DNA from: Gammaproteobacteria bacterium
GTDB taxonomy: Bacteria > Pseudomonadota > Gammaproteobacteria > CAJXQU01
DNA: 64,000 bases
Assembly: GCA_965238175.1 (NCBI GenBank)
Contig: CBDEGZ010000003.1
Span: 2,627,885-2,691,884 of the forward strand
Direction of reading: 5' to 3'
Positions 1 to 64,000 of the stretch are shown here, piece by piece. Positions within the stretch are counted from its first letter, which is position 1, and the number at the start of each line of letters is the position of its first letter. Both the position numbers and the translations under genes were made by a program. The notes beneath the pieces are model-generated. The model was not told the origin of the DNA, searched no databases, and saw only the letters and a program-made list of their open reading frames with translations.

Positions 1-615
1 CTTTGTTAAACCTTCAAGATAAATATAGAATCCACCCAACGTCATTGCCGCCAGTAGATATCGCAATCCACTACAGCCTTCAGCAACAAAAAATTTCCCA
101 GCGGGTATGTTCAAATAAACACCCTCTCGAAGAATAGCTGTACCAGTCAGTTTCACCAAAAAATGAGAAACAACTGCTGCAAAAGTTTGAAGATAGGGTA
201 AAAATAATTCCCACACAGGAAAAGCAACTAACAGAAAAACAATTGGAAACCATAGTCGTGTCAGAAATTCTCTGCCTGCAAGGGCAAAAACTAATGTAGG
301 TACAAGTAAGAAAAAGCTTATATTTTCTACAAAACGAATACCAAGATAAATACTGACCACCCAAAGTAATGATAATGGTATCAGCAGAATACTTGCTATC
401 AAATTCGGGCTCAAACAGATGTCTTTGATCTCTTCTCGCCATCCCCAAATCATATAGAAAGAGATAGTTAAAACCGCAAAACCGTGTGCATATGCACCGT
501 GCTCCCACTGCACCCAGTCATTTAACAGATATTGAATCGTTTCTATATAAGCAATCAAAAATATTGAACTAATAATAAGAAAAATTGCTAAGGTTTTAAA
601 ATTTGTCTGTGCCAT
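1..615 (-). CDS. Exosortase (XrtA/EpsH family), N-terminal 205 codons; the C-terminus runs off the window's 5' edge
   Basis: Reverse-complement translation from ATG at 615..613 gives MAQTNFKTLAIFLIIS...WEHGAYAHGFAVLTISFYMIWGWREE...FFVAEGCSGLRYLLAAMTL. It shows multiple TM helices, the exosortase N-terminal W..E.YsHG motif and the hallmark active-site CSG(L)R motif. The frame has no stop before position 1, so the six-frame track does not list it. Confidence 0.6.
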   Translation of the reverse strand, partial: MAQTNFKTLAIFLIISSIFLIAYIETIQYLLNDWVQWEHGAYAHGFAVLTISFYMIWGWREEIKDICLSPNLIASILLIPLSLLWVVSIYLGIRFVENISFFLLVPTLVFALAGREFLTRLWFPIVFLLVAFPVWELFLPYLQTFAAVVSHFLVKLTGTAILREGVYLNIPAGKFFVAEGCSGLRYLLAAMTLGGFYIYLEGLTK

Positions 616-843
616 TAAATTTATATGTATGCTATTTATCCAAAATAAGTGATGCTTTAATTTCTTAATAGGGCTTTTATCGGTTCATTCACACTTTAAC
701 TTAACTTTATCCAATGTGTATTATTAAAAAATAAACGTTATTACTTTTATGTAACAATTAATACTAATGTTTTTTTTTAATACGCCGCTATTAATGTTAG
801 ATGTTTTTCTAAATCAAGGGTTGAAGAAGAAACTACAGGGCAT

Positions 844-1503
844 ATGGATATGAACTATAAAAAACTCAATATTTTATATTGGCAACCATACCAATTATTA
901 CTCGCAAACATCATTTTCTCTCTCATATTAACGTTACTCTCTTGTACAGTACGTGCTGGAATGGTTGATCTGACACTCTTTGGTGAAACAACTGACGCTT
1001 CAAATCAAAACAGTTTCGGTCTATCACCAGGGGAGCAAGTTAGTTTAAAAACCACTTTTGATTATTCAACCTTGACTGGAATAGGTGCTGAATCAATCAA
1101 ATTCACTAAAAGTTCTGGAAATAGCCTTAATTTAATTATGGGTGATTTGAACTTCTCTACAGATAATTTCGCAAGTTTTTCTCTTGGCTATCCTACAATT
1201 AACTTCTTAGATGGTATTTTTTCTGGTATAGATTACTTTGCTATTTCAGGTGCGAATGGTGCTCTGGAAAATCTTTTTTCTTATGAAAAAAAGTGGACAA
1301 GTATTGGTTCGATTACTACAGGAACTAATTCATTATTGTCGGGGCAGGGTTCAACTCAATGGGTAACAGGTACATGGGATGAGCCCTCATTAAGTGTCAA
1401 TGGTGTTCCATATGTTCCTGAGCCAGGTCCATTAACGCTTGCAGTAATTGGTGTTTTGGGTGCCTGGGCTTCATCTCACCGTCGCAAGACATTTAAAGAA
1501 TAG
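844..1503 (+). CDS. PEP-CTERM sorting-domain protein (exosortase substrate), otherwise no recognisable domain
   Basis: The C-terminus VPEPGPLTLAVIGVLGAWASSHRRKTFKE has the PEP motif, a TM helix and a basic cluster. The N-terminus is hydrophobic and signal-like. It is divergent from the exosortase gene. Confidence 0.6.
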   Translation: MDMNYKKLNILYWQPYQLLLANIIFSLILTLLSCTVRAGMVDLTLFGETTDASNQNSFGLSPGEQVSLKTTFDYSTLTGIGAESIKFTKSSGNSLNLIMGDLNFSTDNFASFSLGYPTINFLDGIFSGIDYFAISGANGALENLFSYEKKWTSIGSITTGTNSLLSGQGSTQWVTGTWDEPSLSVNGVPYVPEPGPLTLAVIGVLGAWASSHRRKTFKE

Positions 1504-1523
1504 TTACTCACTCAAACCGCACA

Positions 1524-2855
1524 CTACAACATTCTTGCATAGCGCTGACTGGTTTCGTCCAGTCGCTCTATGAGTATTTTTTGAATCGTCTTATTAATTC
1601 TCATTTGACAAGATAAAGATGCCCAATCGGACAAAGAATCTTCGAGTTTTAGCACCACTGTTTTACTGATAGCCGTAATAGTTGCAGATCGTTTTCCATC
1701 ATGCAACCAGGACATTTCACCAAAACAATCACCATCACTTAACGTTGTAATTTCTTTATCCATTTTAGTCACAGAAACATTTCCAGAAGTAATGACGTAA
1801 AACGTTTTATCTTGTTTACCTTCGCTCATGATATGAGTACCAGCCAGGCAAACCTCCCATTCACCTTCTTCCAATATTTCTTCTATATCTTGTTCGGAAA
1901 AACCATCAAAGAACTTCAGTTTAGAGAGCAGTTCGAGTTTTTGTTCCCGGGTAAGTTGTTCTTCAGAAGTTTCAATTTCAAACTCAACTTTTATCAAGTC
2001 CTCAGCTAACTCAGCACAATTTTCATACCGATCCTTTGGTTTTTTTTGTAATAATTTATCTATTATTTTTGATAATGATGGTGGTATTTCAGGACGATAT
2101 TTTTGTATTGGTTTTGGTTCGCTGGTAACAATATTCTTAAAAAGTGCAGGCATAGTACTGGCCTGAAAAGGGTGAACCCCAGCTAATAATTCATACATAA
2201 CAACACCGAGAGAAAAAATATCTGTTTGATGTGTTAACGACTTACCACTTGCTTGTTCAGGCGACATATAAAGAGGAGATCCAAGGCCTTTTTGAGTCGA
2301 GATTTTTTCATGTGCCTTTCTAACTGCAATACCAAAATCCGCAATCTTTAAATCACCCTCTTTTGTCAACAAAAGATTCGCTGGTTTAATGTCCCTATGA
2401 GTGATCCCTTTTCCATGCGCATAGTCCAATGCTTCTGCACATTGGCGAATGTAATGTAAAATCTGAGTCACAGGAAGTAAATCTTTTCGCTTGCGAAATG
2501 AGCGCAATGTATCTGCGTCTTCGACGAATTCTATCGCAATATAATCCTGGCCATCGGCATCCCCCGCCTCATAAACTTTAATAATATTCGGGTGATCAAG
2601 TATTCCAGCCGCTTTAGCTTCGTTAAAAAATTGCCGATGATTATCTTCTGCCATTGTTTCATCAAGTGAGAACTCACCTGCAGTAGCACTCAGACTTACC
2701 TTTATAGCCACTTTTCTATCAACGAATGGATCATGCCCTATATAGACAACGCCCATAGCTCCTTTGCCGGCTACTCCAACAATTTCATACTTACCTATTT
2801 TTTCAGGTAATTTTTCAGACATTATGCAGATTCCACGGAAACTGAATTCAAACAC
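1524..2855 (-). CDS. Eukaryotic-like Ser/Thr protein kinase fused to a C-terminal cyclic-nucleotide-binding (CAP_ED) domain
   Basis: Kinase motifs [20 protein letters not shown] and SPE. The C-terminus carries [10 protein letters not shown]...RSATITA, the cNMP-binding signature. The start overlaps the upstream gene by 34 bp, which indicates an operon. Confidence 0.7.
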
Positions 2856-5800
2856 TCGGCTTTTTCAGCTTCTGATTCAGTAATATAATCAATATTCATT
2901 TCGACTAGTAACTCCAAAGTATCCTCATCAATTTCATGAGATACGACAGTTTGTTTTTCCATCATATGCGCTATATCATTAAGTGATTTAATCAAACCAT
3001 AACTTTGTGCACTTTCAACAACGTCACTCGTCAAGATCTCATCTATACAAATGTAGTCAATCGGTAATTTCAATGCCTCCTGACTCAACCCATTAACACC
3101 AAATTGACCCAATGAAAAACGACAACCAAACTCTCTCAATGTACGGATAAAACGAACAACACTTAGCTTTTCATCTTCAGAAAAAATTCCAGGGACATCG
3201 AAACAGATCTTACCAGGCGGAACCGAACACTCCGTTAGTTTTTTGATTACATAATCAAGCGCTCCTCTAGAATTGATCGTTTTAGCAGAAAGACTTATCA
3301 AGCATCTTGTTTTTGATAAAGTCTTTTTCTTATTCTCAGACATCCATTCAAGACAATTATGAATATATCGCTTTTCGAAAGCACTAATAAGATCGTGATC
3401 AGAAGAAGCTTTTATAAACCGTTCCGGCTTTCTTAAAACACCCTCTTCATCTTCCATGGCTGGAAAAATATGTAACATCTTGATAGCTTGCTCTTCCTTA
3501 TTCGCAACAATTCGTTGGCCATATAGTGGAATGCGTTCTTCAGACTGACTATAACCTTCTAACCAAAATTGCCAATCAATAACTTCATGTTCAGAATCAA
3601 CTTTCTGTCCATCTTCAGAGGGGGAAACTTCTTCATGGATCCAAGCTTGGTTTTCTCCTAGCTCCTTAGCTTTCTCACAAGCATCAATCGCTAGCGAAAC
3701 TACTTGATCAATATCCGTCGCTAATTCATTAATAACTGATATTCCAATAGAAATTGGGAAATGAACTCTTACATCTTTCAAGATAAAATCACTATCTTCT
3801 AACGATTTAAGCAACGTTTCTGCAAGAATAAATGCCCCTTCTCTAGACATAAATTCGGATGTAATACCTAATGCATGTTCACCATGCCTACCAATAAGGC
3901 TTTTTTGTCCAAAGACTTCCAAAGCCAATTTAGCAACGTGCTTTAAGTAATTAATTATTTTTTCATTATCTTCACCATCTTCAGCTACTGATAATGATAA
4001 ATAGAAGAATTCATGTTCAACATGATCTTGACGAGCATTTTCCAACAATAAGCCGAGTTGCGTACGATATTTCTCTTCATTAAGCAGTCCTGTTTCTTCA
4101 TCAATGATGATCTGTTTATTCACATCATGATAAGCACCAAATAAACTCGAAAGTATTGCTCTGTCAAACAATGGTTTTTGATCTTTGTCAGATAATTCAG
4201 CAGTTCCCTTTAACAATCTTATAACGAGTTCCTGCTGGGTCATACTTACAGCTTTATTACCCTCATTATCGACAAAAATAAACTGATTATAAGCTGGTCC
4301 TATCCAGGCAAGTGATAGCAATTTTCTTTCACCTGCCACACCTTCAATAACAAGAGAATCACCTCTTCGCATTGACTTAGCATGACTTTGCCAAACTTTA
4401 TACTCACCGGTAGGTTCTGGAATTTTTGATCGATTCCGATTCTCATCAGGATTGTCTTTCTTAAAACCCTGTAGCAGCGTTTGATCTTGGTTACACTGAT
4501 CAATAACTTTCTGAACACGTAACTGGTAGAGGTTACTTTGTCGTTCTAATAATTCATTTAGACTATTAGTTATATTCTCCAAGCTATTTGCATCATAGCT
4601 TTCTAATGACAAAATCCTTTCCACAATGTCATCAATGGCTGGCCTGATCTCGATTTGTTGACTACCACCACGCATATCCAATTGCTCAAATAGGTTTATG
4701 ATATTTCGCAGTGGGTTGGATCTATCTTGAAACAAACCTCCTTCGGAAATGGCTTGCTTGTAAAGAACTGCTTGCATACGCTGAAAATCTTGCCTTGCGT
4801 AACTACTTAAATATTGTTCTTCTTTAAGAAAATCTAAAACACCTTCAGCAAGACCAAACACATTTTGTACATCTGCCCCAAATTGTTGGCCCCCATTCTG
4901 AAATAACGGGTTTAATCGGCCTTCGATATCTCCGATCATTTCACCTTTTTTCCATTTAAGGTTATCTTCCTGCTGGATCCGATTAAGAAGCGTAATGATC
5001 TGTTGCTGATTAGCAACGCTTATTGTTTCATTTGCACCAGCTTGTTCCTGGAACATTTCATGTGAGCTCGTTGGAATACCGACACTATGTTTCAGCGCCA
5101 TTAAAGTTTGTGTAATTTGTTCACTACTTTGTGGCGCAAAAGAAGGTACTGCACCCGCCATTACAGGTACTCCAATGTTGTTTCCATTGTGACCTGTGGG
5201 ATATCCCCTCCCTGGGTACATTTGTACTTGTTGAGGCACTTCTATTTTGTCACTCGTCCTTCTCAGTCGGGAACTTTCATGAACAGTTCCAGGCCGTTTA
5301 CTAGCTCTATTCTGAGGAGAGCTTTCTATACCTTCAGAAAGTTCTTCATACAAAATGATTAGATCTGGGAGTAGAACTTCTTCCAGTTGATGATAGGCCA
5401 ATCTTAGCGCCGTATACCCAAGATCTTTACTTTGAAGATACGAGTCAATCGTTGTAAATAAACGAGAAAAACCAATAGGATTTAGAATTTCATCATAGTT
5501 AGAATCATATAACTCAGACAACTTTCTGGTGACTCTATATAACAATAACCGATGATCAGCTTCAGCATCTGATACTATCCCAGTGAGTACTAGGTAGGTT
5601 TCGAATTCTTTTTCAGCAACTAGTGATAAAGTACCACTTCTTGATAGATCTTGATTTTCAAAAGCCTTTTCCCAATTGAGTGCAGGTCGTTTATGAAATT
5701 GACCTTGTATAGCCTTGGTAATATTTGTTACTGCACTATCCACATAGTCTTCGAATACACCATGAGCATTGAAATATTCATACTTTTCATTTTCGTCAGT

Positions 5801-6388
5801 AGTTTCCTTAATTGAAAGTAGTAATCTGTTTGTTAACTTTTTGAAATAATATTTCAGAATTCTTTCGAGACTTTGTTCAAGACCCAATTTACCTTCCGGT
5901 AATTTGTTGTATTCTCCAGACTTGGTTTTGTTAGTTTCCCGATCTTTATGTTCCGCACTTTGTTTTTTCTTTTCAGTAACTTCTCCAATTTTAACCAAAA
6001 TATCCAGTACTTTTTTATCTGGTTCTTCAAAAGAAACCCCCATCCCACTTTGGAAGATGCGCACAATTTTGAAGTTTACAGAATAGTTTTTTTCACCCGC
6101 ACCTTTATATTTAACAACGAATTCGACAGAAAAACGTCTACCTTGGATCGAATCTTTGATTGCTTGAATTTCAGATCTACCTTGTTCATCTCTCCATGAA
6201 AGGAAAAAACCATCAGGACAAAAATCTCGAATAATGCAGGGTTTTGCTTCTAACTCGCCACCACGTAAAGTGGCACGCATAGCCATAGGCACACGTCTGT
6301 AGCGCCTTCTTTCAGCTCCAGTAGCTTCTTTTATTGATTCTTTTGACATAAATTTGTTTGGTCTCTTTTCTAGAAACTTAACATTCAA
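2822..6388 (-). CDS. Large (1188 aa) c-di-GMP-related signalling protein: N-terminal PilZ domain, long unknown middle region, degenerate GGDEF and degenerate EAL domains
   Basis: PilZ motifs RRRYRRV (RxxxR) and DFCPDGFF (DxSxxG). A GGDEF-like fold has RHGEH in place of GG(D/E)EF. An EAL-like C-terminus has substituted catalytic motifs ([10 protein letters not shown] for DDFGTGYSS). It is probably a non-catalytic receptor or scaffold. Confidence 0.5.
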
Positions 6389-6470
6389 GACTCATGCCAG
6401 TTGAAGAATTCAAGTAGTAAACCACTTAAACCAAAACCGTTTGTGTAATTCTATTCCTAATAGGTATTAG

Positions 6471-7718
6471 TTAGGCTGGTAATGCTTGGATTACCAGGCG
6501 ATGCTCTCTTGCTAACAAAGTAATACTGCCTATCCACAAAACACAAACAAGCATCGTTACCCAGCTGAGACTAACGATCGAAATGCCTGTGGGCAACCAT
6601 TGAGTCAATAATAAAATCAGAACTGATCCTGCCACTTTGAATAGACGATAGCCAAACATATCTATCCAAGCTTTTGCCTGATAAATCTGCAAGGGATCAA
6701 GCGGCACATATAACAATTCGCGAGAAGCTCGATTAATAGAATAGGCCAAACCACGATCACTTATTTTCATTATTTGTGCAGTCAACATCCCTGGGAATAT
6801 ATAAAAACTCCATGTGCTAAATAGCAAAAAAAACGGTTGTAGAGTTAAGCCGGCAATAGTTCCAAAATTTCTATGTACAAAAGGTGTAATAAATAAATTT
6901 ATACCGATAGCGATCAAACCCAGGTTAGCAAAAAAACCTGAAAGAAAACTTGTTCGTTGATTAAGATCTGTGAAATGAGTCTCAACCATACTCATGAATT
7001 TGTATTCCACTAATGGGGATGCAATTTGTGACAACATTAAAATAGTTGTAATCAATATCAGGTATCGATTTTTGATCAACGTCTCCCAACCTTCTATGAA
7101 AGTGGTTGTTTTAATTTTTTCTGTCTTTTCGTCATAGATGCCAATCCGGGAAAAGACCAGATTCAACACAACCAAGATCACTAAAATAGCTACCGCAAAT
7201 AAGAGAAGATATGAAGTCTCATAACCTTTCTCAATCCACATTTTGGCCATTTTGCCACCGAAAACACCTCCGAGCAGCCCACCTGTTCCAACAATGCCAT
7301 ACCATCTTTTTCCATCTGAAACACGGTAAATAGAATTAGCCAGGCTCCAAAATTGTTCAACCAAAACAACACTAAAAATATCTACAAATATATAAAAAAC
7401 AATAGCAGTTATTGTACTTTGTTGACTAAATAAAGCATAAAAAACAAGCAGTGCGACAATAAAAGTAGCTAACGTTCCAAGGACTAGGTTCAACCGACTA
7501 CATTTCTCCAAAAGACGATGGTAATAACTGATCAATAATCCTAAAATGACTGCAGTACCTATCCAAACGTAGGGTAAAGAATCAGCGCCCAGGTACTCAA
7601 TAAAGAGTGAACGACTCGCAGGTTTAATGTGGTAGTAGGCTAAGATGATAAGGAAAAAATTGATAAACAGTATCAAAGCTCGCCAAGTCAAACTCTGTGT
7701 AATTCCTGTACTTTTCAT
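6471..7718 (-). CDS. 12-TM MFS-like membrane transporter (weak resemblance to TLC/AAA nucleotide-translocase family)
   Basis: I count twelve hydrophobic segments. The N-terminal pattern F.LIILAYYHIKPASRSLF..LGA..LPY resembles the TLC family FNYTILRDTKD..IPF region. Substrate assignment is not reliable. Confidence 0.35.
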   Translation of the reverse strand: MKSTGITQSLTWRALILFINFFLIILAYYHIKPASRSLFIEYLGADSLPYVWIGTAVILGLLISYYHRLLEKCSRLNLVLGTLATFIVALLVFYALFSQQSTITAIVFYIFVDIFSVVLVEQFWSLANSIYRVSDGKRWYGIVGTGGLLGGVFGGKMAKMWIEKGYETSYLLLFAVAILVILVVLNLVFSRIGIYDEKTEKIKTTTFIEGWETLIKNRYLILITTILMLSQIASPLVEYKFMSMVETHFTDLNQRTSFLSGFFANLGLIAIGINLFITPFVHRNFGTIAGLTLQPFFLLFSTWSFYIFPGMLTAQIMKISDRGLAYSINRASRELLYVPLDPLQIYQAKAWIDMFGYRLFKVAGSVLILLLTQWLPTGISIVSLSWVTMLVCVLWIGSITLLAREHRLVIQALPA

Positions 7719-7940
7719 CGTTTTACAGCCATTATTAAGTTGAACATCCCTTCTAACATCAGAGTAATGATACTATACTGATTCAATATTACAGCTAAAT
7801 CACGGTGAATGTGACGCATAATTACAGTCACTGAACAGATCGGTACACAGTTCCACTTATGGGATATCAATAGTGTAAACACTAGCAATTTCATTTAAAC
7901 AGTAGCGTGATTTTAGTAGTGCAACAAACGGATCAAATTT

Positions 7941-9383
7941 ATGTCAAATAGATCTAAAATACTTTTGATGTATAAAGTAAGCAAACTTGCTTCGCTAGGA
8001 GCGGTTTTAACTGTTTTGATTACAACTCCTATGAGAACTCTACAAGCCGAACCTGAAACTAAAAACAATACTAAGTCACGCTTAAATTCTTCGCTTAATA
8101 ACCGAATGCAACATATCACACTTGGCATAGGTACTCGCAGTAAAGTCTTTAAAGATCTCCCTTTTGAACCTGTTACAGATAACGCTGCTGTGACTACTAA
8201 AAAGCAAACTTCTGATCTCAAAATACCAACAGGTGATCATTGGATAGAATTCACTATCGAAAAAGACGACACCTTATATAGCCTAGTGAGAAGAAGTGGA
8301 TTAAGCATTAAAGATCTCTTTGTAATAATGCATGTTGGATTAGAAACAAGCGAACTTAAACACCTGAGGCCAGGACAAAAACTTAAAATTCATGCTTCTG
8401 ATAGAAACATTCTTGAAATTGTTCATCATCAAACTAAAACAAGAAAACTACACGTAAAAAAAACCAATGATGTTTACTCAGGTTTAACAACCAATAATGG
8501 TATCAAAGTAAAGGTTATTGAGCCGAAAAGAAGCCGTACCTTACTAGCAAGATCAAATAAACATTACCCTATACTTAGAGAACGCTCCGATACTAAATTA
8601 CAACATAACCTTGAGAAAACCATCAGCCAATTAGGTCTTATGGAACAAGTCAATAGAAAAAAATTAGCCATTGCCCTTGTTGATATTAGCGATATCAATA
8701 GACCAAAACTTGCGATGTTGAACGGTAATGAGATGATGTATGCAGCTAGCTTGCCGAAAATTGCAATCCTATTAGGTGCTTTTGTTGAAATCGAACAAGG
8801 TAATCTCTCATTAGACCCTTCACTCCGTAGTGATCTCACCGAGATGATTAGATTTTCCTCCAATGAAAAAGCCACCAAAATGCTCAGCCGGGTTGGGAAC
8901 CACCGTCTTCAGGAAATCCTGATGTCTGATCGCTTTAAGCTTTATGATCCTCTTCAAAATGGCGGGCTCTGGGTAGGTAAATCCTATGGAAAGACACCAG
9001 CATTTGAACGTGATCCACTACATAACCTTTCTCATGGAGCAACCGTGCTCCAAGCTGCACGTTTTTATTATCTGATGGAAACGGATCAATTAGTCTCCCA
9101 TGATCTAACGGTAGACATGAAAGAGATTCTATCTGATCCAAAAATTAATCATAAGTTCGTTAAAGGTTTAGCTGATCGTCCAAGAGCGACAATTTACCGT
9201 AAATCCGGCTCTTGGCGACAGTGGCATGCAGATAGTGCATTAATCGAAGAAAATGGCTATAAATATATTGCGGTGGCACTTGCTGAAAGCCCTGATGGGG
9301 GGGAGTGGCTCTCTGAAATGATCGCCCCATTACATGATTTGATAGTAGTACCTCAAGCCTACGTCGAGCTCTCTAAAAACTAA
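7941..9383 (+). CDS. Secreted LysM-domain protein with class A beta-lactamase-like serine hydrolase domain
   Basis: Signal peptide. LysM-like DTLYSLVRRSGLSIKDL...LRPGQKLKI. SxxK (ASLPK), SSNE (SDN-like) and KSG (KTG-like) motifs in class-A order. Confidence 0.5.
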   Translation: MSNRSKILLMYKVSKLASLGAVLTVLITTPMRTLQAEPETKNNTKSRLNSSLNNRMQHITLGIGTRSKVFKDLPFEPVTDNAAVTTKKQTSDLKIPTGDHWIEFTIEKDDTLYSLVRRSGLSIKDLFVIMHVGLETSELKHLRPGQKLKIHASDRNILEIVHHQTKTRKLHVKKTNDVYSGLTTNNGIKVKVIEPKRSRTLLARSNKHYPILRERSDTKLQHNLEKTISQLGLMEQVNRKKLAIALVDISDINRPKLAMLNGNEMMYAASLPKIAILLGAFVEIEQGNLSLDPSLRSDLTEMIRFSSNEKATKMLSRVGNHRLQEILMSDRFKLYDPLQNGGLWVGKSYGKTPAFERDPLHNLSHGATVLQAARFYYLMETDQLVSHDLTVDMKEILSDPKINHKFVKGLADRPRATIYRKSGSWRQWHADSALIEENGYKYIAVALAESPDGGEWLSEMIAPLHDLIVVPQAYVELSKN

Positions 9384-9442
9384 TAACAAGCTTTTTTTAT
9401 AACTAAATAAAAGTCCGAATAACGGATCCTCTTTCGTTGTTA

Positions 9443-10900
9443 TTATTTTAGTATTTTTACCGCCAAAAACATTGGATTTCCATCACGTTGGATCAGTACT
9501 GGAACCGATTTATTTGATGGCAGTTTTGCAACCAAACCCTTGAGCATATTACTGCTCGTGATTTTTTTATTATCAATCAATAAAATGATATCTCCAACAT
9601 TAATTCCAGCATCCTGTGCTGGCCCCTTATTAACCTCTTCTACCAACACACCTTTATTTTCCAAACTCATTTGATTGCGTTCTTCATTCGTCAGGTTCTT
9701 TACCCGAATATTCAGACGATTATCGGCGAGTGGTTTATTGTCAAGAGTAAGTGCAGAAGCCACTTTTTTATCACTAGGTAGTTCCTTGATCAAAACTTTC
9801 AATGTGATCTGTTTCCCAGAACGTAGCACTTTTACAGGAACACGTTCTCCCATTCGAGTTGTTCCAACAATTGGGGGTAATTCTGAAGACATATCGATGG
9901 TATGACCATTAAACTCAGTGATGATATCCCCAGTTTTGATACCAGCTTTAGCTGCAGGGCTAGCATCTAAGACCTTAGCAATCAATGATCCACCAGGTTT
10001 ACTCATTCCAAATGATTCCGCTAATTCACGAGTCACATCTTGAATCATGACACCAAGCCATCCACGGGAAACTGATCCTTTCCCTCGTAGTTGCTGGTAA
10101 ACATTCATAACGATATCCATAGGGATAGCGAATGAAAGCCCCATAAAACCGCCAGTACGACTATATATCTGCGAATTCACACCAACCGCATCACCGTCCA
10201 GATTAAAAAGCGGTCCACCGGAATTTCCTGGGTTGATTGCGACATCGGTCTGAATAAAAGGAATATAATTTTCGTTAGGTAGACTGCGGCCTTTTGCACT
10301 TACAATTCCTGCTGTAACGGAGTAATCAAAACCAAAAGGTGAACCAATCGCTAAGACCCATTCACCAACCTCGAGATCTTTTGAACGTCCAATATTTACA
10401 ACAGGTAAATCTTTTGCCTCAACCTTCAACACGGCGATATCTGTTTGTTTGTCTGATCCGATCAATTTTGCTACGAATTCACGACGATCATTTAACCTTA
10501 CAATAATTTCATCTGCTCCATGAACGACATGATGATTTGTGATCACATAACCATCTTCTGCAATGATAAAACCTGAGCCTAGTGAGGATCTTGGTTGAGA
10601 TCTACCTGATCCATTGCCCTCACCAAAAAAGTGCCGGAAGAAATCATTCAATGGGCTATCTTCAGGTATATCTGGCATTTGCGGGATTTTCAAATTCGGT
10701 ATTTCAGCACGTTTTTGTGACGTCGAAATATTCACAACTGCAGGGCTGTTTTCCTTAGCAAGTTTTGTAAATTCAGGAAGTGACCGTGCCTCTATAATAG
10801 GCTGAATCATGAAGAAAATGGCTATTACTGTTAACAGGCCAGATTTCCACTTTATAATCGAATTTAAAAATAAAGATCTAATCAAATTTACGTGGCTCAT
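9443..10900 (-). CDS. mucD: Periplasmic serine endoprotease DegP/MucD (HtrA family, two PDZ domains)
   Basis: Trypsin-like catalytic motifs (HHVV, GNSGGPL). Two PDZ regions. Position downstream of rpoE-rseA-rseB matches the algU-mucABD arrangement. Confidence 0.85.
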   Translation of the reverse strand: MSHVNLIRSLFLNSIIKWKSGLLTVIAIFFMIQPIIEARSLPEFTKLAKENSPAVVNISTSQKRAEIPNLKIPQMPDIPEDSPLNDFFRHFFGEGNGSGRSQPRSSLGSGFIIAEDGYVITNHHVVHGADEIIVRLNDRREFVAKLIGSDKQTDIAVLKVEAKDLPVVNIGRSKDLEVGEWVLAIGSPFGFDYSVTAGIVSAKGRSLPNENYIPFIQTDVAINPGNSGGPLFNLDGDAVGVNSQIYSRTGGFMGLSFAIPMDIVMNVYQQLRGKGSVSRGWLGVMIQDVTRELAESFGMSKPGGSLIAKVLDASPAAKAGIKTGDIITEFNGHTIDMSSELPPIVGTTRMGERVPVKVLRSGKQITLKVLIKELPSDKKVASALTLDNKPLADNRLNIRVKNLTNEERNQMSLENKGVLVEEVNKGPAQDAGINVGDIILLIDNKKITSSNMLKGLVAKLPSNKSVPVLIQRDGNPMFLAVKILK

Positions 10901-10943
10901 ACCTTTTTCCTATAGACGTAGTTGTACAGTTGAGAATTTTATC

Positions 10944-11921
10944 TTATAGATTATGAACAACAGATGAAGCTATTTTATGGACGGTCTTGGCAGGTAACTC
11001 ACCGACTACAGTGACCTGATAGTCTTCTTGAGAATGGGTATATGCATTAACCGCACCTAAAGAAACATAACCATTCATGACCTTATCCTTTGCATTGGTA
11101 TCTACCTTCTCAATATAAAGTGAAACAGTCGCTAAGCCGTCAGAATAGACAAGGTGCTCAACGGGCTTTTTGATACCAGAAAAAAGTTGTTTGTTAGTAC
11201 TTTCCATCGAAAACCCAACCGGCATCCATTGCACTTTCCACTGAGAGGGTTCTTGCGTTGTTTGATCCAAATTTTGTTCATTCGTATGCCATTCGTAGTT
11301 TTCAGCATCCATCGGTGTCATCAGATCACTAGGGATCTCGTGCGGTATCTCAATATGTGTGAACAATACAGTTTCAAGCGGTTTTTCTTGCAGACTAACA
11401 ATAGCAGATTTGAGCATTAGTCCAGTTTCATCATCAACCCAAAAATGGTAGATATAACGGTGCTCATCCTTTGGCATCACCTCAATAATATTGGTTTCTC
11501 GACCGGCGATTCGATCCCTACCTAACACTTGAAAGTTATAGAAACTACGTATCTTAGCAATTGATTCAGGAAAATTTACTGAAAGAAACTTATTTGACCC
11601 ACCTTTATCAACCATAACGGTCTGGTTATCTGAGTAGAAACAAGCGACATCTTGACCATCTTTAATAACTTCCCTGTTGGCCCCTGTTAATGAGATAAGA
11701 CGTTCCTTCTCGCCCTGCTCGTCAACTTTATGGATAATGCGCATGCTCTCCAGTTGATTACCACGGCTATAAACAAAAATGCCGTCATAATTCAAATTGT
11801 GAGTGGCATTAGACATCCTCTCGAGCATCTCAAGTGCTTGTTTAGATGAACTATCTTCAATCGCTTGAACTACAAACTGAAAAGATAACAACGCTACAAT
11901 CATGCATATCCTTACGCCCAT
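10944..11921 (-). CDS. rseB: Sigma-E factor regulatory protein RseB/MucB
   Basis: 325 aa periplasmic protein with signal peptide, placed between rseA and degP. Family-level similarity to MucB/RseB. Confidence 0.75.
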   Translation of the reverse strand: MGVRICMIVALLSFQFVVQAIEDSSSKQALEMLERMSNATHNLNYDGIFVYSRGNQLESMRIIHKVDEQGEKERLISLTGANREVIKDGQDVACFYSDNQTVMVDKGGSNKFLSVNFPESIAKIRSFYNFQVLGRDRIAGRETNIIEVMPKDEHRYIYHFWVDDETGLMLKSAIVSLQEKPLETVLFTHIEIPHEIPSDLMTPMDAENYEWHTNEQNLDQTTQEPSQWKVQWMPVGFSMESTNKQLFSGIKKPVEHLVYSDGLATVSLYIEKVDTNAKDKVMNGYVSLGAVNAYTHSQEDYQVTVVGELPAKTVHKIASSVVHNL

Positions 11922-11927
11922 ATTCGT

Positions 11928-12482
11928 TTACCGACTCGATCCGTGACCAACCAAACGAGCCTGTGGTGAAACACCTTGAACACCCATTCGAGAATTGAAC
12001 TGATTATGATTAAGGATATAAGGATTTAGCTGATTTGCTTCTATTGTGTTTTCGACAGATTCAAACTTAACAGTTCTAACTGTTTCAGGTATGGCGTTTG
12101 AGGCAAGAGGAGCACTTGCTTCTAATCCGGGCGCTTGCTGATTCCCACCTTGAAAACTGACAACAGCAACGGCAGTGACTGAAGCGGCTACAGCTAATCC
12201 TGCAAGTGGTTTAATATAACTTGAGGGGTTGAATTTTTTCTTGCGTTTAGGAGCTAGTATCGTCGGCTCTTGTTCCAGCATTTCATTCAATCTACTTGCC
12301 AGATCTGGCTTAACCGATGCAGGCAATGTATTTCTCATCGTGTCACCAATCATATGGTAACGTTGCCAACTACCTTTTGTATCAGGATCAATTTCGATAT
12401 CTTTTATAGCAATTTCTCTATCTCTTCCTTCGAGCTCGCCATCCATCATGGCAGAAATTCTTTCTCGTTTTTCATCTTTCAT
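11928..12482 (-). CDS. rseA: Anti-sigma-E factor RseA/MucA
   Basis: N-terminal MKDEKRERISAMMDGELEG resembles the RseA_N anti-sigma domain, then a central TM segment. It lies immediately downstream of rpoE. Confidence 0.7.
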   Translation of the reverse strand: MKDEKRERISAMMDGELEGRDREIAIKDIEIDPDTKGSWQRYHMIGDTMRNTLPASVKPDLASRLNEMLEQEPTILAPKRKKKFNPSSYIKPLAGLAVAASVTAVAVVSFQGGNQQAPGLEASAPLASNAIPETVRTVKFESVENTIEANQLNPYILNHNQFNSRMGVQGVSPQARLVGHGSSR

Positions 12483-12488
12483 TTCATT

Positions 12489-13064
12489 TTACTCCAGCAG
12501 TGGTTTAAGGCGTACATCAATCGCCTCCCGAGCTCGGAAAATACGTGACCTGACTGTCCCAATCGGGCATGTCATTGCATCCGCAATTTCGTCATAGCTC
12601 AATCCTTCAACTTCCCTCAATGTGATCGCAGTTCGTAAATCTTCGGGTAATTCTTCGATCGCATTGAAAATCGTCTCCTGTATTTCGCCGGTCAACAATA
12701 AGTTTTCCGGTGTATCTGTTTCCTTTAGAGCGTCATCCAGGTCATAGGTTTCATCATCTGAGCCAATTGGCTGAACTTCCTGTGGTCGACGCGCTCTTGA
12801 AGCCACATGATTCTTAGCTGTATTAATCGCAATGCGATACAACCAAGTATAAAAAGCACTATCCCCCCTAAAATTCGGCAACGCCCTGTACGCCTTTAAA
12901 AATGCTTCTTGAGCAATATCCTGCGCATCAGTGATGTCACGTACATAACGAGACACCAAGTTAACCACCCTGTTCTGGTATTTTATTACCAGCAGATCAA
13001 AGGCTTTCTTGTCCCCATTTTGTACTTTCTCAACTAATACGCTATCAGCGATTTCGTTGCCCAT
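12489..13064 (-). CDS. rpoE: RNA polymerase sigma-24 factor RpoE/AlgU (ECF sigma E)
   Basis: ECF sigma regions 2 and 4 (FDLLVIKYQNRV..., EGLSYDEIADAMTCPIGTVRSRIFRAREAI). Divergent from nadB as in E. coli. Confidence 0.9.
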   Translation of the reverse strand: MGNEIADSVLVEKVQNGDKKAFDLLVIKYQNRVVNLVSRYVRDITDAQDIAQEAFLKAYRALPNFRGDSAFYTWLYRIAINTAKNHVASRARRPQEVQPIGSDDETYDLDDALKETDTPENLLLTGEIQETIFNAIEELPEDLRTAITLREVEGLSYDEIADAMTCPIGTVRSRIFRAREAIDVRLKPLLE

Positions 13065-13198
13065 CAGGGCTTTCTCCTTGTGTTATTATTATGCAGCTTT
13101 TCATCCTGACCCCGCGAGATAGACACGCTATATTGGGAATAGTTCGATGAAATGTAAGTTACCTTCATTAAAAGAAACTAAAATTGTCATAAAGCGCT

Positions 13199-14806
13199 AT
13201 GGTACATCAACATGATTTCGACGTCCTTATTATCGGCAGCGGTGCTTCCGGCCTTAGTCTTGCCTTACGTTTATCGGAGCAGACCAATGTCGCCGTGGTA
13301 TCAAAAGGACAACTAAAAGAAGGCTCTACCTATTGGGCTCAGGGTGGCATAGCAGCTGTTCTTGATCCAGCAGATACTCTGAGATCACATGTGGAAGACA
13401 CGCTCAATGCAGGGGCTGGACTTTGTGATCCTGACATTGTCGAGTTTGTCGCCTCAAAAGGGCGCGAGAGCATCGAATGGTTATTGGATTTGGGCGTGCC
13501 TTTTACGCCTGATAACGAAAGTGAACTGCCCTACCATCTAACTCGAGAAGGTGGTCATAGCCATCGACGCATCATTCATGCTGCAGATGCGACTGGTAGA
13601 GCGGTTGAAACCACGCTTGAAACACAAGCACGCGCTAATCCGAACATCTCAATATTTGAACACCATATCGCCATTGATTTGATCACAGGATCTAAAATTG
13701 GCTTAGAAACTGATCGTTGCGTTGGTGCATATATCTTTGATAAAGAACAGGATAAGGTACTAACGTTTCGAGCAAAATTCGTTGTTCTTGCAACGGGTGG
13801 TGCCGGAAAAGTCTATCTTTATACGAGTAATCCTGACGTCTCAACAGGTGATGGAATTGCCATGGCAGCACGAGCTGGATGTGATATTGCTAACATGGAA
13901 TTCATGCAGTTTCACCCAACATGCCTTTATCACCCTGAAGCAAAATCTTTTCTCATTACTGAGGCTATCCGTGGCGAGGGAGGTATTCTACTATTACCCA
14001 ACGGTGAGCGATTTATGGATCGTTTTGATAAGAGGGCTGAACTCGCTCCTCGCGATATCGTTGCTCGTGCAATTGATCACGAAATGAAACGTACTGGCAG
14101 TGATAGTGTATTTCTAGATATTAGTCATCGTTCAGCTGAATTTATAAAAGAACATTTTCCGAATGTTTCCGAAAAATGTCTTGAGTTTGGTTTTGATATT
14201 ACCAAAGAACCAATCCCGGTGGTCCCTGCTGCACATTACATTTGCGGAGGAGTAACCACAGATATTCGTGGGAAAACAACAATCCCGGGGCTTTATGCAA
14301 TTGGTGAAACCTCCTGCACAGGCTTACATGGCGCCAACCGGATGGCCAGTAACTCATTACTTGAATGTCTGGTTTTTGCTCAGTCTTGTCACGATGACAT
14401 CGCAGCTAATCTTTCATCGGCAACAATGCCACAGAACTTACCTCTTTGGGATGAAACTCAAGTGACCGATTCAGATGAAGAAGTGGTTGTATCCCATAAC
14501 TGGGATGAACTACGCCGTTTCATGTGGGATTATGTTGGAATTGTTCGAACCACTAAGCGTCTGCAACGTGCGAAACACCGAGTCGAATTATTAAAAGCCG
14601 AAATTAGCGAGTACTATGGCAACTTTCGCGTTTCCAATGATTTGATTGAACTAAGAAACCTTGTTCAGGTGGCCGATCTTATCATCGAATCTGCATTGCA
14701 CCGACAAGAAAGCCGAGGCCTTCACTACACACTTAATTATCCCGAAATGTCGGGTAATCAACCACAAGATACCATCTTGAAAATGCGACAACATGAATCT
14801 ACCTGA
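13199..14806 (+). CDS. nadB: L-aspartate oxidase
   Basis: FAD-binding [16 protein letters not shown], succinate dehydrogenase/fumarate reductase flavoprotein fold, 535 aa. Classic nadB-rpoE divergent arrangement. Confidence 0.9.
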
Positions 14807-15539
14807 TTACACAGCAGAAAAAAATTTATTGAAAGGCAAAACGATTCTCGTAACAGGTGCTGCCGGTGGCATAGGCCAAGCAGCGGCTAGAAGCTTTGCT
14901 GAACATGGGGCTACAGTGATCATTCTTGATAAAAATGTTCCAGCTTTAGAATTACTTTATGATCAAATAAAGCAAGATCATCATCCAGAAGCTGCAATCT
15001 ACCCAATGGATTTAGCCGGTGCTTCTGTCAAAGACTACGAAACACTTGAAGAAACACTGGCAAAAAACTTCGGGAAACTTGATGGTCTACTTCATAACGC
15101 AGCTATTCTCGGCAGCCTTACTAGCATTGCGAGTTATGATCTACAACAGTGGCATCAAGTCATGACGGTTAATTTTAATGCGCCATTACTATTAACTCGC
15201 GCTTGCCTATCACAACTAAAAGCCTCAAATTCAGCCTCCGTAATCTTCACTTCTGACTCGGTAGGTCGTCAAGCAAAAGCCTATTGGGGTGCATATGGTA
15301 TTTCAAAATTCGCAACGGAAGGTCTAATGCAAACACTTGCCGAAGAACTTGAGACCAATACTTCAATTCGGGTCAACAGTATTGATCCAGGTCCGATCAA
15401 AACCCTTTTAAGATCCGCTGCCTACCCAGCTGAAGATCCTGATCAAAACCCACTTCCTGAAACAATTATGGATAAATATCTCTACTTAATGGGCAATGAA
15501 AGCCTATCTATAAATGGCCAAATGCTATCAGCCCAATAG
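14793..15539 (+). CDS. SDR-family NAD(P)-dependent oxidoreductase (YciK-like)
   Basis: [12 protein letters not shown] Rossmann motif. Catalytic YGISK (YxxxK). Confidence 0.6.
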
Positions 15540-15610
15540 CGAACTCTCGTTACAAATAATTATGTAACCCATGCCCAGTCAAACTTTTGGCATGGTTTTC
15601 GCATTGACAA

Positions 15611-16606
15611 TTGTTATTAATTAACAATGAGATGATCAATATGGCGACGTCAGTTCAAGAGATGAATCCACAATATGATGATTATGTAAACGAAGCTTCA
15701 TCGGAGAGGATAAAGAATTACTACGCTCCTATGAACGAGTTGCAAAAAATGCAACAAGAAACACTGCTCGTAGCTAGCGTATTACAGACATCGTTAGATC
15801 TTAATAAACTTATCGAAATTTTTGCCGAAAGATTAGCCGATTTTGTTGAGCATGACAGCCTACTCTACATTAATAGAGACGAAGAAAAAGAGTTTTTAAT
15901 AGGTAAACCGTCCAATCAAACATGTAGTTATCAGATCACTTTGCTTGAAAAACCGTTAGGTGAAATCACTATTTCAAGAGCAAAAGCATTTGATGAAAAT
16001 GAAACCCATTGGTTTGAAGGCCTACTTTGTGCACTTGTTCATCCGCTCCACAATGCAATCCTTTATCACCAAGCGATTCAAACAGGTTATGAAGATCCCG
16101 TCACTGGCGTAAACAATCGTACTGCAATGAATGCAACGCTTGAGCGCGAAGTCGAACTTGCGCATCGTAATGGCGCAGCACTGTCCGTCATTATGATTGA
16201 CATCGATCATTTCAAACAAATTAATGACAAATACGGCCACTTGGCGGGTGATGCTGTCCTCAAAGGCGTTGGCACTTGCCTTAAAGAATGTGTCCGTCGA
16301 AGTGATATTGTTTTTAGGTATGGTGGTGAAGAATTTGTTGCAATACTCAATACAACCGACTTAGCTGGTGCAAAACTGCTTGCAAATCGTATACGTGTAG
16401 CCATCGAAAAACACAATTTTGAACACGATGGACTGAATGTCAAAATCACAGTAAGCGCCGGCGTATCAATCCTGGAGCATAACTTTGAGGCCAAAGATCT
16501 ACTAAACGCTGCTGATCAAGCACTTTATCAAGCCAAAGACGAAGGTCGAAATCGTGTTGTTGTTTATAATTCAGAAGGTAAAGATCAAACTGTTGGCAAT
16601 ATGTGA
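15611..16606 (+). CDS. Diguanylate cyclase (GGDEF domain) with N-terminal sensory region
   Basis: Intact RYGGEEF active-site motif. DIDHFKQINDKYGH and RxxD-like I-site region. Confidence 0.75.
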   Translation: MLLINNEMINMATSVQEMNPQYDDYVNEASSERIKNYYAPMNELQKMQQETLLVASVLQTSLDLNKLIEIFAERLADFVEHDSLLYINRDEEKEFLIGKPSNQTCSYQITLLEKPLGEITISRAKAFDENETHWFEGLLCALVHPLHNAILYHQAIQTGYEDPVTGVNNRTAMNATLEREVELAHRNGAALSVIMIDIDHFKQINDKYGHLAGDAVLKGVGTCLKECVRRSDIVFRYGGEEFVAILNTTDLAGAKLLANRIRVAIEKHNFEHDGLNVKITVSAGVSILEHNFEAKDLLNAADQALYQAKDEGRNRVVVYNSEGKDQTVGNM

Positions 16607-16634
16607 CTTTATTTGTAGAAATTCAGATTTGATC

Positions 16635-17773
16635 TGACAGTTACCCAATTATCAGTAACCGACTGTCAGGTTAAGTTTAATTCACAAACTTTTCCTTCCA
16701 GATAGCTTGTCCGTCGATGAGTGTTTCCATCGGCGTCCTCCCGCAGCACATTTTGCCTTGGTGAGTTCGTTGAGTATTGTATTTGAGCAACCATTCGTCA
16801 AGGTCGAGTTGCAGTTCATCAATCGATTGGTAAATTTTCTTACGCAAAGCGACTTGATAAAACTCATTGAGGATCGTCTTATGGAATCGCTCACAAATAC
16901 CATTCGTCTGAGGTGATTTGACCTTGGTTTTGGTGTGTTCGATATTGTTCAACGCCATATAAAGCTGATAATCATGCTGGTCAGCTCGCCCACAATACTC
17001 CGTCCCTCTATCTGTCAAAATGCGCAACATAGGCAAACGTTGTTGTTCGTAGAATGGGAGGACGCGGTCATTGAGCATGTCAGCTGCCGTAATCGGTGTT
17101 TTAGTCGGGTACAGTTTCGCGTGAGCGACCTTGCTGTAAGTATCAACAAACGTTTGTTGATAAACCCGACCAATGCCTTTGAAAGTACCGACATAGTAAG
17201 TATCTTGCGAGCCAAGATAACCAGGGTGTGCCGTCTCTATCTCGCCACAAGCCTCATCGTCGTCTTTCTTGCGTTCCATCGCCGCGACTTGAGACTCAGT
17301 GAGGATCAAGCCTTCACCAGCTACCTTATCAGACAATGCCTTCAGGCGATCTTTAAAGCAAGCAAGACCATGACGAAGCCAGATACAACGAACGCCACTG
17401 GGTGAGACAAATGTTCCCCGTTTGCGCAGCTCGTTACTGGTGCGCGTTTGACCATGTGCGGGCTCTTCCAGTGCATACTCGAGCACAACGGTTTCAATAG
17501 CCGGGTCGATTCTGTTTTTAAGATTTGGGGTACGCCGATTACGATCAAACAAGGCTTCTACACCGCCTTCATCAGCCGCTTCTTTGTAGCGATAAAATGT
17601 ATCTCTGGACAAACCCATCATCTTGCAGGCTTTTGAGACATTGCCGAGTTCTTCAGCGAGATTGAGTAGACCAACTTTATGTTTTATAACTTTGTCATTA
17701 GTATGAATCATGAGAGTTACCTCTTTGTGTTTTGATGTTTACGTTGCAGTTACATCAAAGCGGGTAACTCTCA
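16635..17773 (-). mobile_element. IS481-family insertion sequence (single transposase ORF); boundaries approximate
   Basis: Transposase ORF at 16677..17711. Imperfect terminal inverted repeats TGAcAGTTACCC (16635-16646) and its inverse at 17762-17773. An alternative outer match ATCTGACA at 16633 / 17817-17824 leaves the right boundary ambiguous. Confidence 0.5.
16677..17711 (-). CDS. IS481-family transposase (HTH plus rve DDE integrase core)
   Basis: N-terminal HTH (LGNVSKACKMMGLSRDTFYRYK). DDE integrase-core pattern typical of IS481/IS3-like transposases. 344 aa. Confidence 0.8.
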   Translation of the reverse strand: MIHTNDKVIKHKVGLLNLAEELGNVSKACKMMGLSRDTFYRYKEAADEGGVEALFDRNRRTPNLKNRIDPAIETVVLEYALEEPAHGQTRTSNELRKRGTFVSPSGVRCIWLRHGLACFKDRLKALSDKVAGEGLILTESQVAAMERKKDDDEACGEIETAHPGYLGSQDTYYVGTFKGIGRVYQQTFVDTYSKVAHAKLYPTKTPITAADMLNDRVLPFYEQQRLPMLRILTDRGTEYCGRADQHDYQLYMALNNIEHTKTKVKSPQTNGICERFHKTILNEFYQVALRKKIYQSIDELQLDLDEWLLKYNTQRTHQGKMCCGRTPMETLIDGQAIWKEKFVN

Positions 17774-17909
17774 CTAAATCAAGCGTCGCTACGCTCCGCT
17801 TGATTTAGTGATGTGTCAGATTGGGTCTAAACTTCTACACTTTATTGATCTGGGCTACACTTGATACATCAACTTGGATAGCTTGTTCTCGAGTCTTTTA
17901 GTTTGTCTT

Positions 17910-20844
<2,935 letters not shown>

Positions 20845-20867
20845 AAAGAACCTCTACCTTACCCTAC

Positions 20868-23800
20868 CTACCCTGTCGCAACCATATCCACTGCTTCATC
20901 CATATCAACAGATACAAGTCTCGAAACACCGGCCTCCTGCATAGTCACACCGACCAATTGTTTTGCTATTTCCATGGTTATCTTGTTATGTGTGATAAAA
21001 ATAAACTGTACCTGATTCGACATCTCTTGCAACATATCGCACAAACGCACCACATTCGCATCATCAAGTGGTGCATCAACTTCATCAAGCAGACAAAAAG
21101 GTGCTGGATTCAACTGAAAAATTGAAAATACCAACGAGACAGCCGTCAGCGCTTTCTCACCACCCGAGAGTAAATGAATAGAACTATTACGTTTACCCGG
21201 TGGTTGCGCAATAACAGCGATACCCGTTTCCAGCAGATCGTCACCGGTCAATTCCAAATAAGCCCTACCACCACCAAACAAACGTGGAAACATTGCCTGA
21301 AATCCTTCATTGACCTGATCATAAATTTCTTTAAATCGACCACGAGTTTCCTTATCGATCTTTCTGATCGCACTTTCTAATGTATCTAACGCTTCGATCA
21401 AATCTTCATCTTGTTTATCAAGAAAGACTTTTCTTTCCGACAATTCCTGACACTCATCAATCGCCGCTAAATTGATCGGGCCAAGCCGTGTAATCTTACG
21501 TTCTAAGGATTCAACTCTCTCCTGCCAAGCAGAATTTACCGCATTTTCAGACATCGCTTCGAGTAATGGTTCCGGTTCAAAACCAGCGGCTTTAAGTTGC
21601 TCAACCAAACCTTGCAATCGAACACTCACAGCCTGGGCTTCCATTCGATTTTGCTCTAGTTTTTCTCGTGCCACTTGCAAAGCCTGTTCATTTTGTTGGC
21701 GTTTTTGATCAGCTTGTTTGAGTTTTTGTTCTACGCTTTGTAATGTATCACGCGCAGAGGCCAACTCACCTTCAACCGTTAGTCGCTTCCCTAACGCCGT
21801 TTCTAAGGTTTGTTGAATGTCGAGCACTGGCGCCTGACCTTTATCCAATTCTGCCGAAAGTTCTTCGAGACGTTTAGTCGATTGCTCTAATTGCATTTGA
21901 TGTCGTTGCATTGATTGCTCAAGCGCGTTTTTGCGTGAACGTAACGATTCGCTACGCAAGGCTAATTCATGACTGGTATCACGGGTTTTTCGCCATTCTT
22001 CTCTTAATGCTGCAACGCTACCAGTATGCTCTCGCCGTTGGCTACTGAGCAGTTCTTCCTGCTGCTTTAGTTCCTTCGCGACCAACTCCAACCCTGACAC
22101 CTTTTGCCTTGTCAGTTCCAGATCCTGATTCTCGGTTTCACTTATCTTTTGTAATTCCGCCAGTTCTTTATCAATTTGAGTTAGCCTTGAGCGAGCTTGC
22201 TCAAAACGTGCTTGACCAGCCGCCAGATCAGAACTAAAAGTTGATCTTTGACGTTGTACCTCACCCAGCTTTTGGATTTGATCAGTGATTTCTGTTTCAA
22301 GCGCAGAACGTCGTGTTGTGCTTTCTTCCAGAACCTCTTGCAATTGCTGTATTCCCTTTTCTATCGTTGTGGATTTTTGCTGCAATTCGCGGATTTCCCT
22401 TTCACGTTCAATAACACCCGCCTCTTCTTTTTGCTGCCGTTTTAATCGTAACCAGGAAGGTCCAATTCGATCCCCTCCTTTGGTGACTATCGACTCATGT
22501 GTCGCAAGATTTGTTCGCAAGTCCATTGCTTCTGCTATAGAATCAGCTACATAAATGCTTGGCATCAGCGTCTCTAACGGTAAATTTGAAGACACCTTAT
22601 CTAACAAACTACCAGCGATATTTGATGTTCCAACAATTTTCGCAGCGGTTGGTTTTTGTTCTATCCCACCAATAATTCCCTCAGATAAGCTATCGACTTG
22701 CAAACCAAATTGTCCAAGATCATCAACACATATTGCATCCAGATGTTCTGCAAGCACCACTTCGAGTGCAACCTCCCAACCTGATTCAACCGAAATCTCC
22801 TGGGCTAATTTAGAATGCTTAGATAAACCCTGTTGTTGGAGCAGATCATTTACTTGTCGCTGATCCTGTCCCAGGGCTGACTGTTGTAAGGCTTCTAGTG
22901 AAGCCAAGCGTCCGTTTACAGATTGAGATTCATGCCGCAATCCATCCAACTTCGATGAAGAAGCCTGGACTTTTTCACGAGCTGCTTCGATCTGTTCTTG
23001 TAAATTCACTCTTCTTGATTCGAGGTTAGTACAAAGTGTATCGGACTTGTTAAGACTGGCTTCTAAACCTTCAAGATTCAACCCTAGTTTTTCCGGTACA
23101 ATTCCATTTCGTTCCGAATTCAGCCGTTCAATCCACTGTTCGGTACTCGTAATCGTTCTCTGCAGATGATTTATCTTGCTGGTTTCGGTTTGTTCATTTC
23201 GAACATGCTCAGAATAGCGTTGTTGAAAAGCATCCCACTCTTTCTGACGATCTTGAGTCATCTTTTCAGACTCTTCCAACTTTTTACTGGCAATCTTTTC
23301 AAGTTCGATTAATTTAGCACGCTCTGATTCAATTTTAACCAATTCATTTTTAGTTTGTTCCAGTTGTTGCTGATCATTTACATTTTGATCCTGGATTTCC
23401 GTCAATTCAGTTTTTACTCGTACTGAATCACGTTCGATATTTTGACGTCTCTCAGTCGCATGTTGAATGGCTTGTTCAAGACCCGTAATTTCTGCCCCCA
23501 AACCATAAAACTGTCCTTGAATTTCATTAAATTGATCATTCGCAGATACCCGAGACTGATTATCTTTTTCGATCTCTGCTTCAATGGTTCTAACGTCGGC
23601 AATTGCGGCTTCTACATTTGTTTCCTGCTGAGCAATCATTTTATTATGCTCAACTTCCTGTTCATGCAGATCTCTCCATGACAAAGCTGTCAACTCTGCC
23701 TTCACTTGTCGCTCTTCTGCTTTTAAACCTTTATAGCGCTCCGCCGCTTTAGCCTGTTGCTCAAGTCGACTCAATTGTTTTCCCAACTCTTGACGAATAT

Positions 23801-24386
23801 CTGTGAGACGTTCCAGGTTCTCTTTCGTATGACGAATACGGTTCTCTGTTTCACGCCGACGTTCTTTGTATTTTGAAATTCCAGCAGCTTCTTCGAGAAA
23901 GACACGTAATTCTTCAGGTTTCGATTCGATTACACGTGAGATCATCCCCTGTTCGATCACAGAATAACTTCGTGGCCCAATTCCAGTTCCAAGAAAAAGA
24001 TTCGTTATATCTTTGCGGCGACATCGACTGCCATTCAGGAAATAAATAGAAACACCGTCACGACCTAATTGACGTTTGATCGAAATCTCATTGTAGCCCG
24101 CATATTCGCCTGCAATCTTTCCGTCCGAATTATCGAAAATGATTTCAACTGTAGCTTGACCAACCGGTTTCCGTGCATTTGATCCACTAAAGATGACATC
24201 TGACATGGCATCGCCACGCAGATGTTTTGCTGAACTTTCTCCCAAAACCCAAAGTACGGCATCAATGACATTTGACTTACCACAGCCATTTGGACCAACA
24301 ACACCGGTCAGTTCGTGAGGTAAATTCAGAGTTGTAGGATCTACGAAAGATTTAAAACCAGCGAGCTTGATTTTGCTTATTCTCAT
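20868..24386 (-). CDS. smc: Chromosome partition protein Smc
   Basis: Walker A GPNGCGKSN at the N-terminus, long coiled coils, hinge, and C-terminal signature LSGGEKALTA plus Walker B LLDEVDAPLD. 1172 aa. Confidence 0.9.
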   Translation of the reverse strand: MRISKIKLAGFKSFVDPTTLNLPHELTGVVGPNGCGKSNVIDAVLWVLGESSAKHLRGDAMSDVIFSGSNARKPVGQATVEIIFDNSDGKIAGEYAGYNEISIKRQLGRDGVSIYFLNGSRCRRKDITNLFLGTGIGPRSYSVIEQGMISRVIESKPEELRVFLEEAAGISKYKERRRETENRIRHTKENLERLTDIRQELGKQLSRLEQQAKAAERYKGLKAEERQVKAELTALSWRDLHEQEVEHNKMIAQQETNVEAAIADVRTIEAEIEKDNQSRVSANDQFNEIQGQFYGLGAEITGLEQAIQHATERRQNIERDSVRVKTELTEIQDQNVNDQQQLEQTKNELVKIESERAKLIELEKIASKKLEESEKMTQDRQKEWDAFQQRYSEHVRNEQTETSKINHLQRTITSTEQWIERLNSERNGIVPEKLGLNLEGLEASLNKSDTLCTNLESRRVNLQEQIEAAREKVQASSSKLDGLRHESQSVNGRLASLEALQQSALGQDQRQVNDLLQQQGLSKHSKLAQEISVESGWEVALEVVLAEHLDAICVDDLGQFGLQVDSLSEGIIGGIEQKPTAAKIVGTSNIAGSLLDKVSSNLPLETLMPSIYVADSIAEAMDLRTNLATHESIVTKGGDRIGPSWLRLKRQQKEEAGVIEREREIRELQQKSTTIEKGIQQLQEVLEESTTRRSALETEITDQIQKLGEVQRQRSTFSSDLAAGQARFEQARSRLTQIDKELAELQKISETENQDLELTRQKVSGLELVAKELKQQEELLSSQRREHTGSVAALREEWRKTRDTSHELALRSESLRSRKNALEQSMQRHQMQLEQSTKRLEELSAELDKGQAPVLDIQQTLETALGKRLTVEGELASARDTLQSVEQKLKQADQKRQQNEQALQVAREKLEQNRMEAQAVSVRLQGLVEQLKAAGFEPEPLLEAMSENAVNSAWQERVESLERKITRLGPINLAAIDECQELSERKVFLDKQDEDLIEALDTLESAIRKIDKETRGRFKEIYDQVNEGFQAMFPRLFGGGRAYLELTGDDLLETGIAVIAQPPGKRNSSIHLLSGGEKALTAVSLVFSIFQLNPAPFCLLDEVDAPLDDANVVRLCDMLQEMSNQVQFIFITHNKITMEIAKQLVGVTMQEAGVSRLVSVDMDEAVDMVATG

Positions 24387-24586
24387 GCCCGCTAAGATAC
24401 ATGAAAAATCCGATTATTCAAAACAATTTCCCAAATATTTTACCACTTGAAAAAACACACTATCTCATTGATTTTAATGTACTATTTTATGTGTCAAATT
24501 TGCGTCGCCACAGCCTTTAAACTATCTCTAGAGTCACGGATTGTGGTAGTATGTACAGCCTTTTTTCAAACTAATTTATAAAGAAT

Positions 24587-24973
24587 ATGACCCAACCTAG
24601 TGAAGATCTGGAACTTTTTGACAATCCAAATCCAGAGAAAGATTACACCATCCACATTCACATGCCTGAATTCACCTGTTTGTGTCCAAAAACGGGGCAG
24701 CCGGATTTTGCAACATTGGACTTAGCCTATGTACCAGATCAACATTGTATTGAGCTAAAAGCACTAAAACTCTATATTGTTACCTTCCGCGACATGGGTG
24801 CATTTCACGAAGCAATAACGAATAAGATCACCAATGATCTGGTCAATGCATGTCAACCTCGTTATTTGAGGCTGACAGCCGATTTCAATGTTCGTGGTGG
24901 TATTTATACGAAAGTAGTTTCCGACTACCGTCAACCAGGTTGGGTAGCACCCGAACTGGTTTCTTTACCATGA
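24587..24973 (+). CDS. queF: NADPH-dependent 7-cyano-7-deazaguanine reductase, unimodular type (queuosine biosynthesis)
   Basis: 128 aa. Catalytic Cys in [15 protein letters not shown]. Type I QueF length and motifs. Confidence 0.8.
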
Positions 24974-25042
24974 ATGTTTGATCAAAAATAATCTGATCAA
25001 TTACTTTATTGTTCGATATAAACCTTCTTAAGACCAAATCAC

Positions 25043-25777
25043 ATGAGTAACTCTTTTTTTAGTGGCGCAAAATATGCCCTTTCAGGTTTCAAGCTAATAT
25101 CCAAGCCTCGGATACGCAAATACGTTGCGATTCCATTTTTGATCAACCTTATTTTGTTCTCGATCGCATTATGGTTTGGCGCAAATTGGATAAACTCTCT
25201 GATTGAGAGTTGGCTACCAGGCTGGTTAGTGTGGCTGGAATACTTGATCTGGCCGATCTTGGCTTTCCTAGCTCTTGCTGTTATTTTTTCGACTTTCACT
25301 CTCATTGCAAACCTTTTTGGCGCACCGTTTAACAGTATGCTTGCCCAAGCCGTAGAAACTCGTTTGTCAGGTGAGGAATTTATCAACAACCCAAAATTAT
25401 CGAGTATTACGAAAAATGTCTTTGTGTCGATAAAAGCAGAAATTGGAAAACTAATCTTTTTTGCTCTACGCGCTATCCCTCTGCTGATCATATCGATTAT
25501 TCCTGGCATCAATATTGCTGCGCCTTTCCTATGGTTTTTGTTTGCAGCGTGGATGTTAGTTCACGAATATATGGATTATCCAATGGGAAATAACGGCTAC
25601 TTATTCCAACAGCAAAGACCCATCTTACGACAAAAACGTTTTACTATATTAGGTTTTGGTGCAATGGTGACGTTTATGACGTTGATACCAATCGTTAACT
25701 TTTTTGCTATGCCTGTTGCTGTCGCTGGGGCAACAAACATGTGGTATCAAGAGTTTAAACAACTCTCTATGACTTAA
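25043..25777 (+). CDS. cysZ: Sulfate transporter CysZ
   Basis: Strong whole-length resemblance to CysZ (GFKLISKPRIRKYVAIPFLINLILF..., NGYLFQQQRPILRQKRFTILGFG...). Four-TM EI24/CysZ family. Confidence 0.75.
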   Translation: MSNSFFSGAKYALSGFKLISKPRIRKYVAIPFLINLILFSIALWFGANWINSLIESWLPGWLVWLEYLIWPILAFLALAVIFSTFTLIANLFGAPFNSMLAQAVETRLSGEEFINNPKLSSITKNVFVSIKAEIGKLIFFALRAIPLLIISIIPGINIAAPFLWFLFAAWMLVHEYMDYPMGNNGYLFQQQRPILRQKRFTILGFGAMVTFMTLIPIVNFFAMPVAVAGATNMWYQEFKQLSMT

Positions 25778-25863
25778 ATATTATTTAACCCTGAGTTAAT
25801 CTCATTGCACTAATGAGTATATTCTGGTAAAAATGCGCGCTTCATTCCGTTTAGGAGATTTTT

Positions 25864-26391
25864 TTGGTGGCCGTTTCGAAAAAAAAGGTTAGTAAGAAAA
25901 AAACCGCGAGTAAGAAAACTTTGACTAAAAAACAAGTAACTAGTAAACAAGAAACTACTGTAAAAAAAGCAAGAGATTTAACCAGTTTCGATAATTTCAA
26001 ACCCTACAAAGCTAAAAAGGGTGAGGAATACATGAACACGTCACAATCAGAACATTTCAGGACTATCCTCCTTACGTGGCTAAAAGATCTGCAAGAAGAA
26101 GTTGATCGTACTGTCGATCATATGCAATCAGATGCCTCCAATTTTTCTGACCCGAATGATCGTGCAACTCAAGAAGAAGAGTTTGCACTTGAGCTTCGAA
26201 CGCGTGATCGAGAACGCAAGTTAACTAAAAAAATTCGTAACTCCCTCGCTGGTCTTGATAGTGGCGACTACGGATTTTGCGAAGTCTGCGGCATAGAAAT
26301 CGGTATTCAAAGACTGGAAGCACGCCCAACAGCTGACTTATGTATCGATTGTAAGACTCTCGATGAAATCAAAGAAAAACAGATGAGCTAA
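25864..26391 (+). CDS. dksA: RNA polymerase-binding transcription factor DksA with a lysine-rich N-terminal extension
   Basis: Near-identity of the core to E. coli DksA (PYKAKKGEEYMN..., DRTVDHMQ, coiled-coil tip, C4 zinc finger CEVCGIEIGIQRLEARPTADLCIDCK). The listed ORF begins at a TTG and adds an approximately 25 aa K-rich tail. A good SD precedes an internal ATG at 26032. dksA-gluQ synteny as in E. coli. Confidence 0.85.
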   Translation: MVAVSKKKVSKKKTASKKTLTKKQVTSKQETTVKKARDLTSFDNFKPYKAKKGEEYMNTSQSEHFRTILLTWLKDLQEEVDRTVDHMQSDASNFSDPNDRATQEEEFALELRTRDRERKLTKKIRNSLAGLDSGDYGFCEVCGIEIGIQRLEARPTADLCIDCKTLDEIKEKQMS

Positions 26392-26392
26392 T

Positions 26393-27274
26393 GTGGCTCG
26401 GATCAGAGGTCGTTTTGCCCCAACGCCTTCCGGTTCTTTACATTTTGGCTCATTAATTGCCGCTATTGCCAGCTACCTCAATACCAAATCTCGCGGTGGG
26501 CAATGGCTAATTAGAATTGATGATCTTGATTCTGCTCGTAACGTTCGCGGCGCCAGTGAAAATATCCTGAAAACACTGGAAAACTTTGGTCTGTTTTGGG
26601 ATGAAAAGATTCTTTACCAAAGTGTTCAAATCGATGCTTATAATGATGCTATTGATCAATTATCCAGTAAAAATTTGATCTATCCATGCATATGTACTCG
26701 AAAGCAGATCGGTCATAATGCCTACACAGGCACTTGTCGAAATAGAATTTATTCTAGAAAGTTAACCTCTTCACTCCGTATTGTTACTGAAAATAAAACT
26801 CTGGAATTTCAAGATATTAAACAAGGTACTTTCAAACAAAATATCGAAAAAGAAGTAGGTGATTTCATTGTAAAACGTTCAGATGGATATATTGCATATC
26901 ATTTAGCCAACGTCGTTGATGATCAAATTCAAGGAATAACGGAGGTGGTTCGCGGGGCAGATCTGCTTGACTCAACGCCGAGACAAATTTACCTACAAAA
27001 AAAGCTTGGTTATTCACAACCTGAGTATTTACACCTACCGGTTGCGCTAGATCAAAAAGGTCAAAAACTGAGTAAATCTCATGGCTCTTTAACTATCAAT
27101 AATACAAATGATCTGCAAAACTCTGGTAAATTGATTTGTGATGTACTCAGCTTCCTTGGCCAAACACCACCAGAATCTCTCAGTAAAGAAAACGCTCAGG
27201 CATGCCTTGAATGGGGAGTTTCTAACTGGAATATACTGGCGATCCCTGAACAGATTTCAAAGCCGTACAACTGA
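26393..27274 (+). CDS. gluQ: Glutamyl-Q tRNA(Asp) synthetase
   Basis: Truncated GluRS-like catalytic domain with HFGS motif (PTPSGSLHFGSL) and KLSKS (KLSKSHG). 293 aa. Downstream of dksA. Confidence 0.85.
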   Translation: MARIRGRFAPTPSGSLHFGSLIAAIASYLNTKSRGGQWLIRIDDLDSARNVRGASENILKTLENFGLFWDEKILYQSVQIDAYNDAIDQLSSKNLIYPCICTRKQIGHNAYTGTCRNRIYSRKLTSSLRIVTENKTLEFQDIKQGTFKQNIEKEVGDFIVKRSDGYIAYHLANVVDDQIQGITEVVRGADLLDSTPRQIYLQKKLGYSQPEYLHLPVALDQKGQKLSKSHGSLTINNTNDLQNSGKLICDVLSFLGQTPPESLSKENAQACLEWGVSNWNILAIPEQISKPYN

Positions 27275-27289
27275 CGTTTTCTAGCCCAT

Positions 27290-27321
27290 TAAAAAAGGGA
27301 CTTAATAGCCCCTTTTTTATG
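27290..27321. terminator. Bidirectional rho-independent terminator between convergent gluQ and pnp
   Basis: aaaaaaGGGacttaatagCCCCtttttt: a GC stem flanked by an A-run on one side and a T-run on the other. Confidence 0.5.
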
Positions 27322-27335
27322 CTTTATAAGAAAGT

Positions 27336-29426
27336 CTACGACTCTGCATCAACCTCTTTCATGCTAAGTCTTATACGCCCTTGTTTATCAACTTCGAGAA
27401 CCTTAACTCGAACCGTCTCACCTTCAGAAAGCTTATCACTTACCGTTTCTACACGTTCTTCGGAAATCTGAGAGATATGAACCAGGCCATCTTTACCTGG
27501 AAGAATATTGACGAATGCACCAAAGTCCATAATCTTAGCAACTTTACCTTCATACACGGCCCCAACTTCAACTTCAGCTGTAATTCTTTCTACCCACTTC
27601 AATGCTTCCTGTCCGGCAGCATTATCAACAGAAGCAATTTTAACCGTACCGTCATCATCAAGGTCGATAGAGGCACCTGTTTCTTCAGTGATCTGGCGGA
27701 TAGTTGCACCGCCCTTACCAATGACATCGCGGATCTTGTCCGGATTAATCTTGATAGTCAGGATTCTTGGAGCATGCTCCGACATCTCAGTCCGCGTTTC
27801 ATCAATCACTTTGGCCATTTCACCCAAAATATGCAATCGACCCGCTTTAGCCTGCTCTAGGGCGGCTTCCATAATCTCTTTTGTGATGCCATCAATTTTG
27901 ATATCCATTTGCAAAGCATTAATACCATTTTCAGTACCAGCTACTTTGAAATCCATATCACCTAAATGATCTTCATCACCTAAAATATCCGAAAGAACAA
28001 CAAAATTGTCTCCTTCTTTAACCAAGCCCATTGCGATACCAGCTACCGGTGCTTTAATCGGTACACCTGCATCCATTAATGACAAGCTTGTTCCGCAGAC
28101 TGATGCCATCGAGCTTGAACCGTTAGATTCAGTAATCTCTGATACAACTCGAACCACATAAGGGAATTCTTCAATCGTTGGCATAACACCAATAATGCCA
28201 CGTTTAGCTAAACGGCCATGGCCAATTTCACGTCGTTTTGGTGTACCTACCCGGCCTGTTTCACCAACACAATAAGGAGGAAAGTTGTAGTGCAACATGA
28301 AGTTGTCTTTAAACGATCCTTCAAGCGCGTCGATTATTTGGGCATCTCTTTGCGTTCCAAGCGAAACTGTCACGATGGCTTGCGTCTCACCACGTGTGAA
28401 TAGAGCTGAGCCATGTGTTCTTGGTAATACACCAACGCGAACAGCAATATCACGGATATCATCTTTCTGACGTCCATCAATCCGTGTTTCACCGCCGATG
28501 ATAGAACTACGCACCACTTCGTGTTCTAAATGCTCTATTGCATTCCCAACTTCGCCTTCACTCCATTGATCGTCTTCTTCACCGATTAATGCTTCTCTAG
28601 CCTGGTTACGCACCTCTGAAAGCACACCATAACGATCCATTTTATCTTTGATGTTATAAGCATCTTTGATCTGACTCTGGAAGCCCGAAGCTAATTTGCT
28701 TGCGAGATCAGTATCTTCTTCAGGTGCTTCCCAATCCCAGGATTCTGTACCGACTTCTTTTGCTAATTCAGCAATATTGTCGATTACTGTCTGGAACTGC
28801 TCATGCCCGAACATGACTGCACCTAACATCACGTCTTCAGAAAGTTGCTGTGCTTCAGACTCAACCATCAAGACTGATGTTGATGTACCGGCAACAACCA
28901 GATCCAATTCTGAATCATCTAATTCTGAAAAAGATGGGTTGAGTATATATTCGCCCTCTTTATAACCGACACGTGCAGCACCAACTGGACCACTAAAGGG
29001 AACACCTGTGATTGCTAGCGCTGCTGATGCACCAATTAAAGCAACAATATCTGGATCAACTTCTGGATCTAATGACATTACTGAGGCAACTATTTGCACT
29101 TCATTAACAAAACCTTTTGGAAATAATGGACGTAATGGTCGATCAATTAAGCGGCAGGTCAGTGTTTCTTTTTCAGTTGGACGACCTTCACGTTTAAAGA
29201 ATCCTCCTGGTATTTTGCCCGCTGCATAGGCTTTTTCTTGATAATCAACCGTCAAAGGAAAGAAGTCACGACCATGATCCGCATTCTTTTTGCCGACAAC
29301 CGAAACAAAGACGACTGTATCGCCCAGGCTTGCCATGATTGATCCGGTTGCTTGTCTTGCGATCTCCCCGGTTTCCAGAGACATCGTTTTATTACCGTAT
29401 TGAAATGTTTTTTTAATTGCCGCCAT
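27336..29426 (-). CDS. pnp: Polyribonucleotide nucleotidyltransferase (PNPase)
   Basis: Two RNase PH domains, KH and S1 domains. 696 aa. rpsO-pnp synteny. Confidence 0.95.
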
Positions 29427-29468
29427 ATGAGATCACTTTATATTGAATTATTTTGATAAGTCAGAACG

Positions 29469-29496
29469 ACACTACCCGGGCAAACCCGGGTAGTGT
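29469..29496 (-). promoter_or_regulatory. Perfect 12-bp stem-loop in the rpsO-pnp intergenic region (candidate rpsO attenuator / RNase III processing site of the pnp leader)
   Basis: acactacccggg-caaa-cccgggtagtgt. It lies between rpsO and pnp, where E. coli has the RNase III-cleaved autoregulatory hairpin. Confidence 0.45.
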
Positions 29497-29519
29497 ATTT
29501 TTATTTGTTTTAGATATTT

Positions 29520-29789
29520 TTACTTTCTCAGTCCAAGACTGGTGATCAGTGTCCGGTAGCGTTCAATATCAACACCCCGAAGATAATCTAACAACTTACG
29601 CCGTTGATTAACCATCCTTAGTAAGCCTTGTCGCGAGTGATTGTCTTTTTTATGTTCTTTGAAATGATCAGACAAATCTTTAATTCGTGTGGTTAACAAA
29701 GCAACCTGTACTTCAGGAGAACCAGTGTCGTTATCTGATTGTTGATATTCTTTTACTACTTCGCTTTTGTCAGCGGCTGTCAGTGCCAT
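29520..29789 (-). CDS. rpsO: 30S ribosomal protein S15
   Basis: 89 aa with the conserved S15 sequence ([15 protein letters not shown]). Confidence 0.95.
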
Positions 29790-30056
29790 TAATGGACTCC
29801 ATACTTATACATACTTTTGAGGTGGCGTATTGTAACCGTGAGCTATTGATTGGACAAGGAATTCTTTATATTAAAGTAGAAAAATCAGTTGGTTTTTATT
29901 CACAATCAAATCAGTAGCTCTAAAAGTGTTACATTTTACTCCTTTTAAAGCGGTTGTCGCGATAGAATTTGATCATTTTTACACGATCAAATTGCCTGAA
30001 CGTTTCTCAAAAAAAACGGCCCACTTAAGCCGTTCTTGTCTGATCAAATTATATGT

Positions 30057-30980
30057 CTAAGTTTTGCCTAAGCAGGTGGCAATTAAACGTTTGGGTACGA
30101 TACGTCCTTCTGTCGTGATTTCAGCAATGCCGATAAATTGATCAGTACCACGATACACTCTGATTAAGCCGGATTTTTCTGGACAGGGCGTCATCACCGG
30201 CTGACCATTGAGAAAACATAATGCGGTCTGTTCGGATAAATGACAAACCGGGAGATCGTTTAAACCTGCATCGACAGGAAGCAGTAATTGATCTAATTCT
30301 TCAGGTGCATCAGCCAGCGCTTCGATCGTGTCAACGGTATAGGCATTGTCCAGATCAAAACAACCGACTTTTGTTCTTCGTAAACTTAGAACATGTGCAC
30401 CACAACCGAGTGCTTCTCCAATATCTTCGGCCAGGGTTCTAATGTAGGTTCCTTTTGAACAATCCACCTCGATAATGAAGCTGTCTGTTTTTAGATCACT
30501 CGCTTCAAGTCGATATATTTTTTGTTGCCTTTCCTTGCGTTTGACCTCTTTGCCCTGTTGAGCCAGTTTATAGAGGCGTTCTCCATCATGCTTTAGTGCA
30601 GAATACATCGGTGGGATCTGAACGATATTTCCTCGAAACTGTTTAAAAATATCTTCCAATTGGGTTTCTGTAAATGCCGGTACAGGACGAGTTTTGAGGA
30701 CTTCTCCCTCAGCATCTAAGGTTGTTGTATTGATACCTAACTTAACGTCTGCAATGTAGGACTTATCTGAATCCAGTAAGTAAGTCGTCATTTTGGTCGC
30801 TTCACCAAAACAGATCGGTAACAGACCTGTTGCAGGTCCATCAAGATTACCAGTGTGGCCAGCTTTTTGAGCTTGAAAAAGTCGTCTTACTTTTTGTAGT
30901 ACTTGATTACTGCTGATCCCGGCGGGTTTGTCCAACAAGAGTATGCCATCGACTTTTTTTCCTTTTCGTCGTCTAGCCAC
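30057..30980 (-). CDS. truB: tRNA pseudouridine(55) synthase TruB
   Basis: Catalytic Asp motif GHTGNLD (GHxGTLD-type), PUA-like C-terminus. Synteny. Confidence 0.9.
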   Translation of the reverse strand: MARRRKGKKVDGILLLDKPAGISSNQVLQKVRRLFQAQKAGHTGNLDGPATGLLPICFGEATKMTTYLLDSDKSYIADVKLGINTTTLDAEGEVLKTRPVPAFTETQLEDIFKQFRGNIVQIPPMYSALKHDGERLYKLAQQGKEVKRKERQQKIYRLEASDLKTDSFIIEVDCSKGTYIRTLAEDIGEALGCGAHVLSLRRTKVGCFDLDNAYTVDTIEALADAPEELDQLLLPVDAGLNDLPVCHLSEQTALCFLNGQPVMTPCPEKSGLIRVYRGTDQFIGIAEITTEGRIVPKRLIATCLGKT

Positions 30981-31347
30981 TATTGGATGAGTTTGAATCT
31001 TTTAATGCGACTTCATCAAGTAATGCTTCCATTTTGTTTCCTCTTTCAATGGAAACATCATAATAAAACTTGAGACGAGGGACACTGCGCATCGTCATAA
31101 TTTGTGAGAGACAATGGCGTAAGTGAGGGCTTGCATCATTTAGAACAGCTTCACCTTCTTTTTCAGTTAACTGTGAGCCGAGAAGGGTGAAATAAACTTT
31201 TGCTATTGATAAATCCGGTGCTGACTCGACCGCAGTAAAAGTCACCATGCCTAAACTTGGCTGATCAACTTCGTTTTTGATCAAGGAGGCAAGCTCTCTT
31301 TTGATCTGCTCCTCGACTCGTCGAGCTCGGCTAAATTCTTTAGGCAT
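30973..31347 (-). CDS. rbfA: Ribosome-binding factor A
   Basis: 124 aa KH-like RbfA (RARRVEEQIKRELASLI...VTFTAVE...). Synteny. Confidence 0.9.
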   Translation of the reverse strand: MPKEFSRARRVEEQIKRELASLIKNEVDQPSLGMVTFTAVESAPDLSIAKVYFTLLGSQLTEKEGEAVLNDASPHLRHCLSQIMTMRSVPRLKFYYDVSIERGNKMEALLDEVALKDSNSSNSG

Positions 31348-31385
31348 GTAACTATCGGTGTTCTATATGTCAGGTCTAATCAAGT

Positions 31386-33905
31386 TTAAAGTGTTCTGGC
31401 GACTTCGGTTCGATCAAAAACCTCAATTTGATCGCCACTTCTGATGTCGTTGTAATTTTTCACGCCAATACCACATTCTGTACCAGATTTAACTTCATTC
31501 ACATCATCTTTGAACCGACGTAAAGATTCCAGCTCGCCCTCATATACCACGACGTTGTCACGTAGAACGCGAATAGGACTACTTCGTTTAATCACACCAG
31601 TAGCAACGATACAACCCGCAATGGCTCCCAGCTGTGATGATCTAAATACATCTTTCACTTCTGCGACACCAATAATTTCTTCCCTGATTTCGGGTGATAA
31701 CATTCCACTAAGAGCAGCTTTAACATCATCAATCACATCATAAATAACACTGTAATAACGAAGATCTAATTCCTCATCTTCGATTAATTTTCGTGCTGTA
31801 CCGTCCGCGCGAACGTTGAAACCGATAATAACGGCTTGAGAAGCCATTCCAAGCGTGGCATCTGATTCGTTGATACCACCTACTCCACTTGCTACAACAT
31901 TGACACGAACTTCTTCAGTGTTTAATTTGATCAACGATTCGCTCAACGCTTCGGCAGAACCATGAACATCCGCCTTGATCAAAACGTTGAGTGTGAAAAC
32001 CTCACCCTCTTCCATTTTCGAAAACATCTGATCGAGTTTTGCAGCCTGCTGTCTGGCAAGTTTTACCTCACGAGTTTTATGCTCTCGATGCTCAGCAAGT
32101 TCTCTCGCCTGGCGTTCATCCTTTACAACCATGGCTTCATCACCTGCGACAGATGCACCCGACAAACCGAGAACTTCAACTGGAATCGAAGGTCCCGCAT
32201 TTTGTAGCTGTGTACCATGCTCATCAATCAAAGCACGCACTCGTCCATACTGTTCACCCGCAAGTAAAATGTCACCTTTTTTAAGTGTTCCAGCTTGAAC
32301 CAGAATTGTCGCGACAGAACCACGCCCTTTATCAAGCCTGGACTCAATGACGATACCTCTGGCACTGCCTTCTACGGGTGCTTTGAGCTCAAGTAATTCT
32401 GCCTGAAGCAATACAGCATCTAATAATGCTTCGACACCCTCACCAGTATGAGCAGAAACAGGAATAAATTGTGTATCCCCTCCCCAATCTTCGGGGATCA
32501 CTTCCTGAGCAGAAAGCTCATTCTTTGCTCTCTCAGGATCCGCGCCTTCCTTATCCATTTTATTCACTGCAACTATAATCGGCACGCCTGCTGCTTTTGA
32601 ATGCTGAACCGCCTCAATTGTTTGTGGCATAACTCCATCATCGGCGGCTACTACGAGGATCACAATATCGGTTGAGTTTGCCCCCCTGGAGCGCATTGCC
32701 GTAAATGCTGCATGGCCAGGTGTATCTAAAAAGGTAATTTCACCATGAGATGTTTTTACATGGTAGGCACCAATATGTTGAGTAATGCCACCCGCTTCAC
32801 CATCCGCCACTTTTGCAGAACGAATATAGTCGAGCAGTGATGTCTTACCATGATCAACATGGCCCATTATAGTTACCACAGGGGATCGAGGAACTAATTC
32901 ACCTTCAGGCTGAGTTTCGATCTGAATTTCTTCTTCAAGTGCATTTTCACTGATTAGTTTAGGATTATGTCCTAGTTCTTCAACAACCAAAATTGCAGTA
33001 TCTTGATCCAAGACCTGATTAATTGTCGCCATCGTACCCAAATTCATCAATACCTTGAGTACTTCTCCGGATTTGATCGACATTTTTTTGGCTAGATCAG
33101 CCACTGATATATTTTCTGGAACTTCAACAGTATGGACAGCTGATTCTGTCGGCATTTCAAAACCATGTTTGGTATCACCTGTAGCGATAGGAGCTCTTCG
33201 TCTAGTCGGTTTATTTCGACGACGACCAGCTTTGTTACCTGCCACATGTAATTCAGAGCGACCACCGTAACGAGGTTTAGGTTTCTTCTCTTCTTTTCCT
33301 CGTTTTGCTTTAGCTTCAGTAGCAGTACGTGCTTTTTCTTCCGCTAACCGCTGCTCTTCAACAGCCTGTTTACTCGCGGCTAATACTTCTTCTTCAGCTT
33401 CTTTACTTGCTGTTTCTTCCGCCTTAGCCTTTGCCTCAGCTTCTTCTTTTGCTTTCACTTTTTCTTCTTGTGCAGCACGAATCGCTTCTTCTTCAGCGCG
33501 TTTTTCGGCCTCTATCAGATCACGTTTTTGCTGTTCTTCATCTGCTCGTTTCTGTTCTTCTTCCTCGATAACGCTGCGTTTGACATAGGTACGTTTTTTT
33601 CTGACTTCTATGCTGACTGTTCGGCCACCAGTACGTGTACGTGTCGTTGCTCTCGCACCAGGAAGATTTAATTCGCTAACAGATTTACGCTTTAACGTGA
33701 CTTGCTTAGGTTCGGAGGATGACTCCTTATCATCATCTTTCCCATGTTTTTGCCGTAAATGCGCAAGCAATTTCGTCTTTTCATCGTCACTTATTGATCC
33801 GTCTGCCTGTTTTGCGGGCACACCGGCTTCTTCCAGTTGGTTTAACAACTTGTCAACTGATATGCCGACAACACCAGCGAAATCTTTAACGCTTACTTCT
33901 GCCAT
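31386..33905 (-). CDS. infB: Translation initiation factor IF-2
   Basis: Charged N-terminal region, G-domain ([21 protein letters not shown]), C-terminal beta-barrels. 839 aa. Confidence 0.95.
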
Positions 33906-33957
33906 TTTTTTATTCCAGAATTTTTCAAGAACCTACTGTTTAACCTGCAAAAAGGAT

Positions 33958-35487
33958 CTAGACGTCTTCACCCTCATTTTCAAACCATGGTTTTCGAGCA
34001 GTCATAATCAACTCACCTGCACGTTTTTCATCAACACCTTCAATATCCAGGAGCTCATCCGTTGCTTGTTCTGCAAGATCTTCCATCGTTACAACTCCTC
34101 GACCAGCAAGAATAAAGGCCAGGCCCTCGTCCATCCCTTCCATCGTTAATAAGTCTTCCGCTGGTTTTGCATCACCGATTTCTTCTTCACTTGCTATTGC
34201 TCGGGTCAATAACAAATCTTTTGCTCGACCTCTGATCTCTTGAACTAAGGTCTCATCAAACTCTTCGATACCCAACATTTCTTCTTCAGGTACATAGGCT
34301 ACTTCCTCAATAGTAGTAAACCCTTCTTGAACAAGAATCATGGCAATTTCTTCGTCAACATCAAGAAATCCGGTAAACATTCCCAGGATCTTCTGCGCCT
34401 CGCCCTCACTTTTCTCAGCGGCCTCGTTCTCTGTCATGACATTAATTTGCCATCCAGTTAACTGGCTTGCCAGACGTACGTTTTGACCGCCCCGTCCAAT
34501 AGCTTGTGATAATTGATCTTCTACAACAGCGACATCCATACTGTGCGAATCTTCATCAACGATGATAGATACCACTTCGGCTGGAGCCATTGCGTTAATG
34601 ACAAACTGGGCAGGGTTATCATTCCATAAAATGATATCTACCCGCTCACCGCCTAACTCATTCGAGACTGCCTGTACTCGTGAACCACGCATACCAACAC
34701 ACGCACCGACTGGATCTGTTCGTGGATCCTCTGATCTAACCGCTATTTTCGCACGTAGACCCGGATCTCGTGATGCTCCCAAAATTTCGATCAAATTCTC
34801 ACCAATTTCCGGGACTTCAAGCTTAAACAATTCGATCAATAATTCATTTGCTGTACGACTAACAAAAAGTTGTGGACCTCGCTTTTCAAATCGCACTTCT
34901 TTTAAATAACCACGCAGTCGGTCACCGGATCGTACCGATTCTCTTGAAATAACCTCTTCGCGAGGAATAAAGGCTTCAGCATTGCCACCAAGATCAAGAA
35001 TAATGTTCCCTCGATCCATTCTTTTTACTGTGCCCATGATCAATTCGCCGACACGATCCTTATAAGCTTCTACAACCTGTGCTCGTTCAGCTTCCCGAAC
35101 TTTTTGCACGATAACCTGTTTTGCAGTCTGTGCAGCAATTCGACCAAATTCTGCAGCCTCAATCGATTCTTCTATATAGTCACCAATCTGTAGCTCAGGT
35201 TTTTCCTTAACAATATCTTCAAAGAAAACTTCACGCTCAGGCGCAAATTCATCAACTTCACCTTCTACATTGATAACTGGCGCATCACCATCAATCACTT
35301 CCCAACGGCGAAAAGCCTCATACTCGCCAGTGGTCCTATCAATACTCACTCTAACGGCAATGTCTGTCTTGTGAAATTTTCGAGTCGCCGCCGCCAATGC
35401 CTCTTCCAACGCTCCGAAGATAACTTCTCTAGAGACACCTTTTTCATTCGAAACCACATCAACAACTGTCAGAATTTCTTTGCTCAT
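33958..35487 (-). CDS. nusA: Transcription termination/antitermination protein NusA
   Basis: NusA N-terminal domain, S1, two KH domains ([16 protein letters not shown]) and C-terminal acidic repeats. Confidence 0.95.
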
Positions 35488-35528
35488 ATAATCACTCTTG
35501 TCGTCATATTTTCTTTAAATATATACTT

Positions 35529-36002
35529 TTATAACCCTTTCGCTACTAACCGTCCTTTATCAATCATATTGAACGGAATACTTAGTTCTTCTTCCTGTCC
35601 CGTAGAATTTTCTAGCGCAATAATAACATCTTGTTCATCAGTTCTACGTAACTCGCCTTTTATCCGGCGCCTACCATTTAATATCCTGGCCAGTCTAATT
35701 TTAACCATTGAGCCGCTATATTTTTCATAATGCTCTAATTTAAACAATGGTCTATCCAGACCCGGAGAGGATACTTCTAGAAAATATTGCCCTCTCACTA
35801 AATCTTCAACATCAAGCACACCGCTGATGTGACGACTGACAGTTTCGCAGTCTTTTATAACAATACCATTTTCATGATCAATATAGATCCTTAAAATAGC
35901 ACCACCAGTGTCCTGAACCTGTTCAAACCCCAACATTTCATAGCCTAATCCAGAAATGCTGGAGTCAAGTAATTTATACAATGGCGAACTATCGTTATAC
36001 AT
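35529..36002 (-). CDS. rimP: Ribosome maturation factor RimP
   Basis: 157 aa YhbC/RimP family. Position between metY and nusA. Confidence 0.9.
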   Translation of the reverse strand: MYNDSSPLYKLLDSSISGLGYEMLGFEQVQDTGGAILRIYIDHENGIVIKDCETVSRHISGVLDVEDLVRGQYFLEVSSPGLDRPLFKLEHYEKYSGSMVKIRLARILNGRRRIKGELRRTDEQDVIIALENSTGQEEELSIPFNMIDKGRLVAKGL

Positions 36003-36014
36003 CCCTTAAATCCC

Positions 36015-36044
36015 ACAAAATAAAAAGCCCCGATAGCGGGGCCT
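36015..36044 (-). terminator. Rho-independent terminator/attenuator downstream of tRNA-fMet, upstream of rimP
   Basis: Minus-strand GCCCCGCTATCGGGGC hairpin followed by TTTTTATTTT. Confidence 0.6.
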
Positions 36045-36052
36045 TTATTGTT

Positions 36053-36129
<77 letters not shown>

Positions 36130-36347
36130 TTGTATTAGTGCGCGGAATGTTACCTTCAACCGCTAATTTATTCAAGCTGAATGATCTAAAGAGTACTCAA
36201 ATATATTATGCCTGGCCAATATCTTGACAATTCTTTAACTAAAGGTTCATGTTAGTAATGTCGATAACGCCTTTAAGGATCTAGAGATATAAGTATTTTT
36301 ATCTTATCTCAAAATTATTTAAGGATCAGTTTCACAATAATACGGAT

Positions 36348-37186
36348 ATGCTCGGAAATTACTCGATCCCAAATCATAAATTGATCAAAAAGATCTGTCA
36401 TACCGGAATGTCATCAGTATATTTGGCGCAATCTTTGGTTGATCAAGATCTCGTGATCATAAAAATTCTCGATTTTGATCCGAATGACGAAACAGATTGT
36501 AAAGCAGTTAAACGCTTTGAGCAGGAATACGAACTTTTAAAATATTTAAACCATCCGAATATTGCTGTAATCAAAGACAGGATCGTTAGTAGCCATTACG
36601 CCTGCATTATTATGGAGTATTTCCCCAATGGTGATCTGTCACAAAAGATATCTGAAGGTATCGACACGAATCAAGCCATTAATTATTTCATTCCGATGGT
36701 TCAGGGACTAGACATAATCCATGAACGAAATATCGTTCATAGAGATATAAAACCAAGAAACATTTTATTTCGTTCAGATAATTCGCTAGCAATTTCAGAT
36801 TTTGGTATTGCCAGGGTAATGGAGCAATCGTATGGTTTGACTCTGAAGGGGGTCATTCTCGGCTCCCCTTATTACATGAGCCCGGAACAAATTGACGATG
36901 AAAAAACTGATCGACGCGCTGATTTATACAGTCTTGGTGCCGTTTTTATGAGATGTTAACTGGCAAAAAACCGTTTCGTGGTGGATCTTTGATGAAGATA
37001 TTTTACGCCCACCTGAATGATCCCATACCTACCTTGCCTGCCTTATTACAGGACTATCAGCCGATTATTGATCTGTTACTGGCTAAAAATCCAGATGACC
37101 GTTTCGACTGTGCTGCCGATCTACTATATGCACTCAAAATGATCAAAACCCCTGATAAAGAATCAGCAGATTTAATGCTGGCCTAA
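36348..37186 (+). pseudogene. Minimal eukaryotic-like Ser/Thr protein kinase, interrupted by a -1 frameshift in a T5 run at 36943-36947
   Basis: ORFs 36348..36959 and 36953..37186 together give a kinase domain (VIIKIL, HRDIKPRNILF, ISDFGIA, SPE). ...LYSLGAVF|MRC* versus the expected AVFYEMLTGKKPF. Inserting one T restores the frame. Either a true pseudogene or a homopolymer sequencing error. Confidence 0.6.
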
Positions 37187-37300
37187 TCCTATAAAACCCG
37201 TTTTCAGACCATTTAAATTTTCTTCAGCAATGCTTACCTTATTAGCCATCAATTCCAAACTGAACTATTAGCCCCCTTTTATAGATAATTAATGAATAAA

Positions 37301-38785
37301 TTACGGCATCATTATTCCCTGCTGTAATGCCTCCCAAGGTATGGGTTGATCAACCATTTCTCCTAACATATCTAGAACCGGCATAGACTCACCATTGACT
37401 TCGACCTCGCCAGTATCAAGGACAGCATCCAGCTCATAAGTTTCACCCTTGTCTACAGCAAAACCCATCGCCACGGGCATACCAATCGCTTCTTCGGCTG
37501 GAGTACCGGCGATCATACCTTTACTTAGACTAATTTTTAATTGACCTTGCAGTGCGATGATCAAATCTCGAACCGTCTTAAGCTCTAGCAAATTTTTAGT
37601 ATCTGCATAATTCAAATCGAAATTAATAGATGACTTGCCGTTCTCGTTACTCACCTCTACTAAATTGTTTGTTTCAACGCCTTGCCTGATTACTTCTGAA
37701 AGGACTGAAAAATAAGCTGCTGCTGATTTCACCATGGCTTCCTGTGATGCTTCCAAATTATCACTTCCCAGCATTTCAAACTGTGTCTTATTTATCTGTT
37801 GTCCAACATCAATTAGCTTAGTGACATCCTCTCGATTAAAACCTTTGATCCCCATGCTCATGTGAACCTTTGATGCAGGGAATTCAATTCCTGAATCCAT
37901 TGATGGAATCGTTAACTGGTCAATATCAAACGTTCCTACGCCAGAAAAACTACCATTTTCACCTTTAGCAATTGAGCTTAATGTCAACCCTTGGAGCTTT
38001 AAACCTTCAATTGATCCGTTAGAGAACGAAACTTCAGGAAGCCTCATGACAATATTCCCATCAATCATTGTGCCCTTATAGATCTCATTGATATCCATTG
38101 AGAACGAAGAAGGAACCATCGACATTTTGAATGCTTTACCTTGTTCTTCACCCTCCATATCTATTGCACCGACATGCATGGTTCCCGCTAGACGCGTGCC
38201 TTCAATATTACCAGTGAAGTCGCCTTTGATACCTGCCACAGCTATTTTAAAGGGATATTCTTCATCAGAATCTTTACCACTTAACTCAGCTAAACCCTTT
38301 GCATCAACCGATATTGGTGCAACTTCGAGATCAAACTCAGCCAATTCGCCCAAGCCAGTATGGACACCCGATGTAAAGGGTTCTTTTTCAGAAAAAAACC
38401 AACTAACCATTTCTCGAACACCAACAGAAAGGGTTGATTGATCCAAAGTTGTTTGTATATAGCTAGTGCCAAATTTTATTCCTTTCGGCGTCATCATTAC
38501 TGGACCATGATAAATTTTATGCTCCAAAACAATCTCAACAGGCTCTTCTTTTTCACCACCAATGTTCAGATCAATTATTGTTACAGATTTTGCCAGGCTC
38601 GTAGTAAACCCTTTTTCATAGGATTTTTTTTGTACTTTAATAAAAGGAAGGCTTTCTGTGTATTGCCGACTGGCTTCTGTCAATATTTCGTCAAAATTTT
38701 CTTCCGTTTGATTGGAGGCAAACCAGGTAATACCCGCCCAAAGCGCCGGCACGATCAAAACAATACTTAACAGTAATTTTTTCAT
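37301..38785 (-). CDS. YdgA-like (DUF945 family) exported protein of unknown function
   Basis: N-terminal anchor MKKLLLSIVLIVPALWAGITWF, about 490 aa, Gly/Ser-rich repetitive beta-like sequence. Similar in size and organisation to gammaproteobacterial YdgA. Confidence 0.35.
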   Translation of the reverse strand: MKKLLLSIVLIVPALWAGITWFASNQTEENFDEILTEASRQYTESLPFIKVQKKSYEKGFTTSLAKSVTIIDLNIGGEKEEPVEIVLEHKIYHGPVMMTPKGIKFGTSYIQTTLDQSTLSVGVREMVSWFFSEKEPFTSGVHTGLGELAEFDLEVAPISVDAKGLAELSGKDSDEEYPFKIAVAGIKGDFTGNIEGTRLAGTMHVGAIDMEGEEQGKAFKMSMVPSSFSMDINEIYKGTMIDGNIVMRLPEVSFSNGSIEGLKLQGLTLSSIAKGENGSFSGVGTFDIDQLTIPSMDSGIEFPASKVHMSMGIKGFNREDVTKLIDVGQQINKTQFEMLGSDNLEASQEAMVKSAAAYFSVLSEVIRQGVETNNLVEVSNENGKSSINFDLNYADTKNLLELKTVRDLIIALQGQLKISLSKGMIAGTPAEEAIGMPVAMGFAVDKGETYELDAVLDTGEVEVNGESMPVLDMLGEMVDQPIPWEALQQGIMMP

Positions 38786-38959
38786 ACAAATGAGTCCTTG
38801 AAAATATATTTAAAATTTCGCTCCCTCTGCATAAATATACACAGGATCTTAAGCTCAATAATGTGTCGTCACATAACCCTAAAAACTTAAACTTCCAAAA
38901 TAAATTGAAATTTCTAAATAATTTTATCCTCACTTTGATTAAAAACAACCATAATCCAG

Positions 38960-40738
38960 TTAAACACGGTAACTCTTCTCTATCGCCTCTCGATCAATAA
39001 TACCCTGAATTGGAACAGTTATTTGATCATTTAACAGTGCGCTAAGACGAATAACATAAAGTGCTTCAACTTGGGAGACTTCCATAATTTCTCTCGCTTC
39101 TTGCAAAGTCGCTCTTCGATGTACGGAAGCAAGTTGTTGTCTTTGTGAAGGGATCTCCATTAGATCAATCTCTTTTAGTTCATTCTCAAACTGATCTTCT
39201 GTCTGCAATTGCTCCGATTCCTGCTTCTGCAGTTCTTCCAAAAAGCGTAAAAGATCTGCGGCAGGCATACGCAACTTATTTTCCGCCTTTTCAATTATCA
39301 ACCAACGTGGTGAGTTTGTAAGAAGTTCTTGCGCTTTTTCTCGATCAATTACTTGCTCGGTTAGAACAAATTCCTGATCCATTACCGAAGTAATTGATAG
39401 ACGCCGAAGCGACTGAGTGATCGGATCAGTCTTATAGTAAAGACCCAATGCCTGCATCTGAGACATAAAAATGGACTCTTTAGAGAATAGTTCTTTTGCT
39501 GTTAAATTAGCGCTAATGATCACTAACATTCCGGGTAGAATAATATTTGGGTTCGCGGTTAATTCTAATAAGGTTACTAATGCGGCAAGCGGTGCTTGTA
39601 AACAAGCACTCATCATCGCTGCCATGCCTAACATTGCATAGAACCCGGGATGTGAACCACCTTCCATAGGTATATATCCCGCCATCAATCCCAGCGCGCC
39701 GCCTGCCGTTGCTCCCATGAATAACGTTGGACCAATCAAACCACCAGGCACACCCAACCCTATGCTAAGAGATGTCGCGATTACCTTAAATAAAACGATG
39801 ATTAACAACCCACTAAGCGCTGCCGAACCATGCAGTGCATAGTCCACCGTATCATAGCCGATCCCCATGACCTCAGGTACAGCCATTGCGCAAAACCCAC
39901 AACCAACCCCAGCAAGGATCATTCTGAAGAAGATTGGTCGATTCCGATTTTTCTCCGTTATCCATGACAAACTACTAATGAAGCCAGCTGCAAGTGCGCC
40001 TAAAACAACTCCCATGACCAAAACAACCGGGATTTCATAAAATGAGTACATCTCAAAGGGTGGGACAGAAAAAGCGGGGGCAGAACCATAAACCCATTGC
40101 ATCAATACCGTCGCACTAAATGCGGCTAAAATCACCGGTGTAAAACCGGCAATGGTGTACTCCATCATCACAACTTCCATGGCAAATATGACGCCTGCAA
40201 GTGGTGTGTTAAATGATGCAGCAATAGCTGCAGCTGTTCCACAAGCCACCAAAGTGCGAATACTATTATTTGGTAAAAGTAGGTAGTGCCCCATAAGACT
40301 GGAGCTTGCCGCTCCAAGATGAGCACTCGGCCCTTCTCGTCCAACAGACTGTCCAGAAACCAAAGCGACTACAACACCGAAGAATTGTAAGATCATATTT
40401 CGTATTGGCATATTACCTTCAAAGTAGGCCAACCTTTCCAAAATATGCACCACACCAAAACGATAGCTAGGCTTAGAAAAAAAATGAAAAATTATTGCTA
40501 ACACTAAACCTCCAGTGGCTGGAAATAAAAAACGCTCAAACGTTGTGAATGCTTCAAAATTTCCTGAGCTATCTCCAGGGAGTAATCCTGACTGGGTATT
40601 TTCAACTGTTTTTCGGAAGAGGATAATAATCCCACCTGAAATCAAGCCGCTTGTTAGTCCCAGTAAGGCAAGCAGTGGCTGGGCATTAAATCCAGCGAGG
40701 CGAAGTCGGAGTCGTTCGAGAAAATCAACCATAGTCAC
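38960..40738 (-). CDS. ClC-family H+/Cl- exchange transporter with C-terminal CBS domains
   Basis: Selectivity-filter motifs GREGP and GxFxP-like (GLIGP...). Multiple TM helices. The C-terminal approximately 150 aa is a CBS pair. Confidence 0.85.
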   Translation of the reverse strand: MTMVDFLERLRLRLAGFNAQPLLALLGLTSGLISGGIIILFRKTVENTQSGLLPGDSSGNFEAFTTFERFLFPATGGLVLAIIFHFFSKPSYRFGVVHILERLAYFEGNMPIRNMILQFFGVVVALVSGQSVGREGPSAHLGAASSSLMGHYLLLPNNSIRTLVACGTAAAIAASFNTPLAGVIFAMEVVMMEYTIAGFTPVILAAFSATVLMQWVYGSAPAFSVPPFEMYSFYEIPVVLVMGVVLGALAAGFISSLSWITEKNRNRPIFFRMILAGVGCGFCAMAVPEVMGIGYDTVDYALHGSAALSGLLIIVLFKVIATSLSIGLGVPGGLIGPTLFMGATAGGALGLMAGYIPMEGGSHPGFYAMLGMAAMMSACLQAPLAALVTLLELTANPNIILPGMLVIISANLTAKELFSKESIFMSQMQALGLYYKTDPITQSLRRLSITSVMDQEFVLTEQVIDREKAQELLTNSPRWLIIEKAENKLRMPAADLLRFLEELQKQESEQLQTEDQFENELKEIDLMEIPSQRQQLASVHRRATLQEAREIMEVSQVEALYVIRLSALLNDQITVPIQGIIDREAIEKSYRV

Positions 40739-40925
40739 AGTATTACTTTTTTAGAAATTAGAGATTTATTAGTTATCAGGCTAGAATACCATGCTCTTTC
40801 TGGAGGGTATGATACTTCCGGCAAACACTATTTAAACTAAATGTCCGCTATAAAATACTAATAATACGGACTTTTTTATCCATAAACTTAATTAGCCATA
40901 GCTCAAAGATGAGAGGAGCAATGAC

Positions 40926-42599
40926 ATGTCAGATATAGAAATCGCCCAAAAAGCAAAAATGAAGCCTATTATTGGCCTCGCTAAAGAAAAATTCGGGGTT
41001 GAAGCAGAACACCTCGATCCATACGGTCACTACAAAGCCAAACTGTCACTCGATTATGTTGAAAGCTTGAAAGACAGGGAAAATGGAAAACTCGTCCTAG
41101 TAACCGCCGTCAGCCCAACACCTGCAGGTGAAGGTAAAACAACGACAACGGTAGGTCTTGGCGACGCACTAAACAGAATTGGTAAAAAAACAATCATGTG
41201 CTTGCGTGAACCTTCACTCGGCCCATGTTTTGGTATGAAAGGTGGTGCTGCAGGCGGCGGTTATTCGCAAGTCGTACCAATGGAAGATATCAACCTTCAT
41301 TTTACGGGTGATTTCCATGCAATTGGTGTAGCACATGCGCTTTTAGCTGCCATGATTGATAACCATATCAATCATGGTAACGAATTAGGTATCGATCCTC
41401 GTCGTATCCAATGGAAACGTGTCGTCGATATGAATGATCGAGCTTTGCGTAAAATCACTATTGGTCAGGGCGGACCAGCAAATGGTTATTTGAGAGAAGA
41501 TGGTTTTGATATTGTTGTCGCCTCTGAAATCATGGCTATTCTTTGTCTCGCCACAAGCCGATCAGATCTGAAAGAAAGACTTGGACGTATTCTGGTTGGT
41601 TATAAACGTGATAACAAGACGCCTGTTTATGCGCGTGATCTCAATGCTCAAGGCTCTATGGCCGCACTGCTAAAAGATGCGATTAAACCAAACTTAGTAC
41701 AAACATTAGAAAACAATATCGCCATTATTCATGGTGGTCCATTTGCAAATATTGCTCATGGTTGTAATACCGTAACCGCAACTAAAACTGGTTTGAAACT
41801 AGCCGATTATGTGATCACTGAAGGTGGTTTCGGTGCAGATTTGGGTGCTGAGAAATTTATTAATATAAAAACACGAATGGCGGGTTTAAACCCTTCAGCC
41901 GTTGTATTAGTAGCAACAATACGCGCACTTAAATTCCACGGCGGCGTTGCTAAAGAAGATCTGAATACTGAAAATCTTGATGCGCTTGCTAAAGGCATGA
42001 TCAATATGGAGCGTCATGTTGAAAATATTCAAAACGTTTACGGGCTACCTTGCGTAGTTTGTTTAAATCACTTCACTTTAGACACAGATGCAGAAGTTGC
42101 CTTACTACAAAAACGTTGTGAAGAACTAGGAGTGAGATCAGTCGTCTCCAAACACTGGGCAGACGGTGGTGCAGGTGCAGAAGACCTCGCACACGCCGTA
42201 GTAGACGTTGTAGAAAACAATCCTGGCAAGCACACTTTTGTCTATGACGACGATATGCCTTTATGGGATAAAATCGAAGCAATCGCCACAAGAGTCTATC
42301 GCGCAGCCAGCATTTCAGCCGATGCAAAAGTGAAGAAACAACTTGCTGACTGGAATGAAGATTATGGCTCCTATCCGATCTGTATGGCAAAAACTCAAAT
42401 GTCATTCTCAACAGATCCGACGGCTAAAGGTGCCCCAACAGGACATAATGTACACATTACTGAGGTTCGCTTAAATAATGGTGCAGGATTTGTTGTCGCC
42501 ATTGCCGGTAGTATGATGACAATGCCGGGACTACCTAAAGTGCCAGCAGCAGAGCGAATTGATATTGATGATGATGGAAACATCACTGGTTTATTCTAA
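40926..42599 (+). CDS. fhs: Formate--tetrahydrofolate ligase
   Basis: P-loop [15 protein letters not shown] and full-length FTHFS family similarity. 557 aa. Confidence 0.9.
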
Positions 42600-42627
42600 A
42601 AAATCTGATCAAATAATACTTCTGAAT

Positions 42628-42658
42628 AAAAAAGGCCGGTTAATGACTGGCCTTTTTT
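42628..42658 (+). terminator. Rho-independent terminator after fhs
   Basis: aaaaGGCCggttaatgactGGCCtttttt. Confidence 0.6.
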
Positions 42659-42870
42659 AGTTGAACTGTAGATGTGTAATAGCTCAGATTAAAATGATAA
42701 TTTGAAAATATGAGTTGTATTAGCCTTATAGTTTGTAAAATATTAGAAGTCTCAAACCGTCTAACTGCTACCATTCGATTAAAGCTTTTTATAACTTTCG
42801 ACTGCTCATAGTGGCATAACCGGTCAATAAACAATCTAACGATCTAATAGTAGTCGACCTCATCTAGTAG

Positions 42871-44346
42871 TTACTGTGAAATTAGCCTACATGTCGGCTC
42901 CCGTTGCATTACTTCCATCGATACCGAGACTTGTTCTTCAATAAACAACACAGACCTTCCACATTCCAAAATCGTCTTAACTTTCTCTATCGCCAGTCTC
43001 ACAGGAAACCCAAAACGTGCGCCACGATGATTCCGTTTCATTCTGGTAAGATCAAGCTTTTTAGCAACAACCTCATCGGAATGATGATAAAACTCATAAA
43101 ACTTCCCCACCCGAAAGAACAACACGTCCCCAGGAAAACGCCAGCGAAAATATCCATACTGTTGACTGACTCGCTGAAAGTTCTTTGGTACAGCATATTT
43201 TCTGATCAACTTCCAGCTAACACTATCAAACTCAAAATACTGCTGCAAATAATCAAATCTGTTCCAAATCGATTGCCACAGGTTCCAGCAACTGGCGAGT
43301 TTAAAATGTCCCAGATACGACGATAGCATTGCTGATAATTTATCCAGCAAAGTAATATCAAAGCGATAGCGCGTGACACCGCCCCTTTCTTCAACCAGCA
43401 AGGATTCATAGTCACACAATTGTTCCTTAAGGTGATTCACCACCCGCCGCCTCACCAGCATATAATCCCGTCGCACGATATAACCGAGAAAATCCAGCCC
43501 ATTCGAAACTGAGGCTAGCGGCTGTCGTGAGTTGAGTTGTAACTGGCGATGTTCATTCAGATTAACTTCTATCTGACTTTTCCATTCCAGTAGTTGCTCT
43601 CGCTCCTTTGCCAGCAGCACAAAATCATCACAATAACGTAAGTAATACCGGCACTTCAATTGATGCTTAATCAGATGATCCATACCGGTCAGATAGACAT
43701 TGGCAAAAAACTGGCTATTCAAATTACCGATGGGCAATCCTTTATTGTCACCACAACCAAACAGGGTTTTATGTGCGGGTATTCGTCCAGTTAAATCACG
43801 TCCCCGAAAAATATGGTTCTGTGTACAATCATGATAGACCAGTATTTTCGTCAACCATAATGCCGTGTCATCGTTAAGCTTTGCCGACAATAAGCCATAA
43901 AGAATATCCTTATCAATGGTCATGAAATAATTACGGATATCCAGTTGCAAATAATACGCTGGTTGTATGCCGTTGCAGGTCACTTGTCGAATAAACCGCT
44001 GTAGACGTTTCACACCACGATGCACTCCTTTGCCTTTTCGACAGGCATAGGAATCATGGATAAATATTGGTTCCCAGATTTTCTCCAGATAATCTACCAG
44101 TAAATGATGCACCACACGGTCACGAAAATCGGCAGCAAAGATTTCGCGTAACTTAGGTCGAGTTGAAAAAAAGCAGACAGAACGGGTCGGCTGGTAAGTA
44201 CGATTGATCAATGACTCTCGCAGGCTCAACAGTTGTTTCTCCTGCTCAGCTTCAAAACGCAATGCATTAATTGTGTTGCGCTTATTTCTGCGACAGGCGT
44301 AATACTGCCGATAGAGATTTTCAAGCGACAGGTCGAGAGTGATCAT
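42871..44346 (-). CDS. Diversity-generating retroelement reverse transcriptase with C-terminal MutS domain-I-like extension
   Basis: RT motifs: LDIRNYF (motif A), the DGR-diagnostic LPIGNLNSQ in place of QGxxxSP, and [11 protein letters not shown] (YxDD). Residues from about 395 to the end read [78 protein letters not shown]. This aligns with E. coli MutS [81 protein letters not shown]. Confidence 0.85.
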   Translation of the reverse strand: [491 protein letters not shown]

Positions 44347-44479
44347 TCTCCGGGGCGAACGGCAAGGGCAAACAAATTATTAGTCTTATTGTTGTTGTTC
44401 TGGTTGCCGTTATTGAAGTTAAAGTTCAGCGCATTAGAGGAATTCAACTCCACGCCTGACCAGTAGTTATTCGACTGGA
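44347..44479 (-). repeat. DGR template repeat (TR), about 130 bp, abutting the RT start codon
   Basis: Homologous to 45382..45515 at an offset of 1036. The coding-strand reading is an Asn(AAY)-rich pseudo-ORF (SNNYWSGVELNSSNALNFNFNNGNQNNNNKTNNLFALAVRPGE). 14 of 15 mismatches to the VR fall at TR adenines. Confidence 0.85.
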
Positions 44480-44699
44480 CAATTACCTGCCCTCTTTCCG
44501 ATAGTATCCTGAGGATAAACTCACAAAACGGATACCACCCCACCGGCAAGAAATCTTTGTAATAAAGTAGCCTTGCCTGAATTAACATGCCAGAGAAACT
44601 ATTCTCAGGCGGGACAGGCGCACAATGATACACGTTGGTACGCTTACCTGAACTGTCCATACAAACAGGACAAATTAACAGATAATTCTGACTCTCTCA

Positions 44700-45071
44700 T
44701 CAAACTACACCTTTTTCATTTTTTCGTACTCGACTGCTCCTTATCCAGCCCTCGTTCTGTCTGCAAACTGACACCACCTGTTCGATGGCAAATTGAAATG
44801 ATTTAAAACTTTTGAAGGCCTTTGCCTCTTTCGCTATACGCACGAGTATCAATAATTCATCGAGCTGTTCGCGCAAGACCAGAAGATGAGGGCGCTTATC
44901 CCTGGCGGCATTGGCTTTCATAATCAGGGAAACCACTACACGGCTTTTGTTGCGTAGTTCTGTGCCGAGCGTGTATTTGTGATAACGGGAGAAGCCCGAA
45001 ACCACTTTTTCGAAATAAACGGCCACATCCATCGCTTGTTTGTAAATCGGAAGATGTTCGTATCTTGCCAT
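44700..45071 (-). CDS. avd: DGR accessory variability determinant (Avd; four-helix-bundle protein, TIGR02436-like)
   Basis: 123 aa basic protein between the target gene and the TR. Helix pattern HKYTLGTELRNKSRVVVSLIMKA / LREQLDELLILVRIAKEAKAF / FQFAIEQVVSVCRQNEGW is typical of the Avd family. Confidence 0.65.
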   Translation of the reverse strand: MARYEHLPIYKQAMDVAVYFEKVVSGFSRYHKYTLGTELRNKSRVVVSLIMKANAARDKRPHLLVLREQLDELLILVRIAKEAKAFKSFKSFQFAIEQVVSVCRQNEGWIRSSRVRKNEKGVV

Positions 45072-45294
45072 GAGTAAAATTCCTTTTTCTGTAGCGCTTG
45101 TAGGTCGGATTACAACTGCATATATGCCGGAGGTAAGTAGCGCAGGAGCAGTTACCGAGCGCAGCGTAATCCGACAAATAATAAATGCTGGATTATGCTA
45201 TCGCTAATCCAACCTACAAATTCAAAACCGCAGGGGGCGTCCCCTACCCCCCTAAAGGGTCAAATCATACAAATGACCGAATGACCAAATTACG

Positions 45295-46074
45295 TTACCG
45301 CCGTTTCCTTCTAAACCCTGCCAACCCAAACAATGCGGAACCCATCAGCCATACAGCCGCTGGAACTGGGACGGCGGCAACATCGCCGGGGCGAACGGCA
45401 TGGGCAAACAAATTAAAAGTCTTATTGCGGTTGCGCTGGTCGCCGTTAGTGAAGCTAAAGAGCAGCGCATTAGAGGAACCCAACTCCACGCCTGACCAGT
45501 AGTTATGCGACTGGAGGTTGGTGAATTGGCCTACGTTGTTGAGTCCAGCGCCTGTTTGTGCGACACAGCCGGTTGGGGCGCTGTTGTTGGGTGTGCAAAA
45601 GCCCAGGTTGCCCAGCGTTGCGTAGTATAAATGACCCATTTCTGAGACTGGGGTGTTACTACTGTTCTGCCAGCCGATGCCAGTGGCGCCTGTACCAATG
45701 TCGCTGGTGCCGTTGTTGGTGAAGCCGGTCTGGAAGCTTGTACCATTGATGGGACTTAGGCTTGGCAGGCGCCAGTCGTTGAAGCCGAGGTGGTTGGCGC
45801 TGTTCATGCCCGCTATCCACAGGTTGGCGTTGTCCCAGGTCATGCGACCGGTGCTGCCAACAGTGTTGGCGGTGTCGTCAGCTTCATTGGTGCTGAGTGT
45901 CAGGCCAAACTGGTTGGTCAGTGCCAAGTTGGCATTGGAGAGCCAGGTGATGTCCAGTACATCATCATAGAGGGCATCGCCGCCCAATCTTGAGATTAAG
46001 GTGGCGTGGGCGGTGCTGCTTAAGCAAATGAGTAGTGTTATTACGCTGAAAGACTTAATACTGATGAGTTTCAT
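45295..46074 (-). CDS. DGR target protein: secreted DUF1566 (Lcl C-terminal / C-type-lectin-fold) protein with C-terminal PEP-CTERM exosortase sorting signal
   Basis: Signal peptide MKLISIKSFSVITLLICLSSTAHA. DUF1566 hallmarks (DITWLSNANLA..., NDWRLPS, ...AVRPGD). The VR lies at residues about 187-230. The C-terminus is VPVPAAVWLMGSALFGLAGFRRKRR, a PEP-like motif with TM helix and RRKRR. Confidence 0.8.
   Translation of the reverse strand: MKLISIKSFSVITLLICLSSTAHATLISRLGGDALYDDVLDITWLSNANLALTNQFGLTLSTNEADDTANTVGSTGRMTWDNANLWIAGMNSANHLGFNDWRLPSLSPINGTSFQTGFTNNGTSDIGTGATGIGWQNSSNTPVSEMGHLYYATLGNLGFCTPNNSAPTGCVAQTGAGLNNVGQFTNLQSHNYWSGVELGSSNALLFSFTNGDQRNRNKTFNLFAHAVRPGDVAAVPVPAAVWLMGSALFGLAGFRRKRR
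45382..45515 (-). repeat. DGR variable repeat (VR) inside the target gene, with a GC-rich IMH-like 3' end
   Basis: Aligns base-for-base with the TR. Substitutions N->H/G/L/S/T/D/R/R/F and others arise only where the TR coding strand has A. The 3' end GCCGTTCGCCCCGG is GC-rich and carries the single non-adenine difference (position 45401 versus TR 44365). Confidence 0.85.
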
Positions 46075-46332
46075 ATTGTTCCATCTCCTTTTTTATGTTT
46101 CGTTTTTGTCGTTGATCCTTCTATACGGCAGAAAGCAAGTATTGCGCCCGAGTATTGCTTCCTTACTTTTCAATGGCTTAGCGCATATCGATAGTTTTAC
46201 AAAGGCTCATTAAGTCAAATTGTGTTGCCTGTGGGCGACAAATAGGCGTAAGTTGCGCCTGGATAAAGTGAATCAATTTGGGAAATTTTAATTCGAAGAG
46301 TCGTGTTTTGCAATCAAGGGCAGACATTCAAG

Positions 46333-46848
46333 CTAGTAATGAATCAAAGAGTGGATCCGATAACCGGATAACTTTTCTCGCCCCTTAAGTTCGTCAAGCT
46401 CAACAATAAATGCGCAGGCCACCACTTCCGCACCTAACTTTTCGATCAATTTACAACTCGCAGCAGCCGTTCCTCCGGTTGCAATTAAATCATCAATAAT
46501 TAATACGCGATCTTTCTCTGTTAATGCATCAATATGTACTTCTAGTGAGTTAGCTCCATACTCAAGATCATATGATGCAGTTACAACATCAAAGGGTAAT
46601 TTTCCAGGTTTACGCAATGGTACAAAACCAACACCTAGTTCCCATGCAACTAAGCTTCCAAAAATAAAACCTCGAGCCTCCATTCCTGCGACAGCTGTAA
46701 TTTCCTCGCCTAAGAAAGGTTGTATCATCTGATAAACAGCTAATTTCATCGTTGCAGGATCTTTTACAAGTGGCATAACATCTTTAAATTGAATTCCTGA
46801 CTCGGGAAAGTCAGAAATATTTCTTATTTTATCTTTTAGCTGTTGCAC
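46333..46848 (-). CDS. apt: Adenine phosphoribosyltransferase
   Basis: PRPP-binding motif VLIIDDLIATGGT. 171 aa. Confidence 0.9.
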   Translation of the reverse strand: MQQLKDKIRNISDFPESGIQFKDVMPLVKDPATMKLAVYQMIQPFLGEEITAVAGMEARGFIFGSLVAWELGVGFVPLRKPGKLPFDVVTASYDLEYGANSLEVHIDALTEKDRVLIIDDLIATGGTAAASCKLIEKLGAEVVACAFIVELDELKGREKLSGYRIHSLIHY

Positions 46849-46959
46849 AACATTTCCTTTTTAATTCAGAAACTTACTCAATAATAACATACCAAACTAT
46901 TGACAAACATCACAATTTTATAGAAGGTTACACTAAAATTATTTCAGGGTGGGTAAAAC

Positions 46960-47523
46960 ATGTTTAAAGTATTAATTGCAGCTATTCTTGGTGGAGCTAT
47001 ATCCTTTGCATGGACAAGTGCTTCCTGGATGTTCTTACCATGGCACCAACAAACAATTAAACATTTTGATAACGAACAAGCTGTAGCAAAAACACTGAAA
47101 GCTCAAGTCGAAGAAGATGGAATTTATCTTATACCTAAAATTGATCAAAATTCAGCAAAGCCAATGGAGGCAACAGCAAGTACGGATACATTTGCCTTTA
47201 TTTCTCTTAGATCAAATGGTACAGGCATGAGTATGCAAGAGTCTATGAAATTTTCTTTTTTCAATAGCATTTTTATCAGTATCCTCATCGTAATACTTCT
47301 ATCATGCACTTCTGATCTAGGTTATATGGCTAGAGTATTTTTTGTTATGATGGTTGGTTTAATAGGAGCTTTATCAGGCCATGTTCCCAACTGGATCTGG
47401 TGGGGGTTTGCTACCAACTATACTATTGTAATGATGGTCGATATCGTTATCGGTTGGTTTCTTGCCGGCTTAGTTATCGCTGCATTTGTCGGACGTGAAC
47501 CTGAGTTTGAACTTAACGAGTAG
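46960..47523 (+). CDS. Small integral membrane protein of unknown function
   Basis: N-terminal TM helix plus three C-terminal TM helices. No recognisable motif. Confidence 0.3.
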   Translation: MFKVLIAAILGGAISFAWTSASWMFLPWHQQTIKHFDNEQAVAKTLKAQVEEDGIYLIPKIDQNSAKPMEATASTDTFAFISLRSNGTGMSMQESMKFSFFNSIFISILIVILLSCTSDLGYMARVFFVMMVGLIGALSGHVPNWIWWGFATNYTIVMMVDIVIGWFLAGLVIAAFVGREPEFELNE

Positions 47524-47533
47524 CCATTTAAGT

Positions 47534-48445
47534 TTATGCTGTCCACTCATCCCAATAAGGTATTGGCTGGAAACGTTGGATCAAAAATTCCACAAACATT
47601 CGAACCTTGGCAGAAAGGTGTCTACGGTGTAAATACATAACATGGATGGGTCGTTGTGCGGGTTCGTATTTTTCCAAAATAACTTTCAACCGACCTAGTT
47701 TTATATCCTGACCAACCATGTAAGTTGGCTCCTGAATAACACCCAAACCTTTTATACCACCTACTCTGAGTGTGTCGCCGACATTTGATTTCATACAACC
47801 TGATACTTTAACCGAAAAATCTTCGCCATCTCGTCGAAACTGCCATTCATTCGAAGGAAACCTTGGTGTGAAAAGCAAACATTTATGCTCTGCTAATTCC
47901 TCCGGGGTTTTAGGAATGCCGTGCTCAGCTAGATAGTCTGGAGATGCACAAACAACCATTCTTGCAGAAGCAATTTGACGCGCAATTAAGCTAGAATCGC
48001 TTAATTCACCAACTCTAATAGAAAGATCTAATCCTTCTTCTACAAGATCAGCTTCACGATCCGTTAATATTAATTCAACACTAATATCGGGAAATTCCTC
48101 CATAAAATCAGCAGCGGCTCTTGAGAGATGGAAAGCACCAAATGATGTAGGTGCCATCATTTTAAGCATCCCAGTTGGCTCGGTGTTAAGGTGAGAAACA
48201 GAGAGTTCAGTTTCTTCTATCTCCGCTAAAATAACACTAACCCTCTCCCGATAAGCTGAACCAACTTCTGTCAAACTAATTTTCCTGGTGGTGCGGTTGA
48301 AAAGACGGACTCCCAATGTGTTTTCTAAAGCAGTGATATGTTTTGAAGCCATTGCCTTAGAGATACCAAGATCTGATGCTGCGGCCGAAAAACTTCCAAG
48401 TTTTGCAACGCGAGCGAACACTTTCATACTAACTAATTTATCCAT
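47534..48445 (-). CDS. LysR-family transcriptional regulator
   Basis: N-terminal HTH (FSAAASDLGISKAMASKHITALENTLGVRLFNRTTR) plus LysR substrate-binding domain. Confidence 0.8.
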   Translation of the reverse strand: MDKLVSMKVFARVAKLGSFSAAASDLGISKAMASKHITALENTLGVRLFNRTTRKISLTEVGSAYRERVSVILAEIEETELSVSHLNTEPTGMLKMMAPTSFGAFHLSRAAADFMEEFPDISVELILTDREADLVEEGLDLSIRVGELSDSSLIARQIASARMVVCASPDYLAEHGIPKTPEELAEHKCLLFTPRFPSNEWQFRRDGEDFSVKVSGCMKSNVGDTLRVGGIKGLGVIQEPTYMVGQDIKLGRLKVILEKYEPAQRPIHVMYLHRRHLSAKVRMFVEFLIQRFQPIPYWDEWTA

Positions 48446-48769
48446 AGCATCAATATTTTCTTATTTTGAAACAATATATTAACTAACTGCTGTATTGAAA
48501 TGCAAATAGAATAACAATATTATCTAAGTAAGTAGATAACTCCTGAATAATTTACTAGGTTTCTATTGAATCTATTGAAATAACTAATGAAAGAAATCGA
48601 AAACATCACTGTCATGATGCTAAGTGAAGAAATTTATAAACAGGTTTTCCTAACCAGCAATTCAAATCATGGCCTCCCCTAGTGTAATTGCTGATTTTTG
48701 TACACAACGAAAGTTATGTACTTTTTTATTCCAGCCTGCTGGTATTCTATCAGCAGGCTTTCTTAATTA

Positions 48770-51514
48770 TTAACCTGTCCAACCTAAACCTGAAGCAATA
48801 CAGTTGATTGATAGAAGTAGTGGAATTAATTCCTTTTCACGTTCACTACCTATTTTATCAGATCCTCTGAACTGCTTGATCAAACCAACTTGTTCCCTTC
48901 CTATCTGATTAATTGTTACGAGGCGCCTTTTCAACTTACGACGAAAACGAGGGAACCTCTCTGCGAGTGTTTCTCCTCCTGAAACTCGAAGAACTTGTTC
49001 TACCGTTTTATGAAACTCAGTTTCAATCATTGAAAATATTCGCTCTCGAAGATCTGCATTTTGTACCAAATTAGCATATTCTCTGGCTATTTCCATATCA
49101 ACCTGAATTAAGGTTTTTTCGGCTTCATCAATTATCAATCTAAAGAGACGAGAACTATCAAACATTTCTCGCAGCAACGTTACTCCTTCAGCTCCATTTT
49201 TAGACAAGTAGTTTTCAAGTGCACTCCCTAATCCATACCAACCGGGAACAAGGTGACGATTTTGACTCCATGCAAACACCCAAGGAATAGCCCTGAGATC
49301 TGACAACGAACTCGCACCAAAACGTCTTGCGGGTCTCGATCCTATATTTAACAGTACAAGTTCTTCGACAGGGCTAGCTGCTTCGTAATAATCAACAAGT
49401 CCTGGTGTTTCAACTAATTCCCTATAAGCAGAAAAAGAACCAGCAGATAAGGAACTCAGTGCAGTTTCAAATTCAGGTTGCGGTGATAATGCTTGTTCTT
49501 TTTTTGATAAAAGAGAATGCGCAATAACACTTTCTGCTAGCAACTCCATGTTGTATTGTGCGGTTCCGCGGTTAGCAAACTTTGAAGACACAACCTCACC
49601 TTGCTCAGTTATGCGCAGTTGTCCATGAACAGAACCCGCTGGCTGTGCCGCTATTGCATGTCCGGTAGGTGCGCCACCCCGACTAACAGAGCCGCCTCTT
49701 CCATGAAAGAATGAAATCGGTATTCCGGTTTCTTCACCAACAATCGTAAGTTGTTTTTGTCCAGATGTTAATTCCCAATTAGAGGTCAAATAGCCTCCAT
49801 CTTTATTAGAATCTGAGTAACCGATCATTACTTCCTGTGATCCACCACACGCATTAATTGATCGCTTTACCAAAGGAATTACAAAAAGTTCACGCATGAT
49901 ATCTGGCGCGGCTCTTAAATCTCCTATCGTTTCAAATAAAGGCACAATCGCTATTGTGCAACATCTAACACCCTTAGCATCTTTGAATAAACCACCATAT
50001 TTTGCCAGCAAATAAATACCCAATATGTCAGTTGCACTTTGAGTCATACTTAAAATAAAACAGCCTATCGCCTCTCGATCCATTTTGTTTCTTGTTTCAG
50101 CAATCAACTGCATGAGCTCTATCGTCTCCTGCGCTTGATCTGGCAAATCGCGGAAACGAATATCATAATTAAGTGGTTTTTTAAGTTCTGACAAAATCCA
50201 ATTCTTCCAACTTGGTGAGGTTTTATCTGGACATTTTGATATGTCCATGCCTGTTAAACAGGTCCAAATAGATTGTAAGGTAGAATTTGTTGTATCAGAA
50301 TTTTGACGAAGATCTAAACTGACTGTTTTAAAACGAAAAGCCTCAACTTCTCTTCGAAGTGGCAGCAACATATTTTTAGTAAGTAATTCGCTACCAGAAT
50401 CAGTTAGCGCTTTTTCCATGACATTAAGATCATTAATCAATTTATCTGCCGTCGAATAAGCATAATCTGCTTTTGCAGGAATATCATCCAGTTCAGCTTT
50501 ATTAATAGTCTCTTCCAATTTCAAAAGCATACAAGCAGAATATTGGCGAAAAATCTCACCTGGATTCCTACTTGTAATTGACTTCCCTTTTCCAGAAGCT
50601 CTTAACTCCTTATTCAACTTATTTTGGAATGACTTTGATATATTAAGAGAGTTTTTTGTCACACTTAATTTAGCTGAGAAGTCCATCAACTGTTTTCTAT
50701 AACGATACAAAGTTGCTCGTCGATATCTAAATAAAGTTGTGCGTGTGACTTCGTTCGTTACAAAAGGATTCCCATCTCGATCTCCTCCTATCCATGATCC
50801 AAATTGGAAAAATGGTGGCATCGAAAAGCTGTCCTCAGAATATTCTGCTTTTAAAGCCAATTCAAATTTTTCTAATAATTCAGGAACACGATCAAATAGT
50901 GATTCTTTGAAAAAATGTAGGCCCCACGCAACCTCTTGTTCAACACTGGGTTTTTCTAAACGTAATTCCCCGGTTAACCAAAGAAGATCTATTTCACTTT
51001 TAAGCTCATCAACAAAAGATTGTCGTTCTCTTGGGGTCCAACGTGCATTATCAATTTTAATAAGAAGGAGATATATACGGCGGTGTATTTCAAGTACGGT
51101 AACTCGTTTTGCCTCTGTAGGATGGGCCGTGATAACCGGACGAATACGCGCTGTATCAAGTAATGATTGAAATTCAGCGGCAGTAACACCCGCTTTTTTT
51201 GCAGTAGCGACAATGCTTGCGAAAGAACCGGCTAACTCAGAACCACTGCGTTCTGTTTCAATCAAACGACGGCGACGCATTCCTGCGCTTTCTTCAGCGA
51301 TATTAAGAAGCTGAAACCAAATACCTTGAGCTTGTAAGACAGGCACCAACAAACCGTCGTCAGCTGAAACTTCCTCTTCACCCTTAATAACGGCAACGAT
51401 TTCAGGCTGCCGATTCTCTAGAGATTCAATTAAAGTTTCAAAAAGTAAAGTAGCGGTCTTATTTGCATAAGCCGCTACTCTTTCTGCTATTGTTTCATTA
51501 GAAGTCGTGGTCAT
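48770..51514 (-). CDS. ppc: Phosphoenolpyruvate carboxylase
   Basis: Conserved VITAHPTE, GYSDSNKDGG and FHGRGGSVSRGGAP motifs. 914 aa. Confidence 0.85.
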   Translation of the reverse strand: MTTTSNETIAERVAAYANKTATLLFETLIESLENRQPEIVAVIKGEEEVSADDGLLVPVLQAQGIWFQLLNIAEESAGMRRRRLIETERSGSELAGSFASIVATAKKAGVTAAEFQSLLDTARIRPVITAHPTEAKRVTVLEIHRRIYLLLIKIDNARWTPRERQSFVDELKSEIDLLWLTGELRLEKPSVEQEVAWGLHFFKESLFDRVPELLEKFELALKAEYSEDSFSMPPFFQFGSWIGGDRDGNPFVTNEVTRTTLFRYRRATLYRYRKQLMDFSAKLSVTKNSLNISKSFQNKLNKELRASGKGKSITSRNPGEIFRQYSACMLLKLEETINKAELDDIPAKADYAYSTADKLINDLNVMEKALTDSGSELLTKNMLLPLRREVEAFRFKTVSLDLRQNSDTTNSTLQSIWTCLTGMDISKCPDKTSPSWKNWILSELKKPLNYDIRFRDLPDQAQETIELMQLIAETRNKMDREAIGCFILSMTQSATDILGIYLLAKYGGLFKDAKGVRCCTIAIVPLFETIGDLRAAPDIMRELFVIPLVKRSINACGGSQEVMIGYSDSNKDGGYLTSNWELTSGQKQLTIVGEETGIPISFFHGRGGSVSRGGAPTGHAIAAQPAGSVHGQLRITEQGEVVSSKFANRGTAQYNMELLAESVIAHSLLSKKEQALSPQPEFETALSSLSAGSFSAYRELVETPGLVDYYEAASPVEELVLLNIGSRPARRFGASSLSDLRAIPWVFAWSQNRHLVPGWYGLGSALENYLSKNGAEGVTLLREMFDSSRLFRLIIDEAEKTLIQVDMEIAREYANLVQNADLRERIFSMIETEFHKTVEQVLRVSGGETLAERFPRFRRKLKRRLVTINQIGREQVGLIKQFRGSDKIGSEREKELIPLLLSINCIASGLGWTG

Positions 51515-51552
51515 GCCGTTACCTTTTATTTTTCCGGCATCTACTAAACACC

Positions 51553-52524
51553 TTAAACCACACGATCTCTAGGTGGCTCACCAGCAAAGAAAGCATTAAG
51601 ATTTTCAACTACTCTCATACCCATAGCAATACGTGTATCAAGCGTAGCGCTTCCTAAATGAGGTAATAAGACGACGTTATCCATAGTCAACAGTTCTTCA
51701 GTTACTTGTGGCTCTTTGGCAAAAACATCCAATCCTGCTGCAGCGATCGTGCCTTTCTTAAGTGCATCAACTAATGCGGGTTCATCCACAACATCACCCC
51801 TGGCAGTATTAATCAGAATCGCATCATCTCGCATCAGAGCAAATCGTTTAGCATTCATAAGATTCGTATTAGAACCACCTCCAGGGCAGTGTAATGTAAC
51901 AAAATCAACTTGTGATAATACTTCTTCAACAGTATCACATTGAATAGCACCAAACTTATTGATCACTTCTTGACTTGGTGGATATGGATCATAAAAATAG
52001 ATCTTCATACCGAAACCAAAATGTGCTTTATGGGCCATAGCCTGGGCGATACGGCCAAAACCGATCAAACCAAGTTTTTTACCAGTAACCTTCGTACCCA
52101 TCATGTGAGTTGGGCGCCAACCAGTCCAGGCTTTCGTTCGAACATGTCGTTCACCCTCACCAGCACGTCTCGCTGTCATGAGCATTAATGTCATGGCAGT
52201 ATCAGCCGTACAATCCGTCAATACTTCTGGTGTATTAGTGACGACTAAATCATTCAATTTTGCAGCTTCAAGATCAATATGGTTAAACCCAACGCCAAAG
52301 TTACCAATAACTCTAGCTTTCATATTGTCTACATTAATAACGTCCGCATTTATTTTGTCCGAAACAGTTGGGCAAACAGCATCTGCAGTCTGAAACGCAT
52401 TAGCTAATTCATCTGCAGTCATTGGTACGTCATCTGTGTTTAATTGCACATCAAACAATTCTTGCATATGTTTTTCGACAGCTTCAGGCCACCGACGAGT
52501 TACAATAACTTTAGGTTTACTCAT
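51553..52524 (-). CDS. hprA: Hydroxypyruvate reductase / D-isomer-specific 2-hydroxyacid dehydrogenase (serine cycle)
   Basis: NAD-binding GLIGFGRIAQAMA. Catalytic R/E/H of D-2-hydroxyacid dehydrogenases. Context within the serine-cycle cluster. Confidence 0.7.
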   Translation of the reverse strand: MSKPKVIVTRRWPEAVEKHMQELFDVQLNTDDVPMTADELANAFQTADAVCPTVSDKINADVINVDNMKARVIGNFGVGFNHIDLEAAKLNDLVVTNTPEVLTDCTADTAMTLMLMTARRAGEGERHVRTKAWTGWRPTHMMGTKVTGKKLGLIGFGRIAQAMAHKAHFGFGMKIYFYDPYPPSQEVINKFGAIQCDTVEEVLSQVDFVTLHCPGGGSNTNLMNAKRFALMRDDAILINTARGDVVDEPALVDALKKGTIAAAGLDVFAKEPQVTEELLTMDNVVLLPHLGSATLDTRIAMGMRVVENLNAFFAGEPPRDRVV

Positions 52525-52534
52525 GAGTTAACTC

Positions 52535-53425
52535 CTACGAAATTTTTTCCATGATCTTTGCAACAGTAGGTCCAAAGTCGGAAGGTGTTGGCACAATAGT
52601 GACGCCCATATCTTGGAGTAGATCAACTTTTTCTGCTGCACTTTCACCTACCGCAGAAATAATCGCGCCAGCATGTCCCATTCGGCGACCTTTAGGAGCG
52701 GTCAATCCAGCAATGTAGGCAACAACAGGTTTGCTCATATTTTCTTTCGCAAACATGCCAGCATCAACTTCTTGAGGTCCACCGATCTCACCGATCATTA
52801 CAACTACTTTAGTTTCAGGATCTTCTTCAAAATACTCAAAATGATCTCTGAAGGCACTACCATTAATCGGATCACCACCAATACCTATACTGGTTGAGAT
52901 CCCGATACCCAGTTCTTTCATCTGCGATGCGGCTTCATAGCCCAATGTACCGGATCGACCAACAACACCCACATTACCCGGCATGTATATATGGCCTGGC
53001 ATAATGCCCATCATGCATTTTCCTGGGCTTATTGAGCCTGCACAGTTAGGTCCAGTTAGAACCATTCGATCTTCTCGTTTATAACGTCGCATATAACGCT
53101 TAACACGGATCATGTCATGTGAAGGAATACCATCAGTGATTGCTACACAAAACTTTATACCACCATCTGCGGCTTCCATAATGCCATCTGCAGCATACGG
53201 TGGTGGTACAAATACGATACTCGCATCTGCTCCAGTCTCTCTAACAGCATCTTTCACTGTATCAAAAACTGGACGGCTTAAATGAGTTGTACCACCTTTA
53301 CCAGGTGTTACACCACCAACAACATTTGTACCATATTCGATCATTTCCTCAGCATGGAAAGTACCGATCTGGCCGGTGAATCCTTGAACGATCACCTTTG
53401 AATTTTCATCTAATAAAATTGCCAT
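52535..53425 (-). CDS. mtkB: Malate--CoA ligase (malate thiokinase) alpha subunit, SucD-like
   Basis: CoA-binding and catalytic-His region of the succinyl-CoA synthetase alpha family. Assigned as MtkB by co-location with mcl and sgaA. Confidence 0.65.
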   Translation of the reverse strand: MAILLDENSKVIVQGFTGQIGTFHAEEMIEYGTNVVGGVTPGKGGTTHLSRPVFDTVKDAVRETGADASIVFVPPPYAADGIMEAADGGIKFCVAITDGIPSHDMIRVKRYMRRYKREDRMVLTGPNCAGSISPGKCMMGIMPGHIYMPGNVGVVGRSGTLGYEAASQMKELGIGISTSIGIGGDPINGSAFRDHFEYFEEDPETKVVVMIGEIGGPQEVDAGMFAKENMSKPVVAYIAGLTAPKGRRMGHAGAIISAVGESAAEKVDLLQDMGVTIVPTPSDFGPTVAKIMEKIS

Positions 53426-53443
53426 TTTCGAATTCCTCTTGTC

Positions 53444-54622
53444 TTATGACTTTCCAGTGTGACCTTTCCAAACTGCCACCGCTTTTTCTGCCGCTTCTTG
53501 GAGAGTATCCGCCATGATGATATCGAGACCACTGTCTTTGATGATCTTACGACCAGCCTCGACATTAGTACCAGACAACCTTACAACTAAAGGAACACCT
53601 AGTTCTATTTTCTGAACCGCCTGGACAACCCCTTCTGCAATCCAATCACAGCGATTGATACCGGCGAAAATATTAACAAGGATCGTTTCAACATTATCAT
53701 CCGCCAGAACCAGCCGGAATGCTTTTGCAGTACGCTCTGCGGAAGCACCTCCACCGATATCCAGAAAATTGGCAGGTTCGCCACCAGAATGTTGGATCAT
53801 ATCCATAGTCGCCATAGCCAAACCAGCACCATTGATAATACAGCCAATATTCCCATCCAGACCAACATAACTTAAGCCACGATCAGCGGCTTGCATTTCA
53901 CGGGGATCTTCTTGTGACTTATCTCGAAGTTCAGCAATTTTCGCATGTCGGAACATTGCGTTATCATCAAAGGACATTTTGCCATCTAATGCTAATAATC
54001 GACCATCTCCGGTCACAACAAGAGGATTGATCTCAACCATAGTGCCATCAAGATCGCGCATAGCGCGATAAGCCCCCTGGAACGTAGTTACCGCTTGACT
54101 AGTCATTGAAGCAGGTAAATCCAATGCAAATGCTAATTCTCGCGCTTGAAAGTCTTGCAGACCAACCGCAGGTTCCACATGAATTTTAATAATTGCTTCT
54201 GGCTTTTCGACGGCCAACTGCTCAATGTCTATTCCGCCTTCTGCGGAAGCCACAACAGTGACTCGCTCAGCCGCGCGATCTAAAACAAATGCCAGATATA
54301 TTTCACGCTTAATATCACAACCTTGTTCTATATAAAGTCGGTGTACCACTTTGCCCTGCGGACCTGTTTGATGAGTAATTAAGCGTTTACCGAGTAATTC
54401 ATCGGCCGCATCCCAAATTTCGTCATCTGTTTTACAAATCTTGATACCACCCGCTTTACCGCGAGCGCCTGAATGGATCTGAGCCTTAACGGCCCAGACT
54501 TCGCCACCTATTTCCTTAGCTCGATATACAGCTTGTTCTGGACTATAGGCTAAACCACCTGGTCCTACGCCAACACCAAATTCAGCCAGGAGTTCTTTTG
54601 CTTGATATTCGTGGATTTCCAC
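53444..54622 (-). CDS. mtkA: Malate--CoA ligase beta subunit, SucC-like
   Basis: ATP-grasp [17 protein letters not shown]... Assigned as MtkA by context. Confidence 0.65.
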
Positions 54623-54645
54623 TACGATTCTCCTCTTTTAAATTA

Positions 54646-55593
54646 TTATTTCGCACCAATTTGATCGGCTTGTGCGATCACATTACGTGCCATCTTTTCA
54701 GACGCAATATCGATCATTTTACCGTCTAATTGAGCAGCGCCTTTACCTGCTGCCGCAGCCTCCTCCAATGCTTCTAAAACACGACGTGCACGAGTTACTT
54801 CTGCTTCAGGCGGAGACATAACTTCGTTCGCTAATGGGATCTGTTTAGGATGAATAGCCCACTTTCCTTCATAGCCAAGGGCTGCGACACGTCTTGCCGC
54901 TTCACGGAAAGCATCATCATCGCTGAAATCACCAAATGGACCATCAATCGCACGTAAGCCAAAAGCACGACATGCCGTCAACATTTGTACTTGTGCTGCA
55001 TGCCATTGATCAATCTCAACACCCTTACAAGCGTAATCCGGGTTTAAACCACCAATTACTGTAGTACGCGAACGTAGACTGGCAGCATAGTCAGCGACAC
55101 CAAAATGCAGAGCTTCCAATCTAGGGCTTGCTTGTGCAATCGTCATCACATTCGCACCGCCTAATGCAGTCTCAATTAAACATTCAAGACCAATTTTTTC
55201 TTTGATACCCATCGCATCTTCAACTTGCGTTAATAACATATCAACAGCGTAAACATCTTGTGCTGTTCCCACTTTCGGGATCAAAATCGTGTCGAGGTTG
55301 TTACCGGCTTGTTCAACTATATCAACAACGTCGCGATACATGTAATGAGTATCGAGTCCATTAATTCGAACAGAAATGGTTTTGCCACTCCAATCAATAT
55401 CATTTAAACCCTGGATAATATTTTTGCGTGCCTGATCTTTATCATCAGGAACTACGGCATCTTCACAGTCAAGAAAGACGTAATCTGCCTCTGATGATGC
55501 TGCTTTTTCAAACATTCCTGGATTTGAGCCTGGTACTGCAAGTTCACTTCGTTGCAAGCGCGGTTGCGCTTGTTCATATTGTGTAAAACTCAT
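54646..55593 (-). CDS. mcl: L-malyl-CoA/beta-methylmalyl-CoA lyase
   Basis: HpcH/HpaI-CitE fold. Sequence very close to the methylotroph Mcl as I recall it (MSFTxxxQAxPRLxRSELAVPGSNP...GPFGDFSD...EGKWAIHP). Confidence 0.8.
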   Translation of the reverse strand: MSFTQYEQAQPRLQRSELAVPGSNPGMFEKAASSEADYVFLDCEDAVVPDDKDQARKNIIQGLNDIDWSGKTISVRINGLDTHYMYRDVVDIVEQAGNNLDTILIPKVGTAQDVYAVDMLLTQVEDAMGIKEKIGLECLIETALGGANVMTIAQASPRLEALHFGVADYAASLRSRTTVIGGLNPDYACKGVEIDQWHAAQVQMLTACRAFGLRAIDGPFGDFSDDDAFREAARRVAALGYEGKWAIHPKQIPLANEVMSPPEAEVTRARRVLEALEEAAAAGKGAAQLDGKMIDIASEKMARNVIAQADQIGAK

Positions 55594-55677
55594 ATATAAC
55601 CCTTCCTAAGTCTTATAAACTTTTATTTTATTGTTATAAAAACATCCGCACTAGGCGGGTGTTTAGGTTAATTACGA

Positions 55678-56853
55678 TCAAATTCGGTCTTTAGCTGTCG
55701 AGCACAAATATTCTTGGGCTGCAGCAACACCACTACCTAATTCAATTGGGTAGCCAAGATCTTTCATACTCATCTCTGCACCGCTTAACGGAATCATAAG
55801 CATCAACTCATTCATATCGCCCATGTGGCCAATACGAAAACCTTGTCCCATCACTTGTCCAATAGTGATCGAAATTGCCAAGTTATATCGGCGATATGCA
55901 TGACGAGCAACTTCGTTTCCATCAAAACCTTCTGGAGTACGTACTGCTGTTACTGTATCTGATTGCCAACCATCTTGAGCAATAGTAGACATTCCCCAAG
56001 CTTTAACAGCCGCTCGAGTTGCAGTTGCAAAACGAGTATGACGAGCAAAAACGTTGTCCAAACCTTCTTCGAACAACATGTTTAGAGATTCACGCAAACC
56101 CCGGAGTAGATTCATAGGTGGTGTATATGGGAAAAAGCCAAGATCATTTGTTGCAATTTGATCTTCCCAGGCGAAGAAACAACGCGGGCATTCCGCTGAT
56201 TTATTTGCTTCAAGTGCTTTCTCACTTGCACAGACAATACCTAAACCCGTCGGTAGCATAAAACCTTTTTGTGAACCAGAGATTGCAAGATCAACACCCC
56301 ATTCATCCATACGGAAATCCAAACTGCCAACACCACTTACTGTGTCTACAAAATATAATGCAGGGTGATCACAAGAATCAATTGAGTCACGAACGGCTTT
56401 AATGTCAGACATAACGCCCGTTGCTGTTTCATTATGTGTTGCGAAAACTGCTTTAATCTCATGGTTTTTATCTTCTGCAAGAACTTCAGCAAATTTGTCA
56501 GCTGGCGTGCCAACCCCCCACTCACAATCGACTTCAATCACTTCCATACCAAGTCGTTGTGCACAGTCGATGAAAAGATGACTAAACTGACCGAAACGTG
56601 AAGCAAGTACTTTGCTACCTGGCTTTAATGTATTTGTAATTGCAGATTCCCAGGCACCTGTTCCGGATGAAGGAAAGATGAAGACTCGACCGTTTTCGGT
56701 TTTGAAAACTTTCTTCATGTCTGCATAAAGTGGTTTTGTGAATTCTGGAAGGTCAAGGGCACGCATGTCCTCTTGTTCTACGTTGATAGCATTCTGGATA
56801 CGACGCGGTACGTTCGTTGGCCCAGGTATATATAGGAAATTACGTCCAGCCAT
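55678..56853 (-). CDS. sgaA: Serine--glyoxylate aminotransferase (class V aminotransferase)
   Basis: PLP-Lys motif SGSQKG. AGT-family fold. Heads the serine-cycle operon. Confidence 0.75.
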   Translation of the reverse strand: MAGRNFLYIPGPTNVPRRIQNAINVEQEDMRALDLPEFTKPLYADMKKVFKTENGRVFIFPSSGTGAWESAITNTLKPGSKVLASRFGQFSHLFIDCAQRLGMEVIEVDCEWGVGTPADKFAEVLAEDKNHEIKAVFATHNETATGVMSDIKAVRDSIDSCDHPALYFVDTVSGVGSLDFRMDEWGVDLAISGSQKGFMLPTGLGIVCASEKALEANKSAECPRCFFAWEDQIATNDLGFFPYTPPMNLLRGLRESLNMLFEEGLDNVFARHTRFATATRAAVKAWGMSTIAQDGWQSDTVTAVRTPEGFDGNEVARHAYRRYNLAISITIGQVMGQGFRIGHMGDMNELMLMIPLSGAEMSMKDLGYPIELGSGVAAAQEYLCSTAKDRI

Positions 56854-57175
56854 TATAATTAAATCCTCTCATTTTATTGTTGTAGAAGAACCATAAAAAC
56901 TCTGTCTGCAAAATTCAGGAACAAAAAATTTAAACTCCTAAAAATTGGATCCAGATTTTTTACTTAAATTTATTAAGTTTATAATCGCTGCGAGACTATC
57001 GTTGCGATGCATCAGGAGATGCTATAGCTAAAGATATGATGGTGTCGTAATATAAGACACTCATTCAAGGTTCTTGACTCGCCTGAGCGAATGTTGATTT
57101 TACAAAATTATACTGATTTTAACAAAAATGCAATGAATAAGATTGATTCTCAAAAGTAACCAATCATTTTTCTGT

Positions 57176-58345
57176 TCAAGAAAGATCTTTCTTCAGATCT
57201 TCAATATCTTCTAAACCAATCGACAGCCGGATCAGACTATCAGTAATACCTACTTCCTTCCTCTCAGACTCTGTCAGTCGCCAATGCGTTGTTGTTCCAG
57301 GGTGAGTGATGGTACTTTTTGTATCGCCCAAATTAGCCGTAATTGAGAAAATCTTTGTATTGTCGATCAGCTTCCATGCGCCATTTTTCCCACCCTCAAC
57401 TTCAAAAGAAACAACACCACCATAACCAGACTGTTGATCGGTTGCTAATTTATGCTGTGGATGATTTTCTAGCCCAGGATAATGTACCTGTTTTACAAAC
57501 GATTGTTGTTGTAACCACTGCGCCATATTCAAAGCACTCTCACAATGTGCTCTCATTCTAATTGAAAGTGTTTCCAAGCCCTTAAGAAAAATCCAGGCAT
57601 TAAACGGACTCATCGTTGTGCCACCAGTTCGTAATATTCCGAACACCGATTTTCCGATCAATTCTTCGCTACCCAGAATAGCTCCACCAACACAACGCCC
57701 TTGCCCATCCAGATACTTTGTTGCTGAATGAATGACGATATCAGCCCCTAGATCGAATGGCTTTTGTAATGCAGGTGTGCAAAAACAATTATCAACAACC
57801 AATAGACAATCACGCGATTTTGCCAAACGGGCAAGGGCAGCAAGATCGGCCACTTCCATCAATGGGTTTGAAGGTGTCTCAAGAAATAAAATGCGCGTCT
57901 CAGGGCGAATAGCCGCTTTCCATGCTGCGATATCAGTGAGTGGAACAAAGCTTGTTTCGATCCCAAACTTACTCAAAATACTATTAAATAGACCGACAGT
58001 AGTACCAAAAATACTACGTGAGGAAACAATGTGATCGCTTTGTTTTAACAAGCCTAGACAAGTACTCAAAATTGCACTCATTCCTGATGAGGTCGCAATA
58101 CAACGTTCAGCACCTTCAAGTGCAGCTAACCTTTGTTCAAAAATTCTGACCGTAGGATTTGTAAATCGGGAATAGATGTTACCTGGCTCTTGATCAGAAA
58201 AACGCGCCGCCGCCTGTGCCGCATTTTTAAAGACAAAACTGGAGGTAGGAAAAATTGGTTCGCTATGCTCCGACTCAGCCGTTCTATGATGTCCCGCTCT
58301 AATCGCCAGAGTTTGCAAGCTATAGTCGTTCTCTTTTTGAGTCAT
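57176..58345 (-). CDS. metZ: O-succinylhomoserine sulfhydrylase (Cys/Met metabolism PLP enzyme)
   Basis: Trans-sulfuration family with MetZ-like YSRFTNPTV. PLP-Lys region SATKYLDGQG. Confidence 0.65.
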   Translation of the reverse strand: MTQKENDYSLQTLAIRAGHHRTAESEHSEPIFPTSSFVFKNAAQAAARFSDQEPGNIYSRFTNPTVRIFEQRLAALEGAERCIATSSGMSAILSTCLGLLKQSDHIVSSRSIFGTTVGLFNSILSKFGIETSFVPLTDIAAWKAAIRPETRILFLETPSNPLMEVADLAALARLAKSRDCLLVVDNCFCTPALQKPFDLGADIVIHSATKYLDGQGRCVGGAILGSEELIGKSVFGILRTGGTTMSPFNAWIFLKGLETLSIRMRAHCESALNMAQWLQQQSFVKQVHYPGLENHPQHKLATDQQSGYGGVVSFEVEGGKNGAWKLIDNTKIFSITANLGDTKSTITHPGTTTHWRLTESERKEVGITDSLIRLSIGLEDIEDLKKDLS

Positions 58346-58594
58346 TTTGACACCCGAATAAATTCATCGGCCATAAATGAAAAAAACCCACATTTAGCAA
58401 AAGCCAAAGCAGGCCGAACGCTTTAGCAATATTTATTACGCGCCTGCAAGCTGAAATTAATCAAATCGGCGCAGAAATGAGACTAGAAGATAGAGAGTGT
58501 CCTGTCAATTAAAAAGCTTAAAGCAAGACGAAAATACTGATATTGTCTAAGGATATAGTCTGGGTTATATAAACTCTGAGTCATATATCTAATA

Positions 58595-60112
58595 TTAAGC
58601 TGTCATAGAAATTTCGTCTGAAGATTCATCTCCATCGTCATCATCTCGTTTTTGTTTTGCCTTATCAGAACGTGCTTTTTCCAGATTATGTAAATAATCA
58701 GTACTGATATCACCTGTTACATATGCACCAGTGAAACAAGATACATCAAACTCGGTCACTTCAGGGTTACCAGCATGAGCAGATTCAATTAAGTCACTAA
58801 GTTCCTGGTAAATTAAGCGATCAGCACCGATCAAATCACAAACATCCTGCTCTGTTTTGTTATGAGCAATCAATTCGTCAACTGATGGCATGTCGATTCC
58901 ATAGACATTTTGATATCGAACAGGGGGCGCAGCCGACGCAAAATACACCTTCTTTGCGCCAGCATCTCTAGCCATCTGGATAATTTGTCCTGAGGTTGTT
59001 CCACGTACAATTGAATCGTCAACCAGCATGACATTCTTATCTTTAAATTCCAAATCAATAGCATTGAGCTTTTGTCGTACTGACTTTTTGCGTTTGCTTT
59101 GGCCAGGCATAATGAATGTTCGAGGAATATAACGGTTCTTGATAAACCCTTCTCGATACTTCACATCCATCTCATGCGCCATTTCCATCGCCGCAGTCCG
59201 ACTTGTATCGGGGATAGGTATTACCACGTCAATATCATGATCTGGCCAGTCTCGCTGGATCTTTCTGGCCAACAATTCTCCCATTCTCATACGCGATTTA
59301 ACAACCGATATACCCTCAATAATCGAATCGGGTCTGGCAAAGTATACATATTCAAAAATACATGGGTTGTGTTTCGCCTCAGGAACACACTGGCAGGTTT
59401 TAATATTGCCTTTTTTGTCCACGAAAACCGCCTCGCCAGGTTTCACATCACGGATTGTTTCAAAACCTAAGGAATCTATTGCAACACTTTCAGAGGAAAA
59501 AATGTATTCAGTTCCTCTATCAGTTTCACGTTTTCCAAATACAATAGGCCGGATACCATTTGGATCTCTAAACCCAACAATCCCAACACCATTGATCATA
59601 GCAACCGACGCATAACCGCCACGGCATCGTTGGAAGAGGCCTTTCATTGCTGTGAATATATCATCCGCATTTATTCTGAACTTACCCATTTTTTGCAATT
59701 CATCTGCAAAAACATTGAGCAAAACTTCTGAGTCAGAATCGGTATTGATATGACGTAAACCATCACTAAAAAGCTGTCGTTTTAGTTCTGTTACATTGGT
59801 TAAGTTACCATTGTGAGCGAGTGAAATACCATAGGGAGAATTAACGTAAAAAGGTTGAGCTTCTGCGGTTGAAGAACAACCAGCCGTGGGATATCTAACA
59901 TGACCAATGCCCATCTTGCCTTGAAGATTAAGCATATGCCGCGTGTGAAAAACATTATCGACAAGCCCATTCGACTTCCGAAGTTTCAATTTACCTTTAT
60001 TATAAGTTGCTATGCCTGCAGCATCTTGACCACGGTGTTGTAAAACGGTTAATCCATCATAAATCGTCTGGTTAACCGCACTATTCGCAACTATACCTAT
60101 GATTCCGCACAC
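58595..60112 (-). CDS. purF: Amidophosphoribosyltransferase
   Basis: N-terminal MCGIIGIV (Ntn Cys1). PRTase domain. cvpA-purF synteny. Confidence 0.95.
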
Positions 60113-60115
60113 AGA

Positions 60116-60682
60116 TCATTCACCTTTGATAATTTTATTTATCTCAATAGGCACGCTCTCTGAATTAATAACTTCAGATTCATACGTTGTCGATTCAGCT
60201 ATATTCAGTGACTCTTTAATACCTTCAGGTAAATATCCTTTAACCCAATCAGTCGCAGATTGAAAATGAGGGATCAATAATGATCGTTTGTACAACTTGT
60301 TATTTATAAATGGTGTTATTCCAACCAAATCGATCAAAATCATGACAATGAGATAACCACGTGCAATTCCAAATAACACACCCAATAATCTATCTGTACC
60401 GGATAAACCAGCACTGTTCATCAGTCTAATGATCACATAATTAAATAAAGAAAAAGCAATTAGTACGGTAATAAAGATTAAAAAAACCGCAACAGCATTA
60501 CGAAGAAACTCCGGTTCTATGGAGGTTAAATATGACGCTACTTCTCCACGAAATATCCAGGCCACGTAGAAAGCAGCAACCCACGAAATGAACGATAAAA
60601 CTTCTCGAACAAACCCTCTGAAAACACCTATCACAGCGGATAGAAAAACGAGGGCAATAATTGCAATATCAACTGTATCCAT
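60116..60682 (-). CDS. cvpA: Colicin V production protein CvpA
   Basis: Four-TM CvpA family. Upstream of purF as in E. coli. Confidence 0.85.
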   Translation of the reverse strand: MDTVDIAIIALVFLSAVIGVFRGFVREVLSFISWVAAFYVAWIFRGEVASYLTSIEPEFLRNAVAVFLIFITVLIAFSLFNYVIIRLMNSAGLSGTDRLLGVLFGIARGYLIVMILIDLVGITPFINNKLYKRSLLIPHFQSATDWVKGYLPEGIKESLNIAESTTYESEVINSESVPIEINKIIKGE

Positions 60683-60773
60683 TTCTCAATAACTCCTTAG
60701 TCCTGCTTCATAATATTATTCTCGTAAATAGATTGGCGATGTTATCAGAGCAATTGTGCCTTAGCTACTGAAT

Positions 60774-61403
60774 TTATTCCAACGTAACAATTAAAGTTTG
60801 TAGCTTCTCTTTTTGATCGATTTGTTTTTTTAGTTTTTCTATTTCAAACTTTGAACCAATCGGTCCAATTCTTACCCGGTAGATGGTTTTACCGCTCGTA
60901 GGAACTCCTTCAAAATATGCAGACAAATTTTCGGACTTCAGACGCTTCACAAGCCTGTCTGCATTTTCTTTACTTGAAAAGCTGGCTATTTGAAGTACCC
61001 ACTGAGACTTCCCTTCGCCTTTTTCAGGGGCTTTATTTTCTACCTTCCTTTCGGGATTTTTAGAATTTTGACTATGTCCCGAATTGGCAATTTCCGATTT
61101 CACTTCTGTTACTATTTGATTTGACGTTGTTATTTGAGGTTTTTGCTCTACTTCTTGCGAAATATTATGATTGCCTTCGACATCACTCCCTTCATAACGA
61201 GCGATCACTTCTGAAGGTATAGCACTTGCTGAGGGAGTTTCCTGAAAAGATTGATGACCGGTCACAGGTTTAACATCAATATCAGTAACTTCTGGTAAGT
61301 CTTCAGTCGTCACTGGTTTCTCTAAGATAAGGGGCAAGATGATAATGCCAAGTACGACAAGTACAACAGCACCAACTAGTCTTTGTTTTAGATCTTCCTT
61401 CAA
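60774..61403 (-). CDS. dedD: SPOR-domain cell-division protein (DedD-like)
   Basis: N-terminal TM anchor, low-complexity linker, C-terminal SPOR domain (WVLQIASFSSKENADRLVKRL...YRVRIGP). folC-dedD-cvpA-purF order. Confidence 0.6.
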   Translation of the reverse strand: MKEDLKQRLVGAVVLVVLGIIILPLILEKPVTTEDLPEVTDIDVKPVTGHQSFQETPSASAIPSEVIARYEGSDVEGNHNISQEVEQKPQITTSNQIVTEVKSEIANSGHSQNSKNPERKVENKAPEKGEGKSQWVLQIASFSSKENADRLVKRLKSENLSAYFEGVPTSGKTIYRVRIGPIGSKFEIEKLKKQIDQKEKLQTLIVTLE

Positions 61404-62686
61404 GACTCCTGTTCCATTATTTTCATCACAGCAGAAACCGTATGAAATGATCCTGCGACCAAAATCCGATCACCCGCTTTAGCCTCTTTTTGCAAAGCAG
61501 TATAAGCGGTTTTAACCGAATCAAAAGGGATCACAGGCACGTTCATTCCTGCGTCTTCTAAAAGCTTTACTAATCGCGCACTTCCAGCACCTCGGGAACC
61601 TCCAAGTGCCGCAACATACCAATCATCAACATATTGTCCAACTTCTTCAATAACACCTCCAGCATCTTTATCTTTGAGCATACCCAGCAAGAGATGATTC
61701 TTACCCTGAACTGGATTTGATTTTAAAAAACTGGCCAACGTTTTAGCCGCATGTGGATTATGTGCAACATCGAGGACAATTTCGACATCACCAGGTATTA
61801 CCTGGAAGCGTCCAGATAATTCTGTTGCCTGTAATCCCTGATGAATATGCTGTTCAGAAACAATGTATCGATCCGGTAAGCATTGAATAACTTTCAAAAC
61901 ACCTGCAGCATTCATCAGTTGAAAATCACCACGAAGACTCGGCCGCGGTAACTCATCGTAACTAACCTTCTGATCATTCCAACACCACGTCTCGTCTGAA
62001 GAAGATTCGGCAGAGAAACTATAATGATAGTCTTTACCGGAAAGGTAGAGATCTACTTTTTGATCTTGTGCAAACTCCACAAGACTCTCCGGCGCGTTCA
62101 GATCAGAACATACTGCCGGATTACCAGAGCGCATAATCCCTGCCTTTTCTAACGCAATATCATTTCGATTATCGCCCAACCAATCCACATGATCGATCGC
62201 AATAGATGTGACCAGTGCAACGTCTGCATCCATCATATTGACAGCGTCTAATCGCCCACCTAATCCAACTTCAAGGACTGCAAAATCAACCTCTTCTCGT
62301 TCAAAAAGATAGAAAGCAGCCAAGGTTCCAAATTCAAAATAGGTTAACGAAATCTCGCCTCGAGCCTGATCAATACACTCAAATGCCTCACACAGAAGCT
62401 TATCTGAAACCATTTCACCATCAATACAAATTCGTTCGTTGTAATGGATCAAGTGTGGGGAAGTATAGACACCCGTTTTATAACCAGCTTGCCGCATAAT
62501 GGTACTTAGCATAGCGACACTGGAACCTTTTCCATTAGTGCCCGAAACACTGACAAAACCGTATTTTGGCTGTTTGAGATCCATGCTATCTGCAACCGAT
62601 TTGCAACGCTCCAAACCTAATTCAATTTCGTTTAGGTGTAGGGTTTCCTGCCACGAAAGCCAACCTGTCAGATTATCGAAGCGCAT
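61400..62686 (-). CDS. folC: Bifunctional folylpolyglutamate synthase / dihydrofolate synthase
   Basis: P-loop VSGTNGKGS. Mur-ligase fold. Confidence 0.9.
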   Translation of the reverse strand: MRFDNLTGWLSWQETLHLNEIELGLERCKSVADSMDLKQPKYGFVSVSGTNGKGSSVAMLSTIMRQAGYKTGVYTSPHLIHYNERICIDGEMVSDKLLCEAFECIDQARGEISLTYFEFGTLAAFYLFEREEVDFAVLEVGLGGRLDAVNMMDADVALVTSIAIDHVDWLGDNRNDIALEKAGIMRSGNPAVCSDLNAPESLVEFAQDQKVDLYLSGKDYHYSFSAESSSDETWCWNDQKVSYDELPRPSLRGDFQLMNAAGVLKVIQCLPDRYIVSEQHIHQGLQATELSGRFQVIPGDVEIVLDVAHNPHAAKTLASFLKSNPVQGKNHLLLGMLKDKDAGGVIEEVGQYVDDWYVAALGGSRGAGSARLVKLLEDAGMNVPVIPFDSVKTAYTALQKEAKAGDRILVAGSFHTVSAVMKIMEQES

Positions 62687-62710
62687 TTTGAGAGTCCCGA
62701 GCTTACCCTG

Positions 62711-63571
62711 TCAGGCGGCAGTTTGATGAGTCATCATGGCTAATAGACTTGAAATTTGATCACGCATTTCCCTGCGATCAACAATCATATCAAGCGCGCC
62801 GTGCTCAAACAGAAATTCACTGCGCTGGAAACCATCCGGTAAAGTTTGTCCTACCGTTTGTTCTATTACGCGAGGACCTGCAAAACCTATCAGTGCTTTT
62901 GGCTCGCCAATATTAATGTCGCCCAACATGGCTAAGCTGGCGGACACTCCACCCATCGTTGGATCTGTCATCACGGAGATATAAGGTAAGCCTTTTTCGC
63001 TTAACTTAGCGAGTACTGCACTGGTTTTTGCCATTTGCATAAGTGAGACCAATGCTTCTTGCATTCTTGCTCCACCACTGGTGGAAAAACACACCAAAGG
63101 TATATTTTCTTCCAAACTGGTGTTTGCCGCCTGGAAAAAACGTTCACCCACAACGGATCCCATAGTTCCCCCAATGAAACCAAAATCAAAAGCGCACGCA
63201 ACTATCGGTATCGCTTTTAACTCCCCTTTCATTACAACGAGTGCATCGGTTTCATCTGTCGTTTTTTGTGCATGTATTAAACGATCTTTGTATCGCTTTA
63301 AATCTTTAAATTTAAGAAAATCCTCTGGGGTTATATTTGCACCAATTTCGGTAGTCGTATCTTTATCAAGAAAATGTTCGAGACGCTTACGCGCACCAAT
63401 ACGCATATGGTGACCACATTTAAGACAAACATCCTGATTTCTTTCCAGTTCCGAACGATACAAAACTTCCTTACAGGATATGCAGCTCGTCCAAAGACCT
63501 TCAGGAATAGATTTTTTTGAGGTACTGTCTGTGCGAATACTCGCCGGCAATAATTTTGTAAACCAATTCAT
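62711..63571 (-). CDS. accD: Acetyl-CoA carboxylase carboxyltransferase subunit beta
   Basis: N-terminal C4 zinc ribbon (CISC...CLKCGHH). Carboxyltransferase domain. Confidence 0.9.
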
Positions 63572-63598
63572 TTTTATTCTTCCTCACAAGTGATCAGA

Positions 63599-64000
63599 TT
63601 ATTGATCAATAGCATTGCGTAATTCTGCCATGAAACTGCTTATCTCATCAGATATTTTTTCAGGTTGTTCTTGCAACGCTTCCATCTTTGAGACTAAAGC
63701 ACTCCCGACAACAACCGCATCACTAACCTTTGAAACCCTCGCAGCCGTCTCACCATCTTTAATACCAAATCCAACACCCACAGGTAATTTCGTATATTGA
63801 CGGATCAGATCCATTTTTTCTCGAATACCACCCGTATCAAGTTGACTACTACCCGTCACACCTTTCAAAGCCACATAATAAACAAAACCTGTTGCTGAAT
63901 GACAAATCTTCTCAATTCTTTCTGGCGTTGTCGTAGGCGAGATCAAAAAGACCGGATCAACACCGGCTTCTTGTAACATAACATTAAACTCTTGCGACTC
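63599..64000 (-). CDS. trpA: Tryptophan synthase alpha chain, C-terminal part (gene continues beyond the 3' window edge)
   Basis: TrpA C-terminal sequence (GFGIKDGETAARV...VVVGSALV). The frame stays open upstream of the listed Met through position 64000. Confidence 0.8.
   Translation of the reverse strand, partial: ESQEFNVMLQEAGVDPVFLISPTTTPERIEKICHSATGFVYYVALKGVTGSSQLDTGGIREKMDLIRQYTKLPVGVGFGIKDGETAARVSKVSDAVVVGSALVSKMEALQEQPEKISDEISSFMAELRNAIDQ

Follow-up and report, generated by a model that had tools for sequence, protein, structure and literature searches.

We find that a DGR reverse transcriptase (RT) encoded in the window (that is, the whole 64-kb stretch of DNA analysed here) is fused to MutS domain I at its C-terminus, that the fused part retains the Phe-x-Glu motif, and that MutS domains II-V are absent from the protein. 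The gene is one uninterrupted ORF of 491 aa (positions 42871..44346, minus strand), in which Pfam detects two domains, RVT_1 and MutS_I, and nothing else. The RT fingers and palm occupy residues 65-289 (43480..44154, minus strand; RVT_1 E 1.4e-15). Within this interval and on the same strand lie a DGR-type RT motif at residues 206-216 and the catalytic YCDD at residues 238-241. Residues 206-212 of the former read IGNLNSQ, which fits the motif-4 signature IGxxxSQ of the DGR clade and is invariant in the family; in an alignment of 71 family members residues G207-N216, F213 and F214 included, and residues Y238-D241 are invariant. The MutS domain-I-like module spans residues 393-483 (42898..43170, minus strand) and matches Pfam MutS_I (PF01624) with E 3.3e-10 and 40.6 bits against a Pfam-A gathering cut-off of 20.6. 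The ORF stops 8 residues past this match, and the interval 42871-43170 comprises the codons for RT residues 393-491 and the stop.

An earlier note on this DNA had proposed the fusion, with its Phe-x-Glu motif retained, from the letters alone, and Pfam, sequence alignment and predicted fold now agree on it. When the 99-aa tail is searched by itself it still matches MutS_I (E 2.6e-11), and the NCBIfam MutS equivalog models match it through their N-terminal positions 5-90. The only PDB sequences that phmmer matches to the tail are those of MutS, among them Taq MutS 1ewq (E 2e-4). In HMMER alignments the LFQVGDFYECF segment of Taq MutS and the GDFYE segment of E. coli MutS fall on the region G414-K-F416-Y-E418 of the RT; thus F416 and E418 stand where E. 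coli MutS has F36 and E38, as the note had read them. The triplet Phe416-Tyr417-Glu418 is encoded at 43093..43101 on the minus strand (ttt tat gag). By Pfam, none of the remaining parts of MutS, namely the connector, lever, clamp, ABC ATPase and dimerisation helix of domains II-V, is present in the 491-aa RT. The tail therefore lacks a clamp, an ATPase and a connector to MutL, and it cannot be a repair-initiating MutS.

Structure prediction gives the same assignment. An AF2 model of RT residues 378-491, built with 29 family sequences, has a pLDDT of 89.8 and a pTM of 0.84, and it places G414-K-F416-Y-E418 on a beta-hairpin. When this model was compared with the PDB by Foldseek, all 47 matches with E<=1e-3 were domain I of MutS, MSH6 or MSH3 (the MSH6 and MSH3 matches being human), with TM scores on the query of 0.52-0.76 at sequence identities of about 21-27%. 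The full-length RT model has a pLDDT of 89.7 and a pTM of 0.78, and the latter value predicts a defined packing of the tail against the RT core. The best PDB match of the full-length model is the Bordetella phage bRT (8ub7_A; E 4.9e-21, 27% identity), with a TM of 0.83 normalised to the 328-aa target, and as modelled the RT core is nearest to that enzyme.

The fused RT belongs to a complete DGR cassette, ordered target (with its variable repeat), avd, template repeat, RT, with every part on the minus strand. The template repeat (TR, 44350..44479) has an end that abuts the RT start codon, and it is a direct repeat with the variable repeat (VR, 45386..45515); the two differ at 15 of 130 nt, and 14 of these 15 mismatches are at TR adenines. 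Between TR and target lies a gene for a 123-aa Avd accessory protein (44700..45071), which matches Pfam bAvd with E 1.7e-12 (48.2 bits against a cut-off of 40) and NCBIfam DivGenRetAVD with E 1.7e-11. The target, or variable, protein (45295..46074) has 259 aa, with an Lcl_C/DUF1566-type domain (Pfam Lcl_C E 5.4e-8) and a VPLPA/PEP-CTERM sorting tag (NCBIfam VPLPA-CTERM above cut-off); the VR corresponds to its residues 187-230, directly before the tag. No HRDC match was found by Pfam in the five cassette ORFs scanned, and the stretch immediately 3' of the VR contains no hairpin of 7 bp or longer. The earlier note had implied that the fusion takes the place of an Avd or HRDC accessory, and on this point it was mistaken, as the cassette has an Avd gene too. 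With a DGR-clade RT, TR/VR mismatches at adenines, an Avd gene and a VR at the C-terminus of the target, this locus is a genuine, chromosomal DGR of the Avd type.

Housekeeping genes flank the cassette, one encoding formate-tetrahydrofolate ligase and the other adenine phosphoribosyltransferase, and nusA, infB, pnp, smc, ligA and ppc lie in the wider, chromosomal region. An Rfam search over the 64-kb window returned one tRNA and nothing else. The closest relative of the RT, at 86% identity, is in an uncultured gammaproteobacterium (L002), and in a synteny comparison that relative does not share the fhs, apt and ClC genes that flank the cassette here. The GC content of the cassette is 0.487, against about 0.40 in the flanks. 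From the higher GC and the unshared flanks together, the cassette looks to have been acquired horizontally.

We characterized the family to which this RT belongs by a search of 5.8 billion proteins, in which 5493 relatives reached E<=1e-10. The 120 best of these have 57-86% identity to it and are mostly 490-550 aa long; about two thirds of the 120 carry a precomputed PF01624 match, and about a third fall below the Pfam MutS_I threshold. To assess conservation we aligned those of the best 120 that have 470 aa or more, 112 homologues in number, and the tail is present in all 112. Seven tail residues, Q396, Y397, G414, E418, R441, G446 and R482, are invariant in this alignment; F416 is kept in 106 of the 112 (Y in five, L in one), Y420 in 110, F447 in 108 and P448 in 109. 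The fixed residues are those of the MutS mismatch-contact hairpin. Mean identity to the RT of the window is about 44% in the tail against about 68% in the RT core, and since the tails are so much more diverged than the core, the residues that stay fixed in them are under specific constraint. This alignment shows purifying selection on the Phe-x-Glu hairpin. The fused domain is also strongly basic across the family (mean pI 10.7, net charge about +10; pI 9.7 in this window).

The family comprises at least 112 clusters at 90% identity; a search of 50%-identity representatives returned mostly contig-truncated fragments. A scan of one genome per species, a set to which the window's own genome does not belong, found 25 loci. 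These are in the Gammaproteobacteria (Contendobacter, Thiohalocapsa, Methylomonas, Methylobacter and Thiothrix), the Betaproteobacteria (Thiobacillus, Gallionella and Sulfurimicrobium), the Planctomycetes (Planctomycetota), the Nitrospirales (Nitrospirota), the Nitrospinota and the Desulfobulbia. RT and tail form one complete ORF in 11 of the 25 loci; most of the others have a shorter ORF that spans part of the RT core, and a contig end is responsible in some of them. The extension is thus not a separate ORF joined to the RT by a frameshift, an outcome that the note had named as damaging to its proposal, since a single frame runs through both parts here, in the 112 homologues and in the eleven loci. 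Avd adjoins the fused RT in 12 related loci, and the order target, avd, TR, RT-MutS_I and the type of target are conserved across the lineage.

A phage or plasmid origin was considered and rejected. By tblastn, none of 50,697 phage records contains it, and a scan of IMG/VR viral sequences with the domain profile yielded no confirmed relative. In plasmid records the tblastn matches of the tail are genuine mutS genes exclusively.

Some loci have intact ORFs for the MutS-I module, with the motif preserved, but without any RT (L001/L012, L017, L019 and L027). Looking specifically for an RT near three of these ORFs (P0134/L001, L017 and P0144/L027), we found none. In a further case (P0136/L028) there is no RT downstream, in a retrieved segment that ends 260 nt from the ORF. 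We considered whether such short matches might be stand-alone MSL proteins (see below) beside a tail-less RT and rejected this, as those that could be placed have no RT nearby; they therefore do not document a split between RT and MSL. The retention of the motif in the intact orphan ORFs does hint that the module can work alone.

Much of this architecture has precedent. Wu et al. (2018, NAR 46:11, PMC5758913) found that some 20% of DGR RTs are extended at the C-terminus, by as much as about 150 aa, and they described three related DGR RTs that carry a C-terminal MutS_I motif, a similarity that they called "weak". The same paper defines MSL (MutS-like), an accessory family of 112-283 aa that is present in 16 of 372 DGRs, a Legionella DGR included. 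The fused architecture is thus already known and has been in the literature since 2017, and the claim of the earlier note that it is undescribed is wrong, as is its listing of Legionella among DGRs that do without such a part. MSL has since been described in Bacteroides DGRs (bioRxiv 10.1101/2024.11.15.621889) and listed in a 2021 review, and it is named in a 2026 preprint as a reason for keeping mismatch repair suppressed when DGRs are engineered. In the literature searched we found no experiment that dealt with the fused domain or with an MSL protein. What is newly described here is that the fusion forms a sizeable chromosomal lineage in the Gamma- and Betaproteobacteria, Nitrospirota, Planctomycetota and Desulfobulbia, with a conserved cassette order, a strongly basic fused domain, near-absolute conservation of Phe-x-Glu, a confident fold assignment and recurring orphan copies of the module.

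What might a mismatch-recognition domain do on a DGR RT? Retrohoming yields a mismatch-dense heteroduplex, and in this system RT and Avd would copy TR RNA into adenine-mutagenised cDNA, which would then pair with the parental VR to form it. The tethered domain could bind the mismatches of this heteroduplex in the fashion of MutS, inserting the conserved Phe and using the conserved Glu, while the strong positive charge of the tail might stand in for the missing clamp. Because the tail would be unable to signal to MutL, it would act as a local cap that keeps host MutS from an all-or-nothing reversal of the new VR, and such capping would raise the yield of diversified alleles. The note had likewise suggested that the domain might shield the heteroduplex from host MutS or bring about recruitment to it, and either is plausible. 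As the most likely role we put forward tentatively, at somewhat less than an even chance, a local capping against host MutS in which mismatches of the cDNA:VR heteroduplex are bound by the tethered domain.

We count in favour of this capping role the conserved mismatch-contact residues, the basic charge and the absence of ATPase and MutL-signalling parts. Published observations point in the same direction. Deletion of host mutS in Bacteroides raises VR mutagenesis 5- to 10-fold with the mutation pattern unchanged, which its authors read as all-or-nothing repair of VR heteroduplexes (bioRxiv 10.1101/2024.11.15.621889); engineered E. coli DGRs make use of delta-mutS or dominant-negative MutL to preserve their substitutions; and MSL recurs in natural DGRs (PMC5758913). 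Other considerations count against it. Each VR would present over ten mismatches to a single RT-tethered domain, and the domain could equally bind RNA or an RNA:DNA hybrid. In addition, mismatch binding by MutS involves a dimer and clamp domains, and a lone domain I may bind weakly. The position of the tail relative to the RT core is, moreover, a predicted one (pTM 0.78). Finally, the Bordetella phage DGR functions without any MutS-like part, and its retrohoming is independent of host MutS (PMC5758913). The stronger form of the proposal, in which the basic module of about 95 aa would by itself be an autonomous, ATP-independent cap, and so a cis-acting inhibitor of host mismatch repair that is encoded by a retroelement and protects the cDNA:VR heteroduplex, we regard as unlikely.

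The domain might instead aid cDNA synthesis, by gripping mispaired primer termini or the mismatched RNA:cDNA hybrid to the rear of the active site and so favouring extension past misincorporation opposite template adenines. Such a role would suit a domain that is covalently joined just past the thumb in a predicted defined packing (pTM 0.78) and whose Phe and Glu residues are conserved, and in the general DGR mechanism it is in the RNA:DNA hybrid that adenine mutagenesis first gives rise to mismatches. Most DGR RTs, bRT with its 328 aa included, nevertheless mutagenise adenines while having no domain of this kind. What MutS domain I recognises, moreover, is kinked B-form DNA and not an A-form hybrid. 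The existence of MSL as a separate protein in other DGRs is a better fit to a role after synthesis (PMC5758913), and we consider an aid to synthesis improbable.

We give the same low probability to a third possibility, that the domain serves for targeting or anchoring: it would hold the RT-cDNA on the nascent VR heteroduplex or bring it to the replication fork and so allow integration of the cDNA, evasion of mismatch repair being secondary. Its strong basic charge would suit general DNA tethering, and its invariant QQY coincides with an N-terminal segment of MutS that is a putative beta-clamp contact. Access to the fork also matters, since the efficiency of DGR retrohoming varies with the direction of replication and an ssDNA exonuclease limits it (PMC12875486). 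QQY is, however, structural in the domain-I fold of all MutS proteins, so its conservation is not specific evidence for an anchor, and the invariance of Glu418 argues for a base-specific contact over simple tethering.

It seems very improbable that the domain has become a vestige or a purely structural appendage, serving for example in folding, oligomerisation or docking of Avd or RNA, whose MutS ancestry no longer entails mismatch binding. The tail does evolve faster than the RT core (the identities given above), and the third of the best 120 relatives that lies below the precomputed Pfam MutS_I threshold could be taken in the same sense; yet the residues that are fixed make up precisely the mismatch-contact motif of MutS with its beta-hairpin (G414, F416, E418 and Y420), and the domain is kept in every full-length family member examined, across several phyla. 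Chance similarity, or a frameshift that joins two genes, has a negligible probability and can be ruled out by a Pfam MutS_I score twice the curated cut-off, a fold match exclusive to MutS-family proteins and an ORF that is continuous in more than 100 homologues and eleven independent genomes.

An RT with a MutS mismatch sensor welded to it, in which Phe-x-Glu is fixed, is a compact object on which the suspected link between MSL and mismatch repair can be tested. Although a DGR specialist will find nothing surprising in the architecture itself, the lineage offers a good way into the relation between MSL and mismatch repair. Host MutS cuts the output of the Bacteroides DGR 5- to 10-fold, and engineers disable mismatch repair globally so that DGRs function in E. 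coli; if the capping role is true, the domain would be a small, portable part with which DGR, retron or oligo edits could be protected locally.

These properties can be set against those of known systems. The RT core fold, the Avd protein, TR/VR adenine mutagenesis and a C-terminal variable region are shared with the bRT-Avd system of Bordetella phage BPP-1; bRT, however, ends at 328 aa with no C-terminal domain, whereas the present RT has 491 aa, and the BPP-1 DGR is phage-borne and diversifies a tail fibre, whereas this one is chromosomal and has an Lcl_C/PEP-CTERM surface protein as its target. With domain I of bacterial MutS the tail has in common the fold, QQY, the G-x-F-x-E beta-hairpin and G-(I/F)-P, but it lacks domains II-V and its identity to MutS is just ~21-27%. 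The three RTs of Wu et al. (2018), which we liken to the present lineage by their published description, are alike in being DGR RTs with an extension of up to ~150 aa past the thumb and a MutS_I match; they were three "weak" cases, whereas here the match is significant by both sequence and fold, Phe-x-Glu is conserved and the family numbers 112 clusters or more. MSL (Architecture D, in Bacteroides and Legionella) is likewise a homologue of the MutS mismatch-recognition part inside a DGR cassette, and it occurs always with avd and never with HRDC (PMC5758913), just as avd is present and HRDC has no match in the present cassette. It is, on its published description, set apart by being a separate ORF of 112-283 aa with a near-neutral pI of 7.2 +/- 1.7, whereas in this locus and its family the domain lies within the RT ORF and has a mean pI of 10.7. 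The tail of the present RT is the fused form of the MSL accessory function.

The protein diversified by the cassette is encoded at window positions 45295-46074 on the minus strand, and is of a secreted type and small; it contains an Lcl_C/DUF1566 domain and, at its C-terminal end (aa 234-259), a VPLPA/PEP-CTERM sorting tag. The variable repeat (VR) corresponds to aa 187-230 of this target and lies directly N-terminal of the tag; most of the related loci with a MutS_I-fused reverse transcriptase (RT) also encode a target of this type. One of the 15 mismatches between the template repeat (TR) and the VR falls outside the TR adenines, a T in the TR (window 44365) where the VR has an A (45401). 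Some DGRs have a hairpin just 3' of the VR; a search of that position here for inverted repeats of 7 bp or more found none. The TR is itself spanned by a 105-aa open reading frame (44343-44660, minus strand) with a weak match to Lcl_C (E 0.01), and thus seems to sit inside a decayed duplicate of the sequence that encodes the target's C-terminal part.

The section of the window that holds the target, avd and TR (44001-46000) has a GC content of 0.487, as against about 0.39-0.42 in both flanks, and none of the flanking genes fhs, apt and ClC adjoins the cassette in its closest relative, L002. Together these two features of base composition and gene neighborhood suggest that the cassette was acquired horizontally, with no obvious integrase near it. 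Locus L015, on a contig of Thiohalocapsa marina DSM 19078, carries two seemingly identical copies of avd plus RT-MutS_I (873-2366 and 6763-8256) 5890 bp apart on the single contig, which means either that the cassette has truly been duplicated in tandem or that the assembly is at fault.

MutS_I modules are also encoded apart from the RT. Short open reading frames of about 110-170 aa match the RT-fused module closely by the family profile (E 1e-33 to 1e-45) and retain its QY, VG-x-F-x-E and RRGARYGFP motifs. Those in L001/L012 (6001-6489), L017 (5992-6342) and L027 (3031-3366) are orphans with no RT gene nearby, and have among their neighbors genes for H+-PPase and a secretin or for Ldh_2 and NMT1; those in L019 (286-633) and L028 (261-728) lie near the ends of the retrieved segments, and an RT gene could be present upstream of them. 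These short frames may be leftovers of lost DGRs or genes that stand by themselves. Among the relatives from a search of 50%-identity representatives, a 1329-aa protein (P0267) contains three MutS_I stretches as well as a DarA_C domain (defence against restriction), and a 442-aa protein (P0250) consists of two such stretches and no other domain; proteins that are neither MutS nor DGR RTs therefore also make use of MutS domain I, in repeated copies.

Follow-up and report, generated by a model that had tools for sequence, protein, structure and literature searches.

A chromosomal diversity-generating retroelement with a lectin-like target whose variable repeat precedes a predicted PEP-CTERM-class sorting tail

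In the 64,000-nucleotide stretch of DNA analysed here (the window), which comes from a gammaproteobacterium (a PNPase search places it no more closely than among uncultured Gammaproteobacteria), the minus strand of positions 42871..46074 is a complete chromosomal diversity-generating retroelement (DGR), confirmed from its genes and repeats. We consider it likely that this element diversifies an exported, lectin-like target protein in which the variable repeat (VR) is followed by a VPLPA-CTERM tail; the reading brings with it a presumed sorting of the target by an exosortase and, at a lower level of confidence, a looping-out of the tail-coding DNA. DGR surveys describe targets that are anchored or exported through N-terminal features and whose VR is the last part of the gene, a position that Roux et al. 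2021 put down to the non-coding cis elements required beyond it (PMC8144416). The window and nine other loci depart from the VR-last pattern, since in each of them the VR is followed by coding sequence for a sorting signal. In the literature searched, we found no report of a PEP-CTERM protein serving as a DGR target; for DGRs together with exosortases there was one unrelated Sphingomonas study, for XrtD there were unrelated papers and for VPLPA-CTERM a single incidental mention, and the portion of the Roux et al. 2021 supplements covered lists PF07603 targets and holds no PF07589, PEP-CTERM or exosortase entries.

A complete DGR with an adenine-biased TR/VR pair

The genes of the element run along the minus strand in the order target, avd, template repeat (TR) and reverse transcriptase (RT), the last with a MutS_I domain, and the whole is flanked by housekeeping genes. 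The target gene (45295..46074, 259 aa) is followed by an avd accessory gene (44700..45071, 123 aa) that scores 48.2 bits on PF22296 bAvd, for which the cut-off is 40 bits, and 44.3 bits on NF033474 DivGenRetAVD. The RT (42871..44346, 491 aa, minus strand like all the features of the element) matches RVT_1 at 58 bits, has the motifs LPIGNLNSQ and YCDD, and carries the MutS_I domain at its C-terminal end (about 42898..43170; 40.6 bits). Between avd and RT lies the TR (44347..44479), which sits inside an open reading frame at 44343..44660, abuts the RT start codon, and contains 40 adenines and 15 AAY codons. Its counterpart, the VR at 45383..45515, covers codons 187-231 of the target and matches the TR over 133 bp without gaps. 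The two differ at 16 of 133 positions, 15 of them adenines and one a thymine in the TR, and 9 of the 15 AAY (Asn) codons are altered in the VR. The pattern indicates that adenine-specific mutagenic retrohoming has rewritten the target VR from the TR. The preliminary description of this DNA was right to call the DGR genuine, and the interval 45295..45515 that it had singled out is exactly the VR, the tail and the stop codon.

Two known systems are close to this arrangement. The adenine-specific transfer from TR to VR and the order avd-TR-RT are those of phage BPP-1 (Mtd). The Legionella pneumophila DGR with its target LdtA resembles the window element as a bacterial chromosomal or ICE-borne DGR with avd (category 'd' DUF1566 targets, Wu et al. 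2018, PMC5758913), and LdtA is likewise a small exported protein of the DUF1566 fold with a C-terminal VR. LdtA is displayed outside the cell, however, whereas for the window target such display would follow from its predicted signals, and the MutS-related accessory is a separate MSL gene in Legionella but a MutS_I domain fused to the RT in the window.

The VR forms the end of a lectin-like domain

The target begins with a probable Sec signal peptide (residues 1-24, MKLISIKSFSVITLLICLSSTAHA; 46003..46074), as read from its sequence, with A-H-A before the mature end; there is no lipobox. The AlphaFold2 model has a helix at residues 6-17 with low pLDDT, and the N-terminal hydrophobic segment is kept across the family alignment. 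Residues 25-230 are folded in this model (pLDDT 86.8, pTM 0.80), whose best fold match is the C-terminal domain of the Legionella collagen-like adhesin Lcl (8q4e), with C-type lectins and phage DUF1566 proteins next; all of these matches are local, spanning 39-66 columns in the best rows. The sequence profile likewise identifies 8q4e as the sole solved relative (E 2.5e-4). The match to Lcl covers about 40-50 residues of the VR-bearing end and suggests, by likeness to a surface-binding domain, that the window target may bind surfaces as well; unlike it, Lcl has collagen repeats and lacks both a VR and a sorting tail. That the VR makes up the C-terminal portion of a lectin-like DUF1566/Lcl_C domain, as first proposed from the sequence, is supported. 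The proposed check with PF07603 came out divided: this family (PF07603.18) is listed for the identical protein in the database's precomputed Pfam annotation, but in our Pfam-A search Lcl_C falls just below the gathering score (33.6 bits versus 34.9).

The VR forms the last 44 residues of the fold, so that up to 15 Asn codons there are rewritable from the TR. A hypermutated, lectin-like face argues that the target family, at least, binds ligands outside the cell that vary, for instance glycans, other cells or phages. The sequence itself is present as a single copy in databases.

A VPLPA-CTERM-type tail directly follows the VR

The protein ends ...FAHAVRPGDVAAVPVPAAVWLMGSALFGLAGFRRKRR. Its last 28 residues (232-259; 45298..45381) form a tail made up of a VPVP motif (45361..45372), a hydrophobic helix (45313..45360) and an RRKRR basic cluster (45298..45312), in that order and directly after the VR, with the motif adjoining the helix without a spacer; the AlphaFold2 model has a helix at 239-258. 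On TIGR03370 VPLPA-CTERM, residues 235-259 reach 29.1 bits (E 7e-7; cut-off 25.35), and on TIGR02595 PEP_CTERM they reach 19.1 bits (cut-off 16). On Pfam PF07589, the same residues stay under the gathering score (18.2 bits versus 20.7). The claim of a PEP-CTERM-class tripartite signal straight after the VR is thus borne out by TIGR02595, the model that had been proposed for checking it. One detail needs correcting: the motif had been placed within about 28 residues of the VR, but it starts 4 residues past the last VR codon, and 28 is the length of the tail.

Conservation in relatives points the same way. The target family comprises 1523 homologues with the tail conserved throughout; P236 and P238 are invariant in the family alignment and the VPxP/PEP motif is nearly so. 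TIGR03370 matches 25 of 35 family members and TIGR02595 18 of 35 at E<=0.01. A chance resemblance was rejected on this family conservation and on the HMM E-value. Together, the profile scores and the conservation indicate a signal of the VPLPA-CTERM subtype after the VR, and the tail is best classified as that subtype of the PEP-CTERM class. The window motif, VPVPAAVW, lacks the Glu of the canonical PEP motif (VPEP), but close family members alternate freely between VPEP and VPVPAAVW tails, which suggests that the two signals are functionally close. There is also a weak likeness to PepA across the target family: model NF033554 matches 26 of 35 members (best E 1.3e-10), all of them below the cut-off, with listed scores of 14.7-33.4 bits that are far under the equivalog cut-off of 80. 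The window target itself, at 14.7 bits, does not reach it.

A tail of this composition might instead be a mere membrane anchor, leaving the target uncleaved in the inner membrane and facing the periplasm. The sub-threshold Pfam PEP-CTERM score and the missing Glu are compatible with such an anchor. We nevertheless regard it as very improbable, given that the motif runs straight into the helix, with basic residues clustered after it, as such signals are described (10.1101/2023.06.07.544157), that two curated NCBIfam cut-offs are passed, that a plain anchor would have no need of a near-invariant VPxP/PEP motif, and that an exosortase gene is present. The tail also sets the window target apart from LdtA, which has an N-terminal lipid anchor and a VR that ends the protein, where the window target has no lipobox and a 28-residue signal after its VR.

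Candidate exosortases and a presumed sorting route

The exosortase gene lies 44 kb from the target at 1..615 (minus strand) and is cut by the window edge, leaving the N-terminal 205 aa with the motif EGCSGLRYL. That it encodes an exosortase, as had been read from its active site, is upheld by the generic model TIGR02602, on which the fragment scores 119.7 bits (cut-off 105.55). The best specific model is XrtA, with 149.8 bits over 190 of 261 profile positions, compared with 65.9 bits for XrtD. Full-length relatives of the fragment, which are distant (at most 36% identity) and bear no informative names, are 237-299 aa long, versus roughly 490 aa for the XrtD model, TIGR04152, whose NCBIfam title is 'VPLPA-CTERM-specific exosortase XrtD'. 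The tail is therefore of a type assigned to XrtD while the fragment is XrtA-like, so that processing of the target by this enzyme is presumptive. No exosortase was found within 10 kb at any of 80 family loci, and genomic linkage consequently adds no support.

The likeness of the target to known exosortase substrates lies in its probable N-terminal signal peptide, its C-terminal motif, helix and basic cluster, and the exosortase gene in the same genome. By this analogy, we infer cleavage and surface display of the target. After export, the C-terminal helix would keep the target in the inner membrane, and an exosortase would cut at or near VPVP; the enzyme may be the XrtA-like one, with its gene start at 615, or else an XrtD encoded outside the window. 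The cleaved target could then move to the cell surface or extracellular matrix, with its variable face binding ligands. VR-tagged substrates may offer a practical handle for tracking exosortase processing.

The pairing of this exosortase with this target, as originally suggested, is therefore tentative, since the enzyme in view looks like another type than the one assigned to such tails. A tentative alternative is that the XrtA-like exosortase is not the enzyme at all, and that an XrtD elsewhere in the 3.3-Mb genome handles the tail or that none does. The higher VPLPA-CTERM score of the tail relative to PEP_CTERM speaks for this alternative, as do the name of TIGR04152 taken with the poor XrtD score of the fragment, the sole exosortase within the window, and the short relatives of the latter. 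Against it, the tail passes the general PEP_CTERM cut-off too, and motifs alternate freely among the tails of close family members.

A second PEP-CTERM protein had also been proposed, close to the exosortase gene. The 219-aa protein at 844..1503 (plus strand) has by eye a VPEP motif, a helix and an RRK tail, and might be an ordinary PEP-CTERM substrate; it is below threshold on every model tried, with 17.7 bits on PF07589 (20.7 needed) and no NCBIfam match.

To our knowledge, little has been established about what PEP-CTERM proteins do beyond a role in flocs. Members of the class, PepA among them, are required for flocs to form (PMC9850573; Haft preprint 10.1101/2023.06.07.544157).

Tailed targets recur with related reverse transcriptases

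The combination of a DGR with a PEP-CTERM-class tail, which the preliminary description had considered unusual for DGR targets, is seen again in nine other DGR loci. A full cassette, an adenine-biased TR/VR pair and a tailed target are found at four genome loci (L028, L059, L067 and L079) and five metagenome loci (L085, L090, L091, L097 and L100), and TIGR02595 is passed by 6 of the 10 DGR-linked tails, the window included. The RTs nearest to the window RT are the ones that serve these nine tailed targets, and in a comparison with four of the other cassettes the match is full-length at 60-65% identity. For more distant RTs in the same scan (<=51% identity), the VR ends 0-6 codons before the stop. 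We therefore favor the view, as part of the best overall explanation and with the same good but incomplete confidence, that the MutS_I-bearing RT sub-clade nearest the window RT has specialised on tailed lectin-like proteins. The tail is not itself a mark of a DGR: it is present at about 75 of 80 genome loci of the Lcl_C/DUF1566 family, most of them far from any DGR, and judging by these loci most relatives of the target are ordinary tailed proteins without a DGR nearby.

DNA elements downstream of the VR

Right after the stop codon, the window has tandem NNATT(T/C)G units (45254..45292; TAATTTG GTCATTCG GTCATTTG TATGATTTG ACCCTTT), followed by a G-run and a degraded GC hairpin and then GGTTTT (45230..45253). 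In DGR loci of the RT clade, the units are kept after the target stop for tailed and untailed targets alike, and the degraded hairpin is the homologue of a 7-11 bp hairpin in related DGR loci that has the consensus GCAGGGGG-loop-CCCCCTGC. The hairpins of the window locus's relatives resemble that of BPP-1 in being GC-rich, with a 3-4 nt loop, and in lying downstream of the VR (PMC3240598). They differ in position, since the hairpin of phage DGRs lies 4-34 bp past the VR in non-coding DNA, whereas in tailed loci it lies beyond the coding tail and the NNATTTG run. The distance from VR to hairpin is 119-155 nt in the nine tailed loci measured and 194 nt in L100, which has an atypical element; the tail puts about 85-110 extra bases between the VR and the conserved downstream element of the clade. 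A canonical hairpin within the tail DNA itself, <=34 bp from the VR, was rejected, the stems there being merely 3-6 bp. Loops vary in length among loci, so that RNAalifold, applied to the downstream element as aligned by MAFFT, found only 3 pairs; the hairpins were consequently scored locus by locus.

The tail-coding DNA is also bracketed by an inverted repeat. In the window, its 5' arm (GTTGCCGCCGT, 45371..45381) pairs in the fold with a 3' arm (ACGGCGGTAAC, 45294..45304) that takes in the final Arg codons together with the stop; the arms have a 7-bp perfect core and are complementary at 10 of 11 positions. The repeat is enriched in DGR-linked copies and in loci with avd remnants. Against a null of synonymous recoding that keeps amino acids and codon usage, arm complementarity gives a Fisher p of 3.8e-6 in the 10 DGR-linked loci, a small and related sample that makes the test exploratory, and, for 9 loci that retain remnants of avd, a Fisher p of 0.0035. 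The 60 other family members show no excess (Fisher p 0.81).

One possibility, which we advance with considerable reserve, is that the MutS_I-fused-RT sub-clade is specialised on exosortase substrates and has adapted its target-recognition DNA accordingly. The bracketing inverted repeat would fold out the ~85-110 nt of tail DNA and bring the VR, at its 3' end, up to the NNATTTG-repeat/hairpin element that normally lies near it; the VR end and the conserved element might in this manner be rejoined. The bracketing repeat provides a testable idea about how DGRs recognize their targets. If it were true, these proteins would be the first class of DGR targets sorted by a C-terminal signal, and looping-out would be a concrete answer to the requirement for a VR to come last in its gene.

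Alternatively, the inverted repeat and the hairpin may be by-products, respectively, of Ala (GCC) and Arg (CGG) codons and of an ordinary intrinsic terminator. The arms do coincide with Ala-Ala and Arg-Arg codons, whose sequences naturally complement each other, the window taken alone does not stand out clearly from the null (p = 0.059), and its hairpin is followed by a T-run, resembles an intrinsic terminator and is flagged as one by a terminator scan. What makes this explanation rather unlikely in our judgement is the behavior of the other loci. The synonymous null is beaten where a DGR or an avd remnant is present and not in the other tailed members, and the arm sequences vary among loci yet stay complementary. 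By a strict pattern, the repeat-plus-hairpin element occurs at 6 of 10 DGR-target loci versus 3 of 64 other family members, it also follows untailed targets of related RTs, and several copies of the hairpin have no T-run.

The state of the hairpin bears on whether the element is still active. In BPP-1, the hairpin stem is required for homing (Guo et al. 2011, PMC3240598). The window hairpin folds at -6.3 kcal/mol (z -0.92), a stability that 35 of 200 shuffles match, as compared with -10.7 to -13.4 kcal/mol in related DGR loci. Because a stem of this type is needed in BPP-1 and is degraded here, the VR may no longer turn over, and present activity of the DGR is uncertain. Of the earlier label 'hypervariable', past diversification is secure from the TR/VR pair, but continuing variation is put in doubt by the hairpin.

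The extreme form of this doubt is that the element is a fossil or nearly so, with a VR that was once diversified and is now frozen, and a target gene that behaves like its many DGR-less relatives. Decay is indeed common in the family: about 10 loci have an avd fragment beside the target without an RT, the DGR-linked target of L059 has an internal stop, and at least 8 paralogues, none with an RT adjoining, are scattered through the sister lineage. The degraded hairpin and the single mismatch at a non-adenine would fit as well. Still, we doubt that the window element has gone this far. The open reading frames of target, avd and RT are intact, as is the TR, and the catalytic motifs are kept; the locus also retains its G-run, its repeat units and, of the hairpin, the 3' arm. 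Moreover, with 15 of 16 mismatches at adenines, the repeats have undergone little ordinary drift since homing last took place. As for the idea that the sister-lineage paralogues might be remote targets of an orthologous TR, only 50-60% of their mismatches to the window TR fall at adenines.

A diversity-generating retroelement with a tailed target

The minus strand of the window carries a complete diversity-generating retroelement (DGR). Its target gene (45295..46074, minus strand) encodes 259 residues with the C-terminus ...FAHAVRPGDVAAVPVPAAVWLMGSALFGLAGFRRKRR, and is followed on the same strand by an avd accessory gene of 123 codons (PF22296, 48.2 bits; cut-off 40). A 133-bp template repeat (TR; 44347..44479, minus strand) directly abuts the gene for a 491-residue reverse transcriptase (RT; RVT_1, 58 bits; minus strand). 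The variable repeat (VR; 45383..45515, minus strand) aligns to TR without gaps and differs from it at 16 positions, 15 of which are adenines in TR and one a thymine. Nine of the 15 AAY (Asn) codons in TR are changed in VR, becoming His, Gly, Leu, Ser, Thr, Asp, Arg, Arg and Phe, and this pattern is the classical DGR signature. The lone non-adenine difference falls in codon 225 (45399..45401, minus strand), which reads CTT (Leu) in TR and CAT (His) in VR. Since the RT, avd, TR and target reading frames are all intact and the mismatches lie almost purely at adenines, the element must have worked recently in evolutionary terms. Its neighbors are the housekeeping genes fhs, apt, ligA, smc, pnp, infB, nadB, rseB and degP, and the DGR is therefore chromosomal and not obviously phage-borne. 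By a PNPase search, the host of the window is an uncultured gammaproteobacterium.

Several features of the cassette deserve mention in their own right. TR sits within a 105-codon reading frame (44343..44660, minus strand) that ends ...NLFALAVRPGE*, a mimic of the target C-terminus (Lcl_C, 16.5 bits), and its stop codon overlaps the RT start codon, so that TR runs into RT with no spacer. The RT ends in a MutS domain I (PF01624, 40.6 bits; 42898..43170, minus strand), a fusion that is kept in the related cassettes L059, L067 and L079 (L-numbers denote related loci from our genome and metagenome scans); weak MutS_I similarity was reported in only three RTs by Wu et al. 2018 (PMC5758913). The G+C content of the target gene (45400..46000) is 54-56%, relative to 42-46% for the rest of the cassette and a window mean of 41%.

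The interval 45295..45515, to which the preliminary description drew attention, corresponds exactly to VR and everything after it within the target. Residues 232-259 begin right after the last VR codon and have a tripartite layout: VAA and VPVP, a 16-residue hydrophobic stretch, and RRKRR. The proposal that a PEP-CTERM signal follows VR held up against the NCBIfam PEP_CTERM model (TIGR02595), on which the tail scores 19.1 bits with a cut-off of 16. Residues 235-259 also pass the VPLPA-CTERM model (TIGR03370; 29.1 bits, E 7e-7, cut-off 25.35), and VPLPA-CTERM is the best label for the tail; on the Pfam PEP-CTERM model it reaches 18.2 bits, below the gathering score of 20.7. In an AlphaFold2 model built from 35 homologues (pLDDT 86.8, pTM 0.80), residues 25-230 are folded with confidence and 239-258 form a predicted helix.

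The folded part had been described as a DUF1566/C-type-lectin domain. Both a profile search, where it is the sole solved relative (E 2.5e-4), and Foldseek, where it is the best match, lead to the C-terminal domain of the Legionella adhesin Lcl (8q4e). The Lcl_C/DUF1566 score of 33.6 bits is slightly below Pfam's 34.9, although the precomputed Pfam annotation of the identical database protein lists this family. Animal C-type lectins and phage DUF1566 proteins come next in Foldseek; all of these structural matches are local and modest. "C-type-lectin-like, DUF1566 class" is thus a likely but not proven label for the whole domain. DUF1566 proteins are already a known class of DGR target, as exemplified by the Legionella lipoprotein LdtA (Wu et al. 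2018, PMC5758913).

Tailed targets among related loci

Homologues of the target number 1523 at E<=1e-3. In most of the top 120, a conserved ...AWAVR(P/S)GD(V/I) closes the fold; at most a few residues further on comes VPxPAAVW... or VPEP..., then a hydrophobic stretch and finally a basic cluster. Scanning a single genome per species turned up 414 related loci; 80 were retained, and about 75 of these encode the tail. Their hosts include Thiohalobacter, Chromatiaceae, Methylomonas, many Burkholderiales and Rhodocyclaceae, Thiobacillus, and even Pirellulales and Nitrospirales. A full cassette that includes an A-biased TR/VR pair is present at just four of the 80 (L028, L059, L067 and L079), and an RT was found in none of the 25 family loci having full 10-kb flanks. 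With so few cassettes, the tailed lectin-like protein is a widespread ordinary family in which DGR linkage is exceptional. At about ten of the 80 loci (L003, L010, L013, L014, L016, L032, L057, L068, L075 and L076) a truncated avd remnant directly follows a tailed family member, with neither TR nor RT; these look like decayed DGR cassettes. The DGR-linked target of L059 (514..1257) has an internal stop codon (SEMA*LFF), reflecting either a pseudogene or a sequencing error in the metagenome-assembled genome.

The RTs tell the complementary story. A metagenome scan using four aligned RTs yielded 343 relatives, 80 of which were kept; for about half of these 80, a script recovered TR/VR pairs. All five tailed targets found in this way belong to RTs 53-66% identical to that of the window; four have PEP-type tails (L085, L090, L091 and L100) and one a VPLP tail (L097), each with 29-37 residues after VR. 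Where RT identity is 51% or less, every target located is without a sorting tail, and in most of them VR stops 0-6 residues short of the stop codon (for example, ...VWPVRSGQ*). TIGR02595 is passed by four of the five tailed metagenome targets and also by that of L079. Including the window, there are ten independent DGR loci with PEP-CTERM-class target tails, representing three subtypes (canonical, VPLPA and PEPxxWA). Judged by these comparisons, the pairing of DGR and tail is a property of a DGR sub-clade and not an accident of the window's genome.

DNA elements around the tail-coding segment

In the RT clade of the window, a conserved element lies 3' of the target stop codon. Its tandem NNATT(T/C)G units (45254..45292, minus strand, in the window) number two to six; then come a G5-6 run and a GC-rich hairpin whose stem measures 7-11 bp and whose loop measures 3-4 nt (45230..45253, minus strand). 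The element is also present at L028, L059, L067, L079, L085, L090, L091, L097, L104, L107, L118, L136, L143, L160 and L166, and its outer stem pairs covary among loci (GCA/TGC, CCG/CGG, GTG/CAC, TTG/CAA). Under a strict pattern it follows 6 of the 10 DGR-linked targets versus 3 of 64 other family members. The hairpin is of the same type as that of phage BPP-1, where it is required for homing (Guo et al. 2011, PMC3240598). In the phage DGR set of that study the hairpin lies 4-34 bp after VR; in the RT clade of the window the distance is 35-116 nt for untailed targets and 119-155 nt for tailed ones. L100, which has an atypical element, is the exception at 194 nt. No hairpin in the set is weaker than that of the window, which has an intact 3' arm (CCCCCTGC) and a 5' arm reduced to TAGGGG; it folds at -6.3 kcal/mol (z -0.92), whereas three relatives reach -10.7 to -13.4 kcal/mol (z -2.9 to -4.3). 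With GGTTTT on its 3' side it also resembles an intrinsic terminator, and a terminator scan flags it.

A sister lineage of the window's organism (L001, L083, L165, L166 and L167; ENA sample ERZ25073254) has at least eight paralogues of the target, scattered or in tandem, with an identical VAAVPVPAAVWLMGSALFGLAGFRRK tail and no adjoining RT. The copy at L166, whose downstream element is perfectly preserved, is a candidate for a remote DGR target.

The tail-coding DNA is itself bracketed by an inverted repeat. In the folded tail region of the window, GTTGCCGCCGT in the first tail codons (45371..45381) pairs with ACGGCGGTAAC in the last Arg codons and stop (45294..45304; minus strand). The arms vary by locus, being ATGTCTCCGCCC in L079, CGCCGCCGTGC in L090 and GTCAGCGC in L028. 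Between the two ends of the tail-coding DNA, the longest complementary stretch has a mean of 7.8 nt at the ten DGR-linked loci, versus 5.6 nt at the 69 other members of the family (Mann-Whitney p = 0.0016). A second comparison used a null that keeps the amino acids and redraws their codons from the usage of each gene; the combined Fisher p is then 3.8e-6 for DGR-linked loci, 0.0035 where avd remnants occur and 0.81 for the other 60, whose p-values look uniform. Enrichment is thus confined to loci where a DGR adjoins the target or recently did. We read the repeat as a nucleic-acid constraint tied to the DGR. The proposed explanation is that it loops out the tail-coding segment so that the end of VR would meet the downstream element, a hypothesis drawn from few and related loci, among which the window by itself gives p = 0.059. 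The terminal position of VR has been explained by the need for downstream non-coding cis elements (Roux et al. 2021, PMC8144416), a rule to which tailed targets are a counter-example, and it is possible that the target-recognition DNA has adapted to them.

Proposed sorting pathway and the exosortase

By analogy with known systems (Haft preprint, 10.1101/2023.06.07.544157; PepA work, PMC9850573), the target would be exported by Sec, retained by its C-terminal helix, cleaved by an exosortase at or near VPVP, and delivered to the cell surface or extracellular matrix, where its variable face would bind ligands. Cleavage at the motif would leave a new C-terminus no more than about six residues from the final strand of the fold, near the variable residues, which bears on how the protein is oriented once attached. 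Both component systems, the DGR and PEP-CTERM/exosortase, are well known. Our literature search found no paper naming DGRs together with PEP-CTERM and none linking them to exosortases, and the large DGR surveys (Wu et al. 2018, PMC5758913; Roux et al. 2021, PMC8144416) record no such tails. We therefore regard the tailed proteins as a variation on these known systems, a DGR target class that is predicted to be sorted by a C-terminal signal.

An exosortase gene with the CSGLR motif, as previously described, is indeed present at 1..615 (minus strand). It runs past the window edge, so that only the first 205 residues are seen (motif EGCSGLRYL; full-length relatives have 237-299 aa), and passes the generic exosortase model TIGR02602 (119.7 vs 105.55). 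Its best match is XrtA, at 149.8 bits over 190 of 261 positions and on course for the full-length cut-off of 208; XrtD, named "VPLPA-CTERM-specific exosortase" in NCBIfam, gives only 65.9 bits. The window's exosortase is thus present, but by these scores appears to be XrtA-like, whereas the tail subtype calls for XrtD. The second PEP-CTERM protein proposed at 844..1503 has a VPEP tail by eye, yet is sub-threshold on every model tried. Next to these two genes, the segment 1524..6388 (minus strand) holds a Ser/Thr kinase fused to a cyclic-nucleotide-binding domain and a 1188-aa GGDEF/EAL-type protein, which may provide a regulatory context for matrix production. A 415-aa transporter at 6471..7718 (minus strand) matches the TLC ATP/ADP transporter family (PF03219, E 3e-20) and MFS_1.
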